Below, piece after piece: positions 1-28,249 of a stretch of 28,249 bases of DNA. Position 1 is the stretch's first letter. Each line of letters opens with the position of its first letter. Location of the stretch: positions 1 to 28,249 of the IMG/VR virus record IMGVR_UViG_3300023314_000008, one strand, 5' to 3'. The translations under genes and the position numbers were made by a program. The stretch comes from a virus (lineage: Duplodnaviria > Caudoviricetes). The notes under the pieces are model-generated. The model ran no database searches. It saw only the letters and a program-made list of their open reading frames with translations, and was not told where the DNA came from.

Positions 1-132
1 ACAAATAGTAATACCTCTACCTCCATATCTATGGTATCTTTTGTTTGTTGGATTATAACATCTTGTTTTCATATCACGCAAAACGTAATACATTTTTAAT
101 CTTTTCTTTGCTTTTTCTGTTAATATTCTCAT
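1..132 (-). CDS. Phage HNH-type (homing) endonuclease, N-terminal part; runs off the left edge
   Basis: Hand translation from ATG 132: MRILTEKAKKRLKMYYVLRDMKTRCYNPTNKRYHRYGGRGITIC. MKxRCYNP..Y..YGGRGI.[VI]C is the N-terminal signature of a common phage HNH family. Not in the ORF track. Confidence 0.8.
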   Translation of the reverse strand, partial: MRILTEKAKKRLKMYYVLRDMKTRCYNPTNKRYHRYGGRGITIC

Positions 133-138
133 AAATAC

Positions 139-224
139 AAAAACCTTGCATTTCGAGGTCGTAGTCTCTACTCTGCAAGGTCTTAAAATTTCTTTCTGTT
201 AATTCATGCACCTACGACAATGCA
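139..224 (-). ncRNA. Structured 5' leader of the HNH gene: two hairpins with complementary loops, the second terminator-like
   Basis: Hairpin UGCAU-[UGUCGUAG]-GUGCA (224-207), then ACCUUGCA-GAGUA-GAG-[ACUACGAC]-CUC-GAAA-UGCAAGGU-UUUU (181-139). The loops are complementary over 7 nt. Confidence 0.6.
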
Positions 225-227
225 AGT

Positions 228-235
228 ACAATATA
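228..235 (-). promoter_or_regulatory. Putative Bacteroidota-type -7 element (variant)
   Basis: TATATTGT lies 3 nt before the leader hairpin and deviates from TAnnTTTG. Confidence 0.35.
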
Positions 236-242
236 AGAAAAT

Positions 243-276
243 AAAAAACGGATACCAAAATTAATTGAATACCCGC
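243..276 (-). terminator. Intrinsic terminator-like hairpin
   Basis: GCGGGUAUU / GGUAUCCGU stem followed by U5. Its G-U pairs only form on the minus strand. Confidence 0.45.
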
Positions 277-294
277 TCATTAACGCTCTCAAGA

Positions 295-302
295 CAAACA
301 TA
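295..302 (-). promoter_or_regulatory. Putative -7 promoter element
   Basis: TATGTTTG matches TAnnTTTG. No clear -33 element. Confidence 0.4.
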
Positions 303-338
303 CAAAATAGGTATTTATCTTTTATATATTATTTTCGT

Positions 339-346
339 TACATTTG
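339..346 (+). promoter_or_regulatory. Bacteroidota sigma70 -7 element
   Basis: TACATTTG, 4 nt before ATG 351. Confidence 0.6.
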
Positions 347-350
347 AAAT

Positions 351-947
351 ATGAATATCCTTTACCGCAAAACCTACGCCAACTGTTCAGAACTGCCATT
401 GCTCAACTTCATCAAGTGCTTGACTAAGGATGATTTGAACCAATTGCTTAGCGATAAGGATGGATGGCGATTAAAACCAGATTTGCAGGCGGTTTGGGAT
501 GATATATTCATGGAGTACACCGAACTAAGCCAAGACCAACAGGGTACGCATATTTTTGGACTGATCAAAGAAATACAGGTTTTAAGGAATAAAATTAACC
601 TAATCCAAGAATGTATAAATCTATTGAGCAGGGTTGAAGATGTTACTCCATTTAAGATTACCATAGACACGTTAAAAAAGTTGGCTGGTGTATTTCTACC
701 GTTTACCAATGAAACTATTGCTCAAGACTTGGTAACCACGGCCAACAAAGCGAAGTCGTACGTTATCCAATATGAAACCGTTTTGCAGGAATACCAATCG
801 ATTGCCAAGGTCGAACAGGCAAAGGCAACCGAAATGGATTATATGGAAGAACTCGCAATAATGCGGGAACATTTCCAGTTTGACAGCCGTAAAATATCCA
901 CCATGGAGTATATTGCACTAAAGAAAACCCTTAAACAAAAAGTATAA
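351..947 (+). CDS. Phage protein, probable tail assembly chaperone
   Basis: 198-aa helical protein directly upstream of the tape measure gene, with a TAATG overlap. Function is inferred from position. Confidence 0.5.
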   Translation: MNILYRKTYANCSELPLLNFIKCLTKDDLNQLLSDKDGWRLKPDLQAVWDDIFMEYTELSQDQQGTHIFGLIKEIQVLRNKINLIQECINLLSRVEDVTPFKITIDTLKKLAGVFLPFTNETIAQDLVTTANKAKSYVIQYETVLQEYQSIAKVEQAKATEMDYMEELAIMREHFQFDSRKISTMEYIALKKTLKQKV

Positions 948-3946
948 TGGCAGGAGTTGACGTTAAAGAGATTGTTTCCAAAGTCGGGATCGATAGCGTA
1001 ATCAAAACACGTGAAGAGCTTGAAAAGGCTTATTTGGTTTTGCAGGATAACATCGTAGGTTATAAAGCCTTAAATGATGTAATGGCCAAGTCAAAAGGCA
1101 TGGGAGATTTTGCCAAAAGTGCCGATGCTGCTGCTATTGCCCAAGAAAAATTGAAGCAGTCCCTTTTGCGTACCCAACAGATTGAGGAAAAAATAGAAGC
1201 ACAAAGGGTAAAGGATGCCAATGCTGAAACTGCAAGACAGGCAAAAAAAGATGCTATTGAAGCGCAACAGATTGCTAAAGACAATGCCAAGATTGCCCGT
1301 ATCAAACAGATTGAATCGGTTGAGGTAGCTAGAGCGCAGAAAGAAGCAGAAATATCAGCCCAAGAATTAGCCAACAGCACACAGATTACAGGGGCACAGG
1401 CAAATGAAGCTACCGCAAGAGGCAGAACTAATGTTGTTACCGAACAAACGACAAAGGCAAAAAAGCTATCAAACCTAGAGCAGGAAAAAGCCAATCAGTT
1501 AGCTAAGATTGATCGATTAAACCTAGTTGCCCAAGCCAAAGAGGGAAATGCGGTTAAAGGAAGTTTGGAACAGCGTCAATTGGCTTTAGCTAGGTTGCAA
1601 AAAACTTATTCACTTTTAACGGTAGAAGAAAGAGCAAGTCCATTCGGTCAAAGGTTAAGTAAAACAATTCCTCAGTTAAATGATCAGGTTTTAACACTTG
1701 AAAAGAATTTAGGAAAATCACAAAGAAATGTTGGTAACTACGGAAATGCCTTTACAAGGGCTTTTAGTGGTTTAAGAACGCTTGCAATGATCTTGCCTGG
1801 AATTGGTATTGCTGGTTTGTTTGGTGTCGCTTACGAAGGTATTGCCAAATTAGTAGAAGGTTTAGATCTATTCAGCAAAAAAACAAATCAGGCACAGGCA
1901 ACGCAAGAAAATCTAAATAAATCATTAGAGGGCGGTGCTTATGCCGATGCCGTTAAAAACGTAAACGAACTACGCATAAATATTGACCTAGCTAGAAAAG
2001 GATTTATAGATAAAGAAGTTGTGCTTAAGCAGTATAACGAAACCATAGGACAAACAACCGGCAAAGTTAAATCATTGGATGCAGCCGAAATCGCACTGAA
2101 TAAGAATGCAGATGCCTATATACAATTTACGTTACTAAAGGCTGCTGCTCAATTATCACTAAGTAACGCAGCACAGGAAGCTGTAAAAGCAGCGCAACAG
2201 GCGCAGGAAGATGAACAGCGTTTAATTAGGCAACAAACCGACTTTGTAATAAAAGGAGATAAAGAGGGCGAAGCTGTAAGAAAGATTTTAACCAAAGATT
2301 TAAAGCGTGAAAATGAGCAGAGAATTAAAGATGGTCAACAGTCGCAAGAAAAGCAGTTGGCTATTGCCCGTAAATTCCAACAACAGGCTGCTGATATAGC
2401 TAAAAAGTATGGGTTTAATGGGTTGGTGGATGTTAAGGAAGAAAAAAAGAAAAAAGGTGTTGATCCCGCAATTCAGGCGCGTAAAGATGCTGCTGCTCTG
2501 ATACAAATTCAGATTGATGCCAATAAGGATATCCAAAAGGTTTACGAGGATCAGTTTAAAAATGAGAATTTCAGCCAACAAACAAGGCTAGATGCACTTA
2601 GAAACTTTACCAATGTATCAAATGAGATTGCAAGACTAGAGCAACAAAAGGAAATTAAGGGCAAAAAATTAACTGCTGATGAGAAACTAAAGGTAGATGC
2701 CGATTACAATAATAAAAAAGATACGGCCAACAAAAAATCAAGCGAAGAAACTATAAAAATACTTCTTTTCGAAGCTAGTGAATCTGAGCGAATCCGTTTA
2801 ATTCAGGGTCAACAGACTTTAAATGTTATCGAAAAACAGCGTAATGAAGAGATAACAGCTTTAATCAATAACTATCAGAAAAAAGGCGATTACTCTGAAA
2901 AGGCACAGGAAGCATTAGATTTAGCCAGACTTGAAATTACCCGTAAATACAATCTTAAAGAATTAGATGAGCAGATTAAACAGGCTCAAAAGCTTATTGA
3001 GGTAAGAAAGGCGCAAGGTGCAGATGTTACTAAAGAGCAAGCTGATTTGTCAGCACTGATTTTAAAGGCAAAAGATACTGAACTACAGGGCATCGATGCG
3101 AGCAATAAAAAACGTTTAGAAGCCGAAAAACAGAATGCAGAAGCCATTAAAGAGGTTGCTTTGGGAGTATTCGATTTTACACGTGGATTAACGTCACAGA
3201 TTTTCGATACAAATATTGCCAACCTCGAAAAAGAAAAGGAAGCTAGGCAATCTGCAACTGACTTACAGCTAGAGAATGTTGCGGAAAGCATGTTGTCCGA
3301 AAAAGAAAAAGCGGATCAGACCGCTATTATTCAGGCACAGGGCGAACAGGCTCAATTGGCTATTGATGCCCGTATCCGTGAACAGAAACGCAAACAAGCG
3401 GTTGCGGATAAAGTATTCGCATTGGGCCAGATTGCAATTAATACTGCCGTTGCTATCAGTAAGGCATTGGCTCAAACAGGAGTATTGGGGGCTTTTGTAA
3501 TCCCAGGAATCATTGCTTTGGGTGCAATTCAGGCAGCTACCGTTTTAGCTCAGCCAATACCAAAGTTTGCGAAGGGCGGAACTATGGCTAAAGATGGTTT
3601 GGCTGAATATGGCCATGGTCAGGAATTGCGTATTGATCCCGACGGCAGAACATCGTTAACCAAAGATACTCCAGAGATTGGATTTGTTAGGAAGGGAACT
3701 AAATTCGTATCTGCTCCAGAAACTAAACGTTTATTGGCCAAACCAGATAGACACGATGTTGCTGGTAATAGTTGGGATGTAAGCGGATTGATTGCGGAGA
3801 GCAAACGTAGTAGTAGCGAGATTAAAAAAGCAGTTGGAAAGATTAAAGTAGCATCCACTCAGATTACCGAAAAAGGATTTAGCCACCAATCGGCAAGAAT
3901 GGGCAAGATTAATAACTATATTAGCAGAAACTTTAGCAGGAACTAA
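947..3946 (+). CDS. Tail tape measure protein
   Basis: 999 aa, rich in Ala/Lys/Gln/Glu coiled coil. Contains QRNVGNY, hydrophobic Gly/Ala segments and a C-terminal PIPKFAKGG motif typical of Bacteroidota siphovirus TMPs. Confidence 0.85.
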   Translation: MAGVDVKEIVSKVGIDSVIKTREELEKAYLVLQDNIVGYKALNDVMAKSKGMGDFAKSADAAAIAQEKLKQSLLRTQQIEEKIEAQRVKDANAETARQAKKDAIEAQQIAKDNAKIARIKQIESVEVARAQKEAEISAQELANSTQITGAQANEATARGRTNVVTEQTTKAKKLSNLEQEKANQLAKIDRLNLVAQAKEGNAVKGSLEQRQLALARLQKTYSLLTVEERASPFGQRLSKTIPQLNDQVLTLEKNLGKSQRNVGNYGNAFTRAFSGLRTLAMILPGIGIAGLFGVAYEGIAKLVEGLDLFSKKTNQAQATQENLNKSLEGGAYADAVKNVNELRINIDLARKGFIDKEVVLKQYNETIGQTTGKVKSLDAAEIALNKNADAYIQFTLLKAAAQLSLSNAAQEAVKAAQQAQEDEQRLIRQQTDFVIKGDKEGEAVRKILTKDLKRENEQRIKDGQQSQEKQLAIARKFQQQAADIAKKYGFNGLVDVKEEKKKKGVDPAIQARKDAAALIQIQIDANKDIQKVYEDQFKNENFSQQTRLDALRNFTNVSNEIARLEQQKEIKGKKLTADEKLKVDADYNNKKDTANKKSSEETIKILLFEASESERIRLIQGQQTLNVIEKQRNEEITALINNYQKKGDYSEKAQEALDLARLEITRKYNLKELDEQIKQAQKLIEVRKAQGADVTKEQADLSALILKAKDTELQGIDASNKKRLEAEKQNAEAIKEVALGVFDFTRGLTSQIFDTNIANLEKEKEARQSATDLQLENVAESMLSEKEKADQTAIIQAQGEQAQLAIDARIREQKRKQAVADKVFALGQIAINTAVAISKALAQTGVLGAFVIPGIIALGAIQAATVLAQPIPKFAKGGTMAKDGLAEYGHGQELRIDPDGRTSLTKDTPEIGFVRKGTKFVSAPETKRLLAKPDRHDVAGNSWDVSGLIAESKRSSSEIKKAVGKIKVASTQITEKGFSHQSARMGKINNYISRNFSRN

Positions 3947-5964
3947 TGAATTTAATGGGCAATAAGTTTCGGTATTACCTAACACTCGACAATGTACGGA
4001 CAGAACTTGTATTTGCTCCAGTTGGATGGGATAAGGAAACAATCGGTAAGTTTCAAAGGGATATGTCCTATTTCGGGATTATCCGTTCGCTTAGTTTGCC
4101 GTTACAGTTCGTTAAGGATGGAGCGCAGATACTAAAGATTGCATTTGATAAATATGGCATCGAAGCAGGCGTAAGGTTAGAGGTTGAACAGCGTAAATCA
4201 TTATGGGACTACGAAACCATATTCAGATCAGACCTTGACTTTAGTAAATATAATCCGGTTGGCAAAGCAGTAAACATCATGCTTTTGGAAACTGGCATAG
4301 GCAAAGATATAAAGGCTAAAGAGGGTATTGTATATGAATTTGATCTTGTCGGTTCCGATGTAGTTAATATCGTATTGCCAGGAGTCCAGTTTAAAGAGGA
4401 AAGTATTTGGATAACGAAATATGTAGATAGGACTGATTTTAACGTAGCAAAAAGATTTACTATTGGTATGGACTTGACTACAAACGGTTTTGGTTCAGGG
4501 TTCTTAACGGCAGTAAATACAAACCAAAGGAATGCTGCTGATAGCGATAATTTCGGTGGAGATTATTTTGCCAGATGCGAAAGGGCTGGAGGTCAAACTA
4601 TTCGTATTCGTGGTAACATGAAAGGATTTATTGCCCCTAACACTTCTTTTGCTCCAAGCCGTATATGTGAGCTTTTGATATGCTCAACTTTGGGTGTAGG
4701 CTATAATCCGATTAAACAGGTTTTTGTAGGTACAAGCCAAACTACAACCCCATTGGTTTTTGATGTTGCTTTTGATTTTACATATACATTGCAACAAGGG
4801 GAAGGACTGTATATCTATTCAAGAGCAGATCAATCGCCCAGTATTCCATATCTAAGTGTATCGGAGGGAGAAATATATATAAGCTATTCGAGTGTTAGTG
4901 ATCCGTCCAACTGTAAAGGGTTGCGTTCTTTTGATTTAATGAAACGTGTACTTTCAAGGGTCAGCCCGTCAACTGTATTTGATAGCGTATTTTTAAAGAC
5001 TGTTAGAAAAGATCTGATATTCACTTCAGGTTCTGCAATACGTGAGATAACCGACGCAAAGATTAAGATTTCACTTAAAGATCTTTACCAATGTTTCTAC
5101 TCTATCAACGATGTTGGTTTTGGTACAGACACTGGAAAGTTTAAGCTAGAAGAAACATATTCATTTTTTCGTAATATCCAGATTATGGATGTAGGAAGCG
5201 TTAAGAATTTTTCACAGGATAATGCTGAAGAACTTTTGGGTAATTCATTGAAGATTGGATATGATGACGGCAATACTGATGCTGATGATGGCCGTGAAGA
5301 ATACAATAGCGGACATGTCTGGGGTTTACCAATTACAGCTTTACAGAAAGAAATAAATATGGTTAGTCCGGTTCGTGCCGATCAATACGGCATCGAGCAG
5401 CTAAGGGTTCAATTCAATATCAGTAAAACAGCTACTTCAGATAATAAAAGTGATAACGATACGTTTATGATCGATTGCAACCCGATTAATGGAGATGGTA
5501 ATTTTACGCCAATATTGGGAATTCAGTTATCAGGCGTTACGGGGTTAACTTTTCCGTTGTCTGCATACAACCTTTTACTTTCTCCTAAGCATAATCTATT
5601 AAACCATTCAGGCTTTTTCCGTTCGATATTGGACAGGTTAAATCCCCGCTTCATTGAATTTGGAAGCGCAGAAAAGAACGCAAATATAGTAGTTGTCAAT
5701 AATGGTCAGGTTGTAGATGAGGATAAACCGATACGTGTTTCTGATTTAACTGGTAAATATTTTCAACCTTACATTTTCAATATTACCTGCAAACTACCAC
5801 GAAACGCAATGCAGTTGATAGATAGCAATCCATTCGGTTACGTAACATTTGAATACAATGGAACGATTGCAAGCGGTTATATTTTGGAATTACCAGTTGA
5901 TTTGGCGGGAAATACAGAACAGACTTTGAAATTGTTGGCAACTGATTTTAGTTTATTGCCGTAA
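3946..5964 (+). CDS. Tail/baseplate structural protein
   Basis: 672-aa beta-rich protein coupled to the TMP (TAATG), with an N-terminal P-x-GW motif seen in post-TMP tail proteins. Confidence 0.65.
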   Translation: MNLMGNKFRYYLTLDNVRTELVFAPVGWDKETIGKFQRDMSYFGIIRSLSLPLQFVKDGAQILKIAFDKYGIEAGVRLEVEQRKSLWDYETIFRSDLDFSKYNPVGKAVNIMLLETGIGKDIKAKEGIVYEFDLVGSDVVNIVLPGVQFKEESIWITKYVDRTDFNVAKRFTIGMDLTTNGFGSGFLTAVNTNQRNAADSDNFGGDYFARCERAGGQTIRIRGNMKGFIAPNTSFAPSRICELLICSTLGVGYNPIKQVFVGTSQTTTPLVFDVAFDFTYTLQQGEGLYIYSRADQSPSIPYLSVSEGEIYISYSSVSDPSNCKGLRSFDLMKRVLSRVSPSTVFDSVFLKTVRKDLIFTSGSAIREITDAKIKISLKDLYQCFYSINDVGFGTDTGKFKLEETYSFFRNIQIMDVGSVKNFSQDNAEELLGNSLKIGYDDGNTDADDGREEYNSGHVWGLPITALQKEINMVSPVRADQYGIEQLRVQFNISKTATSDNKSDNDTFMIDCNPINGDGNFTPILGIQLSGVTGLTFPLSAYNLLLSPKHNLLNHSGFFRSILDRLNPRFIEFGSAEKNANIVVVNNGQVVDEDKPIRVSDLTGKYFQPYIFNITCKLPRNAMQLIDSNPFGYVTFEYNGTIASGYILELPVDLAGNTEQTLKLLATDFSLLP

Positions 5965-6054
5965 AAAAATTTAAATAATAGTCCGCGTCTTGTCGTGTTT
6001 AAATGCTTGTGAAGCAGGAAACGATACAACCTAATTCTTAGGTTTCTTTTACTA

Positions 6055-6228
6055 TTAATTATTTTCTAAATTGTATATTTCGTTTGCTCTTTTAATATAT
6101 TCATATTCTGATAAACCTAATTGCCAAAAAGCAACCTTAAAACCATTATCTAATATAACTTCAACAATACCAGATAAATCTTCATCTTCACTTGTGGGGT
6201 CGTTCATTAAAACTATTCCTTCAATCAT
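6055..6228 (-). CDS. Hypothetical acidic protein (57 aa)
   Basis: Hand translation MIEGIVLMNDPTSEDEDLSGIVEVILDNGFKVAFWQLG...ENN. The start overlaps the upstream minus ORF's stop. Confidence 0.5.
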   Translation of the reverse strand: MIEGIVLMNDPTSEDEDLSGIVEVILDNGFKVAFWQLGLSEYEYIKRANEIYNLENN

Positions 6229-6415
6229 ATTTTTTAATTATTGATATTAATTCTTCCAAATTATTAATTATAACTTTTTCACCATTTTGAAAATTAAGTA
6301 TATTATGTGGAAAGATAATAGATAAACCACTTTTATGTTTACCACACCATCCTTCGCCCGGATACCAATACCCAACGAAGCCAATTTTTTTTAATGAAAC
6401 CTCTGTAATTTCCAT
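6221..6415 (-). CDS. Hypothetical protein (64 aa)
   Basis: Track ORF 6221..6421. ATG 6415 is preferred because it lies 3 nt after the TAGGTTTG promoter element. Confidence 0.6.
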   Translation of the reverse strand: MEITEVSLKKIGFVGYWYPGEGWCGKHKSGLSIIFPHNILNFQNGEKVIINNLEELISIIKKYD

Positions 6416-6418
6416 ATT

Positions 6419-6469
6419 CAAACCTACAAAAAATCTATTTGCTAGTTTGTAACTTCTTTGCTACCTTTA
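6419..6469. promoter_or_regulatory. Divergent, overlapping promoters
   Basis: Minus strand: TAGGTTTG (6426-6419). Plus strand: TTTG (6438-41)-N20-TACCTTTA (6462-69), 5 nt before ATG 6475. Confidence 0.5.
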
Positions 6470-6474
6470 GCGAT

Positions 6475-8115
6475 ATGATAATGACACCCGCATTGCTATT
6501 GCCGTTATGCTTTGTTGATACAGCAAATATTAACAATGGATTTGACGGTAATTTTGCAGGGGCGCAGTTAGAGGATTGGCAGACTAAACAATGCTACTTC
6601 CAAAAATGGCAACTGTCAGACACACTTAAGCTTCAATTAATTGCAGAAGCACCGGTAAATGATCTGGTTATCTACAATCTAGATCAGTCAATTGCCGATA
6701 CCGTTCCATGGGTTTTAAGTGCAATTACGCTTCCAGACTATCCAACATATGGAATTTACGAGATATCATATCCTTTCACTACATTAGGTGTTGGTAGGTT
6801 CGTAATCCAACAGGATCAATTTGAAGCAGAAGCAATTGATGTAGCCGATGAATGGCCTAATACGGTTTTATTTACCTACAAAAATTCTACAAATGATTAT
6901 TCAGTTGTTTTCGATACAGGATTTGAATTTAATTACCGTGTTGAGGGATGGATTGGCGATTATAAGCCAAAGAACGATAGGGATGTTTACAATGATCAGA
7001 TACGAAACCTAACCCAACTTAATTCTATTGCATACCGTCAATTCTCTTTGAAGATTGGCTACAAATGGGGAGTTCCAAATAAGTTTCTTGATAAGGTAAA
7101 CATAATTACCCAATGTGATCAGATTTCAATCGATGGAGTGCCTTATCAACCGATACAGGATTCTGAATTTGAAGTAGAAAACAATACCGATAATAATTTT
7201 ATTGGTGGCTCGATAGATATAGAACCCGTTACAAATAATTTTCTTAGATTTGTAACAGCAGGGAATTTACCCAATCAGACTTATACACCTAATCAAGTGG
7301 TTACACCTTATTTAAATTCGGGAGCAGATTTTAATGTAACAGGTTTGTTTACCTTTAATTCTTTGCTCGAAGCGATTGCGATTTATCGAATATCAAACAA
7401 CCCAATTACGCTTAATTTTGGAACAACGCCAAACGGTAGCGAAATTGGAACTATTGTACTTAACCAAACGGCCAACTCATTACAGTTGAATTGGCTGTTT
7501 CTTACATCTACAACTGTTTATATTTCGGGTATTCAATCAGGAGATAATGTTTCTATCTGGTTAATCTGGAAACAGCTTGACGCTTTGCCGATTCCAATTA
7601 GTGGTGGTGGAGGTGCATCAACAGAATTAGGTGCTGGAGCTATCATAAATTGGCTTGAACCAAGTCCAGGCGATTTCCTACTGAACTGGGATATGTCAAC
7701 TGGTTTAGGTAAGGCTAATACAAAATGGACTAAGTGGTGTATTCTTGGTACTAATGGAACTATCGACGCTGATAATGCTTATTTCCAACAGATTAAAACA
7801 GCAGATATCATTTCAAACTACGCTACTTTAGGGACTATCATTGGCGCAAACCAAAAGCTGATACCTAGATCGGCGTTACCTGCTGAAGCCTTGTTTACGA
7901 TGAGTGCTGATGTTAACGCAAGTCCGGGCGATACAGTTGCCTCAAACACAAGGGTTGCAAGGGCAGGAACAGGCGGGGGAGATTTAGCTTATGAGGCAAG
8001 AAAAGGCGCAAGTGCAGCAACATTAGGGAAAACAGATAACATGGGAGACGGTGGTCTTTTCGATGTTACACCTAAATCAGTTGTTTCACTTTACATATTT
8101 AAATTGGTTGACTAA
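6475..8115 (+). CDS. Tail protein with a C-terminal tail-fibre/collar-like domain
   Basis: Beta-rich protein with a poly-Gly linker, then G.IINW...F...GLG...W..W.I.GTNGT.D, resembling Bacteroidota phage fibre/collar domains. Start moved from TTG 6439 to ATG 6475. Confidence 0.6.
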   Translation: MIMTPALLLPLCFVDTANINNGFDGNFAGAQLEDWQTKQCYFQKWQLSDTLKLQLIAEAPVNDLVIYNLDQSIADTVPWVLSAITLPDYPTYGIYEISYPFTTLGVGRFVIQQDQFEAEAIDVADEWPNTVLFTYKNSTNDYSVVFDTGFEFNYRVEGWIGDYKPKNDRDVYNDQIRNLTQLNSIAYRQFSLKIGYKWGVPNKFLDKVNIITQCDQISIDGVPYQPIQDSEFEVENNTDNNFIGGSIDIEPVTNNFLRFVTAGNLPNQTYTPNQVVTPYLNSGADFNVTGLFTFNSLLEAIAIYRISNNPITLNFGTTPNGSEIGTIVLNQTANSLQLNWLFLTSTTVYISGIQSGDNVSIWLIWKQLDALPIPISGGGGASTELGAGAIINWLEPSPGDFLLNWDMSTGLGKANTKWTKWCILGTNGTIDADNAYFQQIKTADIISNYATLGTIIGANQKLIPRSALPAEALFTMSADVNASPGDTVASNTRVARAGTGGGDLAYEARKGASAATLGKTDNMGDGGLFDVTPKSVVSLYIFKLVD

Positions 8116-9113
8116 TGGCAATACGTGAAGCGATATATGATCTGATACGTATTACCGTACTAAGGGCAATCGGAGGCGGTTTTATAAGTGTAGAAGATGA
8201 AATAAGGTATAATAGCGCAAGAAGTTTTACAGATCCACAAAGTATTCCGGATCTTGCAACTGTTTCTGCTTTGATAGGCGCAGGAGGTACGCCAGTTACG
8301 CCAATACCATTTACTGATGCTGACCTGATAGGTGACGGTTTCGGAGGTATGTACTACCCATATCCGTTAAGTGCTGGAGAAGTTGTTTGGATTGCCCGTA
8401 TCGATTATACTTCGTCAAGCGAGCAGATAACCGTAGGATATGATTTTATGGGAAGCGCAATAACCGGCTTTACAAACCCAAACCACCCTAGTCCGCCACC
8501 AACAATGGCAATTACCGCGTATAAAGTTGGCTTGGCCGTATCGCCTCCGCCATCACCACCGGCACCAGTATTTACGTTACAACCAACAACAACACTTACA
8601 ATAGTTGAGGGCAATACATTAACTCTTTCCACTTCAGCAAGTAATACAACAGGTTACCAATGGTATAAAGATGGAATTTCTATTTCTGGAGAGACAACTT
8701 CTACATTAACTATTACCAATTTCGGATCAACAGATGCCGGAACATACAAGGTTACCGCGATTGGTGCAGGTGGTTCAACAGACAGTACAAACTCGGTAGT
8801 GAGCTATGATGTTGGGGTAATTATACAGAACTTAACTGGACTAAAAACAGATTATACATCAGCTTCAAATGCAGTAGTTTCATTGGATGTTGATTTTGGT
8901 AGCGGATCTAATATTTTAATCTATGGGCAGTCTTTAAGAATGCCTAGCAGTACATTACTAGTAAACATTGTACAGTCTGGTCCAAATTCAATTCCTATGC
9001 TTGATGGTGTTGGCGCTGCTTACGCAGATCTTTTCCCTTCTCCAAACGATAACCCATATCCAAGACCGATAGGAGGGTATGTTTCACCTTTAAGAATATT
9101 CAACAACGCATAA
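8115..9113 (+). CDS. Virion structural protein with an Ig-like (I-set) domain
   Basis: PVFTLQP...VEGNTLTL...YQWYKDG..ISG.T.STLTI......DAGTY.V, after a Pro-rich linker. Confidence 0.8.
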   Translation: MAIREAIYDLIRITVLRAIGGGFISVEDEIRYNSARSFTDPQSIPDLATVSALIGAGGTPVTPIPFTDADLIGDGFGGMYYPYPLSAGEVVWIARIDYTSSSEQITVGYDFMGSAITGFTNPNHPSPPPTMAITAYKVGLAVSPPPSPPAPVFTLQPTTTLTIVEGNTLTLSTSASNTTGYQWYKDGISISGETTSTLTITNFGSTDAGTYKVTAIGAGGSTDSTNSVVSYDVGVIIQNLTGLKTDYTSASNAVVSLDVDFGSGSNILIYGQSLRMPSSTLLVNIVQSGPNSIPMLDGVGAAYADLFPSPNDNPYPRPIGGYVSPLRIFNNA

Positions 9114-9116
9114 AAA

Positions 9117-9497
9117 ATGGCATACGATATAAAGGCAAGATTAGTAGAATTTTTTAGGATATCACCTATAAGTGGTTTCATTCGTGTTGGAGGTAAGTTT
9201 AGGTATGATTCTTCGCCTACTTTTGACGATCCGCTTGATATACCAAATAAGCAATATATAGATAATGTAAGTTCTCCAAGTTCAATAACCAAGACAAATT
9301 CAGACGTTTTGGGGACTTCTCCATCATTCTATATAACTGTTCCTGAATTGGATATAACAAGGGTTTGGTCTGCAAACTATACCATAAGTGGAGGAGATCC
9401 AGTATGGATATCACCATCGATGTTGCAGTCGGGCAAACTGTATGGATTTCCAGATCCAACAACAAACACGTATACAATAAAAATTAATTATATTTAG
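9117..9497 (+). CDS. Small tail-associated protein, paralogous to the N-terminus of 8115..9113
   Basis: Shares GFI.V....RY.S...F.DP..IP with the preceding protein. Confidence 0.6.
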   Translation: MAYDIKARLVEFFRISPISGFIRVGGKFRYDSSPTFDDPLDIPNKQYIDNVSSPSSITKTNSDVLGTSPSFYITVPELDITRVWSANYTISGGDPVWISPSMLQSGKLYGFPDPTTNTYTIKINYI

Positions 9498-9520
9498 GAA
9501 CACTTTTACTTTAAGAAAAA

Positions 9521-11332
9521 ATGGCGACAGATCCAGCGGGAAACCAAATGAAGTTTGATGCTTCAAACCAACAACTTTTTATAAACCTTGGAGAAGAAGG
9601 GGAAAAACTTCTTGTTACTCCTGATGCAGATACGCTAATACCAAGGCTTTCTGTATTTCCATCCCTGAATGAAGCTATAGATTATTGTTATGATAACAGC
9701 TATAGATATCTAAACATAGATGTTGACTACTATTCGGCAACGCCAATATCATATAAGGCCAACAATGTTCTTTTTATTGGAAACGGAAGGATTGGCAGTA
9801 CCGATTTCAGAAGTTATTCTACAGAGACAGGTTCTTTTGGTGGATCATTGGAGGGACATATCAATAAGTTCAGAAAACTAAAACTTACCAGGCTTAAAAA
9901 CAACTCAAATCCATTTGTGATCGTTCTTTTTGGTGTCAGTATAGATATTGGTTATGATTTCCCAGGTCAATATTATGAAAGTGGCGTCGATCAGAGTAAT
10001 TCGACCAACTCATGGCCAGATTATTTTCTAGCTCTTTTAAGGGAATATTTTCCAGATAAAGACATCTTATTTTATAACCGAGCTATAGGTGGTGCATTAA
10101 CAGAAGATTACGACAACACGCTTTTATCATTGCCGAACAGTTCAAGGTTCAGGACGCCTGCAAATGAAAATCTTACGTGGCTACAGGAAATAGAAAGCCT
10201 CGAGCCTGATCTTTTGATCAACTCACTTGGAATGAATGATAGTGAAACATATATCCAGACTATGGATACCATCAATAATATTATAGCAACGTGGGCAAAA
10301 GTTCCGGAAACCGTAGTATTGACAACTCCAACGCCAAACTATACATCCGCCCAGGCATTCAGCTATAGATTGGCAAAATTCCATATACAGAGCTTCCAAA
10401 ATCTATTGGGTAGGCACACTAAACAATACCAGATAGATGTTGCAAGGCAGTACAATACAAAAGTTTTTGGAACAGACTTTAACGAACTTACATTAAAGCC
10501 CTCTGTTTTTGGGTATGCAATCGATCCGGTATTGAACGCTACCCCAATAGGACTTAACTCTTTCACTTTGGACAGTGCTACTTCTGGCGTTAAAATAAAT
10601 ACATGGAAGATAAGCAGGGATTTTGCGCTCAAATTTACCTTTAGCTATAGTGCTTCATTCAGTGTACTTAGAATTGGAAACGCACTGAACGGATGGTTTG
10701 ACATTACGCCTACACAGATCAAGGCAAAACCATTAAAAGATCTTACAATTGGTGAAGATATTGCTCCTTTTGCATTCGCTCCAGCTACAGATTTTGTTTT
10801 ATATCTTGAATTTACGATAAACCAGATGCGAGCATTTGTTGATGGAAAACTAATATGTATAGGAAAGCTACCGTATTGCCAATCATATCTATGGGAGATA
10901 TTTGAGGTTACCGGAAACACTGGCACCATAGCCATAAGCGACATTGAGCTTTTCGATGCAGAATATAGGCACTTTCAGCCATCATTTACACAGGCCGAGG
11001 TTTGGGGTGCTTTGCCTGAAAATGGAAATGCAATAAACCATCCGTCGGAGATTGGTCTTAAGGAGATCTATTTCCCACCGGTAAAAGAATTTGTTCAGGA
11101 TATGTACAAAGCGGTGTTTAATGACGCAGAAAGCGATTACATACCAATTATTGGCCAGGTAGCAGATGGCAATGGAGAAGTAGACCTTCATTTGATTTTT
11201 GGACTTCCGGAAAATCCAAAGTTTACTGTTTATGATGCCACGACGGGCGATAGCGTACCTGCTTCCTACAACAATATAAGCAAAATAATAAGCGGTCTAA
11301 ATCCTTCAAGTATTTACAATATATATTTTTAA
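9521..11332 (+). CDS. Tailspike/receptor-binding protein with an SGNH(GDSL)-hydrolase-like domain
   Basis: SGNH blocks IVLFGVSI (I), NRAIGG (II), SLGMND (III) and INHPS..G (V), with a beta-sandwich-like insertion before block V. Confidence 0.65.
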   Translation: MATDPAGNQMKFDASNQQLFINLGEEGEKLLVTPDADTLIPRLSVFPSLNEAIDYCYDNSYRYLNIDVDYYSATPISYKANNVLFIGNGRIGSTDFRSYSTETGSFGGSLEGHINKFRKLKLTRLKNNSNPFVIVLFGVSIDIGYDFPGQYYESGVDQSNSTNSWPDYFLALLREYFPDKDILFYNRAIGGALTEDYDNTLLSLPNSSRFRTPANENLTWLQEIESLEPDLLINSLGMNDSETYIQTMDTINNIIATWAKVPETVVLTTPTPNYTSAQAFSYRLAKFHIQSFQNLLGRHTKQYQIDVARQYNTKVFGTDFNELTLKPSVFGYAIDPVLNATPIGLNSFTLDSATSGVKINTWKISRDFALKFTFSYSASFSVLRIGNALNGWFDITPTQIKAKPLKDLTIGEDIAPFAFAPATDFVLYLEFTINQMRAFVDGKLICIGKLPYCQSYLWEIFEVTGNTGTIAISDIELFDAEYRHFQPSFTQAEVWGALPENGNAINHPSEIGLKEIYFPPVKEFVQDMYKAVFNDAESDYIPIIGQVADGNGEVDLHLIFGLPENPKFTVYDATTGDSVPASYNNISKIISGLNPSSIYNIYF

Positions 11333-11334
11333 CA

Positions 11335-12042
11335 ATGAAAAAAACAGCAATTACATTAGCATTTTTGTTTAGCATTTCGGTAGCTTTATGCCAGACAACG
11401 TACTCACTGAACTACCCCACCATATCTATGGGGATAAACTCTTCGTCAAGCGTAATATCTAAGGGTAAAATAACATCCAACAATGCAAGGCTTGGAGCTT
11501 GGAGTATGGGATCTTCATGGGCAAGATTTGGTCATAAAGATTTTGATGGTGGGATTGATTTCGGGTATTTACAAAATAGCAGTGGAGATATATATATTGC
11601 GGGTCATACAAACATCATAACTTCAGCAGTTGAGACAGAGATGCAGGGTCAGTTCAGGTTCCTAAATAAAGTTATTGTAGCACAGGCACCAGTAAGCCCA
11701 ACGGATGTAGTAAGGCTTACGGATTTATCCGCTTATTCTCCAGTAGCTTCAAACATAGCAATAGCAAATTCTAATTATACCGTTGCTTCTGGGGTTGATT
11801 TGGTGATTTGCGAAACATCTAGTGCATTTGATGTAACTCTATTGCCCGCATCATCAATGACAGGTAAGAAGATTACTATTAAAAACATTTCTGGGAGTAC
11901 CGTTACGGTAAAAACAAATGCAGGAGAGCTAACAATAAGAAATGCATCAGGCAATGTAAATGCTTTATCTCTTGCTGGTACTAGCTACGGAACAGGTCTT
12001 GTATTGATTTCAAATGGCACTAGTTATTACACTATTCCTTAA
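11335..12042 (+). CDS. Fibre-like protein with a predicted Sec signal peptide
   Basis: N-terminus MKKTAITLAFLFSISVALC/QT, an APVSPTDVVRLTDL neck-type motif and a C-terminal YT...D..I.C....F.VTL.PA...GK.I.IKN fibre-like domain. Confidence 0.6.
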   Translation: MKKTAITLAFLFSISVALCQTTYSLNYPTISMGINSSSSVISKGKITSNNARLGAWSMGSSWARFGHKDFDGGIDFGYLQNSSGDIYIAGHTNIITSAVETEMQGQFRFLNKVIVAQAPVSPTDVVRLTDLSAYSPVASNIAIANSNYTVASGVDLVICETSSAFDVTLLPASSMTGKKITIKNISGSTVTVKTNAGELTIRNASGNVNALSLAGTSYGTGLVLISNGTSYYTIP

Positions 12043-12054
12043 AAAATTTATACC

Positions 12055-12234
12055 ATGGAACAATATATACAAGACGATGAACCTACATTATGTGGAGGCT
12101 CTCAAAAACCAACAGGAAGGCCACCAGGGGCAGGTCCAGGAAAGTGGGTATGCAATGGCAATGCTAGTCAGGGTGAATGGGTGTGGGATGGAACTATCGT
12201 TACTTTGACCGATCAAAATGATGTTGCAGAATAA
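12055..12234 (+). CDS. Hypothetical 59-aa Pro/Gly/Trp/Cys-rich protein
   Basis: Hand translation MEQYIQDDEPTLCGGSQKPTGRPPGAGPGKWVCNGNASQGEWVWDGTIVTLTDQNDVAE. It fills the gap between neighbours without overlap. Confidence 0.55.
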   Translation: MEQYIQDDEPTLCGGSQKPTGRPPGAGPGKWVCNGNASQGEWVWDGTIVTLTDQNDVAE

Positions 12235-12268
12235 CATTTTTGGAACTATATTTGTTTAACTATTAATT

Positions 12269-12556
12269 ATGACTAGAGTGGCAGAACAAGAACTACAACA
12301 GAGTATAAAAAAATCAGAGTTCAGAAGCATGATCGCAACGGTGGCGAGTACGGCTACGGTTTTATGCGGAATGTTCTTTGGTGGACTTAAGATAGTAGAG
12401 GCTGTAAAGTATACTGTCAAAGTTGAAGTTATGGCCGAGATCAATGATAGATTGAACCAAGCCGATAAACAGCAGTTAATAAAGGATAATTCTCAGGACG
12501 CAGAAATCAGGGCTTTACAATCTGCTGTTAACGGCATCATGGTTCCAGATAAATAA
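12269..12556 (+). CDS. Membrane-anchored coiled-coil protein (possibly lysis-associated)
   Basis: One hydrophobic segment (MIATVASTATVLCGMFFGGL) followed by a coiled coil. Confidence 0.55.
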   Translation: MTRVAEQELQQSIKKSEFRSMIATVASTATVLCGMFFGGLKIVEAVKYTVKVEVMAEINDRLNQADKQQLIKDNSQDAEIRALQSAVNGIMVPDK

Positions 12557-12584
12557 AAACACTTTTCATAGGTCAAGTTTGGTT

Positions 12585-12615
12585 AGTCCGTTGCATAAAT
12601 GTAGCGGACTTTTTT
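12585..12615 (+). terminator. Rho-independent terminator at the end of the tail operon
   Basis: AGTCCGTTGCAT-AA-ATGTAGCGGACT followed by TTTTT. Confidence 0.8.
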
Positions 12616-12633
12616 GTTTAACGACAATGCTAC

Positions 12634-12665
12634 TTTGATTAATGGTTTATTTTTTGCTATATTTG
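12634..12665 (+). promoter_or_regulatory. Consensus Bacteroidota promoter
   Basis: TTTG (12634-37)-N20-TATATTTG (12658-65). Confidence 0.75.
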
Positions 12666-12667
12666 TG

Positions 12668-12744
12668 ATGCTTAACGGTTCGTCTGAACTCAAATCAGAT
12701 ATTTGAAAATCCTGCTTGTTTATTCGAGCGGGATTTCTTATTTT
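12668..12744 (+). ncRNA. Candidate ~75-nt small RNA
   Basis: Starts after the consensus promoter and ends in a 12-bp hairpin AAATCCTGCTTG/CGAGCGGGATTT plus a weak U tract. Only a 12-codon ORF lies inside. Confidence 0.45.
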
Positions 12745-12757
12745 AGCACTATTAAAA

Positions 12758-13028
12758 TATCAGTTCCACTTACAGAATACTGCATGACCGTTAAGCAAGT
12801 CAAACAAAAATTCGGGAAGTTTTTATTATCGGGTTGTACGAAAACAAATCCATGCAATGATTTTAAGCAATAGGCATCAACATGGTCGGGATATTCTGTA
12901 AAGAATAAAATACAACTTACCTCTAATCTGCAAGGGCAGGCACCGTGGGAATTGATAATTTAGGCTGAGTTAAACAGGCATTAGATACTATCATTAGATA
13001 GCTGTTTTTCAAATGGGACTTATCCCGT
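12758..13028 (+). ncRNA. Candidate multi-stem structured RNA
   Basis: Nested stems 12758-69/12945-57, 12770-79/12892-901 and 12781-86/12851-56; local hairpins 12988-13001 and 13013-28; no long ORF. Confidence 0.4.
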
Positions 13029-13062
13029 ATAAGCATTGCTATGATTAATTAAAACTATTTGC

Positions 13063-13070
13063 TACATTTG
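13063..13070 (+). promoter_or_regulatory. -7 promoter element of the lysis module
   Basis: TACATTTG, 4 nt before ATG 13075. Confidence 0.6.
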
Positions 13071-13074
13071 ATTT

Positions 13075-13245
13075 ATGAACGAACTAAGGGACAGGCTAAT
13101 GGAAAGCAAAAAGGTCAAGGTTGTAGCTTTGGTAGTATTCCTAGCTTGCTTGGCCCTTATCGAAAGAAAAGTAGAGCAATACAAATCGGAAGAACTTCGA
13201 TCGATAACAGTTGACGATTTTGCAAACCATTCAGAAATTAAATAA
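13075..13245 (+). CDS. Small single-TM protein (56 aa), holin/antiholin-like by position
   Basis: MNELRDRLMESKKVKVVALVVFLACLALIERK...; heads the lysis operon. Not in the ORF track. Confidence 0.5.
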   Translation: MNELRDRLMESKKVKVVALVVFLACLALIERKVEQYKSEELRSITVDDFANHSEIK

Positions 13246-13251
13246 TAAATT

Positions 13252-13314
13252 ATGGCAAAGTTTGAAATAGCCGAAGCAATAACAGGTCGTAATGAGGGGA
13301 TATTAGAAAAATAA
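13252..13314 (+). pseudogene. Orphaned 5' remnant of an endolysin gene (20 codons)
   Basis: MAKFEIAEAITGRNEG(ILEK*) aligns with 11/16 identity to the endolysin N-terminus MAKFEVAEKLTSINEG. Confidence 0.8.
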
Positions 13315-13318
13315 TCCT

Positions 13319-13326
13319 TATATTAG
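13319..13326 (+). promoter_or_regulatory. Putative -7 element for the HNH gene
   Basis: TATATTAG (one mismatch to consensus), 4 nt before ATG 13331. Confidence 0.4.
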
Positions 13327-13330
13327 CTTT

Positions 13331-13816
13331 ATGAAAAGAGAAGCAATATCAGGAAATAAAAATCCAAAGTATAAACATGGTGGTAAAGGCACTAGATTAT
13401 ACAATATTTGGAAAGGCATGAGGACAAGGTGTAATTCAAAGCATGCAGATAAATACCCTACTTATGCAGGCTCAGGATTAACAGTAAGCGATGAATGGCA
13501 AAATTCATTTGAAATGTTTAGGGATTGGGCTTTGTCTAACGGATACGGTCATGATTTGTCAATAGACAGAAAAGATACACTTAAAGGTTATTCTAAAGAA
13601 AATTGTAGATGGGCTACCGATTTAGTACAAAACAGAAATGCAAAAACTAATCGTATCTTTATAATTGATGGAGTAAGATTAACAATGTCTGAAGTTTGTG
13701 AAAAGTACAAGATAACTCAATCAAAACTATCGGCTAGAGTGAATAGGTTAAATTGGCCTATTGAAAAAGCAATATTAAATGTAAACTCAAAAAGAGGGAT
13801 TAATCAACATGGCTAA
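13331..13816 (+). CDS. Free-standing HNH homing endonuclease
   Basis: KHG...TRLYNIW.GM..RC......Y..YAG.G..V..EW..SF..F.DW...SIDR.D...GYS.ENCRWAT...Q.RN plus a C-terminal HTH-like tail. The stop overlaps the endolysin start. Confidence 0.85.
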   Translation: MKREAISGNKNPKYKHGGKGTRLYNIWKGMRTRCNSKHADKYPTYAGSGLTVSDEWQNSFEMFRDWALSNGYGHDLSIDRKDTLKGYSKENCRWATDLVQNRNAKTNRIFIIDGVRLTMSEVCEKYKITQSKLSARVNRLNWPIEKAILNVNSKRGINQHG

Positions 13817-14393
13817 ATTCGAGGTCGCTGAAAAATTAACTTCAATTAACGAAGGAGGGTGGGCGCATAACCCATCAGATACAGGCGGAGAAACTTATGC
13901 GGGTATTGCCCGTAACTATTGGCCTAAATGGGATGGATGGAAATATATTGATAAGTATAAATTATCGTATGCTAAATCTGACAAAAAAATGTCTTTGGCA
14001 AAATGGGTTAATTCATCTGCACTTGTATCAAGCGAACCAATTCATTTTATGGTTAGTGCATTCTATAAACAAAACTTTTGGGATGTAAACAAGTTGGATC
14101 TGATTAACGATCAACAATTAGCTAATACAGTTTACGACTTTGGCGTTAACTCTGGCACGGGTAGAAGCGCAAAGTTTTTACAATCATCTGTTAACTCAAC
14201 TTTTGCAACTTCGCTAAATGTAGACGGTCAGGTTGGCAACAAAACAATCGAAGCTGTTAATTCTCATGAAGCATCAATAATTTATAATGAGTTTAATAGA
14301 CGAAGAGAAGATTTTTATCGTTCAATAGCTAAAGGTAATCAAACTCAGTTCTTAAAATCATGGTTGAGCAGGTTAAAGCCCTACAAGAAATAA
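13809..14393 (+). CDS. Endolysin, glycoside hydrolase family 108 with a peptidoglycan-binding C-terminus
   Basis: NEGGWAHNPSDTGGETYAGI, FYK..FWD, YDFGVNSG, VDG.VG.KT, FLKSWLSRL. Confidence 0.92.
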   Translation: MAKFEVAEKLTSINEGGWAHNPSDTGGETYAGIARNYWPKWDGWKYIDKYKLSYAKSDKKMSLAKWVNSSALVSSEPIHFMVSAFYKQNFWDVNKLDLINDQQLANTVYDFGVNSGTGRSAKFLQSSVNSTFATSLNVDGQVGNKTIEAVNSHEASIIYNEFNRRREDFYRSIAKGNQTQFLKSWLSRLKPYKK

Positions 14394-14500
14394 TGCCCGA
14401 CGATTTTTACCTTTCGATCCGTCACCTTTCGAGTTTTAAGAACATATCCGAGTACGAAGTTTATCTAAAAAAAGAAATAGAGAAATGGCAAAAAAAGTAA
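14393..14500 (+). CDS. Possible 35-aa peptide
   Basis: TAATG-coupled to the endolysin and overlapping the next start. Confidence 0.3.
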   Translation: MPDDFYLSIRHLSSFKNISEYEVYLKKEIEKWQKK

Positions 14501-14754
14501 TAGTAAACGACAAAGTTTTACCTGTAGGAGAAACTAAAGTTGTATTTGGTTTAGGCCAATTAACAAATGAAACACCTAAATGGGTGAAGGACACTTTAAA
14601 GTTAACGATTGTAGTTACTTCGGTTCTTGCTATTTGGGTGAGTTCTACAAAACTTATCGGACCAACTGGTAAAGAGGAAATACAAAGCGCATTGGCTGCT
14701 TTAGATTTGCTTGTATTAGGTGTATCGCGTTTCTTTGGTATTGAAGCTAAGTAA
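14485..14754 (+). CDS. Putative holin
   Basis: 89 aa, TPKW followed by two hydrophobic segments, next to the endolysin. Confidence 0.55.
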   Translation: MAKKVIVNDKVLPVGETKVVFGLGQLTNETPKWVKDTLKLTIVVTSVLAIWVSSTKLIGPTGKEEIQSALAALDLLVLGVSRFFGIEAK

Positions 14755-14870
14755 TGATACATAAACCCAACCGGCCCGAAGCAAAGAACCCTCTCGGATG
14801 CCTGATATGGTTCGCCATTGCATTGATCGGATTGGCCGGCGTTATCTGCTACGGAATAGCAAACAGTTAA
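14754..14870 (+). CDS. 38-aa membrane peptide
   Basis: MIHKPNRPEAKNPLGCLIWFAIALIGLAGVICYGIANS; TAATG-coupled, with a clear TM segment. Confidence 0.5.
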   Translation: MIHKPNRPEAKNPLGCLIWFAIALIGLAGVICYGIANS

Positions 14871-14880
14871 ATAAATAATT

Positions 14881-15312
14881 ATGGCAAAGAAAACAGTATT
14901 AGGAAAAGTCTTAGAAGCAGTATTCAACCTGTTCAAATCAAATTGGCCGTCTTTCGTGGCTAAGCTTTATGATAAAGTACCAGATGACGTAAAGGCAAAA
15001 GTATCAATCGGAATTATGATTGTAGAGAATGTTAAAACATGGTTAGGTGGTGATACTGCAAAATTTATAACCCACGTTATACCTGGTGATTTAGACGAAA
15101 AAACAAGACTAGAAGCTATAGAAGTGTTAAAGAAAATATTAGATATAACTGATGATGTTATTGGTCAGGGTCAATTTATAAATTTCAATGGTGCTCCATC
15201 TCATATGATGGCGTCCGATATAAATAAGCATCTTACTGGACTTTCATTTGGTCAGTCAGCGTTAACAACTGAAGTAGTTTATCAGGGATTCAAAGCTGAA
15301 GGTAAACTTTAA
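14881..15312 (+). CDS. Hypothetical phage protein (last gene of the late operon)
   Basis: 143-aa ORF with an AT-rich leader and amphipathic N-terminus. Confidence 0.7.
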   Translation: MAKKTVLGKVLEAVFNLFKSNWPSFVAKLYDKVPDDVKAKVSIGIMIVENVKTWLGGDTAKFITHVIPGDLDEKTRLEAIEVLKKILDITDDVIGQGQFINFNGAPSHMMASDINKHLTGLSFGQSALTTEVVYQGFKAEGKL

Positions 15313-15363
15313 AAATATGCGAACCTAATTTATGCTATCATCGTGTTGAGTGTAAATTCTCTT

Positions 15364-15510
15364 TTAAATTAGCGGTATTATTATTTTTTGCAAGTAATCC
15401 ATTTTTAAAACTGAATGGTTATATTTTTTACGATGATTACTGAAAACCTCGAAAGTTTGTAATGCTAAATAATAATCAGCAGTTTTATTTAATATTTCGA
15501 TTAGATTCAT
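15364..15510 (-). CDS. Possible 48-aa protein
   Basis: Hand-translated ORF directly after the HNH stop. Confidence 0.3.
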   Translation of the reverse strand: MNLIEILNKTADYYLALQTFEVFSNHRKKYNHSVLKMDYLQKIIIPLI

Positions 15511-15519
15511 TTCTATATC

Positions 15520-15930
15520 TTAAATTGTTTCAAAGTAGAATACAACGGGTTTATTTGTTTCTTCAACCAACCCGTATCTTTTTGCGAACTTGTATTGGTT
15601 TGTATATGAATTTAGCGAATTAATAAACGCTCCAATAATCCTTCTAAATTCTTCAATTGAATGTGAACTCTTAAGTATGTTGCAACTTGCGCAAGCTGGG
15701 TTTTGATTATCAATATGTAATCGCTCTGGATGCTCCATTGCTTTTTCAGTTTTGTAGCAATGCTTAACATCGCACCAAATACGATTACCTATTTCGTCCT
15801 TTAGATATTTTTCATATCTCAATACAGGAAGTAACTCATCTACATGCCAACCTTTCATAAGTTCACAACCACAATAAGCACATTTACCGTTATACTTTTG
15901 GAATATTAATTGGCGTTCAGACTTCTTCAT
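15520..15930 (-). CDS. HNH endonuclease-family protein (CxxC...CxxCN), copy 1
   Basis: KYNGKCAYCG...WHVDE..P...NQNPACASCNILK. Confidence 0.85.
   Translation of the reverse strand: MKKSERQLIFQKYNGKCAYCGCELMKGWHVDELLPVLRYEKYLKDEIGNRIWCDVKHCYKTEKAMEHPERLHIDNQNPACASCNILKSSHSIEEFRRIIGAFINSLNSYTNQYKFAKRYGLVEETNKPVVFYFETI
15716..15930 (-). repeat. Inverted repeat arm, matching 28035..28249
   Basis: 208/215 nt identical by manual comparison. The partner is truncated by the window end. Confidence 0.95.
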
Positions 15931-16052
15931 TTCTTAAATCTAGTTGAGTAAAAAGTTCCTGTTAAATATCCATCGAACTTTGTGTTGATGGTTTGTCGAA
16001 TGGCTTTCATAGCCTTATCGATTTGGTTGGATCTGAATTGGGAGTTGGTCAT
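15927..16052 (-). CDS. Hypothetical 41-aa protein
   Basis: ATGA overlaps with neighbours at both ends. Confidence 0.45.
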   Translation of the reverse strand: MTNSQFRSNQIDKAMKAIRQTINTKFDGYLTGTFYSTRFKK

Positions 16053-16267
16053 TGTGCAACTAATCTATCGGTTAAACACTTTATTGAGCAAAAATGAATG
16101 TCAGTATGTTTATCCATTGAATTCAGCATTGCGCTTTCCAATTTATTGGTTATTTTTAATGAATGTCCGTCTACTGAACCGATTCCAATCCATCCAATAG
16201 GTAGATCGTTATTTACGGAGAATGATTTACATCCATGTCCGTCACAATGGTATTCTATTTTCTTCAT
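16049..16267 (-). CDS. Small zinc-finger protein
   Basis: CDGHGC ... GW ... HFCSIKCL. Confidence 0.65.
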   Translation of the reverse strand: MKKIEYHCDGHGCKSFSVNNDLPIGWIGIGSVDGHSLKITNKLESAMLNSMDKHTDIHFCSIKCLTDRLVAQ

Positions 16268-16268
16268 T

Positions 16269-16457
16269 TCAATCTGTTTTTAGGGGTGGGGTTAACTTTT
16301 CAATATCCTCATCATTTATTTTATTAATTGCCTTTACAGACCAAGAAAACCTTTCGTTATCTCTGTAATGAATTGATGTCCTATCGTAATACTCAGCATT
16401 AACTTTATCAAGAGCCTTTTTTCTTCTTAACTGAATTTCTTCAACGGTATTTTCCAT
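16269..16457 (-). CDS. Hypothetical protein
   Basis: Tightly packed in the minus operon. Confidence 0.6.
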   Translation of the reverse strand: MENTVEEIQLRRKKALDKVNAEYYDRTSIHYRDNERFSWSVKAINKINDEDIEKLTPPLKTD

Positions 16458-16972
16458 TATACTATTTTTAATATTGCTATTTTGTTGACTACTTTTTGTT
16501 GGGATTCTTGCCAGTCATCCTTTATCCTCTGCATTATTTTCATGGATGCAGGATAATACATATCATTATTAAATGGTTCAGAACCATGAGGGTTTTCAGT
16601 CAACCATCCTTTAGACCTTATTAGCGACAAAAAACTTTCGATTGGAGTACAAGCAGCAGAAGAAACTCTATGGATTGGATCTAGATAGTTTCTATAATAC
16701 CTGAAATGTTTACCTAAATAAAGTCTAACTATTTTACGGGCGACATCCTCGCTCACCTCATCCAATAGACCGCTGTACATGATTTCGTAGTTGTTGGGAG
16801 GTATATCAACGGTTTCAGAATTAGGTAAACCTCTAAAATTACCATTAATGAATTGTAACATTTGAGAATATGGAATGGTTGATTGGTTAGTTTCCAATGT
16901 TATATATTCCGCTTCATTTGGCAAAGCTAATATCAAATATTCAGCAGAGCCTTGTTTGTGGGTGAAGTACAT
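16457..16972 (-). CDS. Hypothetical phage protein
   Basis: 171 aa, TAATG-coupled on both sides. Confidence 0.7.
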   Translation of the reverse strand: MYFTHKQGSAEYLILALPNEAEYITLETNQSTIPYSQMLQFINGNFRGLPNSETVDIPPNNYEIMYSGLLDEVSEDVARKIVRLYLGKHFRYYRNYLDPIHRVSSAACTPIESFLSLIRSKGWLTENPHGSEPFNNDMYYPASMKIMQRIKDDWQESQQKVVNKIAILKIV

Positions 16973-17445
16973 TATTTGTTTATGAATTTAAAACCACGAA
17001 TTAATTCTTTTGAACTATCATACAAATCAATTGCCCATTCTTGAATTTTGATTTTTTCAATTTTATCTATGCTCCGTTGGTCTTTCAAAAATTCACCCAT
17101 GTGAAGATGTCTTGCCATTAAAGTATTAAACCAATGTGAAGAACCAATCGAAGAACCTGTAGATGTTCTTCTTTCTTCTGAAATGAGAACTAATCCTAAA
17201 AACAAAAGTTTATCCTCAAACTCTTTCACACTTTCAAAAGGAATTGATGTTGAATATTCTTTTTTTGTTCCTGGGAAATTGTCTATAAATAATCTAATCT
17301 CCCAAGGTTGTTTTTTAAAGTAAAATATTTCACCAACATCTCCTTTATCTGCTGAGACAATATATCTAACTGCATTATCGTGACTTTCAGCTATTCGAAC
17401 GTTATCGTATTGCTGATCTAAAGTTGTTATGTCAAAGTTTTTCAT
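16972..17445 (-). CDS. Hypothetical phage protein
   Basis: 157-aa ORF in the minus operon. Confidence 0.7.
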   Translation of the reverse strand: MKNFDITTLDQQYDNVRIAESHDNAVRYIVSADKGDVGEIFYFKKQPWEIRLFIDNFPGTKKEYSTSIPFESVKEFEDKLLFLGLVLISEERRTSTGSSIGSSHWFNTLMARHLHMGEFLKDQRSIDKIEKIKIQEWAIDLYDSSKELIRGFKFINK

Positions 17446-17469
17446 AATCTTAGTTGTGGTTAATTGTTT

Positions 17470-17565
17470 TTAAAATGAATTGTTTGAATTTCTGATCATC
17501 GACCGACTAAACACGCCCAACATGATAACCATTATGATGCAGGGGATTAGTAATAAATAAGTCAT
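17470..17565 (-). CDS. Possible 31-aa hydrophobic peptide
   Basis: MTYLLLIPCIIMVIMLGVFSRS..., TAATG-coupled. Confidence 0.35.
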   Translation of the reverse strand: MTYLLLIPCIIMVIMLGVFSRSMIRNSNNSF

Positions 17566-17840
17566 TAATCTATCTTTTTAGCGTATTGAAAAACTAATTT
17601 ATTTGCAACATGATTGAAATCTAAGTTATTTAGATCATCTCCCGTAATTTCATTATACACATAATTTGGCGCCATGTTAGCTAAAGCATGAAAAAAATGA
17701 GTTAAATTATCAGATTCTTTTAACTCGTCCATTCCAATAAAATTGTCGTTATCTTGATCGAAAACTCCTTGAATTGCCGAAAGTAACTTAATAGTGTACT
17801 GATTTTGTTTATCTTCTTGAGCCATGTTATTTATCTTCAA
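17565..17840 (-). CDS. Hypothetical acidic protein (may start at 17825)
   Basis: 91-aa ORF following the RHH gene. Confidence 0.65.
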   Translation of the reverse strand: MKINNMAQEDKQNQYTIKLLSAIQGVFDQDNDNFIGMDELKESDNLTHFFHALANMAPNYVYNEITGDDLNNLDFNHVANKLVFQYAKKID

Positions 17841-17985
17841 AGGTTAAACCATCCTTTTTTAAATCAGCTTTTATAAGCGTTTCTACGTACGCAGAAAATC
17901 CACCTCTAATTCCTTTGTCTCTAGCTTTTTCTTGTCCCGCTTTTTTGACCTTGTCATTAAGCGAAATAGTAGTGTTTGAAATCAT
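17827..17985 (-). CDS. Ribbon-helix-helix (Arc/CopG-like) transcriptional regulator
   Basis: NTTISLNDKVKKAGQEKA...GFSAYVETLIKADL fits the beta-alpha-alpha pattern. ATG 17985 lies 4 nt after TATGTTTG. Confidence 0.6.
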   Translation of the reverse strand: MISNTTISLNDKVKKAGQEKARDKGIRGGFSAYVETLIKADLKKDGLTFEDK

Positions 17986-17989
17986 AACG

Positions 17990-18098
17990 CAAACATATAT
18001 TAAATAAATCATACTAACAAGAAAAATAATAAATAATATTATTTACATAAAATATATTTAAAAACATTTGGTAATATCAAACTAACTCCGTAACATTG
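17990..18098. promoter_or_regulatory. Divergent early control region
   Basis: Leftward TATGTTTG (17997-90); rightward TTTG (18067-70)-N20-TAACATTG (18091-98); 16-bp palindrome TAAATAATATTATTTA (18030-45). Confidence 0.6.
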
Positions 18099-18117
18099 CT
18101 TAACAAAAACAAACAAC

Positions 18118-18285
18118 ATGAAAAAAATAATTGAGCAACTAGAGGAGATAGCTTTAAATATCAGATATGATATAAAACAAGATTGGAATGAAAATAAATT
18201 TCAAGATGCAATACAGGTTTCTAAAATAGAAAGCGCAATTGCATTGTTAACTAGTGTTGGCAAAAACAACAATATAGCTGATTAA
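18118..18285 (+). CDS. Hypothetical 55-aa protein
   Basis: First ORF after the rightward promoter, with an A-rich leader. Confidence 0.55.
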   Translation: MKKIIEQLEEIALNIRYDIKQDWNENKFQDAIQVSKIESAIALLTSVGKNNNIAD

Positions 18286-18286
18286 C

Positions 18287-18586
18287 ATGATCGCACTAAA
18301 CCACACGCAGCAAACAGGTGACCTAATTGAATACGTAGACCATAAAGGAGATATAGTTAAATCTTACCATATTTCCGCCCTTGAGCAATTCGTTTACGAG
18401 CATGGCATGAACGTAATGTGTTTAAATCCTGCAACTCCAGAAGACGGGGAAACAACGGAAATTACAGTTGATCAGTACATAGACCAAAATTGGGTAATTG
18501 CAACCTCATCTTTCTGGAACGATAAAAACCCATCAAAACATCTTGCAAAAAATACCTCACAAGAAACCAATAGAGATTTGAAATAA
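18287..18586 (+). CDS. Hypothetical protein
   Basis: Operon packing. Confidence 0.65.
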   Translation: MIALNHTQQTGDLIEYVDHKGDIVKSYHISALEQFVYEHGMNVMCLNPATPEDGETTEITVDQYIDQNWVIATSSFWNDKNPSKHLAKNTSQETNRDLK

Positions 18587-18587
18587 T

Positions 18588-18800
18588 ATGAAAAAGCACG
18601 AAATTGATGTTAAAGATTTAATTGATTGGAAAGAAGATATCGAAAAATCAAGAATGTTATTTGCATCTCATATAGGCATGGGACAAAATAAAAAACTTTA
18701 TGCAACACTAAGCGGAGGTTTTCAGGTTGAGCATCATGGCGAGATAGTTTTTGTTTGCATGCAACCTTTTCAAGCGGTAGAAAAATACAACTCACTATAA
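18588..18800 (+). CDS. Hypothetical protein
   Basis: Operon packing. Confidence 0.65.
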   Translation: MKKHEIDVKDLIDWKEDIEKSRMLFASHIGMGQNKKLYATLSGGFQVEHHGEIVFVCMQPFQAVEKYNSL

Positions 18801-18809
18801 ACAATTAAA

Positions 18810-18977
18810 ATGGAAAAGCTTAAAAAAAGAATAGAGGCAAAGATTGCCGAAAATAATAAAGAGCAAAACAAAGCTATTGCTTTGTCTAATTGGGACAAGG
18901 CTGCGGAACTTGCATTCAAGAATACCGCTTTATTGGAAACGCTTTTAATGATAGGAGATGTTGAAAATGGCAATTGA
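18810..18977 (+). CDS. Hypothetical 55-aa helical protein
   Basis: MEKLKKRIEAKIAENNKEQNKAIALSNWDKAAELAF...; fills the gap. Confidence 0.5.
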   Translation: MEKLKKRIEAKIAENNKEQNKAIALSNWDKAAELAFKNTALLETLLMIGDVENGN

Positions 18978-19155
18978 TGAATGCAATACTCCACAAGAAG
19001 TTGCTCAATGGGTTATAGATAATCGATACCCAAAATCAGAAAATAATAAAGTAAATGATTTTGAACTATATCATTTACTTAGTGATAAAATTAACAATAT
19101 GTTGAACAAACAATTTATGGAGTTAACATATCCACACATTGACGGTAAAAACTAA
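18958..19155 (+). CDS. Hypothetical protein (may start at 18967)
   Basis: Operon packing. Confidence 0.55.
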   Translation: MLKMAIDECNTPQEVAQWVIDNRYPKSENNKVNDFELYHLLSDKINNMLNKQFMELTYPHIDGKN

Positions 19156-19166
19156 ACCAAAATAAG

Positions 19167-19355
19167 ATGAGCGAAGTTTTATATATAGAAAAGGCAGATG
19201 GACATATAGCTTTTTGTAAAAAAAGAGATGATGAAACATTATGCGTATCCACTACATTTCAAGAGTTTGGAGAAGATTATGATAATGACTTTCTAATCAC
19301 TAAATCAGAAGCACAACAAATCATTAACCACTTAAAAGAACAATTCGATTTATGA
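19167..19355 (+). CDS. Hypothetical protein
   Basis: Operon packing. Confidence 0.6.
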   Translation: MSEVLYIEKADGHIAFCKKRDDETLCVSTTFQEFGEDYDNDFLITKSEAQQIINHLKEQFDL

Positions 19356-19504
19356 AAGATTTATTCACAAACCGTTTCAAAGAACAGCCTAAGCCGGTAG
19401 AGGTTAAGCCACCAAGTAAATTAGCAGATAAGCTATTTGAGATTGCATTTGTCGCATTCGTTCTGCTTTCATCAAGTGTTGCACTTTATATATTTTTAAG
19501 ATGA
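19352..19504 (+). CDS. 50-aa protein with a C-terminal TM helix
   Basis: ...LFEIAFVAFVLLSSSVALYIFLR; ATGA overlaps. Confidence 0.5.
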   Translation: MKDLFTNRFKEQPKPVEVKPPSKLADKLFEIAFVAFVLLSSSVALYIFLR

Positions 19505-19620
19505 TGTGGCAATCACAAAAAGCATACTTCGACCGTAGAAAGTCTAGGTCAAGACAGGATTTATACGCTTACATATTTTTCCTGGTTATGGGGATATTGG
19601 CAGCGGTTTACCTAACCTAA
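19501..19620 (+). CDS. 39-aa protein with a C-terminal TM helix
   Basis: ...DLYAYIFFLVMGILAAVYLT; ATGA overlap. Confidence 0.45.
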   Translation: MMWQSQKAYFDRRKSRSRQDLYAYIFFLVMGILAAVYLT

Positions 19621-19670
19621 TTGTTACAAATATACCGGCTAACAACCCGTATATTTACACTAGAAGTTTA

Positions 19671-19744
19671 GTAGCGCACACTACAATAATAACTTAAAAA
19701 CATTGGGGCTAGATTGGTTGTGCGACCTTTCGAACCCCATTTTT
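19671..19744 (+). ncRNA. Structured 5' leader of the YopX gene: kissing hairpins/terminator
   Basis: After TATATTTA (19650-57): GUAG-[CGCACA]-CUAC, then UGGGG-CUAGAUU-GGU-[UGUGCG]-ACC-UUUCGAA-CCCCA-UUUUU. The loops are fully complementary. Confidence 0.6.
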
Positions 19745-19750
19745 ATTTTT

Positions 19751-20200
19751 ATGAGCAGAGAGATTAAGTTTAGAGTTTGGGAAAAGGGAACGAAAAATCT
19801 ATTGGGATATGAAAATTTTAATACTCCATTTAACAACGGATATTTCTACGTTGATTTATCCGAACTGAATAATAATCAAGATGAGGGAGAATTAGTTTGT
19901 CATTCCGAATTTCATAATCCTCCGATGTTAAGGCCTAAAGGCTTAAATCAATTATTCAGAGAACAGTTTATAGGATTAAACGATAAGAGCGGAAGGCAAA
20001 TTTATGAAGGTGATATTTTAGAGTGTAAAAATTGGGAGCCTCAAAAATATAAGATAGAATTTATAGAAGGGGCTTTTTGCCTTACGAATCCTTTGGTAAG
20101 TATGCCAACTGATGTAACATTTCTTGAAGACAGCACAGGAAAACATTTTGAAATAATCGGAAACATTCACCAAAACCCTGAACTTCTAACCCAACATTAA
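19751..20200 (+). CDS. YopX family protein
   Basis: MSREIKFRVW...QFIGLNDKSGRQIYEGDIL...FEIIGNIHQNPELL. True start is ATG 19751. Confidence 0.9.
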   Translation: MSREIKFRVWEKGTKNLLGYENFNTPFNNGYFYVDLSELNNNQDEGELVCHSEFHNPPMLRPKGLNQLFREQFIGLNDKSGRQIYEGDILECKNWEPQKYKIEFIEGAFCLTNPLVSMPTDVTFLEDSTGKHFEIIGNIHQNPELLTQH

Positions 20201-20219
20201 CCGATAACAACATAAGATT

Positions 20220-20477
20220 ATGGCACGTAAAAAAATGCACTACAAAATCGATTACCTCTGTGATGAGATACGATGCATTTTAGATCGTAACGAAATTATG
20301 ATCATTGAAGAATGTGATATCCAATATGGATTTCAAATCAAAACAGATATCGGAGCAGTAATTAATATTTATGTTACTGGTAAGATTTATGTATCTGGAG
20401 ATTATTATGCTTCACAAAGAATAAGAAAACACTTTTTAGATTTAGAAGTTGAAAAATTTCTTGATTGGACTAGATAA
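20220..20477 (+). CDS. Small protein resembling a TBP-like (RNase HIII N-terminal type) module
   Basis: IQYGFQI....GAVINIY.TGKIYVSG pattern. Confidence 0.4.
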   Translation: MARKKMHYKIDYLCDEIRCILDRNEIMIIEECDIQYGFQIKTDIGAVINIYVTGKIYVSGDYYASQRIRKHFLDLEVEKFLDWTR

Positions 20478-20494
20478 ATTAAATTTAAAAAACA

Positions 20495-21019
20495 ATGAAA
20501 GAAACAAACATCGATTGCAGAAAGTATCGCAAGTCAACACATTTGGCTGCTGCGGATTTAGATGCAATGACGGTAGAGGGTAAATCAATGGTTTACACTA
20601 TCAAAGAAGCGTGGTACGACACAAAAGTTGACGTAAGCGGAGAAAAGACAGATGGTTATTTTTGTTCTTTTGTAGAGCCAATAAAGGATATGGTTCTTAA
20701 TTCAACCAATCGTAAAATCATAGCTGGATTTGCTGGCCAAAAAGGATATGATGAAATTGCCAGATGGAATATCGGTAATTGGTCGGGAATAAAGGTCGAG
20801 TTTTATGTATTGCGCGATATCAAGGCATTTGGTAAGGTTCAGGACGGTATCAGGATTAAACCTATAATGCCAGAAGATAAACCAAAACCTTTCTTTACTG
20901 AAGCTAATTTCGAAAAGGCTTGTGAAAAGAAAGTAACGATCGATCAGATCAAAACAATTTACCAGATTACTCCAGATATGGAAATTTTATATAAAGACTA
21001 TGTTGACGCTAGAGCATAA
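20495..21019 (+). CDS. Phage protein, candidate recombination (single-strand annealing) partner of the exonuclease
   Basis: Overlaps the YqaJ-type gene. LN.TN.K.I...W.G....Y....AFG....GIRI motif. Function is positional only. Confidence 0.45.
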   Translation: MKETNIDCRKYRKSTHLAAADLDAMTVEGKSMVYTIKEAWYDTKVDVSGEKTDGYFCSFVEPIKDMVLNSTNRKIIAGFAGQKGYDEIARWNIGNWSGIKVEFYVLRDIKAFGKVQDGIRIKPIMPEDKPKPFFTEANFEKACEKKVTIDQIKTIYQITPDMEILYKDYVDARA

Positions 21020-21614
21020 ATTGCAACGCAAGGGGAAAGCGACCTCATCCGATATACACAAGATCATGGGTATTCAGGGACTAAATAAAATGGGCGATAC
21101 ATACGCATTGGAAAAGGCAATTGAAATTGTTTTCGGTATTGATCAGGAAGATGATTTCGAAAGCTATGATATGAAGATTGGTTCGGAAAGAGAGCCTTTG
21201 AACTTCGATATTTTCAAGCGTAAAATGGAACTTGAATTTAATAAAGTTGAACCGGCTAAATTCTTTGAGTTGGGTTTGAATACAGGAAGTACTCCAGATG
21301 GCATTGTAAATGGAAAGGATCCTTTAGAGTGTAAATGCCAATCATCAGACCATTACTTTAAGTTGCTTCGTTACGGTGTTGATTACATAGATCCCAAATG
21401 GATTTTTCAGATGCAACACCAAATGTTGGTATTGGGTTCTGATAAAGCATATTTCAGTCCCTTTACAATTTTCAATTCATTGCCTTATCAGCACGATTAC
21501 ATTATTCCGAGGGATAATAAAGTAACCGATTTAATGATTAAACGTATTGATGAATGGGCAAAATTGCGGGATCAGCATGTAGAAATTTTGTTAACCAAAA
21601 AGCAAGCTTTATGA
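21000..21614 (+). CDS. YqaJ/lambda-exonuclease family nuclease
   Basis: R.GK.T.S, M..G.EREP, GSTPDG, LECKC, W.FQMQHQM.V. Confidence 0.88.
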   Translation: MLTLEHKLQRKGKATSSDIHKIMGIQGLNKMGDTYALEKAIEIVFGIDQEDDFESYDMKIGSEREPLNFDIFKRKMELEFNKVEPAKFFELGLNTGSTPDGIVNGKDPLECKCQSSDHYFKLLRYGVDYIDPKWIFQMQHQMLVLGSDKAYFSPFTIFNSLPYQHDYIIPRDNKVTDLMIKRIDEWAKLRDQHVEILLTKKQAL

Positions 21615-21712
21615 CCTCAGAAGAAATAAAAGCATTTCTGCTTACCATCCGTCCAGAAAAATTCGAGACTCCCAAAGCATTGTTGGACTATATTAACGAA
21701 ACGATAAAATGA
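21611..21712 (+). CDS. Possible 33-aa protein
   Basis: ATGA overlaps at both ends. Confidence 0.4.
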   Translation: MTSEEIKAFLLTIRPEKFETPKALLDYINETIK

Positions 21713-22047
21713 AAGCAGGAAAAGACAGCTTAGTTTACATTCAAAAGAATTGGCTAAAACAGACAGATCAAGAAATGGGTGAAGCTTTAGGACTTCAGGT
21801 AAACACTATTTACAACTACAGGCATTTTCTAAAGTTATCCAGGATCAAGAAAAAGCCACTCGACAAAAAATTGGTTGCGTTTGTTCTAGAACGTTATGTT
21901 AACAGAACGCCGTTAAAAATCATCGCCGAAAGATTGGGAATATCCGGTTTTCAGGTAGGCAAGATTTTATCTGCTCATTACTTTACCAAGAAACGTTCTT
22001 ACGATACGGTTACATTGGTACTAGATAGCAAAATTAACTATGACTGA
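21709..22047 (+). CDS. DNA-binding protein with two HTH-like repeats
   Basis: TDQEMGEALGLQVNTIYNYR and PLKIIAERLGISGFQVGKIL. Confidence 0.65.
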   Translation: MKAGKDSLVYIQKNWLKQTDQEMGEALGLQVNTIYNYRHFLKLSRIKKKPLDKKLVAFVLERYVNRTPLKIIAERLGISGFQVGKILSAHYFTKKRSYDTVTLVLDSKINYD

Positions 22048-22174
22048 GGGAATACACAAGCGTGAATATTACCTTGCGCTAGTCTACCGTAAATTAGGCA
22101 TGCACGATCAGCTCAAGCAACGTTGGGAGCGTATCGGTTACAAGCCAAAAGAAATACAGTTAAAATTATTTTAG
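22040..22174 (+). CDS. 44-aa protein ending in QLKLF
   Basis: Hand translation MTEGIHKREYYLALVYRKLG...KEIQLKLF; overlaps the upstream stop. Confidence 0.5.
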   Translation: MTEGIHKREYYLALVYRKLGMHDQLKQRWERIGYKPKEIQLKLF

Positions 22175-22188
22175 GGAATAGTTGGTTA

Positions 22189-22212
22189 TTTAATAAAAAT
22201 TAAATATATTTG
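22189..22212 (+). promoter_or_regulatory. Promoter -7 element with an adjacent palindromic operator
   Basis: TTTAAT-AAAA-ATTAAA (22189-204) abuts TATATTTG (22205-12). Confidence 0.6.
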
Positions 22213-22215
22213 AAT

Positions 22216-22383
22216 ATGAATTTAAGGGAAAAAATTAAGGCCAGTGGTTTAAAGCAAAAATTTATTGCAGAAAAACTAGGTATTTCCGAAGCTCATTTAA
22301 CAATGATGCTAAATGGTAAAGCTACCATGCCTGAATTTATAAGGAATAATTTAAACACGTTGCTTAAACTGGTAACGGTTTAA
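22216..22383 (+). CDS. Cro/XRE-type HTH regulator (55 aa)
   Basis: LREKIKASGLKQKFIAEKLGISEAHLTMMLNGK. Not in the ORF track. Confidence 0.8.
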   Translation: MNLREKIKASGLKQKFIAEKLGISEAHLTMMLNGKATMPEFIRNNLNTLLKLVTV

Positions 22384-22402
22384 TTTTTTTAGGCTGTAAT
22401 AT

Positions 22403-22418
22403 TTTAATAAAAATTAAA
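22403..22418 (+). promoter_or_regulatory. Second identical operator-like palindrome
   Basis: TTTAATAAAAATTAAA, an exact copy of 22189-204. Confidence 0.5.
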
Positions 22419-22419
22419 A

Positions 22420-22923
22420 ATGAAAGAACTAATACCATTAGATACCTTTTACGATAGCAGATATTTTAGGAGTAGAACCGAAGCGAGGTGGGCTGTTTTT
22501 TTTAATTCGTTAGGTTGGGCTTATGATTACGAATTAGAAGGATATGAGCTTAAAAGCGGGTTTTATTTACCAGATTTATATTTTAAAGATATAAATGTTT
22601 GGGCCGAGGTAAAACCATTTGAATTAACAGATTCGGAATTACAAAAATGCAAAGACCTTTCATTGAAAATGAATTCAAACGAATGCGGTATCGATGTTAT
22701 GCTATTGGAGGGAACTCCAGGATATAAAACAATTAGAACAATATCAAATGGCCAATTTTCATTCAATGTGATTCCAGTAGATCCAACCCATAGGAGCTAT
22801 CCTTTTTATACGTCTGATAAATTCGACTACAAAAATACTTCCTTGTCACAAACTAGAAGTGCCATAATCGATGCGTTGTCTATTCGTTTTGAATTTGAAT
22901 GGAAGGAGCGTAAAAATGGCTGA
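22420..22923 (+). CDS. PD-(D/E)xK-family nuclease-like phage protein
   Basis: FRSRTEARWAVFF...YE.EG.....YLPD........WAEVK. Confidence 0.75.
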   Translation: MKELIPLDTFYDSRYFRSRTEARWAVFFNSLGWAYDYELEGYELKSGFYLPDLYFKDINVWAEVKPFELTDSELQKCKDLSLKMNSNECGIDVMLLEGTPGYKTIRTISNGQFSFNVIPVDPTHRSYPFYTSDKFDYKNTSLSQTRSAIIDALSIRFEFEWKERKNG

Positions 22924-23566
22924 AGATAAAAATGGTGTTGTTGTTTATGCCAGTTGGATAAAAAAATTTGAAGAGCTTGAAGATGATGAGGCTGGACGTT
23001 TGATTAAACATTTCTTTAGGTATGTAAATGACCTTAATCCAGTAGCTCCTGATAGGACAACTAAATTAATGTTCATTGATATTGAAGATACTTTAAAACG
23101 TGACTTGATTAAGTGGGAGAAAAGAGCAGAACGAAGCAGGGAAAACGGGAATAAAGGAGGTAGACCTTCTAATAAAGAAAACCCAAAAAAACCTACAGAA
23201 ACCCAACAGGTTATTTTAGAACCCAAAAAACCTGTTAATGTTAATGTTAATGTAAGTGTTAATGCTGATGAAATTATACAAAGTATAATTAAGTTTTTCA
23301 ATTTTACTGAGACTGCAAATTTTGACAAAATGAGAGATAGCGGAATCTTTGTAAAGCTATTGATACATACAGGACAAATATCAAATTTTATCGTTCAATT
23401 TGAGGCATACAAAAAAATAAAAATGGCCAATCCGAAATTTACCCACTCTTTCAAAAACTTTATCGGTACAGCTAAAGAGCAGTTTTTAGATGGCGCTTGG
23501 AATTCTGAAAATTGGGTTGCTAAGGTAACTTTACCAAAATCGACAAGGAGCGATTTTGTATTCTAA
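22916..23566 (+). CDS. Replication initiator / replisome organiser (DUF6291-like N-terminus)
   Basis: L.D.EAGRL....F.Y and R.NG.KGGRP, a low-complexity linker, and coupling to the primase-helicase. Start ATG 22916 is preferred. Confidence 0.7.
   Translation: MAEDKNGVVVYASWIKKFEELEDDEAGRLIKHFFRYVNDLNPVAPDRTTKLMFIDIEDTLKRDLIKWEKRAERSRENGNKGGRPSNKENPKKPTETQQVILEPKKPVNVNVNVSVNADEIIQSIIKFFNFTETANFDKMRDSGIFVKLLIHTGQISNFIVQFEAYKKIKMANPKFTHSFKNFIGTAKEQFLDGAWNSENWVAKVTLPKSTRSDFVF
23180..23264 (+). repeat. Probable replication origin: iterons plus (TGTTAA)n
   Basis: AACCCAA at 23180, 23200 and 23220; AACCT at 23190 and 23229; then TGTTAA repeats. All lie inside the initiator gene. Confidence 0.55.
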
Positions 23567-25323
23567 TGATTATCCACGAATTAGCAACAGGATCAGATTT
23601 TTCAATTGATGTTAAAAAAACATCTGGAGAAGAAGTTATGGTTTGCCCGAAATGCAGCCACCTAAGAAAAAAGAAAACGGATAAGTGCTTTAGCTGGAAC
23701 AACGATAAGAACGTTGGCCGTTGCGCACATTGTGAAAGTGCCTTTGTAATCAAACAGGAAATGCAAACACCAACCAAAGAATATTTTAGGCCAACATTTA
23801 ACAATAGAACTGATTTAAGCAAAAATGCAGTTGATTATTTCTTTGGTCGTGGAATATCTCAACAGACATTGATTGAGTTTAAAATAACCGAAGGCGAAGA
23901 ATATATGCCTCAGGATTTGAAGAAAATGAATACCATTCAATTCAATTACTTCCGAAATGGAAAATTGATCAATACAAAATTCAGAACAGGATCAAAGCAT
24001 TTTAAATTGGTTAAGGATGCAGAGTTAATCCTTTATAACCTTGATGCAATTAAGGACTCTAATGAATGTTTGATTACCGAGGGCGAAATTGATGCAATGA
24101 GCTACCATGAAGCTGGTTATCAATTTGCAGTAAGCGTTCCGAACGGAGCAAGTAAGAATGCTAAGATGGAATGGATAGAAAACTGCTTACCATATCTTGA
24201 AAATAAAACAAAGATTTACATTTCAACAGATGGGGATGAGGTTGGTATAGAACTAAGGGATGAACTCGCAAGGCGTTTGGGTTACGAGCGTTGTTTTAAG
24301 GTAGATTTAATCGATTGTAAAGATGCTAACGATAAATTAGTTAGTCAAGGAAAAGAAAGTCTTTTAAACGCATTAAAATGCGCTAAGGAATACCCGATGC
24401 AGGGAGTATTTGGTGTTGAGGATGAATGGGAGGGAATTATGGATATTTACCATAACGGTATGCCAAAGGGTGCAAAGACTGGAGATAGGCAATTTGATGA
24501 GCATTTAGGATGTATGCCAGGTGAATTGACAATGGTAACGGGAATTCCAGGACATGGTAAATCAATATACCTTGATCAGATAAGTATCGGACTTTGTTTG
24601 AATTCTGAATGGCGTTTTGGTGTATGTTCTCCAGAAAGCCACCCGATGAGCTTTTACTTTACAAGGTTGATAAAAAGATTGGTCGGCAAAAAATTCTCAA
24701 AGAACAATATTGATTTGGATGAGCTTAGCCTTTGTAAGGATTGGATTAAGGATAGATACCATTTAATTAAGCCAGATAGCGGCTATTCATTGGATGGAAT
24801 ATTGCAATCAGCAAAGATGTTGGTTACACGAAAAGGTATCAAAGGATTAATTTTGGATCCATGGAATAGGATTGAAAATACCAAACCAAACGGAATGAAT
24901 GACGGAGAGTGGATAGTTAGTTGTTTAGTTAAGATTATCACATTTGCGCAGAATAACGGGGTACATGTGTTTTTGGTAGCGCATCCTACCAAGATGAGTA
25001 AGAATGCTGATGGTAGCAATTATCTAATTCCAAACCTTTACAACATCAGCGGTTCGGCACACTTCTTTAACATGACCCAAAACGGATTTACTATTTTCCG
25101 TAACATGGTAACAAATGAAACTGAAGTACATTTCCAGAAAGTAAAGTGGGAGCACTTGGGTAAAATGGGTTTAGCTCTTTACCTTTATAATGAAGAAAAC
25201 GCAAGGTTTTATGAGGCAGGTGATGATCCAAACGTTAATTGGCTTTATGTTGATAAGCCAAAGACCGAAACAGCATTAAGACCAAACATCAATTTTTATG
25301 AACAAGAAGAAGCGCCTTTTTAA
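23566..25323 (+). CDS. Bifunctional DNA primase-helicase (T7 gp4/Twinkle-like)
   Basis: Zn finger CPKC..CAHC, TOPRIM ITEGEIDAMS / STDGDEVG / KDAND, Walker A GIPGHGKS, LILDPWN, LVAHP.K. Confidence 0.93.
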   Translation: MIIHELATGSDFSIDVKKTSGEEVMVCPKCSHLRKKKTDKCFSWNNDKNVGRCAHCESAFVIKQEMQTPTKEYFRPTFNNRTDLSKNAVDYFFGRGISQQTLIEFKITEGEEYMPQDLKKMNTIQFNYFRNGKLINTKFRTGSKHFKLVKDAELILYNLDAIKDSNECLITEGEIDAMSYHEAGYQFAVSVPNGASKNAKMEWIENCLPYLENKTKIYISTDGDEVGIELRDELARRLGYERCFKVDLIDCKDANDKLVSQGKESLLNALKCAKEYPMQGVFGVEDEWEGIMDIYHNGMPKGAKTGDRQFDEHLGCMPGELTMVTGIPGHGKSIYLDQISIGLCLNSEWRFGVCSPESHPMSFYFTRLIKRLVGKKFSKNNIDLDELSLCKDWIKDRYHLIKPDSGYSLDGILQSAKMLVTRKGIKGLILDPWNRIENTKPNGMNDGEWIVSCLVKIITFAQNNGVHVFLVAHPTKMSKNADGSNYLIPNLYNISGSAHFFNMTQNGFTIFRNMVTNETEVHFQKVKWEHLGKMGLALYLYNEENARFYEAGDDPNVNWLYVDKPKTETALRPNINFYEQEEAPF

Positions 25324-25325
25324 TT

Positions 25326-25592
25326 ATGAGCAATATTAAGATGATTTCGGTAAATGGTATGTACTTGCACAATTCGTTCAAGCAGGACGGCTTAAATTGG
25401 CGCTTAATCGGATCGACTGAAATAAAGAGTGAAGTCAATACGTTTAGGCTTAACGCTGATCAGAAATTGGAACATATTCTTACCACAACGCACGATGAGT
25501 TCAAGTCGGAAAAAGGTGAACATCAAACGCTACTAAGGCGCACCATCAAAGTTTGGGATGAACAGGGGAAAATCGAAGCGGTGAAAATTTAA
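25326..25592 (+). CDS. Hypothetical protein
   Basis: Operon packing. Confidence 0.6.
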   Translation: MSNIKMISVNGMYLHNSFKQDGLNWRLIGSTEIKSEVNTFRLNADQKLEHILTTTHDEFKSEKGEHQTLLRRTIKVWDEQGKIEAVKI

Positions 25593-25628
25593 TCAACGAA
25601 AAGGCAAAACAGTTTTTAAAGTGAAATT

Positions 25629-26240
25629 ATGATACAAATTACTAATGAATGCAATATGGCTTTAATGGCCAGATATCCAGATAAACATTTCGATTTGGCT
25701 ATTGTAGATCCTGAATATGGGATAGGTGTCAATATGAATATGGGTAAAAGAAAGGGAGAGAAGAAAAAACACATTCAAAAAGATTGGGATAAATTTGCTC
25801 CATCTCCAGATTTTTTTAAAGAATTATTTAGGGTTTCAAAAAATCAAATTATATGGGGAGGTAATTGTTTTGAATTACCTATTTCTTATGGGTGGATTGT
25901 TTGGGATAAAAAAATTAGTGGTAAAGTAGATTTTTCAGAATGTGAACTTGCCTGGACTTCATTTAATAAATCTGTTAAAAAGTTCACTTATAGAATACAA
26001 GATACTACTGAAGCTAGAATACATCCAACTCAAAAATGCATACCTCTATATAAGTTTTGTTTAGATAAATATGCAATAGCTGGAGATAAAATTTTAGATA
26101 CAAATCTTGGCGGAGGTTCAATTGCCATAGCCTGCCACGATTACGGTTTTGATTTAACCGCATGCGAATTGGACAAAGACTATTTCGACGCAGCAATGAA
26201 GCGCCTACAACAGCACCAATCACAAATCAAACTATTCTAA
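25629..26240 (+). CDS. DNA methyltransferase, N4-C/N6-A beta class (orphan)
   Basis: FDLAIVDPEYG (motif IV variant), IIWGGN, HPTQK, ILDTNLGGGS, CELD..YF. Confidence 0.88.
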   Translation: MIQITNECNMALMARYPDKHFDLAIVDPEYGIGVNMNMGKRKGEKKKHIQKDWDKFAPSPDFFKELFRVSKNQIIWGGNCFELPISYGWIVWDKKISGKVDFSECELAWTSFNKSVKKFTYRIQDTTEARIHPTQKCIPLYKFCLDKYAIAGDKILDTNLGGGSIAIACHDYGFDLTACELDKDYFDAAMKRLQQHQSQIKLF

Positions 26241-26319
26241 ATGCACACCTACAAGATAAAGCACCTAACAGTTACGGTCCGATCGTGGGCTGAATATTTA
26301 CAGTATAAAAAACAGAAAC

Positions 26320-26667
26320 ATGCAAAAGGAAAGAATTGAAAATTACGGAACAGTTAAAATTGGTGGAGCAGGAAACATAAGGGAAGTAGAAATAAAAGAA
26401 TTTATTCAAGCTACATTTAAAGATAACAGAATAGTGAACGTTTGCGAGCTTGAAGATGAATCCTTTATTTTATCTGTAGAAAATATTGCCTCTAGCGGTA
26501 GAGGAAATCATTCAATGTTATTATCAAAAGATAGCATGTTTGGATTATTTTCAGTAATGACTTTATTTATTGAAAAACGTGGTTTTGATTTTCAAACTGA
26601 AGTTGATATTGCATTAGGTAACAAGCAAGATATTGAATATAGTTGTTCTAAAAACTTAATCAAATAA
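26320..26667 (+). CDS. Hypothetical protein
   Basis: 115-aa ORF coupled to the next gene. Confidence 0.65.
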   Translation: MQKERIENYGTVKIGGAGNIREVEIKEFIQATFKDNRIVNVCELEDESFILSVENIASSGRGNHSMLLSKDSMFGLFSVMTLFIEKRGFDFQTEVDIALGNKQDIEYSCSKNLIK

Positions 26668-27092
26668 TGGAAACAATAACCTCAGCGGAACCTTATTTGA
26701 TAATCGGGATAGATCCTGGAGTAAATACTGGATATGCTATTTATAATCAATCAAATAATAAGCTATCAAATGTTTGCTCTTTGCCAATACATCGCGTATT
26801 CCTTGACGTTCTCATAAAGCAACCGTTAATTAAATTGGTGAGGATTGAAGATGCAAGGCAAAGAAAGTATTTTACTGGAGGCCGTGAAAAGTTGCAAGGT
26901 GCTGGATCAATAAAACGTGACTGTAAAATATGGGAAGATTTTTTAACAGACCATAATATTCCATTTGAATTGATTGCTCCAAAAGATAATAAAACTAAGT
27001 TAAGAGCAGATAGCTTTAAAAAATTAACCGGTTACGAATATTCAACTAATGAGCATGGACGTGACGCTGGTATGTTGGTGTATGGATTGTAA
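26667..27092 (+). CDS. RuvC-like Holliday junction resolvase
   Basis: IIGIDPG..TGYA, VRIED, NEHGRDAG. Confidence 0.8.
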   Translation: METITSAEPYLIIGIDPGVNTGYAIYNQSNNKLSNVCSLPIHRVFLDVLIKQPLIKLVRIEDARQRKYFTGGREKLQGAGSIKRDCKIWEDFLTDHNIPFELIAPKDNKTKLRADSFKKLTGYEYSTNEHGRDAGMLVYGL

Positions 27093-27127
27093 CATAACAG
27101 ATACAATTGATTTTATTTTAAATAATA

Positions 27128-27182
27128 TTTGTAATTACAATAATTAGTTGTACATTTGAATTGTCGGAGCAAACAAACCGAC
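27128..27182 (+). promoter_or_regulatory. Consensus promoter with a palindrome and a 5' hairpin
   Basis: TTTG (27128-31)-N19-TACATTTG (27151-58); palindrome TTGTAATTACAA (27129-40); hairpin GTCGG-N10-CCGAC (27163-82). Confidence 0.65.
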
Positions 27183-27190
27183 TTATTATT

Positions 27191-27343
27191 ATGGTTTTAT
27201 TTATTGTTTTGTTCGAAGATGGTAACGGTTCTAAAATTAGAAGAACCATTAAAGGTTGTTCTTTAATTGAAGACGCAACTATTGAGGCTACGAATATAGC
27301 TGAAGATAATGGATGGGAGATGCTTCAGATAGATGAAGCATAA
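27191..27343 (+). CDS. Hypothetical 50-aa protein
   Basis: ATG 27191 is preferred over TTG 27161, which lies at the promoter/hairpin. Confidence 0.5.
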   Translation: MVLFIVLFEDGNGSKIRRTIKGCSLIEDATIEATNIAEDNGWEMLQIDEA

Positions 27344-27617
27344 AGTTGAAACTTGGGATATGAGCTTAGAACAGTTCATATCCACTTCAAGATGTTTGAA
27401 TTTTAAAAAATATACTCAACATACGGGAAGCTTCTCGCACCTAAGACAGTGTGGATGTGATTATTACTTGTATATATCATTAGAAGATTTGACTATTATT
27501 AATCCATACACTAAAAAAAATAAAGGTAAAAAATACAAATCTTTCTTTAGCGCTGCTTCTGCTGATGATTGCAAGACAAAGGCATATAATTGGATACAGA
27601 AAGAAATTAGGCTATGA
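27333..27617 (+). CDS. Hypothetical protein
   Basis: Overlaps both neighbours. Confidence 0.6.
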   Translation: MKHKVETWDMSLEQFISTSRCLNFKKYTQHTGSFSHLRQCGCDYYLYISLEDLTIINPYTKKNKGKKYKSFFSAASADDCKTKAYNWIQKEIRL

Positions 27618-27766
27618 CAAATAAAAAATCAGTAGGCAGACCAAAGAAGCCAAAAACAAAGAAAGCATTTAGTTTAAGGCTCTCTGATGATGTGATTGAT
27701 ATAATTAGGTCAAAGGCTAGCCAAGTTGCTTACATCGAAGATTTAGTGCGTAAAGACAAGCAGTAA
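27614..27766 (+). CDS. Small RHH-type DNA-binding protein (BrnA/CopG-like)
   Basis: GRPKKPKTKKAFSLRLSDDVIDIIR...AYIEDLVRKD. Not in the ORF track. Confidence 0.6.
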   Translation: MTNKKSVGRPKKPKTKKAFSLRLSDDVIDIIRSKASQVAYIEDLVRKDKQ

Positions 27767-27785
27767 ACAATTTAAAAAATAGGTG

Positions 27786-28031
27786 ATGACACACGAACTA
27801 AAAACAATACAGCCATATTTTAACGATGTTTTAAATGGCAAAAAGACCTTTGAGATAAGAAAGTTTGATCGACCATATAAAGTTGGTGACTCAATAAAAT
27901 TGATCGAGTGGGATGTTAATCTACAAAGATGCATGCCAAACTTTACATATAAAACTATCTCGTATGTTCTAAGCGATGCAGTTGAGTTTGGTCTAATCGA
28001 TGGATATTGTATATTGGGATTTGTAAAGTAG
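27786..28031 (+). CDS. ASCH/PUA-like (DUF3850) protein
   Basis: HELKT...YF..V..G.KTFEIRK.DR.YKVGD...L.EW...GY.ILG. Confidence 0.85.
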   Translation: MTHELKTIQPYFNDVLNGKKTFEIRKFDRPYKVGDSIKLIEWDVNLQRCMPNFTYKTISYVLSDAVEFGLIDGYCILGFVK

Positions 28032-28034
28032 GTC

Positions 28035-28249
28035 ATGAAGAAGTCTGAACGCCAATTAATATTCCAAAAGTACAACGGTAAATGCGCTTATTGTGGTTGT
28101 GAACTTACGAAAGGCTGGCATGTAGATGAGTTACTTCCTGTATTGAGATACGAAAAATATATAAAGGACGAAATAGGCAATCGTATTTGGTGCGATGTTA
28201 AGCATTGCTACAAAACTGAAAAAGCAATGGAGCATCCAGAGCGATTACA
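28035..28249 (+). CDS. HNH endonuclease-family protein, copy 2 (truncated by the window end)
   Basis: MKKSERQLIFQKYNGKCAYCGCELTKGWHVDELLP...; near-identical to 15930 (-). Not in the ORF track. Confidence 0.85.
   Translation, partial: MKKSERQLIFQKYNGKCAYCGCELTKGWHVDELLPVLRYEKYIKDEIGNRIWCDVKHCYKTEKAMEHPERL

Follow-up and report, generated by a model that had tools for sequence, protein, structure and literature searches.

The window, by which we mean the entire stretch of 28,249 nucleotides analyzed here, is a 28-kb phage fragment with a G+C content of 36% that carries tail genes, a lysis region and replication genes. Its DNA is present in three runs, all of them leaf-litter metagenomes. The named relatives of its lysin come from genomes of Pedobacter, Mucilaginibacter and Pelobium; therefore, the host is probably a species of Sphingobacteriaceae. 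Much of the comparison below relies on a 41-kb contig, L001, whose tail genes are 78–84% identical to those of the window at the DNA level. In the lysis region of the window, a gene for an HNH-family protein lies between two versions of the start of a lysin gene, in the following configuration:

13063..13070, + strand: promoter-like box of the TAnnTTTG type, belonging to the host phage and outside the element, with 4 nt between it and the ATG of the 56-aa ORF; activity predicted
13075..13245, + strand: 56-aa ORF of the host phage upstream of the lysin; a 61% identical ORF stands directly 5′ of the L001 lysin
13252..13299, + strand: stub, i.e., codons 1–16 of the original host lysin, ending with the E-G of the EGGY motif; 43/48 nt as in the L001 lysin start, with the family-consensus peptide
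13300..13866, + strand: inserted unit of 567 nt, standing where the empty allele has 10 nt, delimited by comparison with L001 and by a contig of run X3 that joins 13299 to 13867
13319..13326, + strand: predicted promoter-like TATATTAG, which differs from TAnnTTTG at one position and lies 4 nt upstream of the HNH ATG
13331..13816, + strand: free-standing, I-HmuI-like HNH-family gene, 161 aa, PHROG 3377/374, with D79-R80 where I-HmuI has D-H
13809..13866, + strand: replacement lysin head, codons 1–20, with the catalytic Glu15; 35/58 nt as in L001; its start overlaps the HNH stop by 8 nt
13867..14393, + strand: host lysin body, GH108 and PG_binding_3; 100/107 nt as in L001 just past the head

The intact lysin (13809–14393) is a protein of 194 aa with GH108 and PG_binding_3 domains. 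A catalytic role is described for the Glu of the EGGY motif in GH108 (PMC12561047); this residue is E15 in 115/115 motif-matched homologues, as the construction of the match entails, and the window reads E-G-G-W here. Based on its domains and the motif Glu, we assign the lysin to the GH108 endolysins. Past 13299, the frame of the stub continues through four unrelated codons to a stop at 13312–13314. The sequence-only reading of this DNA had described an HNH gene placed inside the lysin start, with a stub breaking off at E-G, and then, in order, a promoter-like box, the HNH gene and an intact lysin overlapping the HNH stop; the 16 lysin-like codons of the stub and all the other features are indeed in place. 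Against a profile of family N-termini the stub scores 62 bits, with the stub and the lysin start being the two matching places in the window, and its peptide is identical (16/16) to the first 16 residues in 12 of 115 motif-matched homologues; therefore, the stub is not a chance resemblance. These 115 derive from a set of 120 proteins after setting aside four that lack a motif match and the window's own protein, and 100 of them are nearer to the stub, eight nearer to the new head and seven tied.

Two further observations concern the surroundings of these genes. About 520 nt (12556–13075) separate a small membrane-protein ORF from the lysis genes and have no clear gene; they hold two terminator-like hairpins (12585–12610 and 12707–12736) and many small indels among strain variants in runs X1 and X3, are replaced by other DNA in L001, and gave no Rfam match. 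A second HNH-like gene (15520–15930, − strand; PHROG 2118) is unrelated to the one at 13331–13816 and is absent at that place in the L001 contig.

The empty allele and the extent of the insert

In L001 the 56-aa upstream ORF is followed directly by an uninterrupted GH108 lysin gene, i.e., an empty site, and thereby fits the relative predicted by the earlier reading, in which a start of the 13252 type is joined directly to the lysin body. The first 48 nt of this gene agree with the stub at 43/48 positions. Compared to the working lysin of the window, it agrees at 35/58 of the first nucleotides, and then at 100/107, 192/210 and, in the 3′ part, 134/209. As the match is low in the head and high after nt 58, the window lysin is a hybrid in which a foreign head is joined to a host body, and the inserted unit spans 13300–13866. 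The unit had been proposed to cover 13300–13856: its start stands, and its end must be moved 10 nt downstream, since the foreign head reaches lysin nt 58. The left junction falls within a run of G, and its position may be off by a few bases; the next four letters could be a remnant of codons 17–18 minus two letters. In the same segment (13300–13326) the heptamer ATATTAG is found both at the left junction and in the promoter-like box, with the two copies 20 nt apart. Farther downstream, the lysin body (13867–14393) is 93% and 91% identical to that of L001 in its catalytic part and falls to 64% in the peptidoglycan-binding part, i.e., first above and then below the 78–84% of the tail genes, which points to a second exchange point near codon 125.

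Both alleles are also represented in run X3. One of its contigs joins 13299 to 13867 via ten other letters, giving an empty joint; these are the same ten junction letters as in L001, and it does not count as an independent empty allele. Two short contigs of this run are a 97–98% variant of the filled allele, with six of the eight listed HNH differences synonymous, and one of them extends from the end of the HNH gene over 36 nt of the new head. Because the window is a metagenome contig, and the sole contig spanning the whole stretch may be its own source, an assembly artefact or a local tandem duplication might be suspected; however, stub and head are alike at just 29/48 nt, the bridging variant comes from another run, and two parallel cases exist elsewhere (see below), so that we find this explanation hardly credible.

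The HNH ORF and the new head together fill 536 of the 567 nt, which leaves 31 nt of non-coding sequence, and a search of 12300–16500 yielded no Rfam intron match, with two chance-level matches only. A mobile group I intron was discarded on both counts. More generally, the stub might be the first exon of a splicing element, or the first part of a ribosome-bypass element, with the link to the body made in the RNA or during translation. The position of the junction in a catalytic motif would suit this, as self-splicing introns often insert in catalytic motifs. Nevertheless, the 31 nt beside the ORF and the head and the lack of an intron match in 12300–16500 speak against it, and the complete second start makes splicing needless; we hold such an element to be very improbable. 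The proposal of a splicing-free unit made up of a nuclease gene and a new 5′ end is thus borne out, there being no room for a ribozyme.

An I-HmuI-like protein with an altered active site

The 161-aa ORF matches the HNH endonucleases of PHROG 3377 and 374 (E-values 5e-43 and 5e-38) and has no Pfam HNH match. Its sole sequence match in the PDB is I-HmuI (1u3e; profile E-value 0.0036). In the structure model (pLDDT 85.6), two strands (77–80 and 92–95) and a helix (97–102) follow in HNH order as a beta-beta-alpha core, and the C-terminal domain has two strands and three helices. By its sequence and predicted fold, the protein has an I-HmuI-like HNH (His-Me finger) core with a DNA-binding tail. 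The metal-binding Asp and the Asn of the helix are present and align with the D and N of I-HmuI (D79 in 90/91 and N103 in 91/91 aligned members). However, I-HmuI is intron-encoded and has a general-base His, whereas the family of the window is free-standing and lacks the catalytic His at the end of the first strand, with Arg80 in its place in 91/91 aligned members. D79, R80, N91 and N103 are invariant or nearly so in the family, and H16 (89/91), Y87 (91/91) and several tyrosines are near-invariant; H16 and Y87 are candidate substitutes for the general-base His. A Tyr can replace the catalytic His in PacI, and His-Me groups with neither the His nor a substitute Tyr are taken as inactive in the same source (PMC5714182).

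The protein is likely a homing endonuclease, a view for which the genetic evidence speaks rather than the active site. Related loci with and without the insert at one site were found as three pairs, namely the window and L001, L073 and L400, and L386 and L397. Among cultured phages, 850 records match the HNH protein, all at less than 60%, and distant HNH matches, none of them close, occur in five of 401 genomes of a host-related family.

Spelling and origin of the replacement head

The stub and the new head are alike in 11/16 residues and 29/48 nt. The sequence-only reading had counted 11/16 shared residues and different codons for nine of ten identical non-Met residues, and we reproduced both counts; one of the nine, the change at codon 2, is dictated by the HNH stop codon that overlaps it, as can be read from the sequence. 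In a baseline of 68 distinct homologous genes with 782 comparable pairs, those with 9–11 identical residues in codons 2–16 differ on average in 51% of the codons concerned, and 11/782 pairs reach 88%. From the codon use of the phage itself, the probability of at least 9 of 10 codons being different is about 0.015. The codon distance of the new head from the family is 0.70, compared to at most 0.69 for any of the 68 homologues, and in the closest subset one of 25 is higher. No donor of the head was found, the best DNA match being 38/48 nt. The claim of a “recoded” 5′ end holds as far as the differing codons go; we read it as a head that would have come from a distant lysin by capture, with later selection for difference, a history indistinguishable from descent from an unsampled donor. 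Synonymous change alone may not give immunity. In the case of the T4 endonuclease MobA, nick-site polymorphisms by themselves did not block nicking (10.1101/2022.08.31.505936), so that the non-synonymous changes, or some other factor, may be what confers immunity.

Association of the head with the nuclease

Seven relatives of the HNH protein stand out at 57–98% identity, and in 7/7 of these the C-terminus is H-G or Y-G, as would be required by the 8-nt overlap of the HNH stop with the lysin start. Among the six close relatives on contigs of at least 5 kb, four match a family lysin in the exact nucleotide count of the contig and in source (42569, 26620, 40922 and 5303 nt, the fourth match having been predicted beforehand), compared to 1/41 for distant ones; these four are putative links, made by equal contig size and source. 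We treated as chance a size match of P0122 (1265 nt, different sources) and those of 5/113 distant HNH proteins, and neither P0126 nor P0127 has a matching lysin among the 155 sizes listed.

With the window included, the five linked lysins are scattered over the tree of lysin bodies: their HNH proteins are 76–96% identical and their bodies 57–82%. P0120 and P0246 share 96% of the HNH protein, 23/23 head residues and 82% of the body. The head of P0079 matches those of P0120/P0246 at 21/23 residues, yet agrees at only 15/23 with that of its nearest neighbor by body, a lysin with 93% body identity. At residues 17–18 none of the five linked lysins reads G-Y, compared to 40/146 such departures among the others (Fisher p 0.002, or 0.02 if counted as three head types; the test is post hoc and the kin are not independent), which points to a target around E-G-G-Y. 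Thus, in the linked lysins the head appears to follow the nuclease rather than the lysin body. Against this, the head similarity of the linked lysins (15–19 of 23) overlaps with that of unlinked ones, of which 17/102 are at 16 or lower.

Recurrence in other genes

Among the fetched loci, 93 distinct ORFs of the family had enough flank (92 besides that of the window), and we searched the DNA upstream of each HNH gene for a second copy of the start of the gene that follows it. This uncovered two further cassettes, with scores of 72 and 67 compared to a null maximum of 38 in 150 mismatched pairs:

L073, 2754–3500: cassette in a NinB/DUF1367-like gene, with a 15-codon stub; 7/10 shared residues respelled
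L386, 1151–2219, − strand: cassette in a PHROG 11573 gene of bacterial genome G285, with a 17-codon stub; 10/13 respelled

In the first, an RNA-ligase gene lies upstream and its stop overlaps with the start of the stub; an empty relative, L400, matches both sides at 92% and 97%. In the second, a perfect TATATTTG comes right after the stub, and the empty relative L397 (in G245) agrees at 48/51 in the stub, 36/51 in the new head and 242/269 in the body. The HNH proteins of the three cassettes are 38–41% identical to one another. In all three, the new start overlaps the HNH stop, the frame of the stub ends near the HNH start, and the stub, 15–17 codons long and 84–94% like the empty allele, keeps the native start position. 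The foreign head also runs 10–27 nt past the end of the stub in every case, as expected if it covers the recognition site on both sides of the cut.

The design thus recurs with other target genes. As to the stub–HNH–lysin pattern for which the earlier reading proposed a screen, no lysin stub besides that of the window was found in the 385 fetched loci, a set that counts duplicates and the contig of the window itself and in which 121 loci have a lysin N-terminus. Likewise, no other filled lysin allele was found at the DNA level among the matches listed in the viral, metagenome (37/64 parts) and genome scans. One candidate from the stub screen, L084 (score 48), was not counted, with its match lying 418 nt upstream and away from the gene start. 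There are also family members near lysis genes in other arrangements: L113/L269 (1092–2069) hold distant members near a lysis gene, no stub was seen for these or for the distant HNH genes near a lysin in L094 and L171, and in L347 (2489–2932) a 51% identical HNH gene directly precedes another (lysis) gene, with no stub seen.

The anatomy of the locus, the empty alleles, the foreign heads and the same layout at two other genes are matters of direct observation. We consider it probable that they reflect a splicing-free HNH-family element that sits in the first codons of the lysin and carries a foreign copy of them, the old start being left as a stub. A rather unlikely but related view is that of a conventional free-standing homing endonuclease upstream of a resistant intact lysin (intronless homing), in which the stub would be a one-off, roleless scar that is absent in close relatives. 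It shares its origin with the preferred reading and differs from it only on whether the stub-bearing form itself spreads. The want of another lysin stub in 385 loci, the occurrence of stubs in just 2/92 other family ORFs and the strong differences among the heads of linked lysins (11–16 of 23 in most pairs, though the HNH proteins are 76–86% identical) would favor it. On the other side stand three independent cassettes with stubs of similar length and preservation, each with its native start and ending near the HNH start.

A mosaicism independent of any nuclease deserves mention too: recombination might have imported a block of HNH gene and lysin start, with the protein being dead or merely DNA-binding and the junction due to chance or homology. 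These phages are mosaic, and the replacement of the general-base His by Arg leaves the nuclease activity putative. However, the same layout is seen at three unrelated genes, always with this HNH family and a junction 15–17 codons in; D79, R80, N91 and N103 are invariant, with H16 and the tyrosines near-invariant; and the HNH change is mostly synonymous, with the head codons further from the family than those of any of the 68 homologues. Accordingly, we judge it decidedly unlikely.

Expression of the element

A TATATTAG-type box lies 3–5 nt before the start in 5/11 motif-start pairs in the window and 3/12 in the L001 contig, and in 7/46 such pairs across 27 related loci (p 0.007). TAnnTTTG is the Bacteroidota promoter consensus. 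In the window, TAnnTT[T/A]G boxes stand 3–4 nt before an ATG at 339, 6426 (−), 13063, 13319, 17997 (−) and 22205. This placement, which is enriched in the related loci too, suggests leaderless or nearly leaderless transcripts in this phage group. A sigma-70 scan gave no enrichment (11 compared to 12.9 expected). On the + strand there is no terminator-like site between the box at 13063 and the lysin; therefore, transcription is not taken over by the element, whose contribution is a likely promoter together with a coupled start. The notion that it places the lysin under its own control thus survives for the translation start, which the element supplies, and holds less well for transcription, as the native transcript can read through.

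A proposed mechanism

We propose that the nuclease gene might once have been the immediate upstream neighbor of a distant lysin, with the E-G-G-Y codons of that lysin as its target. On co-infection, the nuclease would nick or cut the lysin gene of the other phage near codon 16. The downstream end would then be repaired by homology inside the lysin, with a crossover at codon 20–21, and the upstream end would be joined with no homology, leaving the stub behind. One-sided, illegitimate repair of breaks is documented for T4 intron homing (PMC2988022). Once formed, the stub could serve as the left homology arm for ordinary two-sided homing into close relatives. A head that differs on both sides of the junction would blunt self-cleavage, and its divergence would also blunt the stub–head recombination by which the element could be deleted. 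Translation would pass from the stub to the HNH gene and on to the lysin by coupling.

More tentatively, it is possible that stub–HNH–new-head cassettes represent a general third route, beside introns and inteins, for phage homing endonucleases into conserved coding sites near gene starts. This widespread HNH family would then be active and site-specific via another general base despite lacking the canonical His, the stub would be kept as both a homology arm and a ribosome relay, and repeated invasions would drive turnover of the endolysin catalytic loop, the 40/146 unlinked lysins with no G-Y being partly relics.

Relationship to known systems

Integrative elements such as SXT at prfC restore the gene that they enter; these are large, driven by an integrase, have att sites and do not home by an endonuclease. 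As in SXT at prfC, the element of the window supplies a new 5′ end to its target gene. The closest parallels we consider come from fungal mitochondria, where mORF gene hybrids are found in atp6, atp9, cox2 and nad3 of Glomus sp. (PMC3630166), which also cites a further one in atp6 of Allomyces macrogynus. These, too, combine an intron-free endonuclease gene in a conserved gene with a foreign, divergent copy of the displaced part, and retain the hybrid gene with the native piece left alongside. However, the fungal mORFs are LAGLIDADG or GIY-YIG elements that replace the 3′ end of an organellar gene, whereas in the window an HNH-type element replaces the 5′ end of a phage gene; the overlap of a new start codon with the nuclease stop is likewise unlike the fungal cases. 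Expression has been demonstrated for the fungal hybrids and is predicted for that of the window. By analogy, then, the element would work like the fungal mORF gene hybrids, mirrored to the 5′ end, but is no member of them. The mitochondrial elements of Tremella fuciformis (PMC7315562) similarly couple a mobile insert to a homologue of part of the host gene, resulting in fragment exchange, and several of them no longer splice; unlike the element of the window, they are predicted introns of about 2 kb with a 5′ fragment resembling the following exon.

Among phage systems, the T4 seg and mob free-standing endonucleases (PMC2988022, PMC10448857) resemble the element in having no intron or intein, in joining an HNH module to a DNA-binding tail, and in standing beside a conserved gene with host expression signals embedded in the element. 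Their own place is intergenic, and they cut at a distance of hundreds to thousands of bases, whereas the element of the window sits at its presumed cut site inside a gene whose start is duplicated. A T4-type intergenic endonuclease with an uninterrupted target was set aside as a description of the locus, as the insertion follows codon 16 of the target gene. The cassette of T4 MobA and the gene 60 bypass (10.1101/2022.08.31.505936) is likewise an unspliced HNH gene in an essential gene that carries a divergent piece of its target; there, however, the gene is split into two working subunits and a ribosome-bypass insert protects, whereas the window has one whole protein made from a new start and no bypass gap. 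A phage endonuclease with a duplicated gene start was not found in open-licence PMC and bioRxiv full text, nor in the available text of PMC2988022, PMC10448857, PMC2248197 and PMC12724721.

As related enzymes do likewise in two other genes, this is likely a recurrent means by which selfish genes settle in conserved phage genes with no need of splicing. The 567-nt element, fully bounded, would be a natural toxin–antidote-like gene drive in a phage, and with both alleles in hand its cleavage, immunity and homing are directly testable. It would show that a free-standing endonuclease can reside at its own cut site in an essential gene with no recourse to splicing, and might be a possible step between intergenic and intron-borne endonucleases. 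The catalytic end of an endolysin thereby becomes mobile, a confounding factor for lysin trees and gene calling. Moreover, should the Asp-Arg family prove to cut DNA, a large set of phage HNH proteins, dead in appearance by the His rule, would be active.
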